Assembly: GCA_946623825.1 (NCBI GenBank)
Contig: CAMORN010000001.1
Location: 258,246-322,245 of the forward strand
Direction of reading: 5' to 3'
DNA length: 64,000 nt
Origin: an uncultured Alphaproteobacteria bacterium
GTDB lineage: Bacteria > Pseudomonadota > Alphaproteobacteria > Rs-D84
Part shown: positions 1 to 64,000 of the stretch, piece after piece
Position numbering within the stretch: position 1 is the stretch's first letter
Layout of the letters: every line of letters starts with the position of its first letter
The notes under the pieces: model-generated
What the model saw: only the letters and a program-made list of their open reading frames with translations
Databases searched by the model: none
What the model was told of the DNA's origin: nothing
Translations under genes and position numbers: made by a program

Positions 1-951
1 TATTTCTATTATTAAATTATGGCCGTTTTCCGCCCTTATTATACGTAATAAATCTTCAATTTTTTTCTTGGCCAAAGATTTTTGATAAAAATTTTCTATA
101 TCGTGTATAACTGTATAATTGTATAATTTATTTATAGAAAACGCGTTCGACAAATTATCAAAATAGATTCTTGGGAAAGTTGATATTGTGCCATTCTCTA
201 ATAAAATTTCTGATTCAAAACCTAATTCAGGCATAAAACGACTTAAAGAAAAACTTTTGTCAAAATTTGTTCCACCAATTTTTATACCAGTTGTGGCAAA
301 AACGTCATCTCTTCTGTTTGTTTTTTTTGCATGAGAAGGTCCTAATGCCATCGCTGTAAAATCACTGGTTCCACCACCAAGGTCTGCAACAAAAGCGTTT
401 GAATCAGATGAAATTTCTGCTTCCAATGCGAAAGAAGCGGCAATAGGTTCTTCTAAAAAAACAATATTCTGAAAGCCGAGTTTTTCTACTATTCTGCGCA
501 AATTTTGTTCCGCTTTTTTGTCGCGTTCATCATCGTCGTCAAAAAAGTGTACGGGGCGCCCCACAACAATACCGACAATGTTATCCGATCCGGCTTCTTC
601 AATTACACGTTTTTTTACACGGTTCAAGAAATTATAAATAAAACTGAAATAAGATATTTCTTTTAAATTGTTTATTCTTGTCGTTGCGTCTATGTCATCA
701 AGAATAGATTTTAGATTGCGTAAAAGCCGACCTTCGTAGTCGTGGTTTATGTACGCATTTATAGCCTGTCTGCCGACCAATAATTTGTTTAATTCTGGTA
801 TGTAGAACATTGCAGAAGGCATAGATTTACATTCTGTACCATTTTCAGATTTTTCCAAAATTGCCGTTTTAATAACAGGATTGTCTAAATCTGCGTATGA
901 TACAGAAGTGTTTGATGTTCCAAAATCTAAACCAATAACAATTCTTGGCAT
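1..951 (-). CDS. yegD: Hsp70/actin-fold ATPase, YegD-like (N-terminal 317 codons; 3' end lies beyond the window start)
   Basis: Absent from the ORF track because it runs off the edge. The reverse strand from ATG at 951-949 reads MPRIVIGLDFGTSNTSVSY ... VGRPVHFFDDDDERDKKAEQNLRRIVEKLGFQNIVFLEEPIAAS ... NAFVADLGGGTSDF, with no stop down to nt 1. It has the Hsp70-family phosphate-1/phosphate-2 motifs and is colinear with E. coli YegD as I recall it. Confidence 0.7.
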   Translation of the reverse strand, partial: MPRIVIGLDFGTSNTSVSYADLDNPVIKTAILEKSENGTECKSMPSAMFYIPELNKLLVGRQAINAYINHDYEGRLLRNLKSILDDIDATTRINNLKEISYFSFIYNFLNRVKKRVIEEAGSDNIVGIVVGRPVHFFDDDDERDKKAEQNLRRIVEKLGFQNIVFLEEPIAASFALEAEISSDSNAFVADLGGGTSDFTAMALGPSHAKKTNRRDDVFATTGIKIGGTNFDKSFSLSRFMPELGFESEILLENGTISTFPRIYFDNLSNAFSINKLYNYTVIHDIENFYQKSLAKKKIEDLLRIIRAENGHNLIIEI

Positions 952-955
952 TTTA

Positions 956-1141
956 TTAATCCATTTCTTCTGGTTCTGTATTGATATTGATACCAATAAG
1001 TTTGTTTTGCATATCTATGTAATATTGTAGTTGTGTATCTATAGAATCAATCACATCTTGTGGTGGATTGTTAAAGTTCATCAACATGTGTCTAATATTC
1101 TGTAAATTTGTAATTATTCTGACTAATTCATCTCTGTTCAT
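956..1141 (-). CDS. small hypothetical protein (61 aa), first gene of the yegD-like operon
   Basis: Trimmed from track ORF 956..1195. The 1195 start is TTG and lies upstream of the predicted -10. ATG at 1141 follows AAAGG and gives MNRDELVRIITNLQ... The stop is 4 nt before the yegD-like ATG. Confidence 0.45.
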   Translation of the reverse strand: MNRDELVRIITNLQNIRHMLMNFNNPPQDVIDSIDTQLQYYIDMQNKLIGININTEPEEMD

Positions 1142-1186
1142 AGCAAAAACCTTTTTACAAAATATAACTAAAAATGATATTGTATT

Positions 1187-1215
1187 TTTATACAATATTT
1201 ATATTGTCATTGCAA
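1187..1215 (-). promoter_or_regulatory. sigma70-type promoter for the small ORF/yegD-like operon
   Basis: On the reverse strand: TTGCAA (1215-1210), a 17-nt spacer, then TATAAA (1192-1187). Confidence 0.5.
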
Positions 1216-1255
1216 GCGCAAAAGTTGTTATATAAAACCACTTGGAAATATTTAA

Positions 1256-1433
1256 TTCTGGCGCGCCCAGAAGATTTACTCGGGCAAAGCCCTGCGTGGC
1301 AACCGTAACGATTTCACTGCACTTTGTTTGTAAAATCTACTTGTTGTCGAACCATGTTGAGTGTTCTCGTCCGTCTGGGCATAAATTAAAAACCGGTATG
1401 AAACCGGTTTTGAATTTCTGGCGCGCCCAGAAG
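1256..1433 (-). repeat. tRNA-Arg(ACG) 3'-end direct repeats (18 nt, 1256-1273 and 1416-1433) flanking a 142-bp non-coding insert
   Basis: TTCTGGCGCGCCCAGAAG occurs twice, 160 nt apart, and the second copy is the 3' end of the tRNA gene. The interior has a terminator hairpin, an inverted diverged tRNA T-arm/acceptor copy (1356-1382) and an 80-nt module (1274-1353) shared with the tRNA-Ser locus. Confidence 0.9.
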
Positions 1434-1495
1434 GATTCGAACCCTCAACCTTCTGATCCGTAGTCAGATGCTCTATCCAATTGAGCCATGGGCGC
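1419..1495 (-). tRNA. tRNA-Arg (anticodon ACG)
   Basis: The reverse strand folds as GCGCCCA-TG-GCTC-AATTGGATA-GAGC-A-TCTGA-CTACGGA-TCAGA-AGGTT-GAGGG-TTCGAAT-CCTTC-TGGGCGC-G-CCA. It is a 77-nt cloverleaf with an encoded CCA. Confidence 0.93.
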
Positions 1496-1545
1496 AACGA
1501 GGTATATTCTATCTTATTTTATTTCAATTGCAAGTAAAAATACAA

Positions 1546-2187
1546 TTATTTTGTTCTTTGTGCTTCTTTTATATATCTGTACCAATTAAAAGATGGTTGC
1601 TTAAAATAGGCTGTATTAAAATGGCAAGGGCAAACCGATTTATAAAAACTTTTGTCCGAAGATTGTTCTTTTGAATCGCCAATCTCTACTTGATTTCCAT
1701 TACGGACAACATCTCCGGTTTTTGTGCTGAATCTTAAATGATGTGTTGCTAATTTTCTGCAATTTTGGAATTCACAAACCGCTTCAAGACGGTGTTTTTC
1801 ATTGCATACCTTGAAAAGCCAATCTGATGCAGAAAATTTACCACCATTACTGTCAATCAACAAACCATAACAAAATATAGTTTTATCTAAATCTTTTGCG
1901 ATATGGTTTAATATATCTATATCTTGAACCGAGAAAAATTGGATTTCGTCAATCAATATAAATTGAGTGTCTTCTTTTGGAATATAAGATTGTAAATTTT
2001 GCAGGGCCTTGGCTGGTTCTCTTAATCCGATACGAGATACAATTTCAGAATCTGAATCTCTGTTATCAGCAGCAGGTTTTAATACTTCGTATTGTTTGCC
2101 GGAATTTTTTAATTTATAAGCATTTATAATAAGTTCTGTAGATTTAGCAGCGCCCATAACACCGTAAAAGAAATGCAGTTTTGCCAT
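1546..2187 (-). CDS. tdk: thymidine kinase
   Basis: MAKLHFFYGVMGAAKSTELI P-loop, DEIQFF, and a C-terminal Cys cluster. ATG with GAAAGG RBS. Confidence 0.88.
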   Translation of the reverse strand: MAKLHFFYGVMGAAKSTELIINAYKLKNSGKQYEVLKPAADNRDSDSEIVSRIGLREPAKALQNLQSYIPKEDTQFILIDEIQFFSVQDIDILNHIAKDLDKTIFCYGLLIDSNGGKFSASDWLFKVCNEKHRLEAVCEFQNCRKLATHHLRFSTKTGDVVRNGNQVEIGDSKEQSSDKSFYKSVCPCHFNTAYFKQPSFNWYRYIKEAQRTK

Positions 2188-2292
2188 TTTTTCACCTTTC
2201 CTTGTTATATTTCTCTCTTACATCCCTTTTGCCGTATATAAGCAAATTTATATAGGCTTGGTCAAGATGATATTTGTGTTTATTCATAAAAA

Positions 2293-3147
2293 ATGATAAA
2301 ATATTTTCGTATGAGGAAGAGTTTATTCATCTTAGCGTTGTTTTTCACAATGCCTGTTTTTGCAGGCAGTTTTTTGAAAGCACAATCTTTCCCAAAAACC
2401 TTTCAAGATTTATCTTTTTCAGACCGTATGCAATTCAAAATGGATGATTATGAATTGTATCAGCCTGAATATGATGCCAATGGTAATTGTATTTCTGGCT
2501 GTGCATATCCAGGAATAAATATTATACAGGAACACGAAACAAGTAATAATGATACGCAACAGGCTTTGCAACAATCTGAATCTTATCAACAACAACAGCG
2601 ACCATCAACAAATATATCTTTAGATACGCATCAACAACAACAGCACCCATCAACAAATATATCTTTAGATACGCGTGCTATAATAAATGCTGTAAATACA
2701 ACAAACGATGGGCCAGTATGTATAAATCGCAATGTAAATATTCCAGTTGGTCAGGTGGCGCCTTTCGGAAAACCTTTGATTGGAAATCCGCGTATATCTT
2801 CGCCATATGGCCCCAGAACATTGCATGGCAAACAAAGTTATCATGATGGTATAGATTTCGCTGTGCCCATTGGAACCAAGGTTTATTCTCCGGCTGATGC
2901 GACAGTGGTTCGTGTTATAAATGATAATCGTTGTGGCAAAGGATTAAGATTAAAACATAATGATGGCACACAGAGTATATATTGCCATTTAAACAGTCAG
3001 TTTGTAAATAATGGCGACAGGGTGGGGGCTGGTTGTCAAATTGCAGAATCTGGTAATACAGGACATTCAACTGGTCCACATTTGCATTATGGTTTAAGAA
3101 ATTCTGCCGGTAATAAAATAGACCCAACACCGTATATAAATCATTAA
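2293..3147 (+). CDS. secreted M23 (LytM-type) peptidoglycan endopeptidase
   Basis: Signal peptide. HDGIDFAVPIGTKVYSPADATVV and GNTGHSTGPHLHYGLR match the HxxxD and HxH zinc motifs. The N-terminal Q-rich region has a 15-aa duplication. Confidence 0.85.
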   Translation: MIKYFRMRKSLFILALFFTMPVFAGSFLKAQSFPKTFQDLSFSDRMQFKMDDYELYQPEYDANGNCISGCAYPGINIIQEHETSNNDTQQALQQSESYQQQQRPSTNISLDTHQQQQHPSTNISLDTRAIINAVNTTNDGPVCINRNVNIPVGQVAPFGKPLIGNPRISSPYGPRTLHGKQSYHDGIDFAVPIGTKVYSPADATVVRVINDNRCGKGLRLKHNDGTQSIYCHLNSQFVNNGDRVGAGCQIAESGNTGHSTGPHLHYGLRNSAGNKIDPTPYINH

Positions 3148-3151
3148 TTAT

Positions 3152-3514
3152 TTATTTTTTATGAAATTTAACTTCAAAACTGCCATTATTAAGTGGGCGA
3201 AAAGAAGCTATGCGCGGGCTTAATATACTGTCTGTTGCCCATTGTTGAAATTTGATTTTTAATATGCCGCTGGCGCCTGTGATAACCGTTGCGGAACGCG
3301 TGCCAGATGCGGCAACTTGTGCCAGCATATTCCAAGATTCTTCTTCGGTATGATTGTGAAAATCTATTATTGGGTGCGCTGGTAAAATTTCTGGTTTTGG
3401 AACCAGTGTTGATAAATGCAAAGATTTGCGAACTTCTTTTTTTACAGAATCATTTTCTGGTATGAATTCTGTACCAATCATATCCGCAATATCTTTGTCA
3501 TTTAATTTTTTCAT
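3152..3514 (-). CDS. Smr domain protein
   Basis: The C-terminal half (HPIIDFHNHTEEESWNMLAQVAASGTRSATVITGASGILK) resembles the Smr/MutS2 C-terminal domain. The start was moved to ATG 3514 because the track start 3535 is TTG. ATG 3514 lies 1 nt after the alaS stop. Confidence 0.65.
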   Translation of the reverse strand: MKKLNDKDIADMIGTEFIPENDSVKKEVRKSLHLSTLVPKPEILPAHPIIDFHNHTEEESWNMLAQVAASGTRSATVITGASGILKIKFQQWATDSILSPRIASFRPLNNGSFEVKFHKK

Positions 3515-3515
3515 T

Positions 3516-5594
3516 TTATTCAGCCAAATTCCCAACAGACATTGTTATACGGCGAATACCAGAACTGATAGATTTTTCTTTGTTTATACGAGCTTTGATA
3601 ATTTCGCCTGTGTGATAAATGTGTGTTCCACCACATAATTCACAAGAAACATCGCCTGCGGTGATAACACGAACTGTGTCGCCATATTTTTCACCGAACA
3701 AAGCCATTGCGCCGCGTTTCTTGGCGGATTCAATATCCATTTCTTCGTGTGCAACAGACAAATCTTCTTTTATCCATTTGTTAATTAAATCTTCAACTGC
3801 CTGTTTTTCTTCTGCTGTTAAAGAGCGACCAAATGAAAAATCAAAACGAACAGAATCAGGCGCAACCTTAGACCCGCGTTGTTCAACATCGTCATTTAAT
3901 ACCTGACGCAGGGCGGCTTGTAATAAATGTGTCGCGGTGTGTGCGCGTGCAGTCTGTTGACGGACATTTTGATTTATTTCTGGCATAATTTCATCACCAA
4001 CAGAAATTGTTTTGGTTAAAATTCCTTTGTGAATAACAATGTGTCCTACACGATTTGTTTCGGAAATATTCATAACAATTTCATCGTTTTGTTTAAATAC
4101 ACCGCTGTCGCCAACCTGACCACCCTGTGTTCCATAGAATGGTGTGTGGTCCAACGCGATTTCAACTTCATCGTTTTCATTTGCAGATTTTACAAATTCT
4201 TCACCACGCAAAATTGCTAACACTTTCGCAGGTTTTGTTGTTTTTGTTTCATATTTTTCAATATCAATTGTGTCTGGTAAATCGGTTTGAGATTCCCACA
4301 ACAATTTTGTTCCACGTGTATCTGCGCGTGAACGTTCTTTCTGTTCTGCCATACATTTTTCAAAACCAGCAACATCAACAGAAATATTTTTATCACGCAA
4401 AATCATTTGGGTTAAATCAACAGGAAAACCATATGTGTCGAATAATTTGAATGCGATATTGCCAGGCAAGATATTGTTGTTAATATTAGGTATTTCATTT
4501 TCCAATAATTTCATACCATTTTGCAACATATCTGCAAAGGCGTTTTCTTCGTTTTTAATTATTTCAACAACATGTGCTTCTTGTGTCTTTAATTCTGGAT
4601 ATGCATCGCCCATTTCTTTTACGAGAGCAGGGTAAAGAGCAGACAACAAAGCCCCCTTGTGTCCCAGCATTTGTCCATGACGCATCGCGCGTCTTAAAAT
4701 TCTGCGAATTACATAACCACGGTCTGCGTTGCTTGGGATAACACCGTCAGCAATTGCAAAACCAACAGAACGTAAATGGTCTGTGATAACTTTGAAACTT
4801 GTGATGTTTTCAGGTGTTTCTTTTACACCGGTTAAATCAGCAACAGCCTGTTTTAAATTTACAAACAAATCTGTGTCATAGTTATCATGTTTGTTTTGCA
4901 TAATAGATGCAAATCTTTCAAGACCAGCACCAGTATCAACATTTTGTTTTGGTAATGGACTTAAAACACCATTTGCATCACGGTCATATTGCATAAATAC
5001 ATCATTCCAGATTTCAACATAACGGCCACCGTCTTCGTTTGGTGTTCCTGGTAATCCGCCCGGCATATCTGGACCGAAATCATAGTGCATTTCTGTACAT
5101 GGACCACATGGGCCGGTTTCGCCCGCAGACCACCAATTGTCTTTATCTAATCTGATTGCGTCTTTGCCAGTTATTTTTTTCCATATTGCGGTCGCTTCAT
5201 CATCGCTGATGTGTGTCGTTACAACAATTCTTTCTGGGTCCAGACCGAATACCTTGGTCAATAATTCCCATGACATTTCGATTGCGCCTTCTTTGAAATA
5301 ATCGCCGAAAGACCAATTTCCCAACATTTCAAAGAAAGTATGATGACGGCCATCAAAACCGACATCTTCTAAATCATTATGTTTGCCACCTGCGCGGATA
5401 CATTTTTGAACATCTGCAACGCGTGGTGCAAATGCAGGTTCTGTTCCTTGTAAAATACCTTTCCATGGCACCATACCAGCAACCGTGAATAACAGTGTTG
5501 GATCATTTGGTATCAAAGATGCGGACGGAACAATTGTGTGTCCCTTTGATTTAAAATAATCTAAAAATAATTTTCTTATTTCATTATAAGTCAT
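3516..5594 (-). CDS. alaS: alanine--tRNA ligase, short form (692 aa, no C-Ala domain)
   Basis: MTYNEIRKLFLDYFKSKGHTIVPSASLIPNDPTLLFTVAGM..., the class II core, and editing-domain motifs TATHLLQAAL and CGGTHIYHTGEI. The ORF ends right after the editing domain. Confidence 0.93.
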   Translation of the reverse strand: MTYNEIRKLFLDYFKSKGHTIVPSASLIPNDPTLLFTVAGMVPWKGILQGTEPAFAPRVADVQKCIRAGGKHNDLEDVGFDGRHHTFFEMLGNWSFGDYFKEGAIEMSWELLTKVFGLDPERIVVTTHISDDEATAIWKKITGKDAIRLDKDNWWSAGETGPCGPCTEMHYDFGPDMPGGLPGTPNEDGGRYVEIWNDVFMQYDRDANGVLSPLPKQNVDTGAGLERFASIMQNKHDNYDTDLFVNLKQAVADLTGVKETPENITSFKVITDHLRSVGFAIADGVIPSNADRGYVIRRILRRAMRHGQMLGHKGALLSALYPALVKEMGDAYPELKTQEAHVVEIIKNEENAFADMLQNGMKLLENEIPNINNNILPGNIAFKLFDTYGFPVDLTQMILRDKNISVDVAGFEKCMAEQKERSRADTRGTKLLWESQTDLPDTIDIEKYETKTTKPAKVLAILRGEEFVKSANENDEVEIALDHTPFYGTQGGQVGDSGVFKQNDEIVMNISETNRVGHIVIHKGILTKTISVGDEIMPEINQNVRQQTARAHTATHLLQAALRQVLNDDVEQRGSKVAPDSVRFDFSFGRSLTAEEKQAVEDLINKWIKEDLSVAHEEMDIESAKKRGAMALFGEKYGDTVRVITAGDVSCELCGGTHIYHTGEIIKARINKEKSISSGIRRITMSVGNLAE

Positions 5595-5711
5595 TGTATT
5601 TTTCCTTTTAGTCGTCTTATGATAAAATTATTAGTTTCAATATTCAATCATAAAATTGCAAAAGATATATTTTTTATGATATAATAGTCTTGTTATAACG
5701 AGAGAGACACC

Positions 5712-6200
5712 ATGAATAAAAAACCGGGTTTATTATTTGTAGTAGTAGTTTTTGCCATGATTATATTGGCTGCGTCATTCAATATGAATCTCGGCGGTGG
5801 GTCTGTTGTGCATTTAAGGGCAGGTATAAATCCTGATACTATATTGTATGTATGTCCAATCACGGAAAGTAATTGGAATGTATTTGCGTCTGCGTTTTCT
5901 TTATGGGAAAAATATGTATACATGTTTTTCATTTTTGCAGCAATCGTTTTGTCATTCAGTTGGGGCTGGGCATTATATCAAAATTTATTAAAAGATAAAT
6001 TTAGTGCTGATGCGTATAAAAACCCATGGGGACTAACCAAGATATTTTTCTGGGCTGGTGTGATATGTACCGTGTTGGCGGTTACACCAAATCATTTCAG
6101 AACTGTTCATGTTCGTGGTGATAATCGAAATTGGGTTTTATGTGAAAACTTTTCAGAAGGTGCGCGTCCTGTAAGGGCTCAGGCCGTAGAATTGCGCTAA
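5712..6200 (+). CDS. hypothetical multi-pass membrane protein
   Basis: 162-aa ORF with ATG, a GAGAGAG RBS-like stretch and several hydrophobic segments. No motif recognised. Confidence 0.5.
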   Translation: MNKKPGLLFVVVVFAMIILAASFNMNLGGGSVVHLRAGINPDTILYVCPITESNWNVFASAFSLWEKYVYMFFIFAAIVLSFSWGWALYQNLLKDKFSADAYKNPWGLTKIFFWAGVICTVLAVTPNHFRTVHVRGDNRNWVLCENFSEGARPVRAQAVELR

Positions 6201-6250
6201 ATTGAATTTTGTCAATAAAATAAAATTTTTATAAATTTTTAATAAAAGTC

Positions 6251-6279
6251 TTGACTTGAACCGCAGTTTTCTCTACGAT
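6251..6279 (+). promoter_or_regulatory. sigma70-type promoter of hup
   Basis: TTGACT (6251-6256), a 17-nt spacer, then TACGAT (6274-6279). It gives a leader of about 110 nt. Confidence 0.55.
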
Positions 6280-6397
6280 TCGGGTAAGCAGTGGAGGCAA
6301 TGTCTTTGGAAATCAAATAAAAAAGATATTGTTCCAAGGGCATTGCCTTTGAAAACTGTTAGACAACCTTAAAAACTCTATATGAAAGGAGAAACTC

Positions 6398-6670
6398 ATG
6401 AACAAACAAGAATTGATTGAAGCAATTGCAAATGAAGTTGATGTTCCAAAAGTAACAGCAGCTGGTTGCTTGGATGCTTTCATCAGCACAGTAACAAAAG
6501 TATTGAAGAAAAAAGGCGAAGTTCGTTTAGTTGGTTTTGGTACATTTGCTACAACAAAACGTAAAGCAACAACTGGCCGTAATCCTCAAACAGGTGCAGA
6601 AATCAAAATTCCTGCTTCCACACAACCAAAATTCCGTCCAGGCAAAGCCTTGAAGGAAGCTTTGAACTAA
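6398..6670 (+). CDS. hup: DNA-binding protein HU
   Basis: MNKQELIEAIANEV...RLVGFGTFATTKRKATTGRNPQTGAEIKIPAS..., a typical 90-aa HU/IHF fold. AAAGGAG RBS. Confidence 0.93.
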   Translation: MNKQELIEAIANEVDVPKVTAAGCLDAFISTVTKVLKKKGEVRLVGFGTFATTKRKATTGRNPQTGAEIKIPASTQPKFRPGKALKEALN

Positions 6671-6696
6671 ACTGTAGTTTGTTTTAAGTAGAGGTT

Positions 6697-6729
6697 AAAA
6701 ACACCCGCAAATTTGTGGGTGTTTTTTTT
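6697..6729 (+). terminator. intrinsic terminator after hup
   Basis: AAAAACACCCGCAAATTTGTGGGTGTTTTTTTT: a GC-rich hairpin followed by a T-run. Confidence 0.8.
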
Positions 6730-6803
6730 GGAAAAAAATCTGCTTGATAATGATATTTTTATTGATAAAATTTTTATGTATTTAAAACAAAGGAAGGAAT
6801 ACA

Positions 6804-7238
6804 ATGGCAACAAAAAAACAAACTAAAAAAACAACAAAAACAGTTGCTAAAAAAGCAACAGTAAAAAAAGCCCCAGTCGTTGAACAAGAAACACCATGTA
6901 CATGTGGTTGTGGATGTCATAAACATGGATTTACGCATTTGTTAAAAAAATTGATAATATTGGCAATCGTATTCTTGTTGGGTATGTTTGCAGGTCAATC
7001 AATTCATTTTGGCAAACCAAAATCTTGTCCATTTAATCATATGCAACCAGTATTCACAAATGGTTGCTTGGACATGAGTGCAATCAAATGCCCAAAGATG
7101 CAAGAAAAATTATTGAAAGCCGATGCAAATGATGACGGTTGTGTTTCTGCAGAAGAATATAAATCAATGAAACAAGTAATGCGTCAAGACAAACACGGTA
7201 AAAAATTTCATGGTTTTAAACATCAACAAAAAGATTAA
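6804..7238 (+). CDS. hypothetical membrane protein with Lys-rich N-terminus, Cys cluster and EF-hand-like loop
   Basis: MATKKQTKKTTKTVAKK..., CTCGCGCHKHG, one TM segment, and DANDDGCVSAEEY (a DxDxDG-like loop). Confidence 0.5.
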   Translation: MATKKQTKKTTKTVAKKATVKKAPVVEQETPCTCGCGCHKHGFTHLLKKLIILAIVFLLGMFAGQSIHFGKPKSCPFNHMQPVFTNGCLDMSAIKCPKMQEKLLKADANDDGCVSAEEYKSMKQVMRQDKHGKKFHGFKHQQKD

Positions 7239-7245
7239 TTAAAAC

Positions 7246-7281
7246 AAAAAAACACCCCGATTTTTTTCGGGGTGTTTTTTT
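7246..7281. terminator. bidirectional intrinsic terminator between the 6804 gene and smpB
   Basis: AAAAAACACCCCGATTTTTTTCGGGGTGTTTTTTTTT, with A/T runs on both sides. Confidence 0.75.
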
Positions 7282-7749
7282 TTATCCTTTCATAATTCTA
7301 GATTTGTTTCTTTCCCATTCGCGTTGTTTGATTGTTTCACGTTTATCCACTTTGTTTTTACCATAACCGATACCCAGTAAAACCTTCAATTTGCCACGAT
7401 TGTTAAAATACAATTTCAAAGGAAAAATGGTTGCACCTTTTTCTTGCAATTTTCCAATCATACGATTGATTTGATTTCTGTGTAATAATAATTGTCTTTG
7501 ACGTCTTTCGTCAAAATTCACAATACGGTTTGCTGTCGGTAATTTTTGAATTTCAACACCCGCCAGAAATAAATTATCACCGCGTCTTTGAACGAAGCCA
7601 TCAACAATAGTTACCAACCCATAACGTACAGATTTTATTTCCGCCCCAGTCAATGAAATACCAGCCTCTATTGTGTCTTCAATAGAGTAAGCAAAACGGG
7701 CCTTGCGATTTTCAGAAACCTGACCAGATTTAATTATTTGACGTGGCAT
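7282..7749 (-). CDS. smpB: SsrA-binding protein SmpB
   Basis: ENRKARFAYSIEDTIEAGISLTGAEIKSVR..., with a typical length of 155 aa. Confidence 0.92.
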   Translation of the reverse strand: MPRQIIKSGQVSENRKARFAYSIEDTIEAGISLTGAEIKSVRYGLVTIVDGFVQRRGDNLFLAGVEIQKLPTANRIVNFDERRQRQLLLHRNQINRMIGKLQEKGATIFPLKLYFNNRGKLKVLLGIGYGKNKVDKRETIKQREWERNKSRIMKG

Positions 7750-8489
7750 TTTGGATATAATCTCTTTGTGTTTTCTGTAAGTATAGTTTCTAAATCTTCA
7801 ATTTGCAAATTTTTAATGTTTGCTAAAACCCGCGCTGTTTCAATCATCATTGCAGATTCGCATGGTTTTCCACGATATGGAACCGGTGCACAATATGGCG
7901 CATCTGTTTCAATAACAATTCTGTCGTTTGGTATTTTTGCAAATGTTTCGCGTATAGAATCAGCGTTTTTAAATGTTAAAATACCGCTGGCTGAAAAATA
8001 AAAACCACGGTCCAACATAATTTTTGCCAATTCCCAATTTGATGTAAAACAGTGCATAACCCCGTGATATTTATCAGTTAAAATATTTGCGGTGTCTTGT
8101 TCTGCGTCTCTGGTATGAATTGCCACTGGCAAATTGTGTTTATAAGCAATATCCAATTGTTTTTCGAACAATTCAATTTGTTTGTTGCGTGTTTGCGGGT
8201 TGTAATGGTAATCAAGTCCAATTTCGCCAACACCGACAACCAACGGATTTGATAAAATTTCATCTGTTAAAAAATCGGCAGGATTTGTATCTACATAATC
8301 AGGGTGAATACCAGTTGTCACAAAAATATTATTATGTGTTTCCGCTATTTTAATTGCAGGTTTTATGTCTGTTGGATCTGCTGTGGCACAAATCATAATT
8401 CCAACGCCAACATCGTTTGCGTGTTTGATATAATCATCTGGTCCATCAGGCAAATCATATGTTAAATGACAATGTGTATCTATAAACAT
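7734..8489 (-). CDS. tatD: TatD-family metal-dependent hydrolase
   Basis: MFIDTHCHL..., GEIGLDY, AIHTRDA, ETDAPY. Confidence 0.88.
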   Translation of the reverse strand: MFIDTHCHLTYDLPDGPDDYIKHANDVGVGIMICATADPTDIKPAIKIAETHNNIFVTTGIHPDYVDTNPADFLTDEILSNPLVVGVGEIGLDYHYNPQTRNKQIELFEKQLDIAYKHNLPVAIHTRDAEQDTANILTDKYHGVMHCFTSNWELAKIMLDRGFYFSASGILTFKNADSIRETFAKIPNDRIVIETDAPYCAPVPYRGKPCESAMMIETARVLANIKNLQIEDLETILTENTKRLYPKCHVK

Positions 8490-9382
8490 TTTTTTATTTC
8501 CGTGATAATTTTAAACAAAGATATATCTGGTTTTAAATTTAATCTGCTGATGTCATAGATTGCATTTGATGCTTCTGGGTATAAATCAACCAAACCAAAA
8601 TGAGCAATCGCATCAAGCAATATGTTATACAAAGATGGTTCAGTTGCGATTTTTTCAGCAATTTTCATCATGTCGCTGGCGGTTGAATGTTTGTTTTGTA
8701 AAATATCCAATAAATCTTCGTATATTACATCACCACCAGACGATTTTAAATTTGCTATTTTGCCAAAACTGCCGTTTGCGAGTTTTAAGATATCTTCGCT
8801 GATAGGGGTGTCTGGCATAAATTTATAGCATAATTCACGCAATTGAGAAATTGTCAAAGGATGCATTTTTTCAACGCGTGCGCGTGAACGAACGGTTGGC
8901 AAAACATTTGATAATTGATGTGTCACCAATAAAAATAATGTTTGTTGTGGTGGTTCTTCTAATAATTTTAAAATTGCGTTCGATGCCGATGGGGTTAATT
9001 CATCTACTGAATCTATCAATACAACGCGCCATTGTCCCGACATAGAAGACATTTGCATTTTTTCAATCATTGCGCGCACGGTTGAAACCGAAATAGATTT
9101 TGCATCTGTTTTTGATGCACCATGCTGGTCAATATTGCGAGCTAAATCAACAATGAAAAAATCACCAACATTTCCATAAACATTTTTTGCAATTTTATAT
9201 GCCAATGTAGATTTACCAATTCCGCGTGGACCACACAACATCCATACTGGATGAATAGGGTGTTTGTCGCGATTATTCCACGCGTCCATAAATGTTTTAA
9301 GCGTTTCTTCGTGTCCAATTAAACAGTCGTTGTCCATTGGATTTGGAAATTCAAACAAAGATTCTTTCTTTTTTGCTGCCAT
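8480..9382 (-). CDS. holB: DNA polymerase III delta-prime subunit
   Basis: GPRGIGKSTLAYKIAK, LLKLLEEPP, and TVRSRARVEKMHPL (SRC-type motif). Confidence 0.82.
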   Translation of the reverse strand: MAAKKKESLFEFPNPMDNDCLIGHEETLKTFMDAWNNRDKHPIHPVWMLCGPRGIGKSTLAYKIAKNVYGNVGDFFIVDLARNIDQHGASKTDAKSISVSTVRAMIEKMQMSSMSGQWRVVLIDSVDELTPSASNAILKLLEEPPQQTLFLLVTHQLSNVLPTVRSRARVEKMHPLTISQLRELCYKFMPDTPISEDILKLANGSFGKIANLKSSGGDVIYEDLLDILQNKHSTASDMMKIAEKIATEPSLYNILLDAIAHFGLVDLYPEASNAIYDISRLNLKPDISLFKIITEIKKCL

Positions 9383-10561
9383 TTATTTTCCCCATATCAT
9401 AACAGATATATTCTTAAATACGCGTCCAAACAATTGAATTTTTCTGATGCGTTCTTTCGCCACCATCGGAATTTTTTTGATGGTGTTTCCGTCTTGTTCA
9501 ATTATAACTTCGCCGATTTGTTGACCAACCTTGATAGGTGCTTGAATTGGTTGATTAAACCGCGCTAATACACGAACATTTTTTAAAGAAGCATCTTTTT
9601 GTGTGGTTATCGCAACATTTTCATTCACAGTTGCAATAACTGTTGGACGAATTCCGTACCATACTGGTATTTCAGCTAATTTATCGCCCGGTTTAAAAAA
9701 TATTTTAGTTTTAGTATTTTTATAACCATAATTTAACATTTTCTTCATTTCTTCGGCTAATGCGTCATGGCCAGCACCTTTGAAACCGTTTATAACACCA
9801 ATTAAACGACGATTTCCGATTTTGCTGCTGGCTACAACACCATAACCGCCGTCGGATGTGTGCCCTGTTTTTAAACCGTCAGCCCCAGACATAGAAAACA
9901 ACAATTTATTATAATTCATTGTGTGTGTGCGAACCCAATCATTACACCAATCTGTTTGTGTGTCTGTGAATTCAAAACGTTTTGTTGAAAACCAAGGATA
10001 AAATTCAGGATATTCATGAATAATATATTTCGCCAACATCGCGAGTTCACGAGAAGTCATCAAATTTTTTTCATTTGGCAAACCACTCGCGTTTCCAAAT
10101 GTTGATTGTTCCAAGCCAATTTCGCGTGCCTTATTAGTCATTTTTTCGGTAAAATTTTGTTCGCTGCCAGAAATGTTTTCTGCGATTGCGACAGTCGCAT
10201 CACCGGCAGATAAAACAATGGTGCCTAATATTGCGTCCATAACGCTTATTTTTTGCCCCGGAACCAGACATAATTTGCTGGCAGAATACCATAATGGATT
10301 TTTATAGTTTGCGTTTTCAGAAACGGAAATTTTATCAGTTGTTTTAATATGTCCAGATTTTATTTCATCAAACAAAACCGTCAAAGTCATCAATTTTAAC
10401 ATAGAAGAAGGTGGCATTAAAACATCTGCGTTTTTAGAGAAAATTTCAGCGCCACTTTCATAATCTATCAGCAACGCAGATTTAGCGTTTGTAGAAAATG
10501 TTGCACCATTGGCAATGCCAGTGAACATAAAACATAATAAAACAAGGAACATTTTTTTCAT
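9383..10561 (-). CDS. D-alanyl-D-alanine carboxypeptidase (S11, PBP5/6 type)
   Basis: Signal peptide, PPSSMLKLMT (SxxK), a KTGHT box and a C-terminal PBP5_C-like region. Confidence 0.85.
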   Translation of the reverse strand: MKKMFLVLLCFMFTGIANGATFSTNAKSALLIDYESGAEIFSKNADVLMPPSSMLKLMTLTVLFDEIKSGHIKTTDKISVSENANYKNPLWYSASKLCLVPGQKISVMDAILGTIVLSAGDATVAIAENISGSEQNFTEKMTNKAREIGLEQSTFGNASGLPNEKNLMTSRELAMLAKYIIHEYPEFYPWFSTKRFEFTDTQTDWCNDWVRTHTMNYNKLLFSMSGADGLKTGHTSDGGYGVVASSKIGNRRLIGVINGFKGAGHDALAEEMKKMLNYGYKNTKTKIFFKPGDKLAEIPVWYGIRPTVIATVNENVAITTQKDASLKNVRVLARFNQPIQAPIKVGQQIGEVIIEQDGNTIKKIPMVAKERIRKIQLFGRVFKNISVMIWGK

Positions 10562-10661
10562 AGCAATAAGATAATAGCAATTATAAACGCTATTTCCAAT
10601 GTTTTTTTAATAAAAAATACGCAGATATTCAATCTGCGTATTACATTAAAAAACCAAGCTT

Positions 10662-11291
10662 TTATTGGTATTGTTTTTCTTGTGTTGATTGCAACATAAC
10701 CGCTTTATATTTTTTATAATTTTTGACATAATCTGCAACATTGAACATAAAACCTGTATCAAGCATAGCGTGTTCTTGCAAAATATTCAAAATTTCTTGT
10801 CCTATACTTTTAGCTTTTATTTCTAATGATTCTTGGGACATAGAATTGTTTTTTGCTGAATCGTATTGTCTGGCTAACATTATGATTTTTTCAATTTCTT
10901 GTTTGTTCAAAGAATTGCATACAAAATCACAAAATTCTTTTAATGCATTTTCGTCTTTCTTTAAAATTTTTAGACCCGACAATTCAGGATAATTTTTTAT
11001 TGCCCAATCTGCGTATGTATCTGCAATTTTTTTCATATGATTGCGTGTTTCTTTTGGTACGGATACCAAAGAAAAATAAACCATATACAAACACAATATA
11101 ACCAATAAAGCACTTAAAGAATAATTTTTAACTGTCTGACGAACAATAGATTCTGTTGTAGATCTGTGTTTGGTTTTATTGTTTGCGTTTGCGACAGCAA
11201 AAACGGATGTCGCCAAAATAATCAAACCAAACAAGCCTGTACCAACATAGTAAGGACGCATATATCTTGAAAAAACTTTGTTTTTAGCCAT
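10662..11291 (-). CDS. hypothetical membrane protein
   Basis: 209-aa ORF with two hydrophobic segments near the N-terminus. No motif recognised. Confidence 0.45.
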   Translation of the reverse strand: MAKNKVFSRYMRPYYVGTGLFGLIILATSVFAVANANNKTKHRSTTESIVRQTVKNYSLSALLVILCLYMVYFSLVSVPKETRNHMKKIADTYADWAIKNYPELSGLKILKKDENALKEFCDFVCNSLNKQEIEKIIMLARQYDSAKNNSMSQESLEIKAKSIGQEILNILQEHAMLDTGFMFNVADYVKNYKKYKAVMLQSTQEKQYQ

Positions 11292-11415
11292 TGTAAAAAC
11301 CTTTGTTTGTTGTTCTTATAAAAATTATAGCTTGAAAATATATGTTGTCAATATTTTTTCTTGACAATATTTGTGTTTGTATTATTTTTATATTGCATAA
11401 CAAAAGGGTGTAATT

Positions 11416-12138
11416 TTGAAAAATAACATAAAAAATAGAATTAAAACATTACCTATTAAAGGCATGATTGCTGCAATGTCTTTATTGCCAATTGCAAAAT
11501 CATCTGCAAAAACAAATTACCAATTAAAACCAGATAATAAATATACTTTGGTTGTAAAAGGGGGACCTACATTTGTATTGCCATCATATATCATAAACAG
11601 CAATATCAAAGGTAACGATATGTCTGGATTTAATGGTGGTGGTTTTATTGAAGTTGGTGCAGCCAGATGGTTGGGTGAACAAGGTTATACCGGAAAAGCA
11701 GAGTTTTTAGTGGATTTCACAGGTCGTATAGATATTATGCATATGAATTCAAAAGCATCTGCTGTTTATGATGCAAGAAATGTTCATAATGATCAAAATT
11801 ATTCAGCGGCAGATGTAAACCCAAGAAATGTAAATGATTTGATTGCATCATTAAATGTGGCTACTGGATTTGGTGGACATGGTGTTAGTATCGGTGCAAA
11901 TGCTGGACTTGGGTGGCATTTTGATAATGGTGGAAATTTTGGACCTGTTTGTATTTTTGGCACAGGGCTTGGTGTCAGATTAAATGATCATATGCAATTA
12001 AAAGCAAATTATCGTTTTTATTTCTTTCCTTTTGAAAATCTTGGGTCTAATACATTTAAACCAACAACAGTAAGATTGCGTAATCTGGTTGAATTAGGTT
12101 TTGTGTATAAAATTCAAGGTGTACAAAAAAGCAGATAA
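11416..12138 (+). CDS. probable outer-membrane beta-barrel protein
   Basis: Basic N-terminus plus signal-like segment, alternating Gly/aromatic-rich strands, and a C-terminal ...LVELGFVYKI. The start codon is TTG, 8 nt after AAGGG. Confidence 0.5.
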   Translation: MKNNIKNRIKTLPIKGMIAAMSLLPIAKSSAKTNYQLKPDNKYTLVVKGGPTFVLPSYIINSNIKGNDMSGFNGGGFIEVGAARWLGEQGYTGKAEFLVDFTGRIDIMHMNSKASAVYDARNVHNDQNYSAADVNPRNVNDLIASLNVATGFGGHGVSIGANAGLGWHFDNGGNFGPVCIFGTGLGVRLNDHMQLKANYRFYFFPFENLGSNTFKPTTVRLRNLVELGFVYKIQGVQKSR

Positions 12139-12158
12139 TTGCAAAGATTTATGTTGTG

Positions 12159-12189
12159 AAACCCGAACGAAAGTTCGGGTTTTTGTTTT
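12159..12189 (+). terminator. intrinsic terminator after the beta-barrel gene
   Basis: GAAACCCGAACGAAAGTTCGGGTTTTTGTTTTG. Confidence 0.8.
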
Positions 12190-12216
12190 GTTAAATATGT
12201 TTTTTTATGGTATAAT
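12188..12216 (+). promoter_or_regulatory. sigma70-type promoter of the 12242 gene
   Basis: TTGTTA (12188-12193), a 17-nt spacer, then TATAAT (12211-12216). Confidence 0.55.
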
Positions 12217-12241
12217 ATTAACATCGCAGAAAGGATTTTTT

Positions 12242-13627
12242 ATGTCAGAATCAAGAGTTTCAAATAATGGTGAATTATTGCGTATGTTTATGCAATGGTT
12301 AGAGAAACGTTTTGATAAACAAAAAGATGTTGTTGAAAATCGTAGATTTAATCGTGCTGAAAATATTTATATGCATCAAGCAGAAACAAATTCAGAAAAA
12401 CTTAAATATTATGCGTCGCAATTGTTGAGTGGCGGACGTATGGGTACAATAAAATTAATAGAATACATAACAGAACTGACAAATATAGGCTTGGTAGATA
12501 GTGCACTTTTGCGTAAATTAGAAGAAGTTTATAAAAACGCAAATAATGATGAAAAGAAAATTGTTCAATGGATGAAAAAGCATCCTGCCACTTGGGCTTA
12601 TTTGTCATATTATCTGACAATTGCTTTGATTGGAACGATAACTTGGGGTGGTGTGAAAATCAATAATTATGTGAAAGGGAAAGAAAAAGAAAAAAAAGAA
12701 ATAGTTGTAAATCCAGAATCAGAAAAATACGAATCCGAAGAAATCGTAAGAAAAAATGTAGAATTGTTCGAAAAAACACGCAGTAAGATGAAGTTTTCTT
12801 TGGCTTTTGGTGAAAATTATTATCCATATGTTTATTTTTGTGGAAAAGCATGGACCACAGGACACGGCCTTACGGTTTTATATGGTGCAGATGGCACAGC
12901 GAAAAAAGTTACTAAAAATACAAAACCTGTGACATTGGAAGAATCAGATGTTTATAAGGGACGCTATTTAACACGAGAAGTTTTGCCAGATGTAAAAAAT
13001 TTAGTAAAAGTACCACTTGATGAAAAAACATTATTGGCTGTGTGTGTGTTAAGATATTGTATCGGACATAAAAATTTTGCAGAATCAAATTTTCTAAAAC
13101 AATTGAATAGCGGAAAAAAAGGTGCTGAATTAGCAAAAACTCTGACTGGGTGGCGCCAGCAATCGGGCGTACTGCAAAGATGTTATTTTTTTGCCGCGCT
13201 TATGTGTGATAAAATAACATTTGATGATTTATTAGATTTGCGTGCAGAAGGATGTTATAACCTGAAATTGACAGATATAGTTGTTTGTTCTGATGGAACC
13301 CCAAAGACAGATGAAAAAAATTTTTACGAATGGGATTTTACCAAGATTCAAAAAAATCTTGAAACAGCAAAACAGTCTCGTTCAGTTAAACTGGTAATTC
13401 CACCGGCAGCAAAAGGGAGAAAAAATCGAACAGTTGTGGTTAATTGTAAATTGGTCAAACAGATTGTCCCAGATTATATATGGGAAGAAGTATCTGGTAA
13501 AAAGAAAACAGAACAAGGAATAATTGATAAAAAAACTGCTTTTGCAAATGGTGAGATATTGATACAAAATAAAACATTTGATATGACACCGTTGTTCGTT
13601 TCATCTGACAAAGAATATGATGTATAA
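12242..13627 (+). CDS. membrane-anchored protein with GH24 (phage-lysozyme-like) domain
   Basis: The start was trimmed to ATG 12242 (AGAAAGGA RBS) because the track start 12101 lies upstream of a terminator. The central TM is WAYLSYYLTIALIGTITWGGV. FGENYYPYVYFCGKAWTTGHGLT ... VPLDEKTLLAVCVLRYCIGHKNFAESNFLKQLN aligns with the E-x8-D/T-G-x-G and VPLNQNQYDAL...FNIG blocks of P22/lambda-type lysozymes. Confidence 0.6.
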   Translation: MSESRVSNNGELLRMFMQWLEKRFDKQKDVVENRRFNRAENIYMHQAETNSEKLKYYASQLLSGGRMGTIKLIEYITELTNIGLVDSALLRKLEEVYKNANNDEKKIVQWMKKHPATWAYLSYYLTIALIGTITWGGVKINNYVKGKEKEKKEIVVNPESEKYESEEIVRKNVELFEKTRSKMKFSLAFGENYYPYVYFCGKAWTTGHGLTVLYGADGTAKKVTKNTKPVTLEESDVYKGRYLTREVLPDVKNLVKVPLDEKTLLAVCVLRYCIGHKNFAESNFLKQLNSGKKGAELAKTLTGWRQQSGVLQRCYFFAALMCDKITFDDLLDLRAEGCYNLKLTDIVVCSDGTPKTDEKNFYEWDFTKIQKNLETAKQSRSVKLVIPPAAKGRKNRTVVVNCKLVKQIVPDYIWEEVSGKKKTEQGIIDKKTAFANGEILIQNKTFDMTPLFVSSDKEYDV

Positions 13628-13657
13628 AAAACACCCACACTTGTGGGTGCTCTTTTA
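13627..13657. terminator. bidirectional terminator between convergent genes
   Basis: AAAAAACACCCACACTTGTGGGTGCTCTTTT. Confidence 0.7.
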
Positions 13658-15058
13658 TCTTTCGTTATCCATAACATTTTGTACAGAAACAGAGTTATAC
13701 ATTTGACGAATATTATTCATAAATGATTGGTACCAATCGTGTTCTGGTAATTTTTTACGCCATGTTTCATATGTAGAAGATAAAATTGTTGCATTTTTCT
13801 TTAATGTTTCTGCAAGATATGGATCGTAATCAGCGATTTGTTTAATAGATTCAAAATATGCCAATTCTTTTTTATATTCTTGAATTCTTTGTTTGATTTC
13901 TGCTTTTTGTTTTTGTTTTACTTCTTCTGGAATTGGGTATGTATCAACATATTTTAAGTCTTCGGTTTTTTGTCTTATGCCTGATTCTATCCAAAATTTA
14001 CTGCTTTTTATAGATGACATAAAAAACTTTTCATATAATTTCATAAAATCGAGAGGCTTGTTTTCAATCAGATTTTTTATTATTTCACACATCACAGGAT
14101 TATATTTAATATGTTTAGCCATAAAAACAATTAATTCTTCGCAATCAGGCGCTTTCAATATGCCATATTTATCAAAACCGCCATCAAAACAAGTTTTTGC
14201 ATAACCCCAGAAATTTTCCATTTCTGCATACAGAGAACCGGAATGTCCTTTGTTTGATGCGGTTGCATGCAACCCCATATTGACAGCGGTTTCTGCAATT
14301 GCGGTGTTTGCAGATGAACCGTCTGATAATTTATCTGATTCACGAAATCCCATTTTTTCCATGCTCATACGGACAACAGCATCACGCAGAAAATGTGATA
14401 ATATATCAAAACGGCTTTCTTCGAACAGACCGCGCAAAAATGCCTTTTTGTCTTTGGCAGATTCGTACATTTTTTTAACGCGTTCGTCGCCGTAAAATTC
14501 GTGTTCTATTTCATAATCTTTTAAATCGCCATTTTTGTATTTATTATATGTTTCCAGTTCTTCTGGATTTAACATTGATAAAATAGTCTGAATTTCTTCT
14601 TCTGTAAAATTGTCGCGTTTATATGTTGCGCCATGTTCGTTTATTGAATATAAAACATCATTTGATGGTTGAATAACAAATGTCTTGTCTGATAAAACCA
14701 AACCTGTATTTGGATTGACAGACCAATATGTATCAACCCCAGAAACCTGGGCAGGATTTCCGTTTGCTTTCACTATGTCTGTATATGGTGTTAAAATAAC
14801 GATAGGGCTGTCGTCCCAATTTCCCATCATATGACCGCGTACAACATGATTAAATGTTGTATGAACCGTGTTTCGTGGCACTTCAAAATTCGTAGCCATT
14901 GCAGTTGATGGAATATACATTGTGCCATCTTTATTGCGACTCGGTAAATATTTTGTTGCATGAACAACACACCAGTTTTCAGACTTTGCCATATAGTTTT
15001 CGCCAGCATAATCAATTATGGCCGCATAGGCTTTTTTAAACGCTTCTGCCTTTGACAT
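13655..15058 (-). CDS. hypothetical protein (467 aa)
   Basis: Long ORF with an ATG start and typical coding composition. No domain recognised. Confidence 0.6.
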   Translation of the reverse strand: MSKAEAFKKAYAAIIDYAGENYMAKSENWCVVHATKYLPSRNKDGTMYIPSTAMATNFEVPRNTVHTTFNHVVRGHMMGNWDDSPIVILTPYTDIVKANGNPAQVSGVDTYWSVNPNTGLVLSDKTFVIQPSNDVLYSINEHGATYKRDNFTEEEIQTILSMLNPEELETYNKYKNGDLKDYEIEHEFYGDERVKKMYESAKDKKAFLRGLFEESRFDILSHFLRDAVVRMSMEKMGFRESDKLSDGSSANTAIAETAVNMGLHATASNKGHSGSLYAEMENFWGYAKTCFDGGFDKYGILKAPDCEELIVFMAKHIKYNPVMCEIIKNLIENKPLDFMKLYEKFFMSSIKSSKFWIESGIRQKTEDLKYVDTYPIPEEVKQKQKAEIKQRIQEYKKELAYFESIKQIADYDPYLAETLKKNATILSSTYETWRKKLPEHDWYQSFMNNIRQMYNSVSVQNVMDNER

Positions 15059-15147
15059 AATAAAATCTCCTCGTCGGTGTTATTTTATCATAATTTGGTA
15101 AAAAATACTAACAATAATTAATATTTGTTCAGGCAAGATAAAAAAAT

Positions 15148-15375
15148 AAAACACCGCACGGGGCGGTGTTTTCTTATTGTGGCGGAGACGAAGTATTCCC
15201 TTGGCATAAAATGCCTGCGGGGCAACCGTAACGATTACACGGCACATGGTTTGTGTAATCTACTTGTTGTCGAACCTAGCAACTGCGTTGCGAATGGTTC
15301 AAATCTGCCTTGCGTTTGTCGACAATAAAAAAACACCGCACGGGGCGGTGTTTTCTTATTGTGGCGGAGACGAAG
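15148..15375 (-). repeat. 46-nt direct repeats (tRNA-Ser 3' end plus its terminator; 15148-15193 and 15330-15375) flanking a 136-bp non-coding insert
   Basis: AAAACACCGCACGGGGCGGTGTTTTCTTATTGTGGCGGAGACGAAG occurs twice, 182 nt apart. The interior (15194-15276) shares 55/62 identical positions with the tRNA-Arg insert over its core. Confidence 0.9.
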
Positions 15376-15452
15376 GGATTCGAACCCTTGATACCCTTGC
15401 GAGTATACCACATTTCCAATGTGGCGCACTAGACCAACTATGCGACGTCTCC
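15362..15452 (-). tRNA. tRNA-Ser (anticodon GGA), type II with long variable arm
   Basis: The reverse strand has GGAGACG...CCACA-TTGGAAA-TGTGG-(18-nt variable arm)-AAGGG-TTCGAAT-CCCTT-CGTCTCC-G-CCA, 91 nt in total. Confidence 0.9.
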
Positions 15453-15464
15453 GAATATCAGGAA

Positions 15465-15851
15465 TTATTCTTCGTTTTCAGATTCATCTGGGGTGTCGTC
15501 TTCTTCGACAACATCTTCCGCAGGTGCGTCTTCTTCTACTAAAGTATTATCCAAGATAGCGTCATAATCACGCAATTTTGGATCTTCTGATGTGATTTCC
15601 AATGCTGTTTCAGATTCAGACACAGCAGGTGTATCTTTATAAGATTCGATAAATTCATGACGAACTTCTTCTACATCTAATTTGCCACTTGCGATTTCGC
15701 GTAATGCAACAACTGTTAATTTGTCATCTTTCTTTTCGACGACAGCTGGGGCGCCACCATTTAAATCGCGAACGCGTTGAGATGCCAACATACCCAGTTC
15801 ATAACGGCTGTCTACATAAGGTAAAGTGTCTGAATTTGTTACACGTGCCAT
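15465..15851 (-). CDS. rpoZ: DNA-directed RNA polymerase omega subunit with acidic C-terminal tail
   Basis: MARVTNSDTLPYVDSRYELGMLASQRVRDLNGGA... The start was set at ATG 15851 (AAAGGA RBS). The C-terminus is strongly acidic. Confidence 0.88.
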   Translation of the reverse strand: MARVTNSDTLPYVDSRYELGMLASQRVRDLNGGAPAVVEKKDDKLTVVALREIASGKLDVEEVRHEFIESYKDTPAVSESETALEITSEDPKLRDYDAILDNTLVEEDAPAEDVVEEDDTPDESENEE

Positions 15852-15933
15852 ATTAAAATCCTTTGTTGAAATCATTTTTATCCACGATATAATGCATTAT
15901 ATAGTCTCAAAAATCAAGAAGAAAATATAAAAA

Positions 15934-17160
15934 ATGAGTATAAAAACTATATCTTTTGGGTGTCGTCTTAACGCATTGGAATCAGAAAAAATTTCCAAAA
16001 TGTTATCTAGCGTTATGGACACTGCGATTGTGGCTAATACTTGTTCTGTCACAGCAGAAGCTGAACGCCAATGTGCACAGGCTGTTCGCAGGTTTTCTCG
16101 TGAAAACCCAAATGTAGTTATTTTTGTTACGGGGTGTGGGTCAACACGCAATGAAAAATTGTTTGCTTCTGTTCCGCGTGTTATTGTGATTCCGAACAAA
16201 GACAAAACAAATTTATCAGCCTATGTTTCAGCATTAAAACAGGCAAATTTTAATATTTCTTGTCCAAAGATAGATGTTTTTAAATCAAACGAGTCAAAAT
16301 TATCAAAACAATTTGTTCAGATACAAAATGGTTGTAATCACGATTGTACATATTGTGTAACCCGTCTTTTAAGGGGAAAAAATGTATCTTTTCCATATTC
16401 TGAGATATTGGCAGATGTGAAAGAGGCAATAAAAAACGGTTTTTATGAAATTGTTTTAACTGGTGTTGATACTGCGTCTTATGTCAGACAGGAAAACGGA
16501 AAACCGTTTTTATTATCAAATGTTTGTGAAAATTTATTGAAAGATGTTCCAGAAATAAAACATTTGCGTTTGTCTTCTATTGATCCTGCATCACCGGAAG
16601 TTCCTAAAATCATAGAAATAATGAAATCAGACAACCGTTTTATGCCACATTTACATTTATCTATGCAATCTGGTTCTGATACGATATTAAAATCTATGCG
16701 TCGCCGTCATAATGCAGATTCTTTGCGAAAATTAATTAAATTGGCAGACAATAAAATTTCTTTCAGTGCTGATATAATATGTGGTTTTCCGGGTGAAACA
16801 GACGAATTGTTTCATGAAACTGCAGATTTAGTTCGTGAAATCGGACTTGTTCATGTCCATGCGTTTCCGTATTCCCCGCGTCCAAACACGGTTGCAGCCA
16901 CTATGCCAAATCAAGTGGACAGAAATATATCAAAACAACGTGTTAAAATCATAGATAATATAGCAAAGGAAAACTTGAAATTATTTATGGAAAAACAGAT
17001 TGGAAAAACAGTTTCTGTTCTGGTCGAAGAAAACAATATTGGTCGCACCCCAGATGATATAGATATAAAAATTATCGGGGATAATATTACAAATAAAACA
17101 ATATTAGATGTAAAAATTACAGGTATTGAAAACGATTGCTTCGTTGGGGAAATAAAATAA
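15934..17160 (+). CDS. mtaB: radical-SAM methylthiotransferase, MtaB-like
   Basis: N-terminal UPF0004 Cys pattern, GCNHDCTYCVTR (CxxxCxxC) and a C-terminal TRAM-like segment. Confidence 0.8.
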   Translation: MSIKTISFGCRLNALESEKISKMLSSVMDTAIVANTCSVTAEAERQCAQAVRRFSRENPNVVIFVTGCGSTRNEKLFASVPRVIVIPNKDKTNLSAYVSALKQANFNISCPKIDVFKSNESKLSKQFVQIQNGCNHDCTYCVTRLLRGKNVSFPYSEILADVKEAIKNGFYEIVLTGVDTASYVRQENGKPFLLSNVCENLLKDVPEIKHLRLSSIDPASPEVPKIIEIMKSDNRFMPHLHLSMQSGSDTILKSMRRRHNADSLRKLIKLADNKISFSADIICGFPGETDELFHETADLVREIGLVHVHAFPYSPRPNTVAATMPNQVDRNISKQRVKIIDNIAKENLKLFMEKQIGKTVSVLVEENNIGRTPDDIDIKIIGDNITNKTILDVKITGIENDCFVGEIK

Positions 17161-17184
17161 AAAATACCGGCTTTCGCCGGTGTT

Positions 17185-18330
17185 TTATGCGTTGCGCCCA
17201 GCGACAACACCGCTTGAAAACGCCCATTGTAAATTAAATCCGCCTAAATCACCGGATATATCCATTACTTCGCCTGCGAAAAACAACCCCGAACACAGCA
17301 AAGATTCCATTGTTTTTGATGATATGTCTTTTGTATCAATACCACCAAATGTGATTTCTGCGGCATTCATACCAATTGTTTCATATTCAGATATTTCAAA
17401 ATTGGTTATTTTATCGGATATTGTCTTTATTTCACTGTCTTTGAAATCTGCAATATTTTTATGCGGATTTGTTAAAAAGAACAGGGCGAGTTTGTTTGGC
17501 AAATATTCACTTAATATTGTTAAAATATCTTTTTTGCCATTTGTTTGTTTTGCAGATTTTAATATTTCAAAAACATTTTTATCTGGCATAAAATTTATAG
17601 TAAATTTACCGGTGGATAAACTGGCACGATAAATCGCAGGACCACCAATTCCGAAATGTGTAAATAATAAATTATCATGTATAATTCTGTCGTTATTTTT
17701 TATTTGAACAGGACACGAAATACCAGATAAATTTGAATCAAAATATTTTGTTTTTAATGCGCATAATGCAGGGCGCAAAGGAACGATTTTATGACCGAAA
17801 TTTTTTGCTATTAAATGACCAATATTTGACACCCCTAATACAGGATAAGAAACCCCACCAGTAGCAATAATTATTGAATAACATTGAAATTGATTTTTTT
17901 CAGTATTTACAAAGAATAAATTTTTATTTTTAGAAACAGATTCAACTTTTGTATTGTGTTTTATTTCTATGTTTTTAATGTCATTTTTTAATGCGTCTAC
18001 TATGTCTTTTGCACCGTCTTGACAGAAGTATCTATTTGGTTCTTTTTCTGTGAATTTTATGCCTTTTTCTTTCACCCAATTTAATGTGTCAATTGGTGAA
18101 AATTGTTTCAATGCAGATATGGTAAATTTAGGGTTGTTTCCAAAGTATTTTTTATATGTTGCAGATGTGTTTGTAAAATTACAATTACCACCACCCGAAA
18201 TCGCAACTTTTCGTGCATGGGTGTCGCCCATGTCTAAAACCAAAACACTTTTTTTGCGTAAATATAATTCGTGTGCCGCCTTTAACCCAGCAGCCCCAGC
18301 GCCAACAATAATTACATCATATATTTTCAT
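17185..18330 (-). CDS. FAD-dependent flavoprotein of the HI0933/YhiN (BaiN-like) family
   Basis: MKIYDVIIVGAGAAGLKAA Rossmann motif and C-terminal GLFFAGEVMDISGDLGGFNLQWAFSSG. The start was trimmed to ATG 18330. Confidence 0.72.
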   Translation of the reverse strand: MKIYDVIIVGAGAAGLKAAHELYLRKKSVLVLDMGDTHARKVAISGGGNCNFTNTSATYKKYFGNNPKFTISALKQFSPIDTLNWVKEKGIKFTEKEPNRYFCQDGAKDIVDALKNDIKNIEIKHNTKVESVSKNKNLFFVNTEKNQFQCYSIIIATGGVSYPVLGVSNIGHLIAKNFGHKIVPLRPALCALKTKYFDSNLSGISCPVQIKNNDRIIHDNLLFTHFGIGGPAIYRASLSTGKFTINFMPDKNVFEILKSAKQTNGKKDILTILSEYLPNKLALFFLTNPHKNIADFKDSEIKTISDKITNFEISEYETIGMNAAEITFGGIDTKDISSKTMESLLCSGLFFAGEVMDISGDLGGFNLQWAFSSGVVAGRNA

Positions 18331-18495
18331 AATGTATATGTTATCGGAAATAATCACAAGTTCCATAAAAATATTGAAAAATAAAAAATATTGTTTTATA
18401 ATACTGGTCATCAAAAGCAAATGTTTTTGATAACACAGGGTGGATTTATTTCCTAACTTGTTCGACCTTTAACTGAACTAAATAAGGAGTCAAAA

Positions 18496-19056
18496 ATGAT
18501 AACTTTTACATTAGAAACACCACGTTTCGACAAAAACTCACTTTCATGTTTGTTTGAAAATATTGATTTAATCAGAAATAATCAATCGTTTATAAATACC
18601 AGAAAAAAATATCGCAATATTAAGATAAAAGGTATTTTTTCTGCCGGTTTATATGTTGGTGGGACAGAAATCCCATTGGGTGTGTTATTAGATTTGTGGA
18701 ATAACACGAATTGGCACACTGATAATAAATTTTATTTTAATATAGTCGGTTCGCCGTTGTCTGGAATGAATAATTGTGCATGGTATGATTATACAACCAA
18801 ACGAATTGAGACCGGAAGGGTCGAAAGGTGGCATTATTTAGCGCCAACAGCATTGAACAGGGTGCAAAAAAGCAAAGATTATTTGTTTAGACAACAACAA
18901 TTGGCAAAATGGCGTGATAAAAACAAAAGAGAAAACAGCTCTTTTGCACAATGGAGCAAAAATGTGGAAAAAAATAATATAAAATATTATGAATGTCCAA
19001 AGGTTGCTAAAACGCTAACGATTTTTCAGTTGGTAGATTTGTTAAAGCAAAAATAA
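18496..19056 (+). CDS. hypothetical protein (186 aa)
   Basis: AAGGAG RBS 6 nt before the ATG. No motif recognised. Confidence 0.55.
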   Translation: MITFTLETPRFDKNSLSCLFENIDLIRNNQSFINTRKKYRNIKIKGIFSAGLYVGGTEIPLGVLLDLWNNTNWHTDNKFYFNIVGSPLSGMNNCAWYDYTTKRIETGRVERWHYLAPTALNRVQKSKDYLFRQQQLAKWRDKNKRENSSFAQWSKNVEKNNIKYYECPKVAKTLTIFQLVDLLKQK

Positions 19057-19090
19057 AAAAAAGGCCGTCAAAAGACGGCTTTTTAATCTG

Positions 19091-19167
19091 TGGTGGGTTA
19101 GGTAGGACTCGAACCCACGACCAAAGCGTTATGAGCGCTCCGCTCTAACCAACTGAGCTACTAACCC
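19091..19167 (-). tRNA. tRNA with CAT anticodon (elongator Met or lysidine-modified Ile2; not initiator-like)
   Basis: GGGTTAG-TA-GCTC-AGTTGGTTA-GAGC-G-GAGCG-CTCATAA-CGCTT-TGGTC-GTGGG-TTCGAGT-CCTAC-CTAACCC-A-CCA. It has a G1-C72 pair and no GGG/CCC anticodon stem. Confidence 0.9.
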
Positions 19168-19179
19168 ACAGCGAAACAT

Positions 19180-19207
19180 ATTATATCTATTTTGTTTTGT
19201 CTTGCAA
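19180..19207 (-). promoter_or_regulatory. sigma70-type promoter of tRNA-CAT
   Basis: On the reverse strand: TTGCAA (19207-19202), a 16-nt spacer, then TATAAT (19185-19180), 12 nt before the mature 5' end. The -35 lies inside a 20-bp perfect palindrome (19195-19214). Confidence 0.6.
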
Positions 19208-19261
19208 GACAAAAATGAACTTATCTTGCTTTTTTTTGTAAGGTATGGTAAATATAACCGT

Positions 19262-20542
19262 ATGCCTGATATGATTCCAATTTTGAACGAAAACCAGATG
19301 TGTGCCTTTAATACGATAGAACACACAAATTCTAATATTTTAATATTGGGTCAGGCGGGAACCGGTAAATCCACATTTGTAAATTATCTTAAATCTGTGT
19401 CGGCAAAACGTATTGTGTGCGCATGTCCGACGGCTGTGTCTGCGTTGAATATTGGTGGTCAAACAATTCATTCTTTGTTTCAAATTCAGCCGCGAGATTT
19501 TATTTTGCCTGAAATTCTTAAATTAAAGGCTAAACCACGTAATATTTTAACAGCCACAGATATTTTGGTGATTGATGAAATATCTATGGTTGCACCAGAT
19601 TTGTTAGATGCAATAGATATATTGGCGCGTATGGCGCGTCGCAATAATGAGCCGTTTGGTGGAATTCAGATTGTTGCAATTGGAGATTTGTTTCAATTAC
19701 CGCCAGTTATAACACGTGATGCAGAAGATTATTATAAACAAGAATATGGGTATAAAAACGCTTATTTTTTTGATGCAAATGTTTATAAACGGGCAAATTT
19801 CTTGAAATTTGATTTTAATCAGGTTTATCGTCAAAGTGATAATGAATTATTGAATAATTTGATATTGTTGCGAAATAACGATATTTCTGCATTACCATTT
19901 TTTAACAATTGTCGCATAGAAGACGAACAAATACTTAAAAACGCGGTTATAATTACACCATTTCGTGCAATTGCGGACAGAATAAATACAGAACGATTAA
20001 ATCAAATATCTGCACCTGAAATTAAATATACTGGTGAAATAGACGGTTTGTTTAATGCGAACGATGTGCCGGCGCCTATGGAATTAAAGTTAAAGCAGGG
20101 CGCGTTGGTTATGTTTGTTAAAAACGGCGACAAATGGCATAACGGTTCAATGGGGGTTATAGAAGGTTTGGGAACACGCAGCATAAATGTCAGAATCATA
20201 GATGATAACAGATGTGAAAATGTTAATGTGAAACCTGAAAAATGGTCCAAGATAGAATATTCGCGTGATGAAAATGACAGAATTGTCGAAAATGAAGTCG
20301 GGTCATATAAACAATTTCCGTTAACATTGGGATATGCGATGACGATACATAAATCTCAGGGAAAAACATTGTCAAAGGTTGTGTTGGATATTTCGAGTGG
20401 TGCTTTTGCGCATGGTCAAACATATGTTGCGTTATCGCGAACACGTTCTGCAAAAGATATGCATGTTGTAAAACCGTTACGTGAAAGAGATATAATTTTT
20501 GATAAAAGAATTATTGATTTTGTAAATGATGTTTCGGAATAA
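19262..20542 (+). CDS. PIF1/RecD-like SF1 helicase
   Basis: ILGQAGTGKST (Walker A), VIDEISMV, GDLFQLPPV, YAMTIHKSQGKTL, YVALSRTRS. The start was trimmed to ATG 19262. Confidence 0.85.
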   Translation: MPDMIPILNENQMCAFNTIEHTNSNILILGQAGTGKSTFVNYLKSVSAKRIVCACPTAVSALNIGGQTIHSLFQIQPRDFILPEILKLKAKPRNILTATDILVIDEISMVAPDLLDAIDILARMARRNNEPFGGIQIVAIGDLFQLPPVITRDAEDYYKQEYGYKNAYFFDANVYKRANFLKFDFNQVYRQSDNELLNNLILLRNNDISALPFFNNCRIEDEQILKNAVIITPFRAIADRINTERLNQISAPEIKYTGEIDGLFNANDVPAPMELKLKQGALVMFVKNGDKWHNGSMGVIEGLGTRSINVRIIDDNRCENVNVKPEKWSKIEYSRDENDRIVENEVGSYKQFPLTLGYAMTIHKSQGKTLSKVVLDISSGAFAHGQTYVALSRTRSAKDMHVVKPLRERDIIFDKRIIDFVNDVSE

Positions 20543-20543
20543 A

Positions 20544-20930
20544 TTATAATTGTTTTTCCATTAAAATAGCATCAACACCATTATAGTATTTAGGACGCAA
20601 ACCAACGTTCTTGAAACCGGTTGATTCATATAATTTTTGACCTGCAATATTTATTGAAGAAACTTCTAAAAATATTTTTTTAACCCCTTGATTTTTAAGA
20701 ATATTTTCGATTATACCGATCATAGCGGTTGCAATACCTTTGCGCTGCATTTCTGGGTTTACACCAATGGTAATTATTTCAGCTTCATCAACCACAGAAC
20801 GATAAACAATAAACCCGTTTTCAGACATAATAATTTCGCATCCAGATTTTTTTAAATCACGAAAATCATCTGACGACCACGGGTGTTCTGGGAAACATTT
20901 TGCATGAAGATTTGCGATTTCGTTAAACAT
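20544..20930 (-). CDS. rimI: ribosomal-protein-alanine N-acetyltransferase (GNAT)
   Basis: GVNPEMQRKGIATAMI acetyl-CoA motif. The gene sits directly after tsaB with a 1-nt overlap, the classic tsaB-rimI pair. Confidence 0.75.
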   Translation of the reverse strand: MFNEIANLHAKCFPEHPWSSDDFRDLKKSGCEIIMSENGFIVYRSVVDEAEIITIGVNPEMQRKGIATAMIGIIENILKNQGVKKIFLEVSSINIAGQKLYESTGFKNVGLRPKYYNGVDAILMEKQL

Positions 20931-21460
20931 TATTTTTCAGCATAACTTGGTCTTAAATACATTGGAATCACAGGTTTCAAATCGCCATTTTTAATTTTTG
21001 TTTCAACAATATCTTTTGCATACATAAAATTGTATGGTTTATGTCCGACGGTTGACTGGCATTTCATTTGTTCTGTTTCTACTTCATCAATTGTCATTGT
21101 GCATGGTGTGTGTACAGAAGATGCAACAAAAAAATCACCACGACCAGAATCTATTGCAACAAATGTGTTTGGTGTTTCGTATAAATATAATTCAAATACA
21201 TTTACAGGAACGACCGGTATGTTTAATGCAAGACCGATGCCTTTTGCATATGCAATACCCATACGAATACCGGTAAAACTGCCCGGACCAACAACAACAC
21301 CAATTGCGGTTAAATCACGCATAGAAACATTATTTTCTTGCAAGAAATTCATTACTGCGTTTGGCAGGGCGATTGCTTGCTTTTCTGCCTCTATTTTCAT
21401 ATGTTTATTGTCCAACAATAATTCTATGCCACGATTTGAAGTATTTATAACTAAAATCAT
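20930..21460 (-). CDS. tsaB: tRNA t6A37 biosynthesis protein TsaB (short, 176 aa)
   Basis: MILVINTSN..., VVVGPGSFTGIRMGIAYAKG. Confidence 0.8.
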   Translation of the reverse strand: MILVINTSNRGIELLLDNKHMKIEAEKQAIALPNAVMNFLQENNVSMRDLTAIGVVVGPGSFTGIRMGIAYAKGIGLALNIPVVPVNVFELYLYETPNTFVAIDSGRGDFFVASSVHTPCTMTIDEVETEQMKCQSTVGHKPYNFMYAKDIVETKIKNGDLKPVIPMYLRPSYAEK

Positions 21461-21478
21461 ATTGTTTTTTTCCTTTTT

Positions 21479-23239
21479 TTATATTCTGGCACTGAAACCA
21501 ATTTTATTATTGGTGTTTGCGTGATGGTGGACAGACAATAATTGATCTATTTTTTCTTTTGTAAATTCTGTTTTAACATCTTCGCCATTATTTTCCAGCA
21601 AACTGCGACGTAACATAGCGGATATTTCGCGTTGTAATTCACGAACACCTTGTTCAGATGTGTATTCACGAATAATATGCAATATTGCATTGTCATCTAT
21701 AACAATGTTTTCAACATTCCAACCGGTGTCGTTTGCAGCGCGTTCCAATAAATGTTCGCGGGCAATACGCAGTTTTTCTTGTTCTGTGTATGCAGGGATT
21801 TCGATGATTTCCATACGGTCTTTCAATGCAGAAGACATATTCAAAGAATTAGATGTAGCAATAAACAAAACATTTGATAAATCAAAATCTACTTCTAAAT
21901 AATGGTCGCGGAAAGTTTTGTTTTGTTCTGGGTCTAATATTTCAAGCAGTGCAGATTCAGGATCACCACGCCAATCACGTCCCATTTTATCTATTTCGTC
22001 CAATACGATAACAGGATTGTTGGTTTTACATCTTTTTAATGCGTCCATAATTCGTCCACATTGCGCACCTATATAGGTTTTTCTATGTCCACGAAAATGT
22101 GATTCATCAGAAATTCCACCCAATGAAATTCTGCAATATTTGCGACCCAATGCATCGGCAATAGATTTACAAAGTGATGTTTTACCAACCCCAGGTGCGC
22201 CAACAAAACACAAAATACTGCCACGGTTTTTACCGGTCTTTTTCATAACTGCAATATGTTCAAGAATTCTTTCTTTCACAGGTTGCATACCGGAATGTTC
22301 TTTGTCCAATGTAGAACGCGCGGTTTGTAAATCTATTGGGAAAGAATCACTTTTATCCCATGGCATAGACAACAATTCATCAAGATATGTTTTTAATAAT
22401 CCGCCTTCTTGGGACATAGGGGACATTGCGCGCATACGTTTTAATTCGGACATAGCCTTTTCTTTGGCTTCTTTTGGCATATTAGATTTTTCAATCTTTT
22501 TACGAATGGTGATGGTAGAATTTTCTTCTTCGTCATCTTCGCCCATTTCTTTCTGAATTGCACGTAATTTTTCTTGTAAAATAGCCTGTCTTTGTCCGCT
22601 TTCCATCTGTGTTTGGACACGACGATTTATATCAGATTCTATTTTTTGTGCTTCAAGAACCAATAGAACCTGTTCCAACAAAGCGACTAATTTTTCACGC
22701 CAGCTGGTTATTTTCAAAATATTAATTGCAATTTCTGTGTCAATTTCAGCCATTTGAATCACAGAATCTATAAACGCAGGCAATGGATAATTTTGAATGA
22801 CTGCGCGTAATTTTTCCATTTTCTGTTTGTGATTATTGGACAGCATTTGCATAACATCTGCAACCTTGTCTCGCAAGATAAGTGTTTGTTCAAAATCTTG
22901 GTCGTCCAATATATGTACAGGTGTAATATCTGCAGAAAAAATGCGTTTATCAACACTGATGTTCGATAATTCTACGACATCTGTTGTTTTTATTATGGTA
23001 TGAACCGCCCCGTCTGGCATATGTAAAACCTGAGCAATTTCGCCGTATGTACCCGTTGTGAACAAATCTGTTGCAAACATCGGATAAGACCATCCGTGTT
23101 GCGGACATAAAACGATTTTGCGATTTTGTTCCATTGCGGATTCTATACAGGCAACAGACATAGGATTATCAACATACACCGGTACCGTCAGGCCCGGATG
23201 TACAACCAAATCACGAACAGGTAAAATAAATTCTTTCAT
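21479..23239 (-). CDS. lon: Lon-like AAA+ ATPase lacking the S16 protease domain
   Basis: LON N-domain (ILPVRDLVVHPGLTVPVYV), GAPGVGKTSL (Walker A), VIVLDEIDK (Walker B), and the alpha-subdomain EYTSEQGVRELQREI. The ORF stops at residue 586, where the protease domain normally begins. Confidence 0.85.
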   Translation of the reverse strand: MKEFILPVRDLVVHPGLTVPVYVDNPMSVACIESAMEQNRKIVLCPQHGWSYPMFATDLFTTGTYGEIAQVLHMPDGAVHTIIKTTDVVELSNISVDKRIFSADITPVHILDDQDFEQTLILRDKVADVMQMLSNNHKQKMEKLRAVIQNYPLPAFIDSVIQMAEIDTEIAINILKITSWREKLVALLEQVLLVLEAQKIESDINRRVQTQMESGQRQAILQEKLRAIQKEMGEDDEEENSTITIRKKIEKSNMPKEAKEKAMSELKRMRAMSPMSQEGGLLKTYLDELLSMPWDKSDSFPIDLQTARSTLDKEHSGMQPVKERILEHIAVMKKTGKNRGSILCFVGAPGVGKTSLCKSIADALGRKYCRISLGGISDESHFRGHRKTYIGAQCGRIMDALKRCKTNNPVIVLDEIDKMGRDWRGDPESALLEILDPEQNKTFRDHYLEVDFDLSNVLFIATSNSLNMSSALKDRMEIIEIPAYTEQEKLRIAREHLLERAANDTGWNVENIVIDDNAILHIIREYTSEQGVRELQREISAMLRRSLLENNGEDVKTEFTKEKIDQLLSVHHHANTNNKIGFSARI

Positions 23240-23335
23240 AGCATTTTTAAATATAGAATATTTTATAGATTTTTCAAGGTATAAAAAAATTCCCTGATTA
23301 AAATCAGAGAATTTTTGTTTTTTTATTGTTTTATA

Positions 23336-23569
23336 TTAACGACGGCGAACAAAATTGTTTCCGTGAGATTGTGCGTTATTGCTGCTGCGTTTTGATAAAT
23401 AACGTGCGCCAATCAAAACCAACCATTCAACAGACAATAATGCTAATGCGATAACTTTTTCTTGGCAACCCTGTAAATATGCCAAAACATATACGAATTG
23501 TGCGATGTAAGAAATGTATAAAACACCGAATACACCTGTAAAGAATATTTTTTTGATTTTTCCGAACAT
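23336..23569 (-). CDS. small hypothetical membrane protein (77 aa)
   Basis: AAAGGAAAA RBS, two hydrophobic helices, and a hairpin plus T-run downstream (about 23285-23320). Confidence 0.45.
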   Translation of the reverse strand: MFGKIKKIFFTGVFGVLYISYIAQFVYVLAYLQGCQEKVIALALLSVEWLVLIGARYLSKRSSNNAQSHGNNFVRRR

Positions 23570-23599
23570 TTTATTTTCCTTTTTATTTTATCATTCATA

Positions 23600-24996
<1,397 letters not shown>

Positions 24997-24999
24997 ATT

Positions 25000-25503
25000 A
25001 TGTGTGTAAAACAAATCAAAGTTTTAGAAAATCCAATGGACGAATATAAAACATTTGCAGACAGAAAAAAAGCCTATGATTTAGCATGTACACAAAACGG
25101 TGTTTATGCTGTTGATGTAAATTTGAAAAAAATACCATTAAACAAAGTTAGTGTAAAAAAATTGGCTTTTGTTGGCGGTTTTTGGCGTGTGCAAAAACAT
25201 TTTCCTTATGAAATTACACGTGTTCGTGACAAAGATATGGTTATCATGGACAGAATAAAATATAGAGACAAAACTGAATTTGAATACTATAACGCAAAAG
25301 ATGTCGGATATAATTGTTATGGTCCTTTTACGATCAACGGTAATACAAGTGATTATGTTGTATCAAAAAGTGTGACAAACAAAGGCGTATGTTGGGGGTA
25401 TGGTAAAAGTATAGAATCTGCACGTGCGTTTTTGGGTCTTAAATTATTAGATGAATATATGGATGTTGTTAAAGCAGCAATGAATCAAAACATAAGAAAA
25501 TAA
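25000..25503 (+). CDS. hypothetical protein (167 aa)
   Basis: ORF starting 4 nt after the obg stop. No motif recognised. Confidence 0.5.
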   Translation: MCVKQIKVLENPMDEYKTFADRKKAYDLACTQNGVYAVDVNLKKIPLNKVSVKKLAFVGGFWRVQKHFPYEITRVRDKDMVIMDRIKYRDKTEFEYYNAKDVGYNCYGPFTINGNTSDYVVSKSVTNKGVCWGYGKSIESARAFLGLKLLDEYMDVVKAAMNQNIRK

Positions 25504-25511
25504 TTTTTTTG

Positions 25512-25537
25512 ATTTTATCGGGCTTCTCTGATAAAAT
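25512..25537 (+). promoter_or_regulatory. 8-bp perfect inverted repeat upstream of rubrerythrin (candidate operator)
   Basis: ATTTTATC, 10 nt, then GATAAAAT, about 45 nt upstream of the rbr ATG. Confidence 0.3.
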
Positions 25538-25580
25538 AAGGGCGAAATAAAATTAACACAAACCAACAAGGAGAAAACAA

Positions 25581-26201
25581 ATGGTATCATTGAAAGGCAC
25601 ACAAACAGAAAAGAATTTATTGATTGCTTTTGCCGGTGAATCTCAGGCTCGTAATCGTTATACATTCTTTGCATCTCAGGCTAAAAAAGACGGATATGAA
25701 GCAATCGCAAACATCTTTCTTGAAACCGCTGAACAAGAAAAAGAACATGCATCTCGTCTTTTTAAATATTTAGAAGGTGGCGATATTGAAATCACAGCTT
25801 CTTTTCCAGCTGGTAAAATTGGTGAAACATTGGAAAATTTGAAAGCTGCTGCATATGGTGAGCACGAAGAAAATACAGACATGTATCCAAAGTTTGCACA
25901 AATTGCAGCTCAAGAAGGTTTCACAGCTATCGCAGAAGTATTGAAAAATATCGGTTATGCAGAACGTTATCATGAATCTCGTTTTCGTGCATTAGCGGAA
26001 GCAATCGAAAACGGAACATTGTTTAAATCTGATAAAATCGTTATGTGGCGTTGCACAAATTGTGGTAATTGGCACATTGGTACAGAAGCACCATCTGTTT
26101 GTCCTGCATGTTTGCATCCACAGGGATATTTTATCAGCGAAGGTGTTATTTCCCGTTGTGATACAAATGAAGGTTTTTGTGAATACACAACAAAAGACTA
26201 A
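25581..26201 (+). CDS. rbr: rubrerythrin
   Basis: Ferritin-like diiron helices (EKEHASRLFKYLEG, ERYHESRF) and a C-terminal rubredoxin-like CTNCGN...CPAC. Confidence 0.9.
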   Translation: MVSLKGTQTEKNLLIAFAGESQARNRYTFFASQAKKDGYEAIANIFLETAEQEKEHASRLFKYLEGGDIEITASFPAGKIGETLENLKAAAYGEHEENTDMYPKFAQIAAQEGFTAIAEVLKNIGYAERYHESRFRALAEAIENGTLFKSDKIVMWRCTNCGNWHIGTEAPSVCPACLHPQGYFISEGVISRCDTNEGFCEYTTKD

Positions 26202-26220
26202 AAACATAACTTCTTTATCT

Positions 26221-26248
26221 AAAAACGCCCGTTTGGGCGTTTTTTTTA
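26221..26248 (+). terminator. intrinsic terminator after rbr
   Basis: AAAAACGCCCGTTTGGGCGTTTTTTTT. The same hairpin sequence recurs at 46021-46048. Confidence 0.8.
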
Positions 26249-26301
26249 TACTTGATTTATCAAAATATATTGGACTAGAATCAGACAAAAGGAATAAATT
26301 C

Positions 26302-26751
26302 ATGCGTTTATTTGGGTTGATGTTTTTAAGTATATCTTTGACGGCGTGCAACAGTGTTTATCTGAAACCAGACAGTTTGGATAAAAACAGTTTGATTTTT
26401 GCGCGTCGTGGCGGATATTCTATGGAACGTTCTATCAAAGAAACTATGGAAAATCGTGGATATAAAACGACTGTTGGTATATTAAAATCTGCCAGTTCTG
26501 CCGGTGATCGTGAAACAGTTGCAATACCTGTAAAGGCAAGATATGTTGTCCGTGTAGAAGAAAGACAAGAAATATTGCGTCCAATATGGTGTGTTTTTAA
26601 TGGTTTTTGGTGGTGGAATTTTAATGTATCTATTTCAGACCGTACAAATGGAACTGAAATTTTATCGTGGCGTGGGCGTGGTTGTGCCAACAGTTCTGTA
26701 GACAAATTAAATTCTATTTTAGATACATTGGAAATCAAATCAGACAAATAA
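26302..26751 (+). CDS. hypothetical lipoprotein
   Basis: MRLFGLMFLSISLTAC lipobox. The start was trimmed from the track ORF 26062. Confidence 0.6.
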   Translation: MRLFGLMFLSISLTACNSVYLKPDSLDKNSLIFARRGGYSMERSIKETMENRGYKTTVGILKSASSAGDRETVAIPVKARYVVRVEERQEILRPIWCVFNGFWWWNFNVSISDRTNGTEILSWRGRGCANSSVDKLNSILDTLEIKSDK

Positions 26752-26797
26752 AAAACCACCCGACAGGGTGGTTTTATAAAAGAATAGTATTTATATA

Positions 26798-27679
26798 TTA
26801 AATGCTGTCAGCATTTACCCATTTACCAGATTTTAATAAACCTGGGGCCATTCCTCTGTCAGAACGCAGAGCGTCAATTACTTGACGTGCTTTTGCAGCA
26901 TCTAAATCAATGATTCTGACTTTGTACATATCGCCTTCGTGAACAACGACTGCATTACCGTATGAAGACAAATCTTTTGCCAAAGATGCGGCGTTGTCTT
27001 CGCTGTAAACTGCGGCAACCTGTACACTGTATTCACCGGTTGTTGGCGCTGTTGCAACAGAAGCTGTTTCAGCAGGTGTTTCTGGTTGAACGGTTGCTGT
27101 TTCTGCAACAGGTTCTGTTTTTACTGTTTCGCCCAATGTTGCATTTTTAACCAATGTTGATTCTGGGGCTAAAACTTGAACTTGGACTTTTGTGTTTCCG
27201 TTTAAACCAATTCGTTGTGCTGCAGCGGTTGATAAATCCATAATGCGTGTATTAACAAAAGGACCACGATTGTTTACGCGGACAACAACTGAATTGCCGT
27301 TTTCTAAATTAGTAACTTTTGCGATTGTTGGCAAAGGCAAAGTTTTACTTGTTGCAACCAATTGATTTGAATCGTAAGTTTCGCCATTGCTTGTTTTATT
27401 ACCGTTTAATTCAACAGGAATAACACCCGCAATACCGGTTTGGTTGTATGTTAAATCTTCTGCTGGGATGTATTGAACATCTTCGATTTTATATGCACTG
27501 CCAATATAATATTTTGGTGCAGCAGCCAATAAATAAGCGTCATTGTTTAATGTAGCAGGTGTTGTGACCAATTGTTCTTCTGCGAAACCTTCATAGCCAT
27601 AATCTGCGACATCGTTGCTGGTGTTAATACAACCGGCAACCAAAGCGGTTAAAACCGTCAGGGATACTATTCTTTTCAT
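26798..27679 (-). CDS. rlpA: septal ring lytic transglycosylase RlpA (DPBB plus SPOR domains), lipoprotein
   Basis: MKRIVSLTVLTALVAGC lipobox, VVVRVNNRGPF...RIMDLSTAAAQRIG (DPBB), and C-terminal YSVQVAAVYSEDNAASLAKDL (SPOR). The start was trimmed to ATG 27679 (GGAGTGAG RBS). Confidence 0.85.
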   Translation of the reverse strand: MKRIVSLTVLTALVAGCINTSNDVADYGYEGFAEEQLVTTPATLNNDAYLLAAAPKYYIGSAYKIEDVQYIPAEDLTYNQTGIAGVIPVELNGNKTSNGETYDSNQLVATSKTLPLPTIAKVTNLENGNSVVVRVNNRGPFVNTRIMDLSTAAAQRIGLNGNTKVQVQVLAPESTLVKNATLGETVKTEPVAETATVQPETPAETASVATAPTTGEYSVQVAAVYSEDNAASLAKDLSSYGNAVVVHEGDMYKVRIIDLDAAKARQVIDALRSDRGMAPGLLKSGKWVNADSI

Positions 27680-27763
27680 ATTCTCACTCCTAGATTTATA
27701 TGGGACCATCCCATATACTTTTATGTATATTATTTTATCATAATAAAAGGCTGGTTGCAAATT

Positions 27764-29230
27764 TTATTTTATTATATATCTGTCCACGATAAATGCGGTT
27801 GGTAAATATAAAACCCCAAAAACACAAATCGCAATCATAAGGGATAATATGCTGGTTATATTAAACAAACACAAACCACACCCCAACGCTACAGAAATAA
27901 CGCTGAATGCAATGAAAGATATAAATGTTTTTTTGTCTGTTTTTATCAGTTGTCTTTTGCGACATACGCGACCCAACAGATAATTTTTAACATAACCACT
28001 GATTACGACACCGACTGGGATTGATAAATAACCAATAACAGGGAACAAAGCAATATAAATAAATGTTGCTATTGCCAAAGAAACCATACTGGTTCGAACA
28101 GGTGTATTAACATCTTGTGATGCGTACAATGTTTTGCTGTAAATCTGGCTTATCAACATTGCAGGCAAAACCAAACATTGTATTTTGATTGCTGTGGCAA
28201 CGGCGTGTGTAGATTCTGGGGTCCAAGCACCATATTGAAATAAAAATCTGATAATTGGTTCTGCCAACACGAATAAACCAACAACGCAAGGTATAATCAG
28301 CATCATAGAACGACGCATAGAAGAATTTTGTTGAATATAGACACTGCGCATGTTTTTATCAGCCAGCGCATTGGAAATAGATGACATTAAAACCGTTCCG
28401 ACGGCCAAACCAATCATTGCAAATGGTAATTGAATGATTCTGTCTGAATAATACAGCCAAGATACCGCCCCAGATTCAAAACTAGCAACCAATGTGCCGA
28501 CAATAATTGTTATTTGATAGAAACCAGAGCCAACCAAAGAGACCAAAAATCTTTTGAACATATTTTTAATTTGATTGTTCCAATGTGGTATTATCAATCT
28601 TAAACCAAAATGCTTTTGTCTGATTCTGGTTAACAATATGATAAATTGAACAATACCAGATAAAACGACGGTACCAGCCATAACATATAATATAATTCCA
28701 TTTCCATAAAGCAGGGAAGAAGCCAAAGCAATAATCAACATAATGTTTAACATTACTGGCATAAACGCTGCGAGCAAGAATCTTGAATGGGCGTTTAAGA
28801 TAGCGGATAAAAATGCAGAGCCACAAATAAATATGCAATAAAAGAACATAATACGTGCAATAACAACCGTCATTTGCATTTTTCCAGGGTCTTCTGCAAA
28901 CCCCGGTGCCAGAGCCCATATAACCAACGGCATTGCTATTTCAAATATTGCGGTTATACATAACAATATCAGCATCAACCACGAAAAGACATTTTTTGCA
29001 AAACCTTCGTCTTTCTTCATATCTGTATACATTGGAATAAATATTGCGGATATAGCACCTTCGCCTAACAAATCACGAAACAGGTTAGGTAATCTGAACG
29101 CAGCCAAGAATATGTCTGATAAACGACCCGCACCCAAAAATCTTGCAATCAACATATCACGGATAAAACCGAATACGCGACTTATCCCTGTCATCAAACC
29201 AACACCGAATATATTCCGCCCAAGTTTCAT
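27764..29230 (-). CDS. murJ: lipid II flippase MurJ
   Basis: GISRVFGFIRDMLIARFLGAG... and LFRDLLGEGAISAIFIPMY, with 12-14 predicted TM segments. Confidence 0.88.
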   Translation of the reverse strand: MKLGRNIFGVGLMTGISRVFGFIRDMLIARFLGAGRLSDIFLAAFRLPNLFRDLLGEGAISAIFIPMYTDMKKDEGFAKNVFSWLMLILLCITAIFEIAMPLVIWALAPGFAEDPGKMQMTVVIARIMFFYCIFICGSAFLSAILNAHSRFLLAAFMPVMLNIMLIIALASSLLYGNGIILYVMAGTVVLSGIVQFIILLTRIRQKHFGLRLIIPHWNNQIKNMFKRFLVSLVGSGFYQITIIVGTLVASFESGAVSWLYYSDRIIQLPFAMIGLAVGTVLMSSISNALADKNMRSVYIQQNSSMRRSMMLIIPCVVGLFVLAEPIIRFLFQYGAWTPESTHAVATAIKIQCLVLPAMLISQIYSKTLYASQDVNTPVRTSMVSLAIATFIYIALFPVIGYLSIPVGVVISGYVKNYLLGRVCRKRQLIKTDKKTFISFIAFSVISVALGCGLCLFNITSILSLMIAICVFGVLYLPTAFIVDRYIIK

Positions 29231-29304
29231 AATATTTACCTATTTTTTTGCTTTTATTTTTATGTGTCTTTCATTATACTGCGAATAAACAAGGGATTTC
29301 AAGT

Positions 29305-30024
29305 ATGAAAAAAATCTTTTTATTATTGTCATTGTGTGCGGTGTTGACTGCGTGTGGTGGTGGCGAGGAAATTGTTGTTGAACGCCCACTGGAAGATATT
29401 TATCAGGAAGCTTACACAGAATTTAACAAAAAACATTATGAAGAAGCTGCAGAATTGTTCCAAACAGCAGAGGCGCAATATCCGTCTTCGCCATGGTCTG
29501 CAGATGCGCTGGTTATGATGGCGTATTCAAGATATATGGATAAAGATTTTGCGGGTTCTATATTGGCAATTGACCGGTATATGCGTTTTCATCCGGGACA
29601 CAGGGATGTTCCATATATGATGTATTTGCGCGGAATGTGTTATTATCGTCAGGTCAGTGATGTTCGTCGTGACCCTGGTATGTCCGCGTTTGCATTACAG
29701 CAATTTCAACAATTGGTGGACAGATTCCCACACAGCGAATATGCAGAAAATGCGAAAAACAAGATTTTAATCTTGAAAAACTATATAGCGGGTAAAATTA
29801 TGTATGCCGCCCGTGAAGATATGTTCAATAAAAATTGGACTTCTGCAATTACAAGATTCCAATCTGTGTTATCTGGCGCACAAGAAACCGTTATGACACC
29901 AGAGGCAATGTTCCGTTTAACCGAATGTTATACAGCGATTGGGTTGCCAGAACAGGCAAACGGTTATACCGATATGTTGCGTAAAAATTTCCCAGATAAT
30001 GAATGGACCAAGAAGTTAAAATAA
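29305..30024 (+). CDS. bamD: outer membrane protein assembly factor BamD
   Basis: MKKIFLLLSLCAVLTAC lipobox and TPR-like YQEAYTEFNKKHYEEAAELFQTAEAQYPSSPWSADA. The start was trimmed to ATG 29305. Confidence 0.85.
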   Translation: MKKIFLLLSLCAVLTACGGGEEIVVERPLEDIYQEAYTEFNKKHYEEAAELFQTAEAQYPSSPWSADALVMMAYSRYMDKDFAGSILAIDRYMRFHPGHRDVPYMMYLRGMCYYRQVSDVRRDPGMSAFALQQFQQLVDRFPHSEYAENAKNKILILKNYIAGKIMYAAREDMFNKNWTSAITRFQSVLSGAQETVMTPEAMFRLTECYTAIGLPEQANGYTDMLRKNFPDNEWTKKLK

Positions 30025-30051
30025 AAAAAGCCACGATTTGTGGCTTTTTTC

Positions 30052-30828
30052 TTATCCGTGATATTTTTGGTATAAATATTCATAATAAGCATAATCAGAC
30101 ATATTTTTGCATTTTGCATATTCTTGTTCCAAAAATTTTTCAACCTGTATTTTAGCAGCAGGTGTCGGACCAGATTGGTTACGATAATGGCTTGATGGAT
30201 TTTCGTTGTATTTTTTCTGTCTTCCGCGAAATTCATCATAATATATTTGTCCAATACGCATCATAGGGCGAACAATGGTTGGATTTTTTACGCTGATTTC
30301 CAATGTCCATGTTCCACAAAAGCCGTCATCGCCACGACCGGCAGTATGATGATTCAATATAAAATTGCGTCCAAGGCTTGATTTACCGTCTATATATGGA
30401 AAATAGTTAAATGTTTTTGTTTCTTCATATGTTGATGCCAGATATCCAAATTGTGGACTTAATACAGCGCCTGTTTCAGGGATAACAAAATCAATAGTTT
30501 CTTTTTCTTTAAACGGGTCAACTAAAAATTTAGGGTTACGAAAATCGTATTCTGGGTCGCCATCAAGATATCTTTTATAAAAAACTTCGCTAACGAACCA
30601 ATCGCGCATTGTATATTGTCTGTTTTGGTCGTATGGAATAAAAGGTTTCATACCCGCAGGAATCGTGCCTTTATAAACCTTGAATTCAGGGGCAAGGTGT
30701 AAATCATAACTGTTAGACCCCAAACATTCTATATCAAAAGGTTTAATCATAATATTTGGCAAACCATCAGGATTGTGAGGATTTAATCTCAGCATTTCAG
30801 ATAATATTTCAGGACCACTAAGTTGCAT
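30052..30828 (-). CDS. dcd: dCTP deaminase family protein, expanded (258 aa)
   Basis: GSNSYDLHL, IDGKSSLGRNFILNHHTAGRGDDGFCGTWTLEISVKNP and YRNQSGPTPA align with Dcd blocks. The start was trimmed to ATG 30828, because the track N-terminal extension overlaps era. Confidence 0.72.
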   Translation of the reverse strand: MQLSGPEILSEMLRLNPHNPDGLPNIMIKPFDIECLGSNSYDLHLAPEFKVYKGTIPAGMKPFIPYDQNRQYTMRDWFVSEVFYKRYLDGDPEYDFRNPKFLVDPFKEKETIDFVIPETGAVLSPQFGYLASTYEETKTFNYFPYIDGKSSLGRNFILNHHTAGRGDDGFCGTWTLEISVKNPTIVRPMMRIGQIYYDEFRGRQKKYNENPSSHYRNQSGPTPAAKIQVEKFLEQEYAKCKNMSDYAYYEYLYQKYHG

Positions 30829-30948
30829 AGGCGTTTTTCCTTGTTCGTTGGTCTCTCTCGGGCTCTCTTGGAAAAACTTTAATATAATAAATCGTTTTTT
30901 CAAGGTTTTTTTGTTGAGTTTCCAAAATAGTGTGGTATCTTCTAGAAC

Positions 30949-31839
30949 ATGAAAAAAACTTATTCTGGCTTTATAGCAATTATCGGACCAACAAATGCCG
31001 GTAAATCTACCTTGCTGAACCAAATTATGGGGCGCAAGGTTTCTATTGTTTCACATAAGGTACAAACGACCCGTACGCGTTTGCGTGCAATAAAAATGGT
31101 TGGTGATAAACAGCTGATTTTTGTTGATACACCGGGGGTGTTTAAACCGTCTCGTCGTCTTGACAGGGCGATGGTTTCCGCGGCTATGTCTGCCATGGAC
31201 GAAGCGGACGCAGTATTGTTATTGGTTGATGCACAAAAAGGTATAACAAACACAATCAAAGAATTATGTGAAAAAATTAGTAGTCACAAAAATTTATTTG
31301 TTGCTTTAAACAAGGTTGATGCAATTCCTAAAACTGATTTATTGCCAATGGTTGCAGAAATATCACAATTGGCTAATTTCAACGAAATATTTATGATATC
31401 TGCATTGAAAAACGACGGTGTTGAACAAATGTTGTCTTCTTTGGCAAAGGTTATGCCTGAATCACCATATTTGTTTGATACAAAAGACGCTAGTGATGTT
31501 CCAGATATGTTATATTTGGCAGAATTAACTCGTGAAAAAGTTTATAAATATATTCACCAAGAATTGCCTTACCATATCAATGTTGTTACGGAACGTGTTG
31601 ACCAAGATGACGAAGGTGTTCTTGAAATCTATCAAAAGATAGTGGTTGAAAACGAAGCACACAAAAAAATAGTTGTAGGCAAGGGTGGTGCACAATTAAA
31701 GAAAATTGGGACTGCTGCGCGCCATGATATACAAGACCAATGGGGTGTAAATGCCAGATTACATTTGTTTGTTCGCGTTGAACCAAATTGGGAAAATACG
31801 GCTGAAAATTATACAGAACAAGGGCTTGAATTTAAATAA
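30949..31839 (+). CDS. era: GTPase Era
   Basis: [26 protein letters not shown] and a C-terminal KH domain (VGKGGAQLKKIG). Confidence 0.92.
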   Translation: MKKTYSGFIAIIGPTNAGKSTLLNQIMGRKVSIVSHKVQTTRTRLRAIKMVGDKQLIFVDTPGVFKPSRRLDRAMVSAAMSAMDEADAVLLLVDAQKGITNTIKELCEKISSHKNLFVALNKVDAIPKTDLLPMVAEISQLANFNEIFMISALKNDGVEQMLSSLAKVMPESPYLFDTKDASDVPDMLYLAELTREKVYKYIHQELPYHINVVTERVDQDDEGVLEIYQKIVVENEAHKKIVVGKGGAQLKKIGTAARHDIQDQWGVNARLHLFVRVEPNWENTAENYTEQGLEFK

Positions 31840-31851
31840 GAGATAAAAAAA

Positions 31852-32121
31852 ATGACAAAAGACACAATAAAAAATATTTTTAAGAATTCAATTTATGCAC
31901 AAATGTGGAAAGAAAATCCACAATTCAGAAAAGATATAAAAACTGCTTTGGCTGTTTTTGGTTTTGGTGTATTGATGTTTGTTTATGGTTCTATCAAAGG
32001 TTGCACCATGGACAAAAAAACAATACAAAAAGAATCTGTCATTGATAAAAACATGAATTCTAAATTGTCGTTTAATACACTGCAATTATTCAAAAAATCA
32101 AACAGTGAATTACAAAGATAA
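31852..32121 (+). CDS. small hypothetical membrane protein
   Basis: 89-aa ORF with one TM (ALAVFGFGVLMFVYGSI). Confidence 0.4.
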   Translation: MTKDTIKNIFKNSIYAQMWKENPQFRKDIKTALAVFGFGVLMFVYGSIKGCTMDKKTIQKESVIDKNMNSKLSFNTLQLFKKSNSELQR

Positions 32122-32126
32122 TTAAA

Positions 32127-33149
32127 ATGTTGCACACATCTGATTTTGATTTTGAATTACCACCTGAATTAATTGCATCACACCCATTGCACGAACGTGA
32201 TGCGTCGCGTATGTTGGTTGTTAATGGGCAAGATATATCCGATAAACATATTCGTGATTTTGTATCTTTTTTGCGTACGGGTGATGTCGTTGTTTTTAAC
32301 AATTCCCGTGTTATTCCGGCGCGTTTTGAAGCAAGCGGTCATGAAATTACATTGCATACATCTAAAACAGATAAAGATTGGTGGGGGCTTTGTAAAAAAT
32401 TCAACAAAATCAACATTGGCGACACATTGACAATGGTTGATGGTACCACATTGGAAGTATTGGATAAAGATGATGACAGTGGTTTGTTGTTGCACTTTAA
32501 TTGCGATAATGTTTTTGATTTGTTGAACAAATACGGAAAAATGCCGTTGCCACCATATATGAAACGCGAAGAAGAAACCGAAGATAGGGAGCGTTATCAG
32601 ACGGTTTATGCACAACCACTTGGGTCTATGGCCGCCCCGACGGCAGGTTTGCATTTTACAGATGATTTATTGTCAGAAATAGAACAGGCAGGTGCAAAAA
32701 TTGTAAAGGTTACCTTGCATGTTGGCGCTGGAACATGGATGCCGGTTAAAACAGAAAATTTAGCAGAACACAAAATGCATTCTGAATGGTGTTGTATTAC
32801 CCCAGAACAAGCAGAAATCATAAACAATGCAAAACGTATTATTGCGGTTGGAACAACATCTATGCGAACATTGGAATCTGCATCAAAATTGGCAAAAGAA
32901 AACGGTTTTCCTGGTCGTGTTATGCCAATATGTCAAACAACAAACATATTTATAACACCGGGGTATAAATTCGGTGCGGTTGATGTGTTGTTGACTAATT
33001 TTCATTTGCCAAAATCTACATTATTTATGTTGGTTTCTGCGTTTTCAGGTCTTGAAAATATGAAACACGCCTATGAACACGCAGTGTCGGAAAAATACAG
33101 ATTTTTCAGTTATGGTGATTGCTGTTTATTATTCAAAAAGGATATATAA
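32127..33149 (+). CDS. queA: S-adenosylmethionine:tRNA ribosyltransferase-isomerase
   Basis: MLHTSDFDFELPPELIASHPL..., ERYQTVYA, GTTSMRTLES. Confidence 0.92.
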   Translation: MLHTSDFDFELPPELIASHPLHERDASRMLVVNGQDISDKHIRDFVSFLRTGDVVVFNNSRVIPARFEASGHEITLHTSKTDKDWWGLCKKFNKINIGDTLTMVDGTTLEVLDKDDDSGLLLHFNCDNVFDLLNKYGKMPLPPYMKREEETEDRERYQTVYAQPLGSMAAPTAGLHFTDDLLSEIEQAGAKIVKVTLHVGAGTWMPVKTENLAEHKMHSEWCCITPEQAEIINNAKRIIAVGTTSMRTLESASKLAKENGFPGRVMPICQTTNIFITPGYKFGAVDVLLTNFHLPKSTLFMLVSAFSGLENMKHAYEHAVSEKYRFFSYGDCCLLFKKDI

Positions 33150-33151
33150 AT

Positions 33152-35556
<2,405 letters not shown>

Positions 35557-35559
35557 TTT

Positions 35560-35919
35560 ATGGAAACTATAAAAATATCTGTTAAAAAATCTATCGAATT
35601 AAACGCAGATGACCGTTTATATATGGCAATGATAACTGTTTATGACAAACCAAATTATGCGGTTTATACATTGGGACATAATCGTTCAAATGGTGCATAT
35701 TATTATATGATACCAAATGTACAGGTTGCGCATTTTACAAACAAACAAGACGCAGATTTATATCATGATACCATTGAAAATATTATGGATTATCAACAAA
35801 ACAATGGTTTGATTGCAAAAAAGATAAAAGAATATGACACCGAAGAAATAGTTAAATTTTATAACGGTGTGCATGCGGGAATAATAGGAATAAATAAAAC
35901 GCTTGAAAAACAAAAGTGA
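35560..35919 (+). CDS. hypothetical protein (119 aa)
   Basis: ORF starting 4 nt after tgt. No motif recognised. Confidence 0.45.
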   Translation: METIKISVKKSIELNADDRLYMAMITVYDKPNYAVYTLGHNRSNGAYYYMIPNVQVAHFTNKQDADLYHDTIENIMDYQQNNGLIAKKIKEYDTEEIVKFYNGVHAGIIGINKTLEKQK

Positions 35920-35953
35920 TTTTTAATATCATTGAAAAAGAAAGGAGATTTCA

Positions 35954-36937
35954 ATGGCAAAAAAACAAATTGAAGTAATAGATATGGACGGTAAAAAAAC
36001 CGTAGCAAAGAAAACATCTTTTGTAACAAACACAAAACGCGTATTTGCGGTTGTTTCAATATTATGGATTATTTTTATAGCATGGTTTCCATTGTATGTA
36101 AAAAACACTTATTCTGGACCAATTAAAAAATCTATGGTTGTGTCGGTTTTCTTTGATTTACAGAGAAATATTGTTAAACAATACGAAGCTTTATTGGGCG
36201 GAATTAAAAAATCTATTAATTTGGAAAAACCAATTGGTGTTGCCATAGAAAAAGTTAAAATTGTAGAAAATCAGGTCGATAAAGTTACCAACACAACGGC
36301 TAAGGCAAAAGAACAAACAAATAAAGTAAAACAGGAAACTAACAAAATTTCTGCAATAACTGGTCTGGCTAATAAATTTGGCGTGAAAACGGGTGAAATA
36401 GACAAAGCTGTCAAAGAAACAAATAAAGCCGTTGCAAATGCTGATAAAAACATTGCAAAGGTTGATGCTATCGCAGACCAAGTGAATAAAAAATTAGATT
36501 CCGTGAAAAATGAATTGGTCAAAGTTTCCCAGACAGAAGTTGATAAAATGGTAGATGAAGCCATAAAACATCAATTGGATAAAAACAGCGGTGGTTTGGG
36601 AACAACTTTGTTGACTAATTATGGTATTAAACATGTTTATCCATGGCGTCCATCTTCATGGCCAGTTGCGACTAAAATTTATAACGACCTTGAAAAATCA
36701 AATGTTGGGGTTGTACAAATATTAACAAATACCGTGAATAAATATTTTGGTTATGTTGCATGGACATTGGTGTTTATCACATGGGCATTTGGTTTTGTCG
36801 TATGGATGATTGCTTTCAAGAAAGTAAAACAGGTAATCTCTCCGTTCATAGTTTGTCCACGTTGTGGTCATACATTTGCAGACAAACGAACAGTTATGGG
36901 ATTGTTAAAGGTGTTTCAACCTTGGAAATGGTTCTAG
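35954..36937 (+). CDS. hypothetical membrane protein with Lys/Asn-rich coiled-coil region and C-terminal CPRC motif
   Basis: AAAGGAG RBS, an N-terminal TM, the low-complexity stretch KVTNTTAKAKEQTNKVKQETNK..., a C-terminal TM pair and CPRCGHTF. Confidence 0.55.
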   Translation: MAKKQIEVIDMDGKKTVAKKTSFVTNTKRVFAVVSILWIIFIAWFPLYVKNTYSGPIKKSMVVSVFFDLQRNIVKQYEALLGGIKKSINLEKPIGVAIEKVKIVENQVDKVTNTTAKAKEQTNKVKQETNKISAITGLANKFGVKTGEIDKAVKETNKAVANADKNIAKVDAIADQVNKKLDSVKNELVKVSQTEVDKMVDEAIKHQLDKNSGGLGTTLLTNYGIKHVYPWRPSSWPVATKIYNDLEKSNVGVVQILTNTVNKYFGYVAWTLVFITWAFGFVVWMIAFKKVKQVISPFIVCPRCGHTFADKRTVMGLLKVFQPWKWF

Positions 36938-37039
36938 GAATAAATGCCACCCCGTAAAAAGGGTGGTGTTTTTTTGATTATTATGATTGACAAATAATAT
37001 TTTTAGTCTATTATATAAACAACATAAAAAGGCTTAAAA

Positions 37040-37402
37040 ATGAAAAAACAAATATTATCTTTGGCTGTGTTTATGATGATGATGACCGGTTGTAAATCGA
37101 ATTTTGCAGTCGTCAAACAAATTGGTGAAAGACAAATATTGGTGTCTGATGTTGAAACAAAAACCGAAAAAATATTTATATTTAACCGCAAATTTGGTGA
37201 AAGCACAGATTTTTTAAAATTTGTTAATCCGGGGGATACTGTTTTGATTCAGGCAAGACAATACGACAAAAACATAGAACAGGTATTGGAATCCAGAAAC
37301 AGCAGTATTTATTTTAATGCAGACAGTATTTGTGCCAGATATGAACGCGCAAAATTTGATGCTGCTAAACAAATAATGTCAACACAAAATGTGAGACAAT
37401 AA
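37040..37402 (+). CDS. hypothetical lipoprotein (120 aa)
   Basis: MKKQILSLAVFMMMMTGC lipobox. Confidence 0.55.
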   Translation: MKKQILSLAVFMMMMTGCKSNFAVVKQIGERQILVSDVETKTEKIFIFNRKFGESTDFLKFVNPGDTVLIQARQYDKNIEQVLESRNSSIYFNADSICARYERAKFDAAKQIMSTQNVRQ

Positions 37403-37403
37403 A

Positions 37404-37790
37404 ATGATGGACTATTACACATTAAATAGAAAATATTCAGAAGTTATGAACAGAATTTTGTTCTTGCGACTTATAAATTCTGGTAAATCTAGCGTAAGTA
37501 AACAGCAGGATGTTATCGTTGCTGAAACATTTGATTTGGCTTATGAGATTTTGTTAAATTTTCATAATTCTAAAAGCAATACAAAACGCGAAAATTGCAG
37601 AAAACTTTATAAAAATGTTTTGGAAATAGTCCCAGGACCAGAAATTAAATCTGTAATGGCGTATCCTGAAAAATACGAAAAAATGGTCGCGTCAAAGAAA
37701 GAATTTCTGAAAAAGACAGCGGGCATGGTTGTCGAAATGAATGCTATATCATCGTATTTACAGAACAAAGCGAAAATAAAGGAATTATAA
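37404..37790 (+). CDS. hypothetical protein, paralog A of a tandem pair
   Basis: 128 aa. It shares the N-terminal L..L..SGKSS.S block and its length with the next ORF. Confidence 0.5.
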   Translation: MMDYYTLNRKYSEVMNRILFLRLINSGKSSVSKQQDVIVAETFDLAYEILLNFHNSKSNTKRENCRKLYKNVLEIVPGPEIKSVMAYPEKYEKMVASKKEFLKKTAGMVVEMNAISSYLQNKAKIKEL

Positions 37791-37793
37791 CCC

Positions 37794-38177
37794 ATGCAAC
37801 AGGGTAAAATGGATAAATTTTTCAGTTTATTGCTTTTTACAGAATTACTTTGTTCTGGTAAATCATCTGAATCTGGTAAAATTCACAAATACATTAAAGA
37901 CACATTTGGTATCGCAACAGAAATAGTCGTTGATTCCATAAAAAATATGAATGTGGCAAGATATCACAGGGTTATAAATGCAATTAAAGATTTAGATTTA
38001 TCAAAAAAAGAAACAATTTTAACCCCTGAATATAAAGAATTTGTGATTTATACATATAAACGTTTTATAATGCGAACAGGTGATTTATTGCAAGAAAATA
38101 CACCATTTTTGATGGAATATAATGATTATTTAACCCAATTGTCCCGTAAAACAAGAATAAAAAACAAGGCAAGATAA
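37794..38177 (+). CDS. hypothetical protein, paralog B of a tandem pair
   Basis: 127 aa (LLLFTELLCSGKSSESGK...), starting 4 nt after paralog A. Confidence 0.5.
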   Translation: MQQGKMDKFFSLLLFTELLCSGKSSESGKIHKYIKDTFGIATEIVVDSIKNMNVARYHRVINAIKDLDLSKKETILTPEYKEFVIYTYKRFIMRTGDLLQENTPFLMEYNDYLTQLSRKTRIKNKAR

Positions 38178-38185
38178 AAAAACAC

Positions 38186-38214
38186 TTGCAAAGTTGTAAA
38201 AACTATGTCAGAAT
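38186..38214 (+). promoter_or_regulatory. candidate promoter of tRNA-Gly
   Basis: TTGCAA (38186-38191), a 17-nt spacer, then CAGAAT (38209-38214), 13 nt before the tRNA 5' end. Confidence 0.45.
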
Positions 38215-38227
38215 ACCTTTCGCAAAT

Positions 38228-38304
38228 GCGAGCGTAGCTCAGTTGGCTAGAGCGCAACCTTGCCAAGGTTGAGGTCGAGGGTTCGAGCCCCTTTGCTCGC
38301 ACCA
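38228..38304 (+). tRNA. tRNA-Gly (anticodon GCC)
   Basis: GCGAGCG-TA-GCTC-AGTTGGCTA-GAGC-G-CAACC-TTGCCAA-GGTTG-AGGTC-GAGGG-TTCGAGC-CCCTT-TGCTCGC-A-CCA. Confidence 0.93.
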
Positions 38305-38635
38305 GAATTTATAAACACCCGAAAGGGTGTTTTTTATGTTTAAGCAAAGGGGCGAGAACCCGCAGGGTTGCGAGGCGAGGCAACGGCAGTTGCCGAAGTA
38401 CTTTGCTCGCACCAGAATTTATAAACACCCGAAAGGGTGTTTTTTATGTTTAAGCAAAGGGGCGAGAACCCGCAGGGTTGCGAGGCGAGGCAACGGCAGT
38501 TGCCGAAGTACTTTGCTCGCACCAGAATTTATAAACACCCGAAAGGGTGTTTTTTTATGTTTAAGCAAAGGGGCGAGAACCCGGAGGGTTGCGAGGCGAG
38601 GCAACGACAGTTGCCGAAGTACTTTGCTCGCACCA
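38291..38635 (+). repeat. tandem array of three 110/110/111-bp units, each ending in a copy of the tRNA-Gly 3' end
   Basis: CTTTGCTCGCACCA starts at 38291 (in the tRNA), 38401, 38511 and 38622. Units 1 and 2 are identical and unit 3 differs at 3 positions. Each unit is a terminator hairpin (AAACACCCGAAAGGGTGTTTTTT), then GCAAAGGGGCGAGAACCC (an inverted tRNA T-arm/acceptor copy), then the GGCAAC-GGCA-GTTGCC hairpin, then the tRNA 3' end. Confidence 0.95.
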
Positions 38636-38770
38636 AAGTTTTTTATTAGAAATCCGGGCATTTGCACCGGATTTTTTGTTTTTCACTCGAATTATTGCCC
38701 ACAAACAAAAATCCTGGAAAATCCAGTATTTTTTTGCTTTGGCACACTTGAAAATAAAGGATAAAAACCT

Positions 38771-38971
38771 ATGTTTAAAAAGTGTAAAGCAAACTGTCAA
38801 GCAAATGACAACCTTTATATAAGAAATGATGTGTTTTATTATATGGTCGAATTACCGCGTCAAGATGGTAAAAGACGATATTTTATAAAATCATTACACA
38901 CAAAAGATTATTACGAAGCATTGGAAAGGCATTTTATCCAAATATGGTCACATAAAAACAGCACCTTATAG
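38771..38971 (+). pseudogene. N-terminal fragment (66 codons) of a tyrosine integrase
   Basis: ...NLYIRNDVFYYMVELPRQDGKRRYFIKSLHTKDYYEALER... fits the N-terminal pattern of tRNA-targeting integrases (LY-R-x3-YY ... GKR-x4-SL-T-D-x2-A). No catalytic domain follows. It lies 136 nt after the last tRNA-Gly 3'-end copy. Confidence 0.6.
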
Positions 38972-39082
38972 TGCCATTTATCATAAAACATACATAAACA
39001 CGCCAAATTCAAGCCGTGGACAACGAAAATAAAATCGGCAATAAAACTATAAATCAGAAAGGCAGAACAGTTTATATATTTT

Positions 39083-40090
39083 TTACTTACGTTTGTTTAG
39101 AACATAAAAAATACTTCCAATAAATGTTGTAAATAATGTTACAAAAAACAAATATCTTATAACATGATAAACACTGAAACCCAAAATATCTCTCGCATAC
39201 CAATATTCTATTTGTTCACGTTTATTATCATTTTTGAAATCAATATATTTTGGTTCTACTTTTTTTACACCTTTTTTATCAAAACTTAAACTTATGTATC
39301 CATATTTCTTTATATTTTCATCTCTAATAACTTGACCACTGGATGGGGTTGTATAAAAAGGAACACCTGCAAAATTGTTTTTTTTAAAATAATGAACATG
39401 TCCGAACAACATCACATCAACTTTATATTTTTTTAAAACATTTTCTAACTTATTTTTTGTTAAAACATCTAATTTATCATTACTAATACTTTTTGTAATA
39501 ATTGGTGGAATATGAGAATATATAACACAATTATTAAACATAGGTCTAATTTTTTTCAATGTATCCTCTAACCATTCAAACTGTTCGTCATCTATATTTC
39601 TTGAAGAATTATCCAAAGCTATAAATAAAACATTTCCATAAGAAAACCAATAATACGTATTGCCCATAACATTACGATATGGACGCACATCATATTTATG
39701 TTTTTTAAAAACATCATGATTTCCAGGGACCGCATATAACGGCATGTTTCCAACATGTTTTTTAATTTCGTCTAACAACCAATATTGTCCCAAACTGCTG
39801 GTATGTGTAATGAAATCACCAAGATATAACATAAAACTATAATTTTCATCTGATTTTCTTATATCATCTATAACTTGCTCTAACACATGATTTTCTGCCC
39901 CCGTATCAGACAATACTGCAACAGAAAACTCATTTTGATTTTTAGCAAAAAAATGTGAGGCAGGAGACTTTAAGTAATAGTTTGATTTTGAAAATCTATC
40001 CATTGAACAAACATGAAATACAGATATAAAAAATATACTCAGCACACCTAATATACTTATAACAAAGAAAAATTTATAAACATATTTCAT
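39083..40090 (-). CDS. membrane-anchored calcineurin-like metallophosphoesterase
   Basis: VLSDTG, LYLGDF, VPGNHD, IYSHIPP and LFGHVHY motifs, with N- and C-terminal TM segments. By eye it lies in an AT-richer stretch between tRNA-Gly 3'-end copies. Confidence 0.8.
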   Translation of the reverse strand: MKYVYKFFFVISILGVLSIFFISVFHVCSMDRFSKSNYYLKSPASHFFAKNQNEFSVAVLSDTGAENHVLEQVIDDIRKSDENYSFMLYLGDFITHTSSLGQYWLLDEIKKHVGNMPLYAVPGNHDVFKKHKYDVRPYRNVMGNTYYWFSYGNVLFIALDNSSRNIDDEQFEWLEDTLKKIRPMFNNCVIYSHIPPIITKSISNDKLDVLTKNKLENVLKKYKVDVMLFGHVHYFKKNNFAGVPFYTTPSSGQVIRDENIKKYGYISLSFDKKGVKKVEPKYIDFKNDNKREQIEYWYARDILGFSVYHVIRYLFFVTLFTTFIGSIFYVLNKRK

Positions 40091-40456
40091 AATAGTTCCC
40101 TACATCATATCCATAGATAATTTATTCTTGGTGTGCTATGGTATCACAAAAAAAACGTAATACAAATATATTTTTTTAATGTATAGAAAAATTTTTTACT
40201 ATACGTGATATCGGCTAAGATATATTCTTTGTCAGAATTCCTAACATCAGAATGAATTGAAACAAAACATTAAATAAAAGTCAATGTTATTTTATGAATA
40301 TAAAATACAGTCATTGTAGGTAAAAAAATCGTGTGCTTTTTACAAAAAATACGATAAATTCAAAAAAGTGTCAAGCAAAGTGTCAGGCAAACTGATAAAA
40401 ATGGCTGAATTTCGGGTTAAAACGGACTAAAAAATGCCAAAAAAAGGCGTGATTGT

Positions 40457-40591
40457 GGTTCCCTTTGCTCGCACCAGAAATTATAAACACCCGAAAGGGT
40501 TTTTTTTTTATTGTTGTATTAGCAAAGGGGCGAGAACCCGCAGGGTTGCGAGGCGAGACAACGCAGTTGCCGAAGTACTTTGCTCGCACCA
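40457..40591 (+). repeat. distal copy of the tRNA-Gly-associated unit bracketed by two tRNA 3'-end copies
   Basis: GGTTCCCTTTGCTCGCACCA (40457-40476) is the T-loop/acceptor with a 4-nt deletion. It is followed by the terminator hairpin, GCAAAGGGGCGAGAACCCGCAGGGTTGCGAGGCGAGACAACGCAGTTGCCGAAGTA, and CTTTGCTCGCACCA (40578-40591). Confidence 0.9.
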
Positions 40592-40737
40592 GAAATTATA
40601 AACACCCGAAAGGGTGTTTTTTTTATTTGGTTAAACATGAATAAGTAAAATATTTATAAAATAAATATTGACAAATATATTTATTTGTATATTATATGTA
40701 TAAATAAGTTTTATTTTGTGATAAAGGTTGTAAAAAA

Positions 40738-42027
40738 ATGAAAAGTAAAGATTTAAAGAGTTTTATTGGTGCGTCTGCTTTTATTGGCAGCATGTTAATT
40801 TCTTGTGGTCGTGTTGGTTTACCAGTATCTTCTAAAACCGAAGATAAAACAATTTTACCCAAAAAAGAACAAAAATACGATATTGAAAACGATCAAAGAA
40901 TGCGTCAAAAATATCAAAAAATGTATGCGGATTCTATTCGTTTTGCAAATGGTTATGACAGTATTTGTAACAAAAGTAATATGTTATGGAGAAAAACGGC
41001 AGAGCTTGAATCTCGTGCAGATTCTTTAGCTATGGAAAATTCTTTAGGGGCTGTAATGCAAAGAGAAGTTGAAAGTGCTGCTAATAAAATTCTTAAAGAT
41101 TTTTTAAATAGCGTTTCTGGTGTTTTAAGAATGTATCAAATATCTTTACAAGACTACGTAACAGAAGATAATGATTTTTTATGGTGTTTTAATACTAATG
41201 TACAAAAAGATAATTATGATGGTACGGATTATGTTTTAAAACAACCTTTGATGTATTTTGGTGTTAATACTTGTGGATTTTATGATTCTGAACATGAATT
41301 TAATGAATTGGTCGATATTATAAATCAAATTATTTATGAATCAGATCATGCTAAATCACATAAAAAAGAAATTATGAATAAAATTAATGCTTTGATTAAA
41401 AAGGTAAAGCCAAAATTGATTGCTAGCAGAAAATCTATAGAACGTAAATATTCTGATTATTATGTAGTAATTGACGGACAAGATGCTGCTTTTATATCTT
41501 ATGGAGCAGATGATTGGAATTATGGTTATAGTGATACAGAATATCCAGAAAGACAGGCTGTGGTTAAAGTTACAACTTTAAGTGTATATGGAGAAGATTT
41601 ACCAATAAAATTTTTTGAAGATAAAAAAGCAAAATATGAATTGGTTAATCTAGGAAATAACAGATGGCAAGTAAAAAAGATTTCAAATATAGGTGTGATT
41701 GAAAATACAGCAATATTTACAGCTAAGGACGAAAAGTCTGTTAAAGAATATTATGCGGGGATTGATGCACGTAATTATTCAGAATTTCGTTTTGATCCGG
41801 GACATGATTCTGGTGGAGTACATATTGAAGTAGAGGAAGGTGTAGTTATAAAAAAAGCAAAACAACAATGGTGGCCATCAAGAAATGTTATAAATCAAAT
41901 TGATTCATTAGAAGAGGAATCTATAAAATATGCAAGTCAAGCAGCAAAATTAGAAGAGCAAAAGAAAATAATAAATCAATATGCAGATTCTGTTGCGCGT
42001 GCAATGGTTAACCAATATTGTAAATAG
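40738..42027 (+). CDS. hypothetical lipoprotein (429 aa)
   Basis: The signal ends in LISC (lipobox). A TTGACA-N16-TATTAT promoter lies at about 40669-40696 and a terminator at 42038-42066. Confidence 0.6.
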   Translation: MKSKDLKSFIGASAFIGSMLISCGRVGLPVSSKTEDKTILPKKEQKYDIENDQRMRQKYQKMYADSIRFANGYDSICNKSNMLWRKTAELESRADSLAMENSLGAVMQREVESAANKILKDFLNSVSGVLRMYQISLQDYVTEDNDFLWCFNTNVQKDNYDGTDYVLKQPLMYFGVNTCGFYDSEHEFNELVDIINQIIYESDHAKSHKKEIMNKINALIKKVKPKLIASRKSIERKYSDYYVVIDGQDAAFISYGADDWNYGYSDTEYPERQAVVKVTTLSVYGEDLPIKFFEDKKAKYELVNLGNNRWQVKKISNIGVIENTAIFTAKDEKSVKEYYAGIDARNYSEFRFDPGHDSGGVHIEVEEGVVIKKAKQQWWPSRNVINQIDSLEEESIKYASQAAKLEEQKKIINQYADSVARAMVNQYCK

Positions 42028-42074
42028 TTGTTTAAACAAAAACCGCCATTAATGGCGGTTTTTTGATTTTGTTG

Positions 42075-42118
42075 GCAAAGGGGGGAGTTGCGAGGCGAGG
42101 CAACACAGTTGCCGAAGT
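42075..42118 (+). repeat. partial third copy of the tRNA-Gly-associated unit (no tRNA 3'-end copy)
   Basis: GCAAAGGGGGGAGTTGCGAGGCGAGGCAACACAGTTGCCGAAGT. It keeps the hairpin GGCAAC-ACA-GTTGCC but lacks CGAGAACCCGCA and the CTTTGCTCGCACCA end. Confidence 0.8.
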
Positions 42119-42119
42119 G

Positions 42120-42392
42120 TTATTTCTTTTTTCTGTGTAATTTAAGAATCATGTATAATACGACTGAACTGAATGATAATGTGATGGTGTCGGAAATAAC
42201 CATCTGGATAGATTTCAGGTATATTCCATACAATATCCAAAATACCAAACCGGTACAATATATCAAATACATTGTCAGAGACAATCCAGAAACATCTTTT
42301 GTTTTGATAGATTTTATTGCTTGTGGCAAGAAAGCAATTGTTGTGCATGTGCAACATATACAGCCGATTATTTCACCGATTATTGGATTCAT
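42120..42392 (-). CDS. SemiSWEET (PQ-loop) family transporter
   Basis: 90 aa with three TM helices and AFLPQAIKSIKTKDVSGLSL (PQ motif). Confidence 0.75.
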   Translation of the reverse strand: MNPIIGEIIGCICCTCTTIAFLPQAIKSIKTKDVSGLSLTMYLIYCTGLVFWILYGIYLKSIQMVISDTITLSFSSVVLYMILKLHRKKK

Positions 42393-42645
42393 GATTTTAT
42401 TCCTTTCATTATTCGCAAGCGCATTATATAAATCTGCAAAATTAAAATCAAGTATTCATCAGATTTTTATTGAAAATTTGCAAGATATATGTTATAAATT
42501 ATGTCTGTAAAGAAATCACAACGGGTGGTTAAACAATGAAATTAAATATTAAACGTTTTTTTAATTAAGGGTGCGACCATCAAACAATTTGACGGACGCA
42601 CTGGACTGTGTCCGTTTTTTTATGCTAAAACAAAGGAAAAATAAA

Positions 42646-44112
42646 ATGGCAGAAAACACAAATATATCTACGAACGAATTAACAGCACGTATGCAAAAGG
42701 TTGAAAATATTAAACAACGTGATGGTGTTGTTTGGAAAGATAAATTTGACCGTTCTCATAAAATATGTGAAGCACGTGAATTGGCAGATGAAACCCCTGT
42801 AAAATTGGCGGGTCGTGTCACAGCACTTCGTTGGTTGGGTAAATTGATGTTTGGCCGTATTTATGATATCGAAGGTGAAATTCAATTTTCAATGTCCCGT
42901 GAAGAATTAGGCGAAGAAAATTATAAATTTATGAAATCCAATGTTGATATGGGTGATTTTATCGGTATTACTGGAACTTTGTATCATACAACTGCTGGTG
43001 AATTGACTGTCCGTGTTTCTGGTTATGAAATCTTGGCCAAGGCACTGCGCCCATTACCAGAAAAATTCCATGGCCTTACAGATATGGAAACACGTTATCG
43101 TCAAAGATATTTGGATATTATTTCTAATGAAGAAGCACGCAATGCTTTGCTTGGTCGTTTCAAAATGACACACAATTTGCGTGAATTTATGAACAGAAAT
43201 GGTTTCCTTGAAATAGAAACACCAATTATGCAAAATATTGCATCTGGTGCGGCTGCAAAACCATTTACAACACACCATAATGCGTTGGATGCAGATTTTC
43301 AATTGCGTATTTCCCCAGAATTATTCTTGAAACAGGCAATTGGTGCGGGTTTTGACCGTGTTTATGAAGTTGCAAAAGATTTCCGTAACGAAGGTATGGA
43401 CGCAATGCACCTGCAAGAATTTACAATGATTGAATGGTATGCTGCATATTGGGATTATAAACGTAACATAGATTTCACATGGGAAATGGTGCAAGAATTA
43501 ATTCAAAAGGCACGCGGAACATTGCAAATTGAATACCAAGGTACAATGTTAGATTTCTCTAAATATGAAATGATAGATTACACTGCCAGAATGAATGAAT
43601 TGTTTGGTTGTGATATTCTTGAATTTAATGATGTAGATAAATTGCGCAAACAATTATATGACAATGGTATGTTCCCAGTTGGTGAATTGGACGATTTGAA
43701 ATCGATACCTACATTGGTTGATTATGTTTATAAACGCAAAATCCGTAACCAAATCGTTCAACCTACATTTTTGTATAACTATCCAACATATATGGTGCCA
43801 TTGGCGCGTCATAACGACAATGACGACCGCAGATTAGATATGTATCAATTGTTGGTTGCTGGTGGTGAATTATGCAAGGGTTATTCAGAACTTGTAAATC
43901 CAATGCAACAATTGGCTGCATTTGAAGAACAGGCAAAAAATATTGCTGGTGGCGAAGAAGAAGCTTTTAACCCAGATAACGATTTCGTTCGTGCTATGGA
44001 ACATGGTTTTCCACCAATTTCAGGTGTGGGTATGGGTATTGACCGTTTAGCTATGATTGTGTTCAATCAACCAACCGCACGTGATGTTATCTTGTTCCCA
44101 ATAATGAAATAA
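42646..44112 (+). CDS. lysS: lysine--tRNA ligase, class II
   Basis: OB-fold N-domain, RYRQRYLDII, FLEIETPIMQ (motif 2 region), and GMGIDRLAMI (motif 3). The start was trimmed to ATG 42646 (AAAGGAAAA RBS). Confidence 0.93.
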   Translation: MAENTNISTNELTARMQKVENIKQRDGVVWKDKFDRSHKICEARELADETPVKLAGRVTALRWLGKLMFGRIYDIEGEIQFSMSREELGEENYKFMKSNVDMGDFIGITGTLYHTTAGELTVRVSGYEILAKALRPLPEKFHGLTDMETRYRQRYLDIISNEEARNALLGRFKMTHNLREFMNRNGFLEIETPIMQNIASGAAAKPFTTHHNALDADFQLRISPELFLKQAIGAGFDRVYEVAKDFRNEGMDAMHLQEFTMIEWYAAYWDYKRNIDFTWEMVQELIQKARGTLQIEYQGTMLDFSKYEMIDYTARMNELFGCDILEFNDVDKLRKQLYDNGMFPVGELDDLKSIPTLVDYVYKRKIRNQIVQPTFLYNYPTYMVPLARHNDNDDRRLDMYQLLVAGGELCKGYSELVNPMQQLAAFEEQAKNIAGGEEEAFNPDNDFVRAMEHGFPPISGVGMGIDRLAMIVFNQPTARDVILFPIMK

Positions 44113-44127
44113 AAAAAGGAAACATAT

Positions 44128-45534
44128 ATGTCAAATCTTGATGACATACAAGATGTGTTTTTACGCACAAAATTGCACGACGAAAAAAACATATCTGTCA
44201 TAAACGAAGCCTGTGAAGAAGGTCGCATAGATGAAGCGAGCAGGGATTATCTGTTAAATTTATACACAGATTCAATGGATTGGTTCCGTGAGGTGTTCTT
44301 GTATATCGGTAAATGTTTTGGTGCACCAAAGGCGGCTGTGCACGCATACGATTATTCAAAAGATGCCGTGATAGATTCACCGATTACAATATCATCTATT
44401 AATCCGCTTGAACCATATCTGGTTAACCATCGTCTGGACGATGATCCGATGCGTAATCAATTTTTTATGCTGACAGACAGACATAAAATAGATTTGGCTG
44501 TGTCTTCTATTATTACTGTAATTGTTGGTGCACAAAAAAGCATAAATCGTGCCATAGAAAAGATAACTGGTAAATACTATGATGATTATGTAAAAGATGT
44601 TGCAAAAACAGCATATGATGTTATTGCAAAAACAGGCCGCGAAGCATCTGCACGTGCAATATCTGAAAAAATCAAAGAAACATTTTCTAAAGATTTTATA
44701 ACAGATGCGTCTGAAACTGTTCTTGAAATAATCGGTTCCAGCCACAATCAAATTGCTGCAAATATGGTTCGTGAATTGGATAAAATTAAGAAACCGTATG
44801 AAAGATTGGAAGATGTTTGGCGTATTAAATGTTTATTTGATTTGGTACCTCAGGCACGCACATTTATTGAACGCGTTTGCAAAATGTGGCCTGAAAAAAT
44901 CATAGATGTTCGTGATAAATTTTTTGATATTACAAATCCACGTGGTTATCGTGATGCAAAATTGGTTTTGAATATCGGACATAACGGGGCAATTGTTCCA
45001 ATGGAAATAATTTGTCAGGTTCGTACATTTTTTGAATTTGAACACCAAACACATTCTGTGTATGAAAAATCAAGAAAAATCAAAACTGCAACTGCGCACA
45101 GCAGGGAACAATTGGAAAATCAAACAGAAACTCTGCACATAGAAGGCGTAAAAAAATACAATGCTATGATTTGTGATTGTGTAGATGATTTGTTTGACCG
45201 AATTGGTTGGAATATTTTGTACAGTGATGGTGATACTGATATGTTGTTTGATGGTTTCCCAAGAATATCTACAATATATTATCCACAAAAAATAACCGAT
45301 ATAATTATGGAAAAAGTTGATAATGCGGTTGAAAACGAAGTTTTCTTTGTACAAAATGCACCTACAAAATTGAGTAAAGACCAAGAAATCAGAATTTTCC
45401 GTTGGATGGCTAAATTTATATTGGTTTCCGCAATGCCGTATTCTTATTCAGATTGGACGGTTAACACGGATACAATGTCCGGAAAATTCTTTAATTTTAT
45501 AATGAAAGAATTGCAAAGATATTATAAAAAATAG
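44128..45534 (+). CDS. orphan protein with RelA/SpoT-type nucleotidyltransferase (alarmone-synthetase-like) core
   Basis: Residues about 215-320 (DVWRIKCLFDLVPQARTFIERV ... ITNPRGYRDAKLVLNI ... VPMEIICQVRTFFEFEHQTHSVYEKSR) align with small alarmone synthetase blocks (DLAGIRII ... KPNGYRSLHLIV ... PVEVQIRT...EH...YK). The long flanking regions are unrecognised. Confidence 0.6.
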   Translation: MSNLDDIQDVFLRTKLHDEKNISVINEACEEGRIDEASRDYLLNLYTDSMDWFREVFLYIGKCFGAPKAAVHAYDYSKDAVIDSPITISSINPLEPYLVNHRLDDDPMRNQFFMLTDRHKIDLAVSSIITVIVGAQKSINRAIEKITGKYYDDYVKDVAKTAYDVIAKTGREASARAISEKIKETFSKDFITDASETVLEIIGSSHNQIAANMVRELDKIKKPYERLEDVWRIKCLFDLVPQARTFIERVCKMWPEKIIDVRDKFFDITNPRGYRDAKLVLNIGHNGAIVPMEIICQVRTFFEFEHQTHSVYEKSRKIKTATAHSREQLENQTETLHIEGVKKYNAMICDCVDDLFDRIGWNILYSDGDTDMLFDGFPRISTIYYPQKITDIIMEKVDNAVENEVFFVQNAPTKLSKDQEIRIFRWMAKFILVSAMPYSYSDWTVNTDTMSGKFFNFIMKELQRYYKK

Positions 45535-45670
45535 CAAATCAAAGGGGTGAAACATAAGATTTCATCCCTTTCTTATTTTCTTGCGTTTTATTTCCGTTTT
45601 AATGTAAAATATAAACAGGTTATTGAAAGGGTTTGCAATAACCATAACAAGCATAACAAAGGATTCGATT

Positions 45671-46006
45671 ATGCGTCAAGGAAAGGTAAAATGGTATAAC
45701 GGTAAAAAATGCTTTGGCTTTATTACCCCAGATACACCAAATCAAGATGGAAATACAGACGATGTGTTTGTTCATTCCAGTGCATTAAAGGCAGCAGAAA
45801 TTCGTTTTTTAAATGAAAATGATATTGTTGAATTTGAAGAAGAAGTCAGAAATGGCAAATTATCAGTAACAACATTGAAACTGATACAAAGGGACGAAGA
45901 ATCTGCAAGAAGATTCCAAGAACGTCGTGCAGAAAGACGACGCGCAATAGAAGGTCGCAAACAGAGAGAAGAAAAGAAACATGGTTTCGCTTTCTGGAAA
46001 AAATAA
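45671..46006 (+). CDS. cold-shock domain protein with Arg/Lys-rich C-terminal extension
   Basis: MRQGKVKWYNGKKCFGFITPD...VFVHSSAL (RNP1/RNP2-like), then RRFQERRAERRRAIEGRKQREEKK. The start was trimmed to ATG 45671. Confidence 0.85.
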   Translation: MRQGKVKWYNGKKCFGFITPDTPNQDGNTDDVFVHSSALKAAEIRFLNENDIVEFEEEVRNGKLSVTTLKLIQRDEESARRFQERRAERRRAIEGRKQREEKKHGFAFWKK

Positions 46007-46046
46007 AAATCTTTATAAATAAAAAAAACGCCCGTTTGGGCGTTTT

Positions 46047-46646
46047 TTAATATGTTTTTCCGGTGTGTTCACGTGCGATTTTAATAATACCAGGTAATGG
46101 GTATTCGCGGAACATAAATTTTTTAGTTTCTTTATCTGTATATCTTAAATTTTTGCGAACAAATCCTTCTGGTAAAACAGAATCAAAATATTGTACATCT
46201 TTCCAACCGTTTTGATTTGGTAATTGGTATGGATAATATTGTTGTGGAACATTATTTATGATTATTGCATTGAAAGGAATATTGTTTTTTCCAAAAAATG
46301 TTACACGATGTTGACCGTCTATCAGAAGTGGTTGATTATCTATTATTTCAACGATAGGTGGGGTCAAAGAGTATTCAGAATCAAGTGTTTTATATTCAAT
46401 AAAGCCCTTTAATTTCGCAATATCTATATTTTTGTTCATAAAATAATCGTTCAAAACCCTTATATTATATACTTGGTCCCATAAAACAAAATATTGTGTT
46501 GGTAAAACATCTTTTGCAGTGATTTCTGAAATATAAATATCTGATTGTACAAATGGTTTAATGTTTTTATTGCCACGCAGAGTTGTATTTTTCATAATGT
46601 TTAATAATTCTTGTTCTGGGTGCATGGTGTATTCTAATATTTTCAC
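46047..46646 (-). CDS. ParB/sulfiredoxin-like nuclease-domain protein
   Basis: DVLPTQ... and PLLIDGQHRV (DGxHR box). The GTG start directly follows AAGGAAAGGAAA. Confidence 0.55.
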   Translation of the reverse strand: MKILEYTMHPEQELLNIMKNTTLRGNKNIKPFVQSDIYISEITAKDVLPTQYFVLWDQVYNIRVLNDYFMNKNIDIAKLKGFIEYKTLDSEYSLTPPIVEIIDNQPLLIDGQHRVTFFGKNNIPFNAIIINNVPQQYYPYQLPNQNGWKDVQYFDSVLPEGFVRKNLRYTDKETKKFMFREYPLPGIIKIAREHTGKTY

Positions 46647-46712
46647 TTTCCTTTCCTTTTTTTATACTTATAATAAGATACCGAATACTAGTAAAATGAA
46701 AGGAAAAAAGCA

Positions 46713-47231
46713 ATGACTTTTTATTTTGATATGGACGGTGTTTTGGCAGATTTTGATTCGTCTGCACCAAAAAACAGTCAATCTTTAAATCATCCGTCTG
46801 AATCTATGTCTGATACAGAAAAACAAGCAAAAAAACAATTCTGGCAAACCATAGAACAAAATAAAAATTTTTGGCGTGATATTCCTGTTTTTGCTGGTGT
46901 TAAAGAAGTCTTGAAATCTGCACAAGCCAAAGGTGAAATATTCGTTTTAACAAAAACACCATCTGCAAAACATTTTGTCGGTGGTCAAGATTATGTAGAT
47001 TTTGTTACAAAAGAAAAAATAGATTGGATATTGAAAAATATGGCTGAATTTTTTGATAAAAAACATATTATCGTATGTGATGGTAAAAAGGGTGCTTTGA
47101 TAAACCCGACCGCAGACGATATTTTAATAGATGACAGAGCGGAAAACATAACAGAATGGGAACAGCATAACGGTCGTGGAATATTGTTTGATGAAATATC
47201 CCGTGTAATTAAAGAAATAAATAAATTATAA
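46713..47231 (+). CDS. HAD-superfamily 5'(3')-deoxyribonucleotidase-like protein
   Basis: MTFYFDMDGVLADF (DxDGV motif I), VLTKTP (motif II-like), and IDDRAEN (motif IV-like). Confidence 0.65.
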   Translation: MTFYFDMDGVLADFDSSAPKNSQSLNHPSESMSDTEKQAKKQFWQTIEQNKNFWRDIPVFAGVKEVLKSAQAKGEIFVLTKTPSAKHFVGGQDYVDFVTKEKIDWILKNMAEFFDKKHIIVCDGKKGALINPTADDILIDDRAENITEWEQHNGRGILFDEISRVIKEINKL

Positions 47232-47255
47232 AAAAACACCCAAACGGGTGTTTTT

Positions 47256-50200
47256 TTATTCTATTGAATTATCGTGTGCATTATATGTTTCGTTGTTGTA
47301 TTGCACATGCATCTTTTTATCAGAGATTTTGTTTATATTTATATCATCATTGGTTAATATAATATAATGTACCCCGTCATTTGTTTGTATTGCCATAGAT
47401 GGACCATTTGGTTTTTCGTCTGTTAAACATATCTTGTCATCAGGATTTTCGCCAATATGCATCCATTTCTGGCTTTCGCAATAGAATTCCCATTTTGCAT
47501 ATAATGTCTGTTTGCCGGTGGCTGTATTTGGAATTATGTATGAATCATAACAATCTGTTAAATCTTCATAAGAACACCAGCCCGAGAACAAGAAATTCTT
47601 TTTCGTTGGTGTGCCGTCAATAATGGTTTCTGAACCGTAATTATAAGCATGTGGTGCATTTGCAAAATTTGTACCGCCATTTAACACATATTCAATATAA
47701 TATGTTTCAGGTGTCCATTGTGCGTACAATGTTATATCCCCAACAGAATCTGACGGTATAATAAACACTTGATTATCATTACCATCAAACCAACCATTAA
47801 ATATATATCCAGTATTTGTTGGAACACAATTTATTTCTTTTTCAACACCGACTGTATAATATTCGTTATCACAACCAGAACCACCATTTGTATAATCATA
47901 AATGATTTGATATTCAGCTGTTTCCCAAACGGCAGTCAAAGTTTTATTGCCATTTGAACCGTGTGGCAATTCGGTTATAATATTACCATGTTCATCAACC
48001 CAGTGAATGAAATTATAACCGTCTTTTGTTGGTGTTCCAAATGTGATAGTGTCAGATTCAACAGTATATTCATTTGGTGCGTTTTCATAATTTTCACCGC
48101 CATTTAATATGTATTCAATATTATATATTTCAGGTACCCATTTTGCATATAATGTTATGTCTTGTTCTTGTGTTAAATCAAACACATGTGATAAATCTGC
48201 ATTGTGTTCTATAATTCCACCGTTTTCTGGGGCTGCAATATATACGAAATTATATCCCAAGCCATTTGCAAATTGGTTCCAACCATTGAAAGAATATGCG
48301 TTTCTGAAAGGTTCTGCGTCAATGTAACCGATAATTTGTGTCCAATATATTTTACAAGCTTCCCCTTCGGCACAAACAATATCGTCAGGAACATTTGCCA
48401 CAACATCCCCGCCAGAATTAGTATCAAAATGAATATTTATTTTGCGCGCCCATACGGCAGTCAAAGTTTTATCGCCATTTGACCCATGTGGCAATTCAGT
48501 TATAACATCACCATTTTCATCCAACCAATGAATGAATTTATAACCGTCTTTAGTTGGTGTTCCGAATATAATATTTTCTGAATCTGCGGTATATGTAGCA
48601 GGGGCGTTTTCATAATTTTCACCGCCGTCTAATTCATATGTGATATTAAATATATCTGCGTCCCATTTTGCATATAATGTTTTGTTTCCGACAGAACCAA
48701 CCGGTATGTTTGTTATTATGTCACCTGTAAATTCAGCATTATCATACCAACCAATAAATCCAAAGAATTCGCGTTCGTCTGGGGCTGATATAGGTAAATC
48801 AGAATCCATATTGCTTGAATATTCGGTTGGGTTTGATGCGTTCAATGATTCATCTGCACCATTTAATACATAATTGATAGTGTATTTATAAACACAAGAT
48901 GAAATATCGCCAATATGTTCTTCGTCTTCGGTCCAATATTTATGACCGGAAACATATTCACCACCGTTCGGGGCTTCTGGACATTCTGTGAAACATTTTT
49001 TCATTGTAACATTATCGCCAGAAATAGAATCAGGATATTCAACCGGACACATTTCGCATGCAACATGACCGTCCCAATCAATTTCAAACCCAGTTAGATA
49101 TTGATATTGACCGGCATCACAAACGGTTGAAATATTAGAATTGTTAAAGATATTCGCCATACCGCCCGCGGTATATGTGGCACTACGATTTCCCGCTTCG
49201 TTATCAGATAAATAACCCGTAATACCCTTAAATAATTCAGTCGGCACCGGTGCGGTTAAATATTGTGTGTCTGCAAATGTTTCTTCAAACATAGGATATT
49301 TACTATTAGAAATATCAACTGCTGGTAATGTACCAGAAATATTTTGGAATAATTTTACTGGGATAGGTGTTGCATTACCATTTTCGTCTTTACCAAGATT
49401 AGTTGCCCCCTTGAAAGTCATTCTTAATCCAAGTGGTGCAGTTCCAGTAACATTTTTGAATAAATCTTCTGGTATTGGACCGGTTAAACCAGATGCGTTC
49501 AAGAAAGTTTTATTAAATGAACCATGCTTTATAGGACCTGATATACCTTCAAATAAAGTTGCTGGAATTGGCCCTGTCAGATTAGAACAGTTTTCAAATG
49601 TTCTTGCAAACATATATTCAGCAGGCACACCATTAAAACGACCAAACAAATTTTGTGGTATTGAACCTGTCAGCCCAGAACACCCATTAAATGTGTTTGT
49701 AAACATATAAGTTGCAGGTGTCCCGTTTATGTTTCCAAACAAATTTTGTGGTATTGAACCTGTCAGCCCAGAACACCCATTAAATGTTGATGAAAACATA
49801 TAAGGGGCAGGTGCTCCGTTTATATTTCCAAACAGATTTTCTGGAATTGAACCTGATAGCCCGGAACATCCATAAAATGTTGATGTAAACATATAAGTTG
49901 CAGGTGTCCCGTTTATGTTTCCAAACAGGTTTTCTGGAATTGAACCTGATAGCCCAGAACATCCATAAAAGGTTGATGTAAACATATAAGGGGCAGGAGC
50001 TCCATTTAGATTTCCAAACAGGTTTTCTGGAATTTGACCTGTTATATTTGGATTATTATAAAATGTCCTGTTAAACATACATTTTTGTGGTGCACCAGAT
50101 AATTTACCAAATAAACCACTATATTTTTTGTTGTTTTCAGTGTCGGTTATATCTGCTGGCAAATTTCCAGATAAATTGGTGGCACCAAATGTCAATGCAA

Positions 50201-52652
50201 ACAAAGCATCTGTATAATTTCCATTTAAACCACTAAACAGGTTTTGTGGTATTTCCCCAGATAATTTTGTACAACCATAGAATGATTGGTTAAACATACT
50301 TTTTCTTGGTTGACCAGTTATGTTTGCAAATAATTCTGGTGGAATTGGTCCCTCTAAATTTGTACAGTTTTCAAAAGCAGCAATAAATGTTGGTTGTGTG
50401 CCGTTCGGGGCAGTTGGAAATACAGCGCTTAAATTGCCTTCTATTCGTTTTAATTTGTCGCGCGTTGCGTTGTTAGATTCAGCTTTGAGCCAGCTATTAC
50501 CAAACCAAAAAGTAGGATGATAGTTTCCACCGCAATCATCATTTACCGTATCGTTTGTGTCATAATTAGTCATATTTTTAGAAGACATACCAATTCTGTA
50601 TGTTCCTGCATTTGCATAAGTGTGTTGTTGATATTCGCTTGAAGCAGATGCGATATCAATCGTTCCGTCGCCCCAATCTATATATACTGTTCCTGTATAG
50701 TTTGATACATAAAATGCGAATTTTTCCCCCGCATTCATTGGTGTTGTTGTCATCCAGAATGCTGAATTTGGATATGTATGACCGTATATTGTAACCGTAT
50801 TAGAACCATTGGATAGATTCTGTAATAAATCAAGCGTCAATGTTGTAATACGGTTTGAAGAAGTGTTTATATTAAATCCGTTTTTATCATTAAACCACGC
50901 ATAGAAAGATAGATTTTCCGATAATGTTGGGTCGGTTAAATCAAATGGTTGTGTTTCGCCAACAACCCATTGTGTTGGGTTTGTTGTTGTCAGTGCTTGT
51001 CCATTTTCATCAACATATTTGATTGTGTATATGTTTGTTTTCCATTTTGCGTATAATGTTTTGTTGCCTGAAAATTGGGTGGATGTTGTTATTGGTTCAC
51101 CGCTGAAACCAGTGTTATCATACCAACCAATAAAATCAGAATTTTGTCTGGTTGTTGTTGGTATTGTGTTCAATGTATATCCGCCGGCATTTGCGTCTGA
51201 ATAATAAATTTTTTGCACCGCCACCGCAGAGCCACCATTTGTGACAAATGTCAATGTTGCATAACATTTTGTTTTATCTGTTGCACCTTCGTCAGAATTT
51301 GGGTATTCGGTTGGGCATTTTTCAATAGATGTTGTTGTGTCTAAACAACTGTATTCGCCACCACGACAAAATGAATTCGCAGGGCAATTTGTTGGTTCTG
51401 GTGTTGTGATGGTGGACATCAAAGTTGTCTTGAAATCATTATCCCATGAAAAATGGTCACCACAATTACCCGCACATTCATTTCCGCAAATATCCCCATT
51501 TTCAAATGTTCCAGATAAAATCCATTTTGTAGAACCAAATATATCGGTCATATTACACCAACAATTTGAACCATAAATTGTGTCTGAATCAAATTGAACA
51601 TCGGATAATTCTTTGTAAGAACCGCCAATGTCACTGCACGCGGAACGACCACTGAAATTTATTTGTGGGTCAGAACCAAAATGAACCAACCATGAATTTT
51701 CAGGTTTGTTTTCAATTAAACTGTCGTCATCACAGAATGTGACACTGCGTGATTTATGGCATTTATAACCCGTTCCAGATATATCATACACCGGTGGAAT
51801 ATATTGTCCCGGCTGTAATATAATAGAGCATGAATAATTTCTGGTTATACATGTTTGGGTTGTTGTGTCCCAATATTCTGTTTCTGCATCACAAGAATCA
51901 GGTCCCGTCTTTCTTATACATGGATTTTCAATTGTTGCACCCGCACCATTTGCAGTTTCATATTTGGTATCGCATACGCATGAAGATGAACCGCTTTCGC
52001 TGTGTGAATTTTCAGGACATTGATATAAACCATTTGTCCCAGATTCTATGTCGCCACCCGGACAATATGAATCAGCAGGGCAATCAGCCGTTCTTAAAAT
52101 CGCAGTATTAAACAAGTTTTCTTTTATCGAATTGTCTGGCCATCTGTAAACATGTCCCGCTAATTGTGCGCAATCGTGTGCGCAATTTTCCCAACATGGT
52201 TGATTATTATCAATTGCACCACGCGCAACCCATTTTGATTTATATGAATAATTGTTATTTGGGTCGTTTTCACCGTTTAATCTGCACCAACAAAGATACC
52301 CATTACCAACATTGCCACGATCAAAATCTTCATCTGAAACATCGCCCCACGAACCGTAAGTTAAACATGCAGAATCACCGTATATTTTACCGTAATCAAA
52401 TATTGTATAGAAAGAATTTTCAGGAATGTTTTCAGATGCCTGATTATTGTTATATCCGTGATATTGAATAGAAGATTCATTGTTCGGCGCATCTGCGTTC
52501 ACATCAACCCATGTTGGCAAAGGTTCTGAAACAATATATTTACCAGAATCTATTGTTATTGCGTTTGCGTTTAAAGAACAGAGCGACACGAACAATACGG
52601 ATAAAATCCGTATGACAAAAAAACTGCAAAAAAACGACGGTTTTTTATGCAA
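47256..52652 (-). CDS. giant secreted cysteine-rich repeat protein (1798 aa) with Listeria-Bacteroides (Flg_new-type) repeats and LRR-like 31-aa repeats
   Basis: The TTG start is the only start that preserves the signal peptide MHKKPSFFCSFFVIRILSVLFVSLCSLNANA. There are two Cys-rich N-terminal modules of about 200 aa. Repeated Y-I-Y-x-L-N-G-G...G-Y-x-F-x-G-W...L-Y-A-x-W units are present, plus a central block of F-x-G-C-S-G-L-x-G-S-I-P-x-N-L-F repeats. Confidence 0.8.
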   Translation of the reverse strand: MHKKPSFFCSFFVIRILSVLFVSLCSLNANAITIDSGKYIVSEPLPTWVDVNADAPNNESSIQYHGYNNNQASENIPENSFYTIFDYGKIYGDSACLTYGSWGDVSDEDFDRGNVGNGYLCWCRLNGENDPNNNYSYKSKWVARGAIDNNQPCWENCAHDCAQLAGHVYRWPDNSIKENLFNTAILRTADCPADSYCPGGDIESGTNGLYQCPENSHSESGSSSCVCDTKYETANGAGATIENPCIRKTGPDSCDAETEYWDTTTQTCITRNYSCSIILQPGQYIPPVYDISGTGYKCHKSRSVTFCDDDSLIENKPENSWLVHFGSDPQINFSGRSACSDIGGSYKELSDVQFDSDTIYGSNCWCNMTDIFGSTKWILSGTFENGDICGNECAGNCGDHFSWDNDFKTTLMSTITTPEPTNCPANSFCRGGEYSCLDTTTSIEKCPTEYPNSDEGATDKTKCYATLTFVTNGGSAVAVQKIYYSDANAGGYTLNTIPTTTRQNSDFIGWYDNTGFSGEPITTSTQFSGNKTLYAKWKTNIYTIKYVDENGQALTTTNPTQWVVGETQPFDLTDPTLSENLSFYAWFNDKNGFNINTSSNRITTLTLDLLQNLSNGSNTVTIYGHTYPNSAFWMTTTPMNAGEKFAFYVSNYTGTVYIDWGDGTIDIASASSEYQQHTYANAGTYRIGMSSKNMTNYDTNDTVNDDCGGNYHPTFWFGNSWLKAESNNATRDKLKRIEGNLSAVFPTAPNGTQPTFIAAFENCTNLEGPIPPELFANITGQPRKSMFNQSFYGCTKLSGEIPQNLFSGLNGNYTDALFALTFGATNLSGNLPADITDTENNKKYSGLFGKLSGAPQKCMFNRTFYNNPNITGQIPENLFGNLNGAPAPYMFTSTFYGCSGLSGSIPENLFGNINGTPATYMFTSTFYGCSGLSGSIPENLFGNINGAPAPYMFSSTFNGCSGLTGSIPQNLFGNINGTPATYMFTNTFNGCSGLTGSIPQNLFGRFNGVPAEYMFARTFENCSNLTGPIPATLFEGISGPIKHGSFNKTFLNASGLTGPIPEDLFKNVTGTAPLGLRMTFKGATNLGKDENGNATPIPVKLFQNISGTLPAVDISNSKYPMFEETFADTQYLTAPVPTELFKGITGYLSDNEAGNRSATYTAGGMANIFNNSNISTVCDAGQYQYLTGFEIDWDGHVACEMCPVEYPDSISGDNVTMKKCFTECPEAPNGGEYVSGHKYWTEDEEHIGDISSCVYKYTINYVLNGADESLNASNPTEYSSNMDSDLPISAPDEREFFGFIGWYDNAEFTGDIITNIPVGSVGNKTLYAKWDADIFNITYELDGGENYENAPATYTADSENIIFGTPTKDGYKFIHWLDENGDVITELPHGSNGDKTLTAVWARKINIHFDTNSGGDVVANVPDDIVCAEGEACKIYWTQIIGYIDAEPFRNAYSFNGWNQFANGLGYNFVYIAAPENGGIIEHNADLSHVFDLTQEQDITLYAKWVPEIYNIEYILNGGENYENAPNEYTVESDTITFGTPTKDGYNFIHWVDEHGNIITELPHGSNGNKTLTAVWETAEYQIIYDYTNGGSGCDNEYYTVGVEKEINCVPTNTGYIFNGWFDGNDNQVFIIPSDSVGDITLYAQWTPETYYIEYVLNGGTNFANAPHAYNYGSETIIDGTPTKKNFLFSGWCSYEDLTDCYDSYIIPNTATGKQTLYAKWEFYCESQKWMHIGENPDDKICLTDEKPNGPSMAIQTNDGVHYIILTNDDININKISDKKMHVQYNNETYNAHDNSIE
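49590..50070 (-). repeat. about five near-identical 93-bp (31-codon) tandem repeats inside the giant gene
   Basis: CCAAAC... register points lie at 49642, 49735, 49828, 49921 and 50014, a period of 93 nt. They encode FGNINGTPATYMFTSTFYGCSGLSGSIPENL-type units. Confidence 0.85.
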
Positions 52653-52681
52653 AATTAAATCTCTTCCTTTCTAACATTTTT

Positions 52682-52710
52682 ATGTTAGAAAAAATGGAAA
52701 TTTTAAGCAA
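52682..52710 (-). promoter_or_regulatory. promoter of the giant gene, with the -10 inside an 18-bp palindrome
   Basis: On the reverse strand: TTGCTT (52710-52705), a 17-nt spacer, then TAACAT (52687-52682). The palindrome CTAACATTTTTATGTTAG spans 52671-52688. Confidence 0.55.
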
Positions 52711-52715
52711 GTTTT

Positions 52716-53630
52716 TTATTTCTCTGCGGACATAGGATGGGCGTGGTTATATGCATCCATTATTTCTGCCATATTTACTTTCGTGTACAATTGTGTTGTT
52801 GACAGGGAAGAATGTCCCAATAGTTCCTGTAAAGAGCGTAAATCTGCACCACCCGCCAATAATGCAGTTGCGAAAGTATGTCGCAAAGCGTGCGGTGTTA
52901 CATAATCAGGTAATTGCAAATAATGACGCAATTTTTCAATAACTTTTTCTGCCATACGCGATGACATAGGCAGCCCGCGAACACTGCGAAACAATGGGGC
53001 GTTTGAATCATGTCCAAATGGGCGAATTTTTATGTATTTTTGAATTGCTTCATTTACGGCAGGCAACACCGGAACAATGCGTTCTTTGTTACCTTTACCA
53101 ACGATGTGTAATGAAGTAGGGTTGTTTGCAACATCGCTGTTTTTTAATGATAAAGCTTCACTTATACGCAAACCGCATCCAAATATTAACACAACCAGCG
53201 CCCAATCGCGTGCACCAATCCATGGGTCGTTTGCATCTATTTCTTTGATAGCGGTGTGCATATCTGCAACATCTGTGGTTTCAATTGCCTTGGACAATTT
53301 GCGTGGAACCTTTGGCGAAGATATTAAACCAATAGCATCGTTTTGAATGTTTTTGTACCGCCCCAGATATTTATAAAACGTTCGCAGTGATGACAATGCG
53401 CGTGCGGTTGATTTATGACTTAAATTGCGACGGGCACGGTCTGCCAACCACGAACGAAAAGATATGGTGTCTGCCCCTGCAATATCAATCAGGGTGGTGT
53501 CGCCATCATTGAATCTTTTATAAAAATTTACGAAATCTAATATGTCGGTTTCATATGCAGAAACAGTATGTGTTGAATAGTTTTTTGTATTCAACAAATA
53601 ATCTGTAAATTCAGCAATAATTTCGTTCAT
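52716..53630 (-). CDS. XerC/XerD-family tyrosine recombinase
   Basis: ARALSSLRTFYKYL, GLRISEAL, and HALRHTFATALLAGGADLRSLQELLGHSSLSTTQLYT (R-H-R-Y catalytic set). The start was set at ATG 53630 because the track start 53648 is TTG and overlaps the upstream gene. Confidence 0.88.
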   Translation of the reverse strand: MNEIIAEFTDYLLNTKNYSTHTVSAYETDILDFVNFYKRFNDGDTTLIDIAGADTISFRSWLADRARRNLSHKSTARALSSLRTFYKYLGRYKNIQNDAIGLISSPKVPRKLSKAIETTDVADMHTAIKEIDANDPWIGARDWALVVLIFGCGLRISEALSLKNSDVANNPTSLHIVGKGNKERIVPVLPAVNEAIQKYIKIRPFGHDSNAPLFRSVRGLPMSSRMAEKVIEKLRHYLQLPDYVTPHALRHTFATALLAGGADLRSLQELLGHSSLSTTQLYTKVNMAEIMDAYNHAHPMSAEK

Positions 53631-53634
53631 TTTT

Positions 53635-54372
53635 TTATTTAATCTCAAATGTTGCAGATACAGAAACGGTTATTTCTGTGTCTTTGCTGACAATACTGCC
53701 AGATGTGTCAAAAGATGTTCCTGCAACCGCTTTTGCAGACATCAAACGGAAATTTGTATAATCGCGTTCACCATAAGACACATTGTTATAAGATACTGAT
53801 AATAATTTACCAGCACGCTTTTTATCAGATGAAACCAATGCGTTTGCGCGTTCACGTGCGTTTTCAACGGCAACTGATAAACATTTTTCAAGTACAGGTT
53901 TAATTTTTTCTTTGCTTGTGAATAAACGCAGATTTTCAGTATAAACATTTTCTTCGCCTGCAAATTTATTCAATAAATTTTCAATTGTTTCTGTTTTATC
54001 AGATGATATTTCGACAGAAATACTTGTTTCTGTGCCTAAGACAATAGATTCTTGTTTTTCGCTGTCCCATTTTGTTTTTTCATACGAATTAAAATTCGCA
54101 GTTTGCATTTGAACATCTTGTTCTTTCAAATATTCAGTAATTGCATTCATTTTTGATGTTGCAATTTGCATAGATTTGGCAGGGTTTTTATCCATAGCAA
54201 CAACACGCAGAGTAATTGCAGTTTTATCTTTCGGGACAGATGTTAAACATTCGCCAACAACATCTATTTTTGGTGTTTCTGATTTTGTTTTATCGATGTT
54301 GCAAAATATTGCCAATAACACAGCAGTTATACCGGCAATAACAATAGTTTGATTTGTTGTTGTTTGTTTCAT
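53635..54372 (-). CDS. periplasmic SIMPL/DUF541-like protein
   Basis: An N-terminal TM/signal, and a length and alternating pattern reminiscent of 26-kDa periplasmic immunogenic proteins. This is a weak call from memory only. Confidence 0.4.
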   Translation of the reverse strand: MKQTTTNQTIVIAGITAVLLAIFCNIDKTKSETPKIDVVGECLTSVPKDKTAITLRVVAMDKNPAKSMQIATSKMNAITEYLKEQDVQMQTANFNSYEKTKWDSEKQESIVLGTETSISVEISSDKTETIENLLNKFAGEENVYTENLRLFTSKEKIKPVLEKCLSVAVENARERANALVSSDKKRAGKLLSVSYNNVSYGERDYTNFRLMSAKAVAGTSFDTSGSIVSKDTEITVSVSATFEIK

Positions 54373-54395
54373 AATCTCTCTCCGATTTTATTGGT

Positions 54396-55388
54396 TTAGC
54401 CCAACATTTTCTTTTTTACTTTTTCAATTGTACGAGACGCAATTTTATGTGCAATATCCGCACCAGATTGCAAGATTGCATCTATTTCTTGTTTGTTGTT
54501 TAATAAACGTTCGTATTCTGCGCGTGGTTTGGACAATACAGAATCTATTTTTTCAAATAACATTGTTTTTGCAGTGCCATAACCCATACCACCATCTAAA
54601 AACATTTTTCTGAATGCCGCTGTTTCAGATTCAGATGCAAATTGTTTATACAATTGGAATATCGTTGATTCATCAGGATTTTTTGGTTCTTCTGGTGTTT
54701 TAGAATCTGTGATTATGCGCATAACCTTTTTCTTTAATTCGTTGCTTGGTGCGAACAAAGGAATTGTGTTGTCATAAGATTTGCTCATTTTTCTGCCGTC
54801 CAGACCCGGTATTAAACCAATGTCTTCACCAATAACTGGTTCTGGCATTTTAAATGTTTCACCGTAAGTGTTATTGAAATATCCCGCGATATCACGTGCA
54901 AATTCAACATGTTGTTTTTGGTCTTTGCCAACCGGAACAATATCACTGTTATAAAGCAATATATCAGCAGCCATCAACACAGGGTAGGTATATAATCCCA
55001 TGTTTACACCCGCATCAACATCAACACCCAATTCTGTGTTTTTTTCAACCACAGCCTTGTAAGAATGTGCACGGTTCATCAAACCTTTTGGTGTAACATT
55101 CATCAAGAAATTAGATAATTTGTAAATTTCATCTATGTCAGATTGACGAAACAAAATAGCATTTTCCAGATTCAACCCCATTGCAATTAATAATGCTGCG
55201 ATTTCGTATGTGTGTTGTTTTAAAGACTTGGCATCTTTTATAGTGTTTAATGCGTGTAAATCAGCAATAAACATAATTGTTTTATGATTTTGAGATAATT
55301 CAATCAATGGCTTCAGTGCACCCAAATAATTTCCAATGTGAGGGGTGCCTGTTGGTTTGATTCCAGTTAAAACAATTTTGTCATTCAT
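54396..55388 (-). CDS. trpS: tryptophan--tRNA ligase
   Basis: GIKPTGTPHIGNYLGAL (HIGH) and KMSKS. Confidence 0.93.
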   Translation of the reverse strand: MNDKIVLTGIKPTGTPHIGNYLGALKPLIELSQNHKTIMFIADLHALNTIKDAKSLKQHTYEIAALLIAMGLNLENAILFRQSDIDEIYKLSNFLMNVTPKGLMNRAHSYKAVVEKNTELGVDVDAGVNMGLYTYPVLMAADILLYNSDIVPVGKDQKQHVEFARDIAGYFNNTYGETFKMPEPVIGEDIGLIPGLDGRKMSKSYDNTIPLFAPSNELKKKVMRIITDSKTPEEPKNPDESTIFQLYKQFASESETAAFRKMFLDGGMGYGTAKTMLFEKIDSVLSKPRAEYERLLNNKQEIDAILQSGADIAHKIASRTIEKVKKKMLG

Positions 55389-55413
55389 AAAACATACCTT
55401 TTTTATTAAATAA

Positions 55414-55442
55414 ATAATATCACAATAGTATTACAAAAGCAA
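55414..55442 (-). promoter_or_regulatory. sigma70-type promoter of trpS
   Basis: On the reverse strand: TTGCTT (55442-55437), a 17-nt spacer, then TATTAT (55419-55414). Confidence 0.55.
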
Positions 55443-55454
55443 GATTTCGCAACA

Positions 55455-55487
55455 AAAAAGCCACCCAGAAAGGGTGGCTTAATTTTA
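55455..55487 (-). terminator. intrinsic terminator after rpsD
   Basis: The reverse strand reads AAGCCACCCTTTCTGGGTGGCTTTTTTG. Confidence 0.8.
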
Positions 55488-55502
55488 TTGTTCCCGTCAG
55501 TA

Positions 55503-56135
55503 TTAACGAGAATAAAATTCGACGACCAATTCTGGTTGCATTTGTACAGGATATGGAACGTCTTCAAATGCTGGAACACGAGTAAATGTTGCTGTGAAAT
55601 TAGCGCTATCTACTGTGATATAATCTGGGAAGTTGCGTTCGCCAGATTCCAAGGCCAAAACGACCAAAGGCATTTGTTTTGCTTTTTCGCTGACGGTGAT
55701 AACATCGCCTGGGTTTACGCGATAAGAAGCAATTTTAACACGTTTACCATTTACATAAATATGACCGTGGCTTACCAATTGGCGTGCAGAGAACACTGTT
55801 GGAGCCAATTTTGAACGATATACAACTGCGTCCAAACGTCTTTCCAACAAACCAATCAAGTTTTCAGGTGCGTCACCTTTCATATTTTCTGCTTCTGCAT
55901 AGTATTTATGGAATTTCTTTTCGCCAATATTACCATAATAGCCCTTCAAAGTCTGTTTTGCGCGCATCTGTTTTGCGTAATCAGATGAAGATGAACCACG
56001 AGATGTTGGTCCATGTTGACCAGGTTTATATTTGCGTTTATTAAATGGGGATTTAGCCTGACCCCAAAGATTTACGCCCAATGAACGTCCAATCTTTAAT
56101 TTACGTGTGCTACGTTTTGCACCAGCTCTTGCCAT
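55503..56135 (-). CDS. rpsD: 30S ribosomal protein S4
   Basis: MARAGAKRSTRKLKIGRSLGVNLWG... and an S4 RNA-binding domain (RLDAVVYRSKLAPTVFSARQLVSHGHIYVNGKRV). Confidence 0.94.
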   Translation of the reverse strand: MARAGAKRSTRKLKIGRSLGVNLWGQAKSPFNKRKYKPGQHGPTSRGSSSSDYAKQMRAKQTLKGYYGNIGEKKFHKYYAEAENMKGDAPENLIGLLERRLDAVVYRSKLAPTVFSARQLVSHGHIYVNGKRVKIASYRVNPGDVITVSEKAKQMPLVVLALESGERNFPDYITVDSANFTATFTRVPAFEDVPYPVQMQPELVVEFYSR

Positions 56136-56318
56136 AATATTATCCTTTTATTTTGGTTTTTCTTGTGCCGAACATTTGACAGAATCCTTATTCCAAATGG
56201 GACCAAAAGACACCATTGGTTATTCAGTTCTGACTACTCAGCGAGGCTAATATTATAATATAATTTCAGAAAAATCAAGTGTTTTTGCGTGTTTTACAAA
56301 ATAAAATTTGATAAATGT

Positions 56319-58937
56319 TTATTGGTCATATTGAAACATCCAGCCTATGAAATTTTTACCTTTTTGGTGCAGGGCTTTGAATGGGGTATTAATATCACTG
56401 CCATATGTTATGGTATTTTCGTTGTTTTGTCCGGCATATTCAGGGTCAATATTGTCCCAAATAACAGAAATAACATTCGGTGTACATGCAAAATCTTCTA
56501 TGTGGTATCCGGTTTCACAAGCTTCACATTGTTCATATGTCGTTGCCCCCGCAATTGACACAGTGTCTTGTGGACATTGTTCGATTCCCTGTGTGCCGGA
56601 AACTATGTCATAATCTTGTCCGTACGGACAATAATAACCTTTTTCACATATTTTGCATTCTGCTATTTCGTTTTCTGCATCAACATATAAATACTGACCC
56701 ACAGAACACGATTGGTAATCATGCATTGCACAATCACCAGGAAAATCGTCGTGACTGCCGAAAGGACACGCAGGGCATATGTTTAAATATGAAATTGCTG
56801 CTGCTGAATCTGTAAATATATTTGAATACATAGATTTTGGTATGGTGTTGCCCGTATAATTTTCAGCCATTGACAGCATATATGGGAAAGTGGTTCTTGT
56901 TTGAAAATTTGTTCCATTTAATCCGTAAATATCGTCCATGCTGCAAAACGCTGAAATCGCAGGGGTGCAATTACCATCGTAATTACCAGTTGTTGTATCA
57001 TATTTACAGAAAGCAATACTCAGAGCAGTTTCTTGATTAAGTGTATTTTCCCCATCAAATGTGTTTTGTGCAGTTGCAAGGTTATACAATGTTTCAAAAT
57101 TTGAAAACTGCAATTGTTCGACAATAATAGGCAGAGAATCAACCCCAATTGAACCGTACACACGACCCGCAATACATTCGTCTAATGTAATTTCACCGTT
57201 ATCATTAAAATCGACACCATACCCAGCCATTTCAGCAATAGGTCCGTTTTCAAAACTTGCAGAATGTACCGGACAAACCGCATCTGGTCGTGAACATCTG
57301 TCTAATAATGTAATTGAATTGGCGCTTAAATTAAACATACTGGCGTAATAAGATTGTGGAATTGTTTGTTGATAGTAATCTTCCACTAAATCTATAAAAT
57401 AATTCAGTGTATTAATAGTGGACGGTTGTAAAGATTCCAAATATATTAATTCATTTACATCGCACAAATTCACAGCCTGAGTGCAAGATAAATCATAATT
57501 TCCGGTTTGTGTGTTATATCTACAAAAAGCACTCGCACCGATTGCGTTTTTGTTCAAAGGTTCGTCTTTATTATCGCCAAGATATTTATAAATATGTACC
57601 CAATTTTCATAATTTTCGTGTTCTGTGACGCTGTCTGTCCATGCGCGCCAATTGGAATATCCCATGCTTGCCACGCATTCATCAAGTGTTTGTTCGCCGT
57701 CGCCATTAAAATCAAACCATTGACCATAAGATTCCCCAACCGGTCCAATCGGGTCTGTCGTAGAATGGGCAGGACACGCAAACGATAAACCTGTTCCGTG
57801 GCATCTGTCGTATGTTGCGTTATCATACGGTCTGTAAATAAACATAGAATCAAAATGGGCCAAATCAGATTGTGTAAAATCTAGCCACCCACCAACGGTT
57901 TGCAGCAAGCTGTTTGATGAACTAAACAAATTATTACGTGTTTCATCAATGGTGCATACGGAAACTTTATATGTACATGATAAATCATAATTACCAGTAT
58001 TTGGATTATATTTACAGAATGATACACTTATGCCCGCATTTTGAACAACTTCGTCTGATGAAAGGGAATGTTCTTGAAGATACGTCCCATCTTGTATATT
58101 TATTCGTGCAACATAACATTCGTTTGAGTCTATCGTTCCATTATTGTTAAAATCAAATCTTGTCGATGGCATTTCAATATAATCTAATAAGCCATCGCTT
58201 GTGTTATGATATGCACCATCAATATCAAACGAAAGGTCTGATGAATATTGTGGACAACCCGTGATATTATCAACACAGCGGGATCCGTCATAATAATAAT
58301 TTTCTGAACATTGTGGAATACATTCGCCGTATGCGCTGTCATATTCATATCCATAATCACAAGAATGTTCCACACAATTGGCGCCATCCCAATAGTAATT
58401 GGAACCATATTCGGTTTCGCACCAGAAACTTTTATCTTTACATTCTGTACCGTCCCAATAACCATCTTGATCATTGCATTCTTGTTCGTAATCGTATTCA
58501 CAGGTTGTGCCATTCCAATAAGAATAAGGACCTTGAGCATTGCATTCTTGTTCATAATCATATTCGCAGGTTTGGTTCTCTGTGTCCCAATAATAATAAG
58601 AGCCTTGGTCATTGCATTCTTGTTCAGAATCATATTCACAGGTTTGATTTTCTGCGTCCCAATAATTGTATCCACCCAAATCATTGCATTCTTGTTCTTC
58701 GTTGTTATCTGGTTGACATGTTTCGCCGTCATAGTAATAATTTTCACCATAATTATCTATACATTCTTGGTTGTTATCATATTCACAGGTTTGACTATCA
58801 TCGTCCCAATAATAATAAGAACCTTGGGCGGTACAATCGTCTGCGTCATCAGCCATTGTATTAAATGAAAGCAGGGCGGCAATTGATATAAAAGCAAGCC
58901 ACCTGAATAATTTGCCAAATATATAATAAAATGGCAT
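56319..58937 (-). CDS. secreted acidic cysteine-rich repeat protein (872 aa)
   Basis: Signal peptide, then about 8 tandem 20-aa units of the form QECN-x-QG-x-YYYWD-x-ENQTCEYD. There are three modules of about 150 aa, each with a DFN-x-(N/D)G-x-(I/T)-(D/L)-x-x-EC calcium-loop-like motif and (S/A)FC(K/R)Y(N/D)-x-x-TGNYD-x-x-CT. The C-terminus ends in a partial Flg_new-type repeat. Confidence 0.75.
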   Translation of the reverse strand: MPFYYIFGKLFRWLAFISIAALLSFNTMADDADDCTAQGSYYYWDDDSQTCEYDNNQECIDNYGENYYYDGETCQPDNNEEQECNDLGGYNYWDAENQTCEYDSEQECNDQGSYYYWDTENQTCEYDYEQECNAQGPYSYWNGTTCEYDYEQECNDQDGYWDGTECKDKSFWCETEYGSNYYWDGANCVEHSCDYGYEYDSAYGECIPQCSENYYYDGSRCVDNITGCPQYSSDLSFDIDGAYHNTSDGLLDYIEMPSTRFDFNNNGTIDSNECYVARINIQDGTYLQEHSLSSDEVVQNAGISVSFCKYNPNTGNYDLSCTYKVSVCTIDETRNNLFSSSNSLLQTVGGWLDFTQSDLAHFDSMFIYRPYDNATYDRCHGTGLSFACPAHSTTDPIGPVGESYGQWFDFNGDGEQTLDECVASMGYSNWRAWTDSVTEHENYENWVHIYKYLGDNKDEPLNKNAIGASAFCRYNTQTGNYDLSCTQAVNLCDVNELIYLESLQPSTINTLNYFIDLVEDYYQQTIPQSYYASMFNLSANSITLLDRCSRPDAVCPVHSASFENGPIAEMAGYGVDFNDNGEITLDECIAGRVYGSIGVDSLPIIVEQLQFSNFETLYNLATAQNTFDGENTLNQETALSIAFCKYDTTTGNYDGNCTPAISAFCSMDDIYGLNGTNFQTRTTFPYMLSMAENYTGNTIPKSMYSNIFTDSAAAISYLNICPACPFGSHDDFPGDCAMHDYQSCSVGQYLYVDAENEIAECKICEKGYYCPYGQDYDIVSGTQGIEQCPQDTVSIAGATTYEQCEACETGYHIEDFACTPNVISVIWDNIDPEYAGQNNENTITYGSDINTPFKALHQKGKNFIGWMFQYDQ

Positions 58938-59098
58938 TTATTCCTTCCCTTTCAATATTCTCTCTCGATTACTATGGTTTTGTTCCCATAGCAATAACAA
59001 AAACCGCACTTATAATAAAAGGGCGGTTGGAGGTTAGTTACAATTTAAAGCGAAATTGTGTGCTTATTTTATTAGCTGGGCTAATATTATTCACAACC

Positions 59099-59127
59099 CT
59101 CCAACCATCAGTGGTTGGAGATTTTTT
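59099..59127 (+). terminator. strong hairpin plus T-run, reading as a terminator only on the + strand (antisense to the 872-aa gene leader)
   Basis: CTCCAACC-ATCAGT-GGTTGGAG-ATTTTTT. An upstream GGTTGGAGG (59025-59033) could pair alternatively with the 5' arm. Confidence 0.5.
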
Positions 59128-59199
59128 ACGTCTTTCTCTCTTTGACGCGCTTTAAACGGGTAACTACACCCCATCAGCAAAACTCTTGCTGACATTTTT

Positions 59200-59229
59200 A
59201 TGTTAGTAAAAATTTGATATTTCTTGCAA
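59200..59229 (-). promoter_or_regulatory. promoter of the 872-aa gene, homologous to the giant-gene promoter
   Basis: On the reverse strand: TTGCAA (59229-59224), an 18-nt spacer, then TAACAT (59205-59200). The near-palindrome CTGACATTTTTATGTTAG is present. The resulting leader is about 260 nt. Confidence 0.5.
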
Positions 59230-59245
59230 GTAAAAAAACATAATA

Positions 59246-59287
59246 AAAGTCCCTGTTCAAACAGGGGCTTTTTTTGTTTTTTTCATA
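59246..59287. terminator. intrinsic terminator after rnj
   Basis: AAAAGTCCCTGTTCAAACAGGGGCTTTTTTTGTTTTTTT, with A/T runs on both sides. Confidence 0.75.
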
Positions 59288-59291
59288 GTGA

Positions 59292-61076
59292 TTATTTTAA
59301 TACAAAATGAACGCTGTATTGTGGTTTTTTATCTGCGCCCAATGATGCGCGGATTACACGGTTAGATGCAATCTGGACAGCTTTGTGCAAATTATCACGA
59401 TTTTTGCGTTCTGTTTTTGTTAATTTATCAATCGCCTGTGTTATTTCTATCTGAATTTGGCGTTTCATAAATCCTGTTTCATCTGTTTCAAAGATACCTG
59501 CGCTGGATACTTCTGGAACACCTTTCAAGAAACCACGTTTATCGATTGGCAATGTGACAAATATAGCACCATTTGTGGCAATCTTTCTGCGGTTTTTATA
59601 AACCTGATCGTCGGCGCTGCGTTCTGTTTCACCTTCCATAACAACAAAACCTGTTTGGACAGATTCACATACATATGGTTCTTCGCCGTCTTTCAATGCG
59701 ATAATATCGCCGTTGTGGACAATCATCATATGTTTTGCGCCACCGCGTTCCATTGCCATTTTACCATTTAACATTTCAGATATAAATTCACCGTGCATTG
59801 GGATAGAAACCTGAGGATGAACCATATCATAAAATCTTTCAAATTCAGGACGTCCCGCATGACCAGATGCGTGTAAATGGTCTGTATCAAATATAGTATA
59901 TGTTTTGATTCCCATACGTGCCAATTTGTTATACAAGAAAGAAACATCTTGTTCGCGTCCTGGAATAATAATTGCACTGAAAATAACCGTATCTGTTGGC
60001 AACAATTTCAATTCTTTTACATGACCGTTGCATAAACGGGTCAACATAGCGTATTTTTCCCCCTGAGAACCAGTCAAAAATATAGCTTGTTTTTCAGCAG
60101 GTAAATCTTTTATTTCTTCGTGCAAATATACATCATCTTTGTTGATATATCCGTATTCAATACCGATTTCACGGAATTCTGGTAATCCAACATAAGGAAC
60201 AGGATTTGGATTGCTGCGTTCTTTTATGCAAGCAATTCTGCCGGCGTTATGTGCGGCTTCTGCGAACATTTTCATACGTGCCAGACTGCGTGAATAACCC
60301 GTGACAAATACGCGTCCAGGGGCTTTTTTCATAATTTCAGTTAATGTATCACGAACCTGAATTTCTGTTGTTTGTGGTGTTTGTCTTTCCGCAGATGTAG
60401 AATCACAAACGCATGCTAATAATTTAGGGTCAGAACCAATTTCAGCCAATCTTTTATAATCTGTTGTTGGTTCAATAGGGTTGTCATCATTAAATGTCCA
60501 ATCCCCAGTATGCAATATTTTTCCCGCAGGTGTTTTGATTATCAACATTTGTGCTTCTGGGATAGAATGTGAAACATGGAAAGTTTCAACTGTAAACGGT
60601 GATAAATCAAGTTCTGCACCATTTGCATCAAATTCAATAATGTCTTTTTCAGGGTTGTAATCCATTTCAACACCATCAAATGTTCTGCGTAAAATTTCAG
60701 CAGGGAAACGGGTGCAATAGATAGGTTTTCTGAACTTTGGCCATATGAATTTTAATGCGCCAATGTGGTCTTCGTGTCCGTGTGTTATAACGAAAGCAAC
60801 AACATCTTTTTTATGTTTTTCAAGCCATGTTGTGTCGCAATATTGAACATCGCCAGCACCAATTTCTTCTTCCAAAAAACCCATACCGCAATCAACGATT
60901 AAATATTTGCCTTTGTATTTATAGACATACATATTTTGACCAACATGTTCCAAACCACCCAATGCCATAAAATACATTTTATTGTCGTTTTTATCACTTT
61001 CATGTGCAGGTTTATCTGCAATTTTAGAAACTTTTTTTACATTTTCTAAAGCTTCTTCTTTTTTCTTTTTTACCAT
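59292..61076 (-). CDS. rnj: ribonuclease J
   Basis: Metallo-beta-lactamase motif ITHGHEDHIG, a beta-CASP region, and a C-terminal domain. The start was set at ATG 61076 (AAGAAAGGA RBS). Confidence 0.88.
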   Translation of the reverse strand: MVKKKKEEALENVKKVSKIADKPAHESDKNDNKMYFMALGGLEHVGQNMYVYKYKGKYLIVDCGMGFLEEEIGAGDVQYCDTTWLEKHKKDVVAFVITHGHEDHIGALKFIWPKFRKPIYCTRFPAEILRRTFDGVEMDYNPEKDIIEFDANGAELDLSPFTVETFHVSHSIPEAQMLIIKTPAGKILHTGDWTFNDDNPIEPTTDYKRLAEIGSDPKLLACVCDSTSAERQTPQTTEIQVRDTLTEIMKKAPGRVFVTGYSRSLARMKMFAEAAHNAGRIACIKERSNPNPVPYVGLPEFREIGIEYGYINKDDVYLHEEIKDLPAEKQAIFLTGSQGEKYAMLTRLCNGHVKELKLLPTDTVIFSAIIIPGREQDVSFLYNKLARMGIKTYTIFDTDHLHASGHAGRPEFERFYDMVHPQVSIPMHGEFISEMLNGKMAMERGGAKHMMIVHNGDIIALKDGEEPYVCESVQTGFVVMEGETERSADDQVYKNRRKIATNGAIFVTLPIDKRGFLKGVPEVSSAGIFETDETGFMKRQIQIEITQAIDKLTKTERKNRDNLHKAVQIASNRVIRASLGADKKPQYSVHFVLK

Positions 61077-61370
61077 ATAAAATCCTTTCTTAAGGTTAAT
61101 GTTTTCACACCCCGTCAATTCATTGCGAATAAAGTAAAGACTTTATTTGTAGTGAATCTGTTGGGTGTGGGCTTGTTTTGTCCCGATTTATCAAATTTAA
61201 CATATTGGGACAGAATAAAGACACAAGAAAAATGTCTTAAATTATCTTTCACACAATTATAGTAGTATTTTTTAAGGACAAAATCAAGAAAAAACCACAG
61301 ATTAACAATGTCTTGACAAGTGGTTCTGGTGTGCTACATTTATTCCTATACAAAAAACAAGGAATGTCAA

Positions 61371-62183
61371 ATGTACACAACAAAAGAAAAAAGATTAATA
61401 GATAAATTCAGCAAAGAAAATGATTTGATTTATCCTTTGCATTCATCTGATTATGATAATCCTGTGCGTAAAGAATTTATCACAAATTTATTGCATAATG
61501 AAACATTTGTGCCAACAAAAAACAAAACAGAAGAAAAATATAAAGAACCTTTGTTTAAAATTATAAAAAATTTTAAGAAAAGAGATTATGTTTTTGTCGG
61601 TTTGTTAACATTGTTATGCAGTGGTGTTTATTATGGTGTTTTTTCTGATTATTTGTTTAATCACAAAAATATAGCAGAAAAAAAGCAAAGAGTTGCTATG
61701 AACCTTGTTGATTTAGCGTCTATTGTTGCGGTGGTTTTATCCAGTATGGGTTTGGGTGCTTTATCTGTTGGTGCAATAAAACAAACAAATCAAGAAGTTG
61801 CGGTAGATAAATTTTATAGCCGTTTATCTGTTCGTTTGTTTTCAGAAATGAAAAAAATGCACCCTGAATTAAGCGAAGAAACTTTGAAACAATGCAACCC
61901 AGAATTGGCACGTGTAATATATACTTTGTTGATTGCAAATATGTCTGAAAAAGATACACAAAAATTATGGAATATAGCTAATGCTGTTTCGGAATATAAA
62001 TATGATAAAATTTACAAAGGCGAAATAGGGGATTTAAAAAATCGTGATAAGGCCTTGCAACAGGCAATGGTGATTATTGAATCTCATTTGATAAATAACC
62101 CTGAATTGTCCCGTGTTATATTAGATGTTTATCATGGTGCTGTTCCTGTATCATTTATTGTAAAAGAACAAAACACAAAATAA
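61371..62183 (+). CDS. hypothetical membrane protein
   Basis: AAGGAA RBS with ATG at 61371, and two central TM segments. No motif recognised. Confidence 0.5.
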   Translation: MYTTKEKRLIDKFSKENDLIYPLHSSDYDNPVRKEFITNLLHNETFVPTKNKTEEKYKEPLFKIIKNFKKRDYVFVGLLTLLCSGVYYGVFSDYLFNHKNIAEKKQRVAMNLVDLASIVAVVLSSMGLGALSVGAIKQTNQEVAVDKFYSRLSVRLFSEMKKMHPELSEETLKQCNPELARVIYTLLIANMSEKDTQKLWNIANAVSEYKYDKIYKGEIGDLKNRDKALQQAMVIIESHLINNPELSRVILDVYHGAVPVSFIVKEQNTK

Positions 62184-62215
62184 TAAAATAACCGCCAAAT
62201 TGGCGGTTTTATTTT

Positions 62216-62292
62216 TGGTGCACCCAGTGCGAGTCGAACGCACAATCTTTGCCTTCGGAGGGCAATGCATTATCCAGTTATGCTATGGGTGC
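62216..62292 (-). tRNA. tRNA-Arg (anticodon CCG)
   Basis: GCACCCA-TA-GCAT-AACTGGATA-ATGC-A-TTGCC-CTCCGAA-GGCAA-AGATT-GTGCG-TTCGACT-CGCAC-TGGGTGC-A-CCA. Confidence 0.9.
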
Positions 62293-62310
62293 ATATGTGA
62301 ATATTTTAAA

Positions 62311-63090
62311 CTATTTATCCCGTTTTTTCAACATTTGTGAAAAATTGCCATGAAAAATATTACGCAAAGTTTCGTATATTTTTACTTGCTTTTTTATGTT
62401 TGGTAATTTGCCATTGTGATATAATTCTGGCGCCAGTTCTTTAATTGAATCTATATCAAAACCATATTTTTTCCATTCATCAGCCATTCTCATCAAAAAT
62501 ATAACAAGTGGTTTTAATCTTATGGCGTCTAAATCAAGTATTGCGCAGATATTATCGTTTTCATCTAACAATATATTTTTGTCGTGTAAATCATCATGTC
62601 CAACGACCAATGGCGCCATATTCATAGCGCTGAAAAACAAATCCTTTTTCTTGATTTGAAAATCAAATTCGGCATTGTTATAATCATAGCGAATTTCTTT
62701 GACAGGTATTTTGGCCATTTTAAGACAAATTTCATATAATTGTTTATAAATATCTTTAATTTTTTCTTTGGAAATACCGTTCAAATTTCTTTCATATAAT
62801 GTTTTGCCTTCTAGAAAAGAATATACTTCGACATAAGAATTTTTTTTGTCAGCAATTCTGTATGCGGCCACTTCTGGAACAGGAATTCCATATTTACGCA
62901 AAATGCGACTGGTATGAGCATTTTTTAACGCGTTTTTTTGGTCTGAAAATCTGAAAACAATTTTATTAGATTCTGTTGTTACAATATAAATATCATGAAC
63001 CTCGCCAGGAAATTCAGGCAATTCAATCTTGATATTTCCTCGAAATAATTCTTTTATATTTTCAATATCTTTCAGTTGTTTTTCATTCAT
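62311..63090 (-). CDS. aminoglycoside/choline-kinase-like phosphotransferase (APH fold)
   Basis: VVGHDDLHDKNILLDENDNICAILDLD matches the HxDxxxxN...D catalytic and Mg-binding motifs. Confidence 0.75.
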   Translation of the reverse strand: MNEKQLKDIENIKELFRGNIKIELPEFPGEVHDIYIVTTESNKIVFRFSDQKNALKNAHTSRILRKYGIPVPEVAAYRIADKKNSYVEVYSFLEGKTLYERNLNGISKEKIKDIYKQLYEICLKMAKIPVKEIRYDYNNAEFDFQIKKKDLFFSAMNMAPLVVGHDDLHDKNILLDENDNICAILDLDAIRLKPLVIFLMRMADEWKKYGFDIDSIKELAPELYHNGKLPNIKKQVKIYETLRNIFHGNFSQMLKKRDK

Positions 63091-63091
63091 G

Positions 63092-64000
63092 TTATATCAC
63101 CAACATTGCAAGCATAAAATCGTCTAAATCGCCGTCCAGAACTGCTGCAGAATCTGTTTTTTCTACATTTGTTCGAACATCTTTTACCAATTGGTAAGGG
63201 TATAGTACATAGTTGCGAATTTGACTGCCCCATTCAATTTTTTTCTGTAAAGCCTTGGCTGCATCTTCTTCTGCTGCGCGTTTTTCCATTTCGAGTTCAT
63301 ATAATTTAGAACGCAGCATTTTCATAGCCATTTCTTTGTTTTGAATCTGACTGCGTTCGTTTTGGCATGTTACAACCGTGTTGGTTGGAATGTGTGTTAT
63401 ACGAACAGCACTGTCGGTTTTATTAACATGTTGCCCACCAGCACCACTGGCACGATATGTATCAATTCTTAAATCTTTTTCGTTTATTTCTATTTCAATA
63501 GAATCATCTATGTCAGGCCATACATCAACCGATGCAAAACTGGTTTGACGTTTGCCATTTGCATTGAAAGGTGATATACGAACCAATCTGTGTACACCAA
63601 TTTCGTTCTTTAACCAACCATATGCGCGTTCGCCAGATATTCTGAAAGTGATGCTTTTGATACCGGCAACATCGCCTTCGTGTTCTTCAACTGTTTCAAT
63701 GTTAAAATTGTGTCTTTCGCACCAACGTGTGTACATACGGGACAACATTTGTGCCCAATCTTGTGCTTCGGTTCCGCCTGCGCCAGATTGAATAAATAAA
63801 AATGCGCCATTATTATCAGCCGGATCGCGAAACAGTGTTATAAATTTAGCCTTGTGTGCAGATTCTGATAATTTTTCAATAGCGGAAATGATATCAGAAT
63901 CTTCCGGCGACATTTCGTATAATTCGACCAGATTTTTATATTCTGATTCAAGAGATTTTAATTCATTTAATTGTTTTTCAAGATTGGATTTTTTTTGCAG
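63092..64000 (-). CDS. prfB: peptide chain release factor 2 (C-terminal about 300 codons; 5' end and frameshift site lie beyond the window)
   Basis: RISPFNANGKRQTSFASV (SPF) and RASGAGGQHVNKTDSAVRITHIPT (GGQ). The frame stays open from 63913 to the window end (LQKKSNLEKQLNELKSLESEYKNLVELYEM...). Confidence 0.9.
   Translation of the reverse strand: MQKKSNLEKQLNELKSLESEYKNLVELYEMSPEDSDIISAIEKLSESAHKAKFITLFRDPADNNGAFLFIQSGAGGTEAQDWAQMLSRMYTRWCERHNFNIETVEEHEGDVAGIKSITFRISGERAYGWLKNEIGVHRLVRISPFNANGKRQTSFASVDVWPDIDDSIEIEINEKDLRIDTYRASGAGGQHVNKTDSAVRITHIPTNTVVTCQNERSQIQNKEMAMKMLRSKLYELEMEKRAAEEDAAKALQKKIEWGSQIRNYVLYPYQLVKDVRTNVEKTDSAAVLDGDLDDFMLAMLVI

Follow-up and report, generated by a model that had tools for sequence, protein, structure and literature searches.

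Organisation of the tRNA-Gly(GCC)-lysS interval

The window analysed here, by which we mean the whole stretch of 64,000 nt from the genome of an uncultured alphaproteobacterium of the genus Ca. Enterousia, contains a tRNA-Gly(GCC) gene on the plus strand at 38228-38304 (ARAGORN; Rfam tRNA, 65.9 bits). On its 3' side there follow, in order, three units of 110 nt, a 1.8-kb segment (segment 1), a fourth unit, a 1.5-kb segment (segment 2) and a truncated fifth unit. Beyond these lies backbone, namely a PQ-loop (SemiSWEET-like) gene on the minus strand (42120-42392; Pfam PQ-loop, E 2.9e-13), which also comes after the units in the closest relative examined (G001), and the conserved lysS gene on the plus strand (42571-44112), which bounds the interval downstream.

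The repeated core consists of the final 14 nt of the tRNA gene (38291-38304), and the core sequence CTTTGCTCGCACCA begins at 38291, 38401, 38511, 38622, 40463 and 40578. The tandem array (38291-38635) has a period of 110, 3.1 copies and 98% matches, and a search with GTTGCGAGGCGAGGCAAC gave five matches against 0.03 expected, placing the unit far above chance. Unit 1 (38305-38414, plus strand, as are all the units) comprises a terminator (38313-38332), a module (38344-38406) and a core (38401-38414), the module being built from an outer stem P1 (GCAAAG/CTTTGC) and the hairpins P2 (AACCC-GCA-GGGTT, 38357-38369) and P3 (38379-38394). Unit 2 (38415-38524) is 100% identical to unit 1. Unit 3 (38525-38635) is 111 nt long, with 97% identity to unit 1, and its core (38622-38635) corresponds to the attL of the island remnant described below; unit 4 (40477-40591; module 40522-40583, core 40578-40591) has 89% identity to unit 1. 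The fifth copy (42075-42118) is a truncated short-form unit in which P2 and the tRNA end are absent; its orthologue in G001 is that genome's second unit, which is complete, and relative to it about 20 nt (the 3' strand of P1 and the tail) have been lost. The coordinates and sequences that a preliminary description had assigned to the repeats at this locus all check against the DNA. Its hairpin loops (GGCA, GGCA, GACA, GCA and ACA) are as given, and the single stem mismatch that it placed in the 40.5-kb copy is present as an A.C mismatch in P3 of unit 4.

Segment 1 and its intact relatives

Segment 1 (38636-40456, plus strand) has the layout of an island remnant, in which a P' arm is followed by the stump of an integrase gene, a single cargo gene and a P arm. 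Direct repeats of the tRNA 3' end border it at 38622-38635 on the left and 40463-40476 on the right, and the right-hand repeat reaches the T-loop. The attR on this side (40457-40476, plus strand; GGTTCCCTTTGCTCGCACCA) consists of a tRNA fragment reaching the T-loop, a 5-nt gap and then the core (40463-40476). A 4-nt deletion had previously been described here; when compared with this tRNA (GGTTCGAGCCCCTTTGC), the fragment GGTTCCCTTTGC is in fact 5 nt short, and it is the island ends of relatives that show a 4-nt gap in the tRNA fragment. Right ends of like style are found in L058, L102, L117/L137 and G090, and the left end of the segment is the same in G090, G202, L093 and L121.

The P' arm carries a terminator hairpin of the island's own (38652-38672), followed by the integrase N-terminal stump (38771-38971, plus strand), an open frame of 66 codons with homology over 53. 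Residues 1-53 share 91% identity with the N-terminus of the integrase frame in G090 (535 aa as an open frame, 515 aa when counted from its ATG), a match that upholds the earlier view of this frame as an integrase fragment, and the frame also has a weak DUF6538 match. The stump lies at the tRNA-proximal end, at a distance from the core equal to that in the intact G090 relative; an intact integrase from this family of islands was not found in this assembly. A tandem repeat of AAAGTGT(A/C)AAGC occurs on the plus strand both in the P' arm (38777-38805) and, as its direct-repeat partner, in the P arm (40363-40391), and as it is also present near the attR of the intact G090 and G006 islands, these repeats are likely arm-type integrase sites. 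The sole remaining cargo is a metallophosphoesterase gene on the minus strand (39083-40090; 335 aa; Pfam Metallophos, E 2.6e-19), whose product is hydrophobic at both ends, in keeping with the convergent, TM-anchored metallophosphoesterase of the preliminary description. The roughly 370 nt of AT-rich non-coding DNA that it reported measures 366 nt (40091-40456), with a GC content of 27%.

Intact relatives of this island exist within the genus, spanning 15 kb at tRNA-Gly CCC in G090 and 7.2 kb at tRNA-Gly GCC in G006, and both have in common with segment 1 the P' hairpin, the beginning of the integrase and the repeats in the arms. All four features expected of a tRNA-integrated island with a tyrosine integrase (P4-like) are found in segment 1: flanking repeats, an integrase stump, intact relatives, and deviating composition (GC 27.6%, the 0.6th percentile of the genome) combined with absence from the closest relative. 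We therefore regard segment 1 as very probably a dead tyrosine-integrase island that retains its two att cores, its two arm regions and 53 codons of the integrase gene.

Segment 2 and the probable acquisition of foreign DNA

Segment 2 (40592-42074, plus strand) contains a terminator (40600-40619), a promoter-like site (40668-40695), a lipoprotein ORF (40738-42027) and a further terminator (42038-42063). The ORF encodes 429 aa with a lipobox (LISC) and has no match in Pfam, as befits the orphan lipoprotein gene previously described. Its homologues are confined to 8 of 150 other genomes of the genus, at no more than 31% identity; those of the metallophosphoesterase occur in 14 of the 150, at no more than 48% identity and in unrelated locations. 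The two genes are neither syntenic nor conserved beside tRNA-Gly; synteny and conservation there would have argued against horizontal acquisition. Over 38.6-42.1 kb both segments are extreme low-GC outliers (28.4%, the 1.0th percentile, for segment 2), and the GC3 of their genes (0.15 for the lipoprotein, 0.17 for the metallophosphoesterase) compares with 0.28-0.31 in neighbouring genes. Both segments are absent from G001, which has a LysS 98% identical to that encoded here, and the distance from the tRNA to lysS is 0.8 kb in that genome versus 4.3 kb in the present one.

The suggestion of an integration hotspot at tRNA-Gly is borne out. The accompanying proposal of successive integrations followed by decay holds for segment 1, given its island ends, composition and absence from G001, and extends weakly to segment 2, where neither an integrase nor an att signature was found. 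The composition of segment 2, its rarity and its absence from this close relative weakly suggest that it too was acquired.

Structure and conservation of the unit

The Gly module is 65-76 nt in size and lies after the terminator of the tRNA. At its start the T-arm and acceptor 3' strand of the tRNA are copied in mirror orientation, and at its end the final 14 nt of the tRNA are copied directly; it is because one end mirrors the tRNA tail and the other repeats it that the two ends pair (P1), enclosing the optional hairpin P2 and the hairpin P3. The sequence of P3 turns over completely with its pairing kept, between unit flanks that are near-invariant. Distinct P3 hairpins number 65 and comprise 371 Watson-Crick pairs. 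Of the P3 cells 95.8% are paired, and changes on both sides occupy 119 cells, compared with 29.8 +/- 6.5 in shuffles. The 5' block GCAAAGGGGCGAG, which lies outside the search pattern, is likewise near-invariant; part of the invariance that GCGAGGCGAG and GAAGTACTTTGC show in alignment A1 is imposed by that pattern. Wobble pairs favour the tRNA strand in P3 (seven G.T against one A.C), and three A-to-G changes in P1 keep G.U on the plus strand. RNAalifold proposes an alternative outer stem, pairing GCGAGGC with GTACTTTGC, in which every column is invariant.

Two other readings of the sequence were tried and rejected. A tRNA-like acceptor mimic, in which the tail TCGCACCA would pair with either the 5' flank or internal GCGAG repeats (including as a pseudoknot), is contradicted by a 5' flank that does not covary with the tail, and is weakened by the many single-copy units with altered tails, such as GAGCACCA or GAAGCCCA. 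A coding function is at odds with P3 indels that change the frame between species. Rfam searches, permissive at the locus (E up to 10) and at the gathering threshold over the whole window, returned tRNAs and tmRNA alone.

Distribution and descent of the unit

We find the unit at the single tRNA-Gly locus in 98 of 257 genomes of the genus (38-40%), always at one locus per genome and, in most species, after the tRNA without any island. Since it occurs in only this fraction of genomes and is visibly decayed in G003, it is dispensable. When P3 classes are compared with the tree of the upstream gene, 20 changes are counted, against an average of 32.6 and never fewer than 29 for shuffled labels, and by this measure the units appear to be inherited vertically, with the locus.

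The preliminary description had asked whether the units are island ends, independent passengers or selected structures. That they are island ends dating from successive integrations finds no support. In G006 and G090 the unit is located to the right of attR plus terminator, outside the intact island, and resembles neither island arm, and many species bear it island-free. By comparison with CIMEs, every unit does lie between two cores, yet no island-arm sequence is found within it, and its position is outside the attR of intact islands. Of the three options, selected structures fits best, and the unit is in our judgement probably a resident structure under selection rather than an island end.

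Units also occur on both sides of integrase-less remnants in three other species (G234, G202 and G051), an arrangement that could also mean that units themselves insert at the tRNA core. A phage origin was considered and rejected: no viral contig matched the unit pattern, and the four matches there to the motif of the larger modules fall in unrelated sequence without module context.

Related modules behind other tRNA genes

The Gly unit is a miniature member of a family of modules present behind at least 10 other tRNA genes in this genome, with larger relatives behind a third of tRNA genes. Each member carries a mirror and a direct copy of the tail of its own tRNA; in 10 of the 12 modules here, the mirror copy is of the module's own tRNA, which ranks first among 43 tRNAs. 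P1 and P2 jointly rebuild the duplex of the tRNA gene between the T-stem and the acceptor. The central motif of the family is limited to Ca. Enterousia, at 0 to 8 copies per genome, and occupancy varies between genomes: tRNA-Gly(CCC) is followed by a module in G090 and by none here. Behind the Gly(TCC) and Leu(TAG) tRNAs of the present genome lie scars of 100 nt, each terminating in a T-loop-gapped tRNA fragment of the island style.

Transcriptional context and candidate enzymes

An intrinsic terminator separates the tRNA from the unit in 59 of 66 species; five species have none, and for these co-transcription is a possible reading. No promoter-like site was found before any unit on either strand. 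Given these terminators and the lack of promoter-like sites, any RNA made from the unit depends on read-through. As for enzymes that might move it, this genome lacks the Y1 (HUH) transposase (PF01797), as do 60 of 61 genomes of the genus, reverse transcriptase is absent here and from several other unit-bearing genomes, and the GIY-YIG gene that adjoins units in two relatives is absent here. In many unit-bearing genomes a census of PF00589 counts just two tyrosine recombinases, both of them open frames of roughly 300 aa.

Origin and role of the unit

We lean slightly towards a layered explanation of the locus as a whole, combining a resident folded module, its amplification, acquired DNA and a trailer RNA. 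The first layer would be an old, vertically inherited and structured non-coding module placed after the tRNA terminator, part of a family specific to Ca. Enterousia whose copies are tailored to each tRNA. Because the module ends in the tRNA's own core plus terminator, unequal homologous recombination could amplify it, and from the complete identity of units 1 and 2 we infer that it has done so; every copy would then offer a spare attachment core. In a third layer, an island with a tyrosine integrase specific for tRNA-Gly very probably came to lie between the core of unit 3 and the attR core and decayed to 1.8 kb, and a second low-GC gene would have settled with unit 4 on one side and the ancestral short unit on the other. 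The module itself may act as a folded plus-strand RNA, produced by read-through from the tRNA promoter and matured at its 3' end like the tRNA's own, which would make it comparable to the tyrT repeats and rtT RNA of E. coli. This role as a putative read-through tRNA-trailer RNA is one that we put forward tentatively, at somewhat less than an even chance, and its main rival is a gene-less insertion element; an RNA role leaves unexplained why each family member copies the tail of its own tRNA in both orientations.

Under that rival, the units and their larger relatives would be miniature insertion elements specific for tRNA tails, in which a cassette of terminator, module and core enters at the tRNA core with a recombinase supplied in trans, so that the array and islets record successive insertions, the newest beside the tRNA. 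A genus-confined family found behind many tRNAs with each copy fitted to its own, the 0 to 8 copies of its central motif, the Gly(CCC) module of G090, the units on either side of integrase-less remnants (in this window as in G234, G202 and G051) and a GIY-YIG cassette likewise bracketed by core and unit would all follow naturally. However, no candidate enzyme tracks the modules, whether among the Y1 transposases, the reverse transcriptases or the pair of tyrosine recombinases to which many unit-bearing genomes are restricted; the Gly unit keeps to one locus per genome and follows the neighbouring gene's tree; viral contigs yielded no copy; and the repeat often runs on through the terminator for about 50 nt, which homologous duplication fits better than a short att core. 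We consider this account rather unlikely, if still a serious contender. The lack of any sign that the Gly unit moves, together with the failure of the PF00589 census to provide a cognate recombinase and the different look of the island integrases' own attP cores, makes it improbable that the module is a folded single-stranded DNA site for a recombinase, resembling integron attC or CTX attP(+), even though its copies rebuild the T-arm/acceptor duplex (P1 and P2 covering T-stem through acceptor), its conserved ends and variable tip follow the attC pattern, its wobble asymmetry suits single-stranded DNA as well as RNA, and its flanking terminators suggest that it does not have to be transcribed.

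That the units might be neutral att scars, the arm and core of an ancient island after deletion of its interior, is suggested by the order tRNA-terminator-X-core-terminator, the expected leftover of attL, deletion and attR, and by the 100-nt scars with T-loop-gapped ends behind Gly(TCC) and Leu(TAG). Yet neutral DNA would have lost the near-invariant flanks and fully compensated hairpin seen across about 100 species with diverged adjacent terminators, alignments point to lower substitution in the unit than in flanking intergenic DNA, and the unit is unlike both arms of known islands, which are without a mirror copy of the tRNA tail; we hold this explanation to be very improbable. A broader and, to us, doubtful proposition is that the mini-units represent an undescribed class of protein-less tRNA-tail modules, in which mirror and direct copies fold round a conserved core and would either program their own insertion (a recombinase in trans using them in the form of a folded single strand or of a guide) or serve a tRNA-specific RNA function, for example as a masked antisense to the 3' third of the tRNA.

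Comparison with known systems

The piling up and decay of islands at a tRNA gene is textbook biology. The unusual part of the locus is the recurring unit, a conserved, folded element of 65-76 nt in genomes of less than 1 Mb that are about 90% coding. If it acts as an RNA, this uncultured gut lineage would possess tRNA-trailer RNAs of a new family; if it is mobile, it would be a gene-less element. In either case, the units would give extra attachment cores and so shape the landing sites of foreign genes in reduced genomes.

Tandem islands and CIMEs are known from tRNA and tmRNA genes, for example in the site-specific accretion of the ICESt1 type and the ssrA islands of Dehalococcoides (PMC5704250, PMC3146451). 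As in those systems, copies of the gene's 3' end here delimit successive inserts 3' of one RNA gene, inserts may be without an integrase but with attL and attR, and a distal repeat is usable by a later element; segment 1 matches this pattern in full. The mini-unit differs from CIMEs in being a structured sequence of 65-76 nt that is vertically inherited and lies outside intact islands rather than a decayed island, and from att scars in its mirror copy of the tRNA tail.

Integron attC sites and the attP(+) of CTX phage recombine in the form of folded single strands, attC being served by an IntI-type integrase and bearing R''/R' boxes (RYYYAAC / GTTRRRY) at its paired ends. The unit shares with them conserved ends that pair round a variable, structured middle, pairing kept without sequence, a strand bias, and cassette-like arrays with a common short core. 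However, its paired ends (GCAAAG/CTTTGC) copy the tRNA gene and not an R-box/L-box, and unlike attC and attP(+) it has no integron integrase or other recombinase demonstrated as its partner here, nor has movement been observed. Hairpin elements of the IS200/IS605 or REP/RAYT type differ in turn through their Y1 (HUH) transposase (PF01797), for which this genome has no gene.

The E. coli tyrT operon reportedly contains 3.14 copies of a 178-bp unit, each with the 3' end of tRNA-Tyr, from which an rtT RNA is said to be processed (Egan and Landy 1978; Bosl and Kersten 1991). The likeness lies in tandem units 3' of a tRNA gene, on the tRNA strand, each ending in the 3' terminal sequence of the tRNA; the release of a small RNA from a read-through transcript, a feature of tyrT, is for the units described here a proposal only. 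Neither sequence comparison nor Rfam (RtT, even at E up to 10) gave a match to tyrT/rtT, and unlike the tyrT repeats the present unit is shorter, is separated from its tRNA by terminators, possesses a covarying hairpin and belongs to a family that extends over multiple tRNAs.

The tRNA-Gly locus and its inserts

Directly behind tRNA-Gly(GCC) (38228-38304) lie three head-to-tail units of 110-111 nt each (period 110, 3.1 copies, 98% matches), composed in order of an intrinsic terminator, a module beginning GCAAAGGGGCGAG and the tRNA's last 14 nt, CTTTGCTCGCACCA (the core). Units 1 and 2 are the same in sequence and unit 3 is 97% identical to both, while a fourth unit (89% identical) occupies 40477-40591 and a fifth copy, truncated and without the tRNA end, 42075-42118. 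One 18-nt stretch of the unit is present five times, against an expectation of 0.03, and within this assembly (933 kb, 16 contigs) the unit is confined to the tRNA-Gly(GCC) locus. The preliminary description gave the coordinates and hairpin details of the units correctly, with the exception of a tRNA fragment reaching into the T-loop (40457-40476), where it reported a 4-nt deletion but 5 nt are missing relative to this tRNA. The integration hotspot that it recognised at tRNA-Gly is confirmed and is ordinary biology; more interesting is the repeating unit, which we interpret as a resident, selected and structured tRNA-tail module.

Segment 1 (38636-40456) is a dead integrase island. Over 53 residues, its 66-codon ORF at 38771 shares 91% identity with the beginning of an integrase open frame of 535 aa (515 aa counted from its ATG) in G090, a relative from the genus Candidatus Enterousia, where the gene lies directly behind tRNA-Gly(CCC) and is preceded by a small terminator hairpin and leader, the same pair that follows the core of unit 3 in the window. 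The G090 island spans ~15 kb, with AAAAGTGCCAAGCAAAGTGTCAGGC near its right end, then a tRNA fragment, then core. A matching repeat stands at 40363-40391 in the window and a second copy of this type at 38777-38805 (direct repeat D9), and we read the two as putative arm-type integrase sites, one per arm. A second intact island, in the relative G006 (7.2 kb, 522-aa integrase), sits immediately behind tRNA-Gly(GCC). These two islands hold the intact relatives of the integrase fragment that the preliminary description had proposed to seek; the window's own assembly contains no intact integrase of this family.

Both segments look acquired. The proposed comparison of GC and codon usage finds both low: GC is 27.6% in segment 1 and 28.4% in segment 2 (40592-42074, with a lipoprotein gene) compared with 35.1% for the genome, corresponding to percentiles 0.6 and 1.0 among 1.5-kb genome windows, and ORF GC3 is 0.17 and 0.15 respectively, against 0.31 for tgt and 0.28 for lysS. 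Among 150 other genomes of the genus, 14 have homologues of the metallophosphoesterase of segment 1 (≤48% identity), only at unrelated places rather than conserved beside tRNA-Gly in all relatives, and 8 have homologues of the lipoprotein (≤31%). The suggested comparison of the tRNA-to-lysS interval gives 4.3 kb in the window versus ~0.8 kb in the closest relative, G001 (LysS 98% identical), whose interval contains a single long unit, a spacer element of 95 nt, a single short unit and a PQ-loop gene. The truncated fifth unit is orthologous to the complete short unit of G001, from which it differs by the loss of ~20 nt. Segment 2 carries its own promoter-like site and terminator, with no integrase and no att signature.

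A conserved leader lies upstream of lysS (42537-42640, and also at relatives' loci L204, L205 and L208), comprising in order a 10-codon ORF (MKLNIKRFFN), GGGTGCGACCATC...GACGGACGCAC and a hairpin with a T-run. Relatives keep this leader even when it lies immediately behind tRNA-Gly, and it may act on lysS as an attenuator or leader. An A discriminator (..CGCACCA) is present in each of the three tRNA-Gly genes (GCC, TCC and CCC; window 38301, C2:90088-90162 and C1:353906-353979), U73 being normal in bacterial tRNA-Gly. The A may reflect the GlyRS or DTD type of the lineage; the role of the tRNA-Gly discriminator has been discussed (PMC6097841).

Units, islands and selection

The preliminary description raised the possibility that the units are island ends. 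G006 and G090 share one arrangement: tRNA, island, attR core (the island's right core end), terminator, module; because the module lies beyond the attR core and terminator, it preceded the island in the chromosome. Moreover, the module is unlike either island arm, and in most species the unit follows the tRNA and terminator with no island at all. The possibility is not borne out by these arrangements, and the units are not island ends; nor, in the CIME test, is the unit a deletion derivative of an island.

Comparison among species argues instead that the unit is a selected structure. Its hairpin P3 occurs in 65 different sequences (among the stems are GGCAAC, GCCGGC, GGTGGC, GGGGAT, GGTTAT, GCCGTGC and GGCAGATT), over which 371 pairs are Watson-Crick, 7 G.T, 1 A.C and 2 other mismatches. 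In an alignment of units from a pattern search, 119 cells have both sides changed, versus 29.8 ± 6.5 in shuffles, and 95.8% of P3 cells are paired, compared with only 28-58% in slid controls. The 5' block GCAAAGGGGCGAG is almost invariant though absent from the search pattern, while adjacent terminators vary freely; that pattern itself accounts in part for the lack of variation in GCGAGGCGAG and GAAGTACTTTGC. P1, the pairing of the module ends (GCAAAG/CTTTGC), shows three changes, each A-to-G opposite T, which together with the 7:1 ratio of G.T to A.C indicates that the folded strand is the tRNA's own. The P3 class changes 20 times on the tree of a conserved upstream gene (shuffled labels: mean 32.6, minimum 29), and thus the unit is inherited together with its locus.

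Unit search matches all derive from Candidatus Enterousia, a lineage with genomes below 1 Mb (PMC12306168), and from gut/rumen Alphaproteobacteria MAGs. A covariance model detects the unit in 98 of the 257 genomes of the genus, and in 73 of the 181 that are of high quality, always at a single locus with 1 to 5 copies. When the 72-nt unit was used in a BLAST-type search, 16 genomes sampled from other families of the order gave no convincing match. The unit has been lost often, and is decayed in G003.

Since the unit ends in the tRNA's own core and terminator, unequal recombination between these repeats of roughly 50 nt can add or remove units. The locus was probably built in this way; the identity of units 1 and 2 points to a recent event, and a spare core comes with every unit. 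In G234, G202 and G051, too, remnants of islands without an integrase have units on either side, and a small GIY-YIG cassette lies exactly between the ACCA end and the unit in two relatives; unit-delimited islets are thus a habit of the genus. Such a layout could arise through island integration into unit cores, or through later addition of units at the tRNA.

Unit-flanked inserts lacking an integrase occupy L200 (G234) 1400-4561, L201 (G202) 1084-3872 and L203 (G157) 1110-3599; they carry large single genes (1053 aa; 620 plus 307 aa; 829 aa), a cargo that may serve in defence or restriction. The GIY-YIG cassettes (L093 5017-5366 and L107 5568-5917, 97% identical) contain a UPF0213-like gene of 79 aa together with its leader of ~110 nt, which is rich in hairpins, and run from exactly after the ACCA of tRNA or unit to the T-run before the next unit; this gene is absent from the window's own genome.

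A wider family of tRNA-tail modules

We scanned ~250 nt downstream of each of the genome's 43 tRNA genes for copies of their own 3' ends. The last 10-12 nt are copied in 12 of the 43, and tRNA-Tyr has a further module with a truncated tail copy (C2:89882). In ten of the twelve, the intervening block opens with the reverse complement of the gene's own T-arm and acceptor 3' strand, for which the own tRNA ranked first of 43; the direct copy usually starts within the T-loop. Roughly one tRNA gene in three is followed by a structured module of 100-170 nt that begins with the mirror copy, and ends in the direct copy, of that tRNA's own 3' end. These larger members share GGACGAGAACC, TTCGACAACAAGTAG, a P2 helix (GAACC/GGTTC) whose tip varies, a long hairpin in the centre and a last hairpin, behind which comes a GAGTAAAT-like sequence. 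They lie in the window at 1270-1418 (Arg-ACG) and 15180-15361 (Ser-GGA), on contig C1 at 35841 (Glu-CTC), 127028 (Ser-TGA) and 186706 (His, two modules), and elsewhere at C2:174568 (Lys-CTT), C3:38185 (Val-CAC), C3:76682 (Arg-TCT) and C5:9475 (Glu-TTC). In our own reading, the central hairpin appears to covary between paralogues in both its upper stem (GATTACAC/GTGTAATC versus GATTTCGG/CCGAAATC) and its lower stem (GTA/TAC versus GCA/TGC). In the Gly(GCC) unit the outer parts are present and the central domain is missing. Of 201 genomes examined in the order, 129 contain the central motif TTCGACWAYRAGTAR, which is essentially restricted to this genus and has 0-8 copies per genome (about 0 matches for the reversed pattern).

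A different, scar-like block of ~100 nt lies downstream of tRNA-Gly(TCC) (C2:90088) and of tRNA-Leu(TAG) (C5:7876). The two blocks share GTGAATCG.GTATCCTTGC...TTGCTAATAACGCAAC and, like an island attR, finish with a tRNA fragment gapped in the T-loop and the core; a second family of islands probably left them as scars. A spacer element of ~95 nt (AAATTTGTATGCAAGAACAAAC...GCGCGCAGGCATTTTGCCAAGCGAA) is found between units in several species (L204 of G001, about 345-455; behind the unit in L043, L045, L055, L083, L088 and L105), resembling the 3' half of the large modules (central-loop motif and last hairpin) without a tRNA end.

Possible function and known systems

The module may work as an RNA, as suggested by the strand bias of its pairing, its long conservation in genomes that are ~90% coding, and five species in which no terminator intervenes between tRNA and unit. 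However, a terminator does intervene in 59 of 66 species, no unit has a promoter-like site, and the element is dispensable. Alternatively, the module may be a mobile element, given a family found behind multiple tRNAs, tailored to each, with copy numbers that differ between genomes. Yet the distribution of the modules is not matched by that of any partner enzyme, many of the genomes with units have just two tyrosine recombinases (open frames ~300 aa each), a Y1 transposase is absent, as is a reverse transcriptase from the window's own genome, and a search of viral contigs found nothing.

No Rfam family matches the module. In layout, its nearest analogue is the 178-bp repeat and rtT RNA of E. 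coli tyrT, with no homology between them. Segment 1 and the repeat-delimited tandem decaying inserts match known systems in which such inserts lie between RNA-gene 3'-end repeats, namely site-specific accretion with CIMEs (PMC5704250) and the ssrA islands of Dehalococcoides (PMC3146451); unlike CIMEs, the unit itself does not derive from an island by deletion.

Follow-up and report, generated by a model that had tools for sequence, protein, structure and literature searches.

A very divergent, strongly conserved relative of alarmone synthetases encoded next to lysS in Candidatus Enterousia and related gut Alphaproteobacteria

The product of the gene immediately downstream of lysS in the stretch of 64,000 nucleotides analysed here (the window), which we call X, is genuine and strongly conserved, and is a very divergent relative of the alarmone (ppGpp-type) synthetases. 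That its core is an RSH-fold homologue we regard as almost certain: the sequence-only reading of this DNA, which had proposed a divergent RSH-fold nucleotidyltransferase, is supported by profile searches, by a structure search and by a transitive link through shorter proteins that are PF04607-positive. Judging from its conserved residues, X is probably catalytically active, and the explanation that we favour, which we hold to be evenly poised, is an active cytoplasmic pyrophosphokinase producing a purine alarmone.

The lysS-X-csp locus and its distribution

X is a 468-aa divergent RSH-superfamily protein of the small-alarmone-synthetase type, encoded on the + strand at 44128..45534 (stop codon included). 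Upstream lies lysS (42571..44112, + strand), the gene of a class II lysyl-tRNA synthetase (Pfam tRNA-synt_2, E=1e-74, with an OB anticodon-binding domain). Reading the sequence directly places the TAA stop of lysS at 44110-44112, 15 nt before X, and a Shine-Dalgarno-like AAAGGA at 44115..44120 (+ strand), 7 nt 5' of the X ATG; the ORF, its length and its own ribosome-binding site just after lysS are all confirmed as they had been described. The real start of lysS is likely the ATG at 42646; relatives of lysS are alignable only from residue 20-39 on, and a terminator-like hairpin at 42591-42616 falls within the long, GTG-started lysS ORF. A consensus scan finds no terminator-like site between lysS and X, and places a terminator-like hairpin followed by a T-run at 45541..45571 (+ strand), which closes the lysS-X unit. 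It is followed by csp, which has its own start region and encodes a cold-shock-domain protein whose C-terminal tail is basic (45671..46006, + strand; Pfam CSD, E=2e-15). The gene order lysS-X-csp is conserved: among related loci, 68 of 73 have lysS directly before X and 64 of 77 have csp directly after it. A functional tie to the downstream ParB-CE/NT5C pair was rejected, since just one of 80 related loci has that pair, and so was horizontal acquisition of X, given the conserved synteny and a native G+C, which matches that of the neighbours (0.32-0.39).

X had been taken for an orphan, which is wrong: it is merely unannotated, with homologues in 603 protein clusters (90% clustering) and relatives in 277 species-representative genomes, all of them Candidatus Enterousia or related gut Alphaproteobacteria of the order Rs-D84. 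Matches occur in 258 of the 301 genomes of the order, all inside one family (f1) except for a single weak match, and in 36 of the 37 genus genomes; ~99% of the sampled genus genomes carry X. X is inherited vertically, as a single copy, and purifying selection on it is as strong as on its housekeeping neighbours, with dN/dS values of 0.07-0.13 for X and 0.03-0.11 for lysS. It is not indispensable, since X and the long RSH are both absent from 15 of 41 re-examined f1 genomes, some of them 95-98% complete. Distant homologues of X likewise sit among housekeeping genes: two next to fmt, another next to a YbaK-type tRNA_edit gene and a fourth next to a U32 peptidase gene. Members of the Candidatus Enterousia family are gut Alphaproteobacteria with genomes of ~0.9 Mb, thought to be dependent on other cells.

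X is the only RSH-type synthetase remaining in family f1. A canonical long RSH elsewhere in the genome, for which the sequence-only reading had proposed a check, was found neither in this assembly nor in the closed 958-kb genus genome, and long RSH and PF04607 are absent from the 37 genus genomes and 41 further f1 genomes (0/78). The RSH-type hydrolase PF13328 is absent from the genome that carries the window, from 34 of the 37 genus genomes and from the closed genome, so that an alarmone would have no known dedicated degrading enzyme; a DksA-like protein with the DxxDxA tip is retained in 36 of the 37. In the sister families of the order, 19 of 24 genomes carry a long RSH without X, and at the level of families the two distributions are complementary. 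This bifunctional enzyme (~720 aa in the sister families) belongs to the same superfamily and has the same type of catalytic domain, but X lacks its HD hydrolase (HD_4), TGS and ACT/RRM domains in the Pfam scan, and has 468 residues against about 700-750. The two loci also differ: lysS and csp are both missing from the long-RSH loci of five sister genomes, and we therefore reject X as a long RSH decayed in situ. Distant full-length homologues of X moreover coexist with a long RSH of 724-732 aa, which makes X a paralogous lineage and not a decayed ortholog; the same coexistence, together with the f1 genomes that lack both proteins, weakens the idea that X simply replaced the long RSH.

Fold and domain layout

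Scanned as a single sequence against Pfam, NCBIfam, PADLOC, PHROGs and PDB sequences, X gives nothing significant. PF04607 has no match to it at E<=1 in the Pfam scan, the whole-genome scan misses it as well, and only 4 of 33 members of the X family match, all below threshold (best E=3.9e-4). Searches of the PDB with family profiles return the synthetases: the full profile finds RelP at E=4e-5 with other small alarmone synthetases next, the core-only profile finds RelP at E=4.2e-6 with small alarmone synthetases alone at the top, and with the insert (see below) deleted they are 8 of the 8 top matches, the RelQ alignments extending over the first synthetase motif. With the AF2 model of X (pLDDT 88.7, pTM 0.86), the top 50 Foldseek matches in the PDB are all RSH synthetases (CapRel, RelQ, RelP, FaRel2, Rel), aligned over ~125-145 columns at rmsd 4-5 A and TM(target) 0.40-0.47, and in the viral library phage RelA/SpoT proteins rank first. 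Of the Pfam and structure searches that had been suggested for settling the fold, the former thus leaves X below the PF04607 threshold and the latter places it with the RSH synthetases. An hhalign comparison of the X family with four sister-family long-RSH synthetase domains gave a probability of 2.6% and a misalignment; the template alignment was too shallow, and this failure was therefore left uncounted against homology.

The gap to Pfam is bridged by short proteins of 216 and 214 aa from other Alphaproteobacteria, which match the X family profile at E~1e-12. The 216-aa proteins exceed the PF04607 cut-off (39.9 bits), and the bridging protein matches X by BLASTP at E=3e-8 and Tas1 at E=2e-9; every conserved motif of X is also found in them. 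The resemblance of X to RSH enzymes is well above chance.

Fold and motif order in X are those of the canonical small alarmone synthetases, but X is longer, at 468 aa against ~210-230 aa: it is extended at the N-terminus, carries an insert of 75 aa that separates motif 1 from motif 2, and ends in a C-terminal part of four helices. Of the tetramer and the pppGpp allostery of the canonical enzymes there is no sign in X. The N-terminal part (residues 1-127; 44128..44508, this and all following parts on the + strand) comprises three helices and five short strands by DSSP of the full model, and is acidic (pI 4.6), the overall pI of X being acidic to neutral across the family (5.6-7.1). Modelled alone, these 127 residues reach a pLDDT of only 68.6 and have no Foldseek match with E<1 (best E=1.4), which suggests that they are integral to the whole globule and not a separate domain; I34 and Y46 within them are invariant even in 20%-identical homologues. 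The first synthetase motif (residues 128-150; 44509..44577), placed by alignments and DSSP, consists of a strand (128-133) and a helix (139-147). It is followed by the inserted helical subdomain (residues ~151-225; 44578..44802; helices 149-167, 172-188, 194-202 and 204-218 in the model), which falls opposite a gap when aligned with the bridging synthetases, takes a shorter form in the remote clade and is absent from the canonical small alarmone synthetases. Of the about 210 N-terminal residues that the sequence-only reading could not assign, only the first ~127 therefore remain.

The catalytic core (residues 226-320; 44803..45087) is delimited by HMMER alignments to RelP/RelQ and by the BLASTP match to a PF04607-positive protein (E=3e-8). 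It is laid out as a strand with D229 and R232, the acceptor G-loop NPRGY274RDAK278, a strand with E293, and the helix T308-H309-x-x-Y312-E313-x-x-R316; the codons of D229, Y274 and E293 lie at 44812-44814, 44947-44949 and 45004-45006. The RSH-like peptide on which the proposal had been built is present as quoted (D229 VWRIKCLF ... NPRGY274RDAK ... ME293IICQVRT ... H309SVYEKSR). The C-terminal helical part (residues 321-468, 148 aa; 45088..45531) has one 43-residue helix and three more by DSSP, and scans of Pfam, NCBIfam, PADLOC and PHROG give no family match for it; Y344 is invariant and N345 nearly so, and the pair Y344-N345 is common to the short relatives. With its 127-aa N-terminal part, 75-aa helical insert and 148-aa C-terminal helical part, the architecture of X is new.

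Predicted active site

Ten residues of X are invariant at only 20% identity: K137, R141, K145, D229, R232, Y274, K278, E293, H309 and R316. The active-site residues align with K80, S84, K88, D107, Y151, E174 and H190 of SaRelP, in which D107 (strand 2) and E174 (strand 5) are the Mg2+ ligands and Y151 stacks the acceptor base (PMC5794853). D229 and E293 align to both of these metal ligands and are invariant in all alignments, and X and SaRelP have the same distance of 16 residues from the E to the H. Y274, in the invariant motif N-P-R-G-Y-R-D-A-K, aligns to the N-G-Y-R-S motif, its counterparts being Y151 in SaRelP and Y128 in FaRel2. In alignment, X shares with the canonical small alarmone synthetases the Mg2+ ligands, the tyrosine of the G-Y-R loop, the putative triphosphate lysines K137 and K145, and the ribose histidine H309; it differs from them in A135 and K234, which stand for arginines, in R232, which is new, and in the changes of Ser to Arg141 and of His to Lys278.

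Binding of the ATP triphosphate is predicted for the stretch K137-x3-R141-x3-K145-x3-K149-Y150, in which alignment and secondary structure are the basis for putting K137, R141 and K145 at the triphosphate. The roles of the corresponding residues are described for SaRelP (K80/S84/K88/R91; PMC5794853) and for FaRel2 (PMC11782079). In the canonical element, R-x-K-x3-S-x3-K-x2-R, the residues K137, R141 (for Ser) and K145 of X are invariant and rightly spaced within a strand-helix unit; the first Arg is A135 in the genus, Arg in two of four remote homologues (P0151, P0154) and Lys in P0155. The pattern K-x3-R-x3-K-x3-K-Y is also found in the aligned PF04607-positive 216-aa proteins and in Tas1, and the variants K-x3-R-x3-K-x3-[K/D]-Y and D-[LV]-x-R are common to X and the Tas1-like short proteins.

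The donor side is less canonical. The arginines that sandwich the adenine (R78 and R112 in SaRelP, R64 and R95 in FaRel2) are missing, A135 and K234 taking their places, and the position of K234 is Thr in the remote homologues. R232, invariant, two residues before K234 and on the same face of the strand, may substitute for an adenine arginine; with both stacking arginines replaced and R232 two residues off, the donor pocket appears to have been rebuilt. X further reads E-I-I-C-Q-V-R-T where the canonical enzymes have E-I-Q-I-R-T, I295 and Q297 replacing the Q and R, and it falls under the Pfam threshold. This had been described as a 2-residue insertion before QVRT; we read it rather as a substitution pattern, E293-x-[I/Q]-x-Q297-x-R299, common to Pfam-positive relatives (E-M-Q-I-Q-L-R). 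[quoted passage not shown]

Possible activities and their meaning

In our favoured explanation X would be a vertically inherited cytoplasmic RSH enzyme with a pyrophosphokinase core of the small-alarmone-synthetase type, belonging to a Tas1/Apk1-RelV-like branch. ATP-Mg2+ would be held by K137, R141 and K145 at the triphosphate and by D229 and E293 at the metal, the acceptor purine would stack on Y274 in the basic loop NPRGYRDAK, and transfer of the ATP beta,gamma-pyrophosphate to the acceptor 3'-OH would yield a nucleotide of the (p)ppGpp and/or (p)ppApp type. The added parts would form one globule with the core and probably gate the active site, and X would be co-transcribed with lysS. That the acceptor would be a free purine nucleotide we put at about even chances; in the RSH superfamily the substrate is not readable from sequence (bioRxiv 10.1101/2021.04.30.441581; PMC12691689). 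The link to the Tas1/Apk1-type and RelV-related (p)ppApp/(p)ppGpp synthetases (PDB 6OX6; exported synthetase 8VX3; PMC12691689) comes from the short alphaproteobacterial proteins between X and Pfam RelA_SpoT, which are Tas1-like (E=2e-9); the X profile itself has no match to Tas1 at E<=1 in the PDB search. Enterousia and Rs-D84 were not found in the supplementary lists of the Apk1/Tas1 survey (PMC12691689), which may carry accessions only.

CapRel (a fused toxSAS-antitoxin, 9ERV) and FaRel2 (8PU1) are tRNA CCA-end pyrophosphokinases, and CapRel is the best single Foldseek match to X (E=1.7e-5). X might accordingly modify tRNA and be no alarmone synthetase, serving instead as an intrinsic, regulated brake that slows aminoacylation or translation and may be tied to tRNA-Lys or LysRS; we consider this improbable. 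For such a role speak the nearest sequence-recognisable relatives, which are Tas1/Apk1-like and of the adenosine-acceptor branch, the recurring tRNA and translation neighbours (lysS in Enterousia; fmt, tRNA_edit and U32 peptidase genes in the distant homologues), and the fact that no sequence signature parts tRNA-modifying from nucleotide-modifying enzymes (bioRxiv 10.1101/2021.04.30.441581). However, X has an acidic to neutral pI, acidic in the N-terminal part, and retains the basic acceptor-loop cluster, like nucleotide-using enzymes; its neighbours vary by lineage, with fmt convergent, and perhaps are ordinary housekeeping surroundings; and the members known to modify tRNA are toxins that come with an antitoxin or a sensor and sit in mobile or defence settings, all of which X lacks. 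CapRel and X are both single polypeptides in which a C-terminal extension could gate the active site of a synthetase core, and the C-terminal part of X could have a fused auto-inhibitory role; but over the 375 columns of their long alignment the two superpose poorly (rmsd 24 A), X shows no recognisable pseudo-zinc-finger antitoxin domain, and its context and its overall charge are unlike those of CapRel and FaRel2. This large C-terminal part, the CapRel- and FaRel2-like fold, the Tas1-like lineage and the presumed life of the host as an obligate symbiont or parasite (PMC12306168) would also suit a fused toxin-antitoxin or phage-defence module, or a delivered Tas1-like effector; the sequence-only reading had raised a fused toxin-antitoxin-like or effector protein as a possibility. 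We find this highly implausible and the suggestion unsupported: X is a near-universal, single-copy, syntenic chromosomal core gene of native G+C under strong purifying selection, unlike the weapon-type Tas1; it has no PADLOC or PHROG match, no small partner, antitoxin or immunity gene beside it, and none of the delivery features of the Tas1/Apk1 effectors (PAAR, LXG, MuF, Sec signal); and its distant homologues, too, sit among housekeeping genes.

The departures from the canonical motifs can be read in two further ways. The rebuilt adenine pocket allows for a different donor, and X could be an active pyrophosphokinase or nucleotidyltransferase with a non-canonical donor or acceptor. As acceptor it might use a different nucleotide, a cofactor, something made by LysRS such as Ap4A, or the side chain of a protein. 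The replaced adenine-stacking arginines with the new invariant R232 and the K149-Y150 element (PMC5794853), the replaced Q and R of E-I-Q-I-R-T, the large conserved additions around the core, the rarity of the alarmone hydrolase in the genus and the wide range of specificities inside the Tas1/Apk1-related cluster (PMC12691689) all point this way. Yet the D-x-x-R, K-x3-R-x3-K and E-x-x-x-Q-x-R variants also occur in the short PF04607-positive Tas1-like relatives and may be usual for that branch, in which ATP is the donor of the members characterised, and the acceptor tyrosine and G-Y-R loop are canonical; we judge a non-canonical chemistry unlikely. Similarly doubtful is a related proposal, that X founds a housekeeping branch of RSH enzymes whose rebuilt donor pocket and added modules would serve a reaction undescribed for the superfamily, such as a LysRS- or tRNA-Lys-coupled pyrophosphorylation or a nucleotide signal other than (p)ppGpp/(p)ppApp. 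The same substitutions (A135, K234, I295, Q297), the failure of Pfam to recognise X and the f1 lineages that lost it and gained no other RSH could, finally, mean a catalytically dead protein whose fold is kept for a structural or regulatory binding role. This is very unlikely in our view: homologues of only 20% identity keep both metal ligands, the acceptor tyrosine, both predicted triphosphate lysines and the ribose histidine without variation, a pattern typical of active sites, and the dN/dS of X is low, like that of lysS.

Whether a bacterium has a stringent response is judged by its RSH enzymes. Pfam-type annotation would score Candidatus Enterousia and its family as RSH-free, despite a conserved, Pfam-invisible protein of the synthetase type with an intact-looking active site, an absent hydrolase partner and a fixed position in the lysS operon. 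The short Tas1-like bridging proteins permit a profile for this hidden branch, which is useful for RSH classification. If X makes an alarmone, as we favour, it would show alarmone signalling outlasting genome reduction and a synthetase core embedded in a new regulatory architecture, and turnover may do without an HD hydrolase; if it does something else, the chemistry of the superfamily would be widened. Were its reaction one undescribed for RSH enzymes, X would be a substitute for the stringent response, wired to an aminoacyl-tRNA synthetase operon in a hydrolase-free lineage.

Locus and family of X

X, a divergent protein of the RelA/SpoT homologue (RSH) superfamily, is encoded by a 468-aa ORF at 44128–45534 (+) according to ORF calling and translation, and the peptide quoted for it in the sequence-only reading is found in that translation. 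The TAA stop of lysS is at 44110–44112, leaving a gap of 15 nt to X, inside which AAAGGA lies at 44115–44120. A consensus scan gave no terminator-like site at the lysS/X junction and a terminator-like hairpin followed by a T-run directly 3′ of the X stop, at 45541–45571; on this pattern, lysS and X look like a single transcription unit. In its long, GTG-started form the lysS ORF has an internal terminator-like hairpin (42591–42616, within 42571–42646), and its relatives align only from residue 20–39 onwards. The true start of lysS is probably the ATG at 42646; the hairpin may act as a leader or an attenuator-like element, or may close off a unit lying upstream.

The arrangement is conserved: lysS is directly 5′ of X in 68 of the 73 loci with enough flank, and a cold-shock-domain gene (csp, here 45671–46006) is directly 3′ in 64/77. 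The csp product in the window has a C-terminal tail of 45 residues rich in Arg/Lys/Glu. Genes around X in the window other than lysS and csp are not conserved beside it. The divergent ParB-CE/NT5C-like HAD pair at 46047–47231 adjoins X in only 1 of 80 related loci and is a strain-specific insertion outside the conserved block. Upstream of lysS, on the opposite strand, is a 90-aa ORF (42120–42392, −) with three helices, a putative membrane protein of PQ-loop/SemiSWEET type judged by eye. The short ORFs 40453–40644 and 42088–42130 have the peptide TQLPK in common, in related contexts (GREPAGLRGETTQLPK; MRGEATQLPK), and correspond to repeated tRNA-end-like DNA units flanking a 429-aa gene.

X had been described as an orphan, but 603 clusters match it at E ≤ 0.001 among 5.8 billion proteins searched. 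The best 120 of these 603 are full-length, with 60–95% identity, and those of the 120 that have a name are labelled “hypothetical protein” and come from Alphaproteobacteria MAGs or Candidatus Enterousia. Relatives occur in 277 species-representative genomes, all of them either Enterousia or MAGs of uncultured Alphaproteobacteria from rumen, faeces, and caecum. Clustering at 50% (1.84 billion proteins) condenses the family to about a dozen full-length representatives. The family is narrow but deep.

Synthetase fold and domain map

Single-sequence searches with X gave no significant match and are blind to its RSH kinship. A profile of 33 family sequences run against PDB sequences found Bacillus subtilis RelP (6FGK, E = 4e-5); the next two matches, also small alarmone synthetases, were non-significant (E = 0.12 and 0.26). 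A core-only profile reached E = 4.2e-6 for its best match, and its next four were likewise small alarmone synthetases. The AlphaFold2 model built from the family alignment is confident (pLDDT 88.7, pTM 0.86), and all 50 PDB matches listed by Foldseek are RSH synthetases (CapRel, RelQ, RelP, an exported synthetase, FaRel2, and Rel), and the best matches in the viral library are phage RelA/SpoT proteins.

The family profile, run over 401 genomes of the class, gave two kinds of match outside the X family: full-length distant homologues (ORFs of 515–525 aa, one other genus), and short bridging proteins of 216 and 214 aa, from two genera of another family, which match the core at E ~1e-12. The short proteins exceed the cut-off of PF04607, the Pfam RelA_SpoT synthetase domain (39.9 bits vs. 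27) and match X itself by BLASTP (E = 3e-8, 31% over 131 residues). Their best solved relative is Tas1/Apk1 (6OX6, E = 2e-9), the (p)ppApp-synthesising domain of a type VI effector. A genome from another family of the same order has, in addition to a long RSH, a 295-aa ORF (G044:C30:30966–31253) that matches PF04607 at 23 bits; this ORF, assumed to account for the one weak hit of the X profile in that genome (1e-7), may be a second bridging form within the order.

When X is aligned jointly with two distant homologues and both short proteins, K137, R141, K145, K149, Y150, L227, D229, R232, Y274, K278, E293, T308, H309, Y312, E313, R316, Y344, and N345 are invariant, and X residues ~153–224 stand out as an insertion. 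With this insert deleted for alignment only, the best eight PDB matches of the profile are all small alarmone synthetases, and the RelQ alignments now reach across the first motif. The earlier map, which had placed the synthetase core at residues ~215–320, is therefore revised: the domain begins at about residue 128 (strand 128–133, helix 139–147), is broken by a 75-residue helical subdomain, and continues from D229.

Domain-library scans found no known domain in the N- or C-terminal parts. Residues 1–127, acidic (pI 4.6) and modelled as three helices and five short strands, are confident in the whole-protein model only; modelled alone they reach pLDDT 68.6 and have no fold match in Foldseek, so they are best regarded as an elaboration built into the globule. 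The last 148 residues are modelled as a 43-residue helix and three further helices, and include Y344–N345, conserved even in the short relatives. Two homologues at intermediate distance, P0124 (629 aa) and P0130 (654 aa), have an added N-terminal extension of ~150 residues, basic, Pro/Lys-rich, and probably disordered.

Occurrence of X and of canonical RSH proteins

The sequence-only reading called for a check on long RSH proteins elsewhere in the genome. PF04607 is absent from the assembly of the window, from another 36 genus genomes, from a closed circular genus genome of 958,618 bp, even at E ≤ 1, and from two further genomes that are 99–100% complete. The family, comprising the genus and 15 other genera, adds 41 genomes with no long RSH (0/41; a 247-aa small synthetase in one), giving 0/78 in total with the 37 genus genomes. 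Other families of the order have PF04607 in a ~720-aa ORF in 19 of 24 genomes, and X is in none of those genomes. Within the order, the X profile matches in 258 of 301 genomes, all from the one family bar one weak match.

Coexistence and loss argue against a simple replacement of the long RSH by X. Both the distant full-length homologues and the short bridging proteins occur, in every case, alongside a 720–732-aa long RSH, and the X lineage is therefore an old paralogue; X and the long RSH are both missing from 15 of the 41 further genomes, some 95–98% complete, so X can be lost. We also rejected a long RSH decayed in place, because the long-RSH loci of five genomes from sister families are without lysS and csp.

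The closed genome has no RSH-type hydrolase domain PF13328 (HD_4), and neither do 34 of the 37 genus genomes. Three of the 37 have a stand-alone, small-alarmone-hydrolase-like HD_4 ORF of 343–388 aa, not adjoining X (G005:C3:2862–3218, G010:C19:13252–13614, and G030:C3:22916–23275). The (p)ppApp hydrolase Aph1 is likewise an HD-fold small alarmone hydrolase (PMC10083569), and the scan would be expected to pick up an enzyme of that type too.

Active site and function

In published structures of Staphylococcus aureus RelP, the adenine stacks on R78 and R112, the phosphates are bound by K80, S84, K88, and R91, Mg2+ is coordinated by D107 and E174, the G-loop Y151 binds the acceptor base, and H190 contacts the ribose (PMC5794853); the FaRel2 counterparts are given in PMC11782079. 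Equivalences were taken from the profile/PDB, insert-deleted, and joint alignments. K80, S84, and K88 correspond to the invariant K137, R141, and K145 of X, which we infer from alignment and secondary structure to sit at the triphosphate, and R91 to G148/K149. D107, E174, Y151, and H190 correspond to the invariant D229, E293, Y274, and H309, with a 16-residue E-to-H spacing in both proteins. R78 is replaced by A135, losing adenine stacking at this position, and R112 by K234, two residues after the invariant R232.

The metal ligands, acceptor tyrosine, two phosphate lysines, and ribose histidine are invariant among homologues down to 20% identity, which argues for X being an active enzyme. Its acceptor cannot be read from the sequence: no signature has been found for tRNA-modifying RSH members (bioRxiv 10.1101/2021.04.30.441581), and members of the Tas1/Apk1-related cluster differ, making (p)ppApp, (p)ppGpp, or both (PMC12691689). 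Our favoured reading, given about even chances, is that X is an active, cytoplasmic, regulated pyrophosphokinase that would produce a purine-nucleotide alarmone. Both adenine-stacking arginines are out of place in X, and the Q and R positions of the E-I-Q-I-R-T motif are I295 and Q297. Non-canonical chemistry is judged unlikely and a pseudo-enzyme somewhat more so. The D-x-x-R, K-x3-R-x3-K, and E-x-x-x-Q-x-R variants are shared with the short Tas1-like proteins and would be traits of that branch, not decay.

Modification of tRNA 3′ ends is as doubtful as non-canonical chemistry. Besides lysS, fmt (methionyl-tRNA formyltransferase) is convergent with the X homologue in two distant lineages (loci L111, L112, L115, and L116; proteins P0154 and P0160), and a third distant locus (L027) adjoins a YbaK-type tRNA_edit gene. 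These recurrent tRNA/translation neighbours are a lead, not a strong one, since it is not the same gene each time and fmt lies on the opposite strand. Further distant loci have U32 peptidase, FtsJ, and SRP54, or RuvB, a CdiA_C-like gene, and an SMC-like ATPase; the surroundings of distant homologues are chromosomal and housekeeping. The toxin–antitoxin or effector role raised earlier we consider very improbable: PADLOC and PHROGs gave no match to X, its G+C equals that of neighbouring genes, and its dN/dS against seven orthologues is 0.07–0.13 (lysS 0.03–0.11, csp 0.06–0.10 for the same genome pairs).

A 148-aa DksA-like protein is kept in 36 of the 37 genomes of this genus without a long RSH; it has a coiled-coil tip D-x-x-D-x-A and no zinc-finger cysteines (G000:C2:164153–164236 and surrounding ORF, −, outside the window). 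Enterousia (order Rs-D84) have genomes below 1 Mb, lack amino-acid and nucleotide biosynthesis, and are believed to rely on other cells (PMC12306168). The assembly containing the window is 933 kb. X is a functional core gene here, and the retained DksA-like protein weakly favours a surviving alarmone-type control of transcription.
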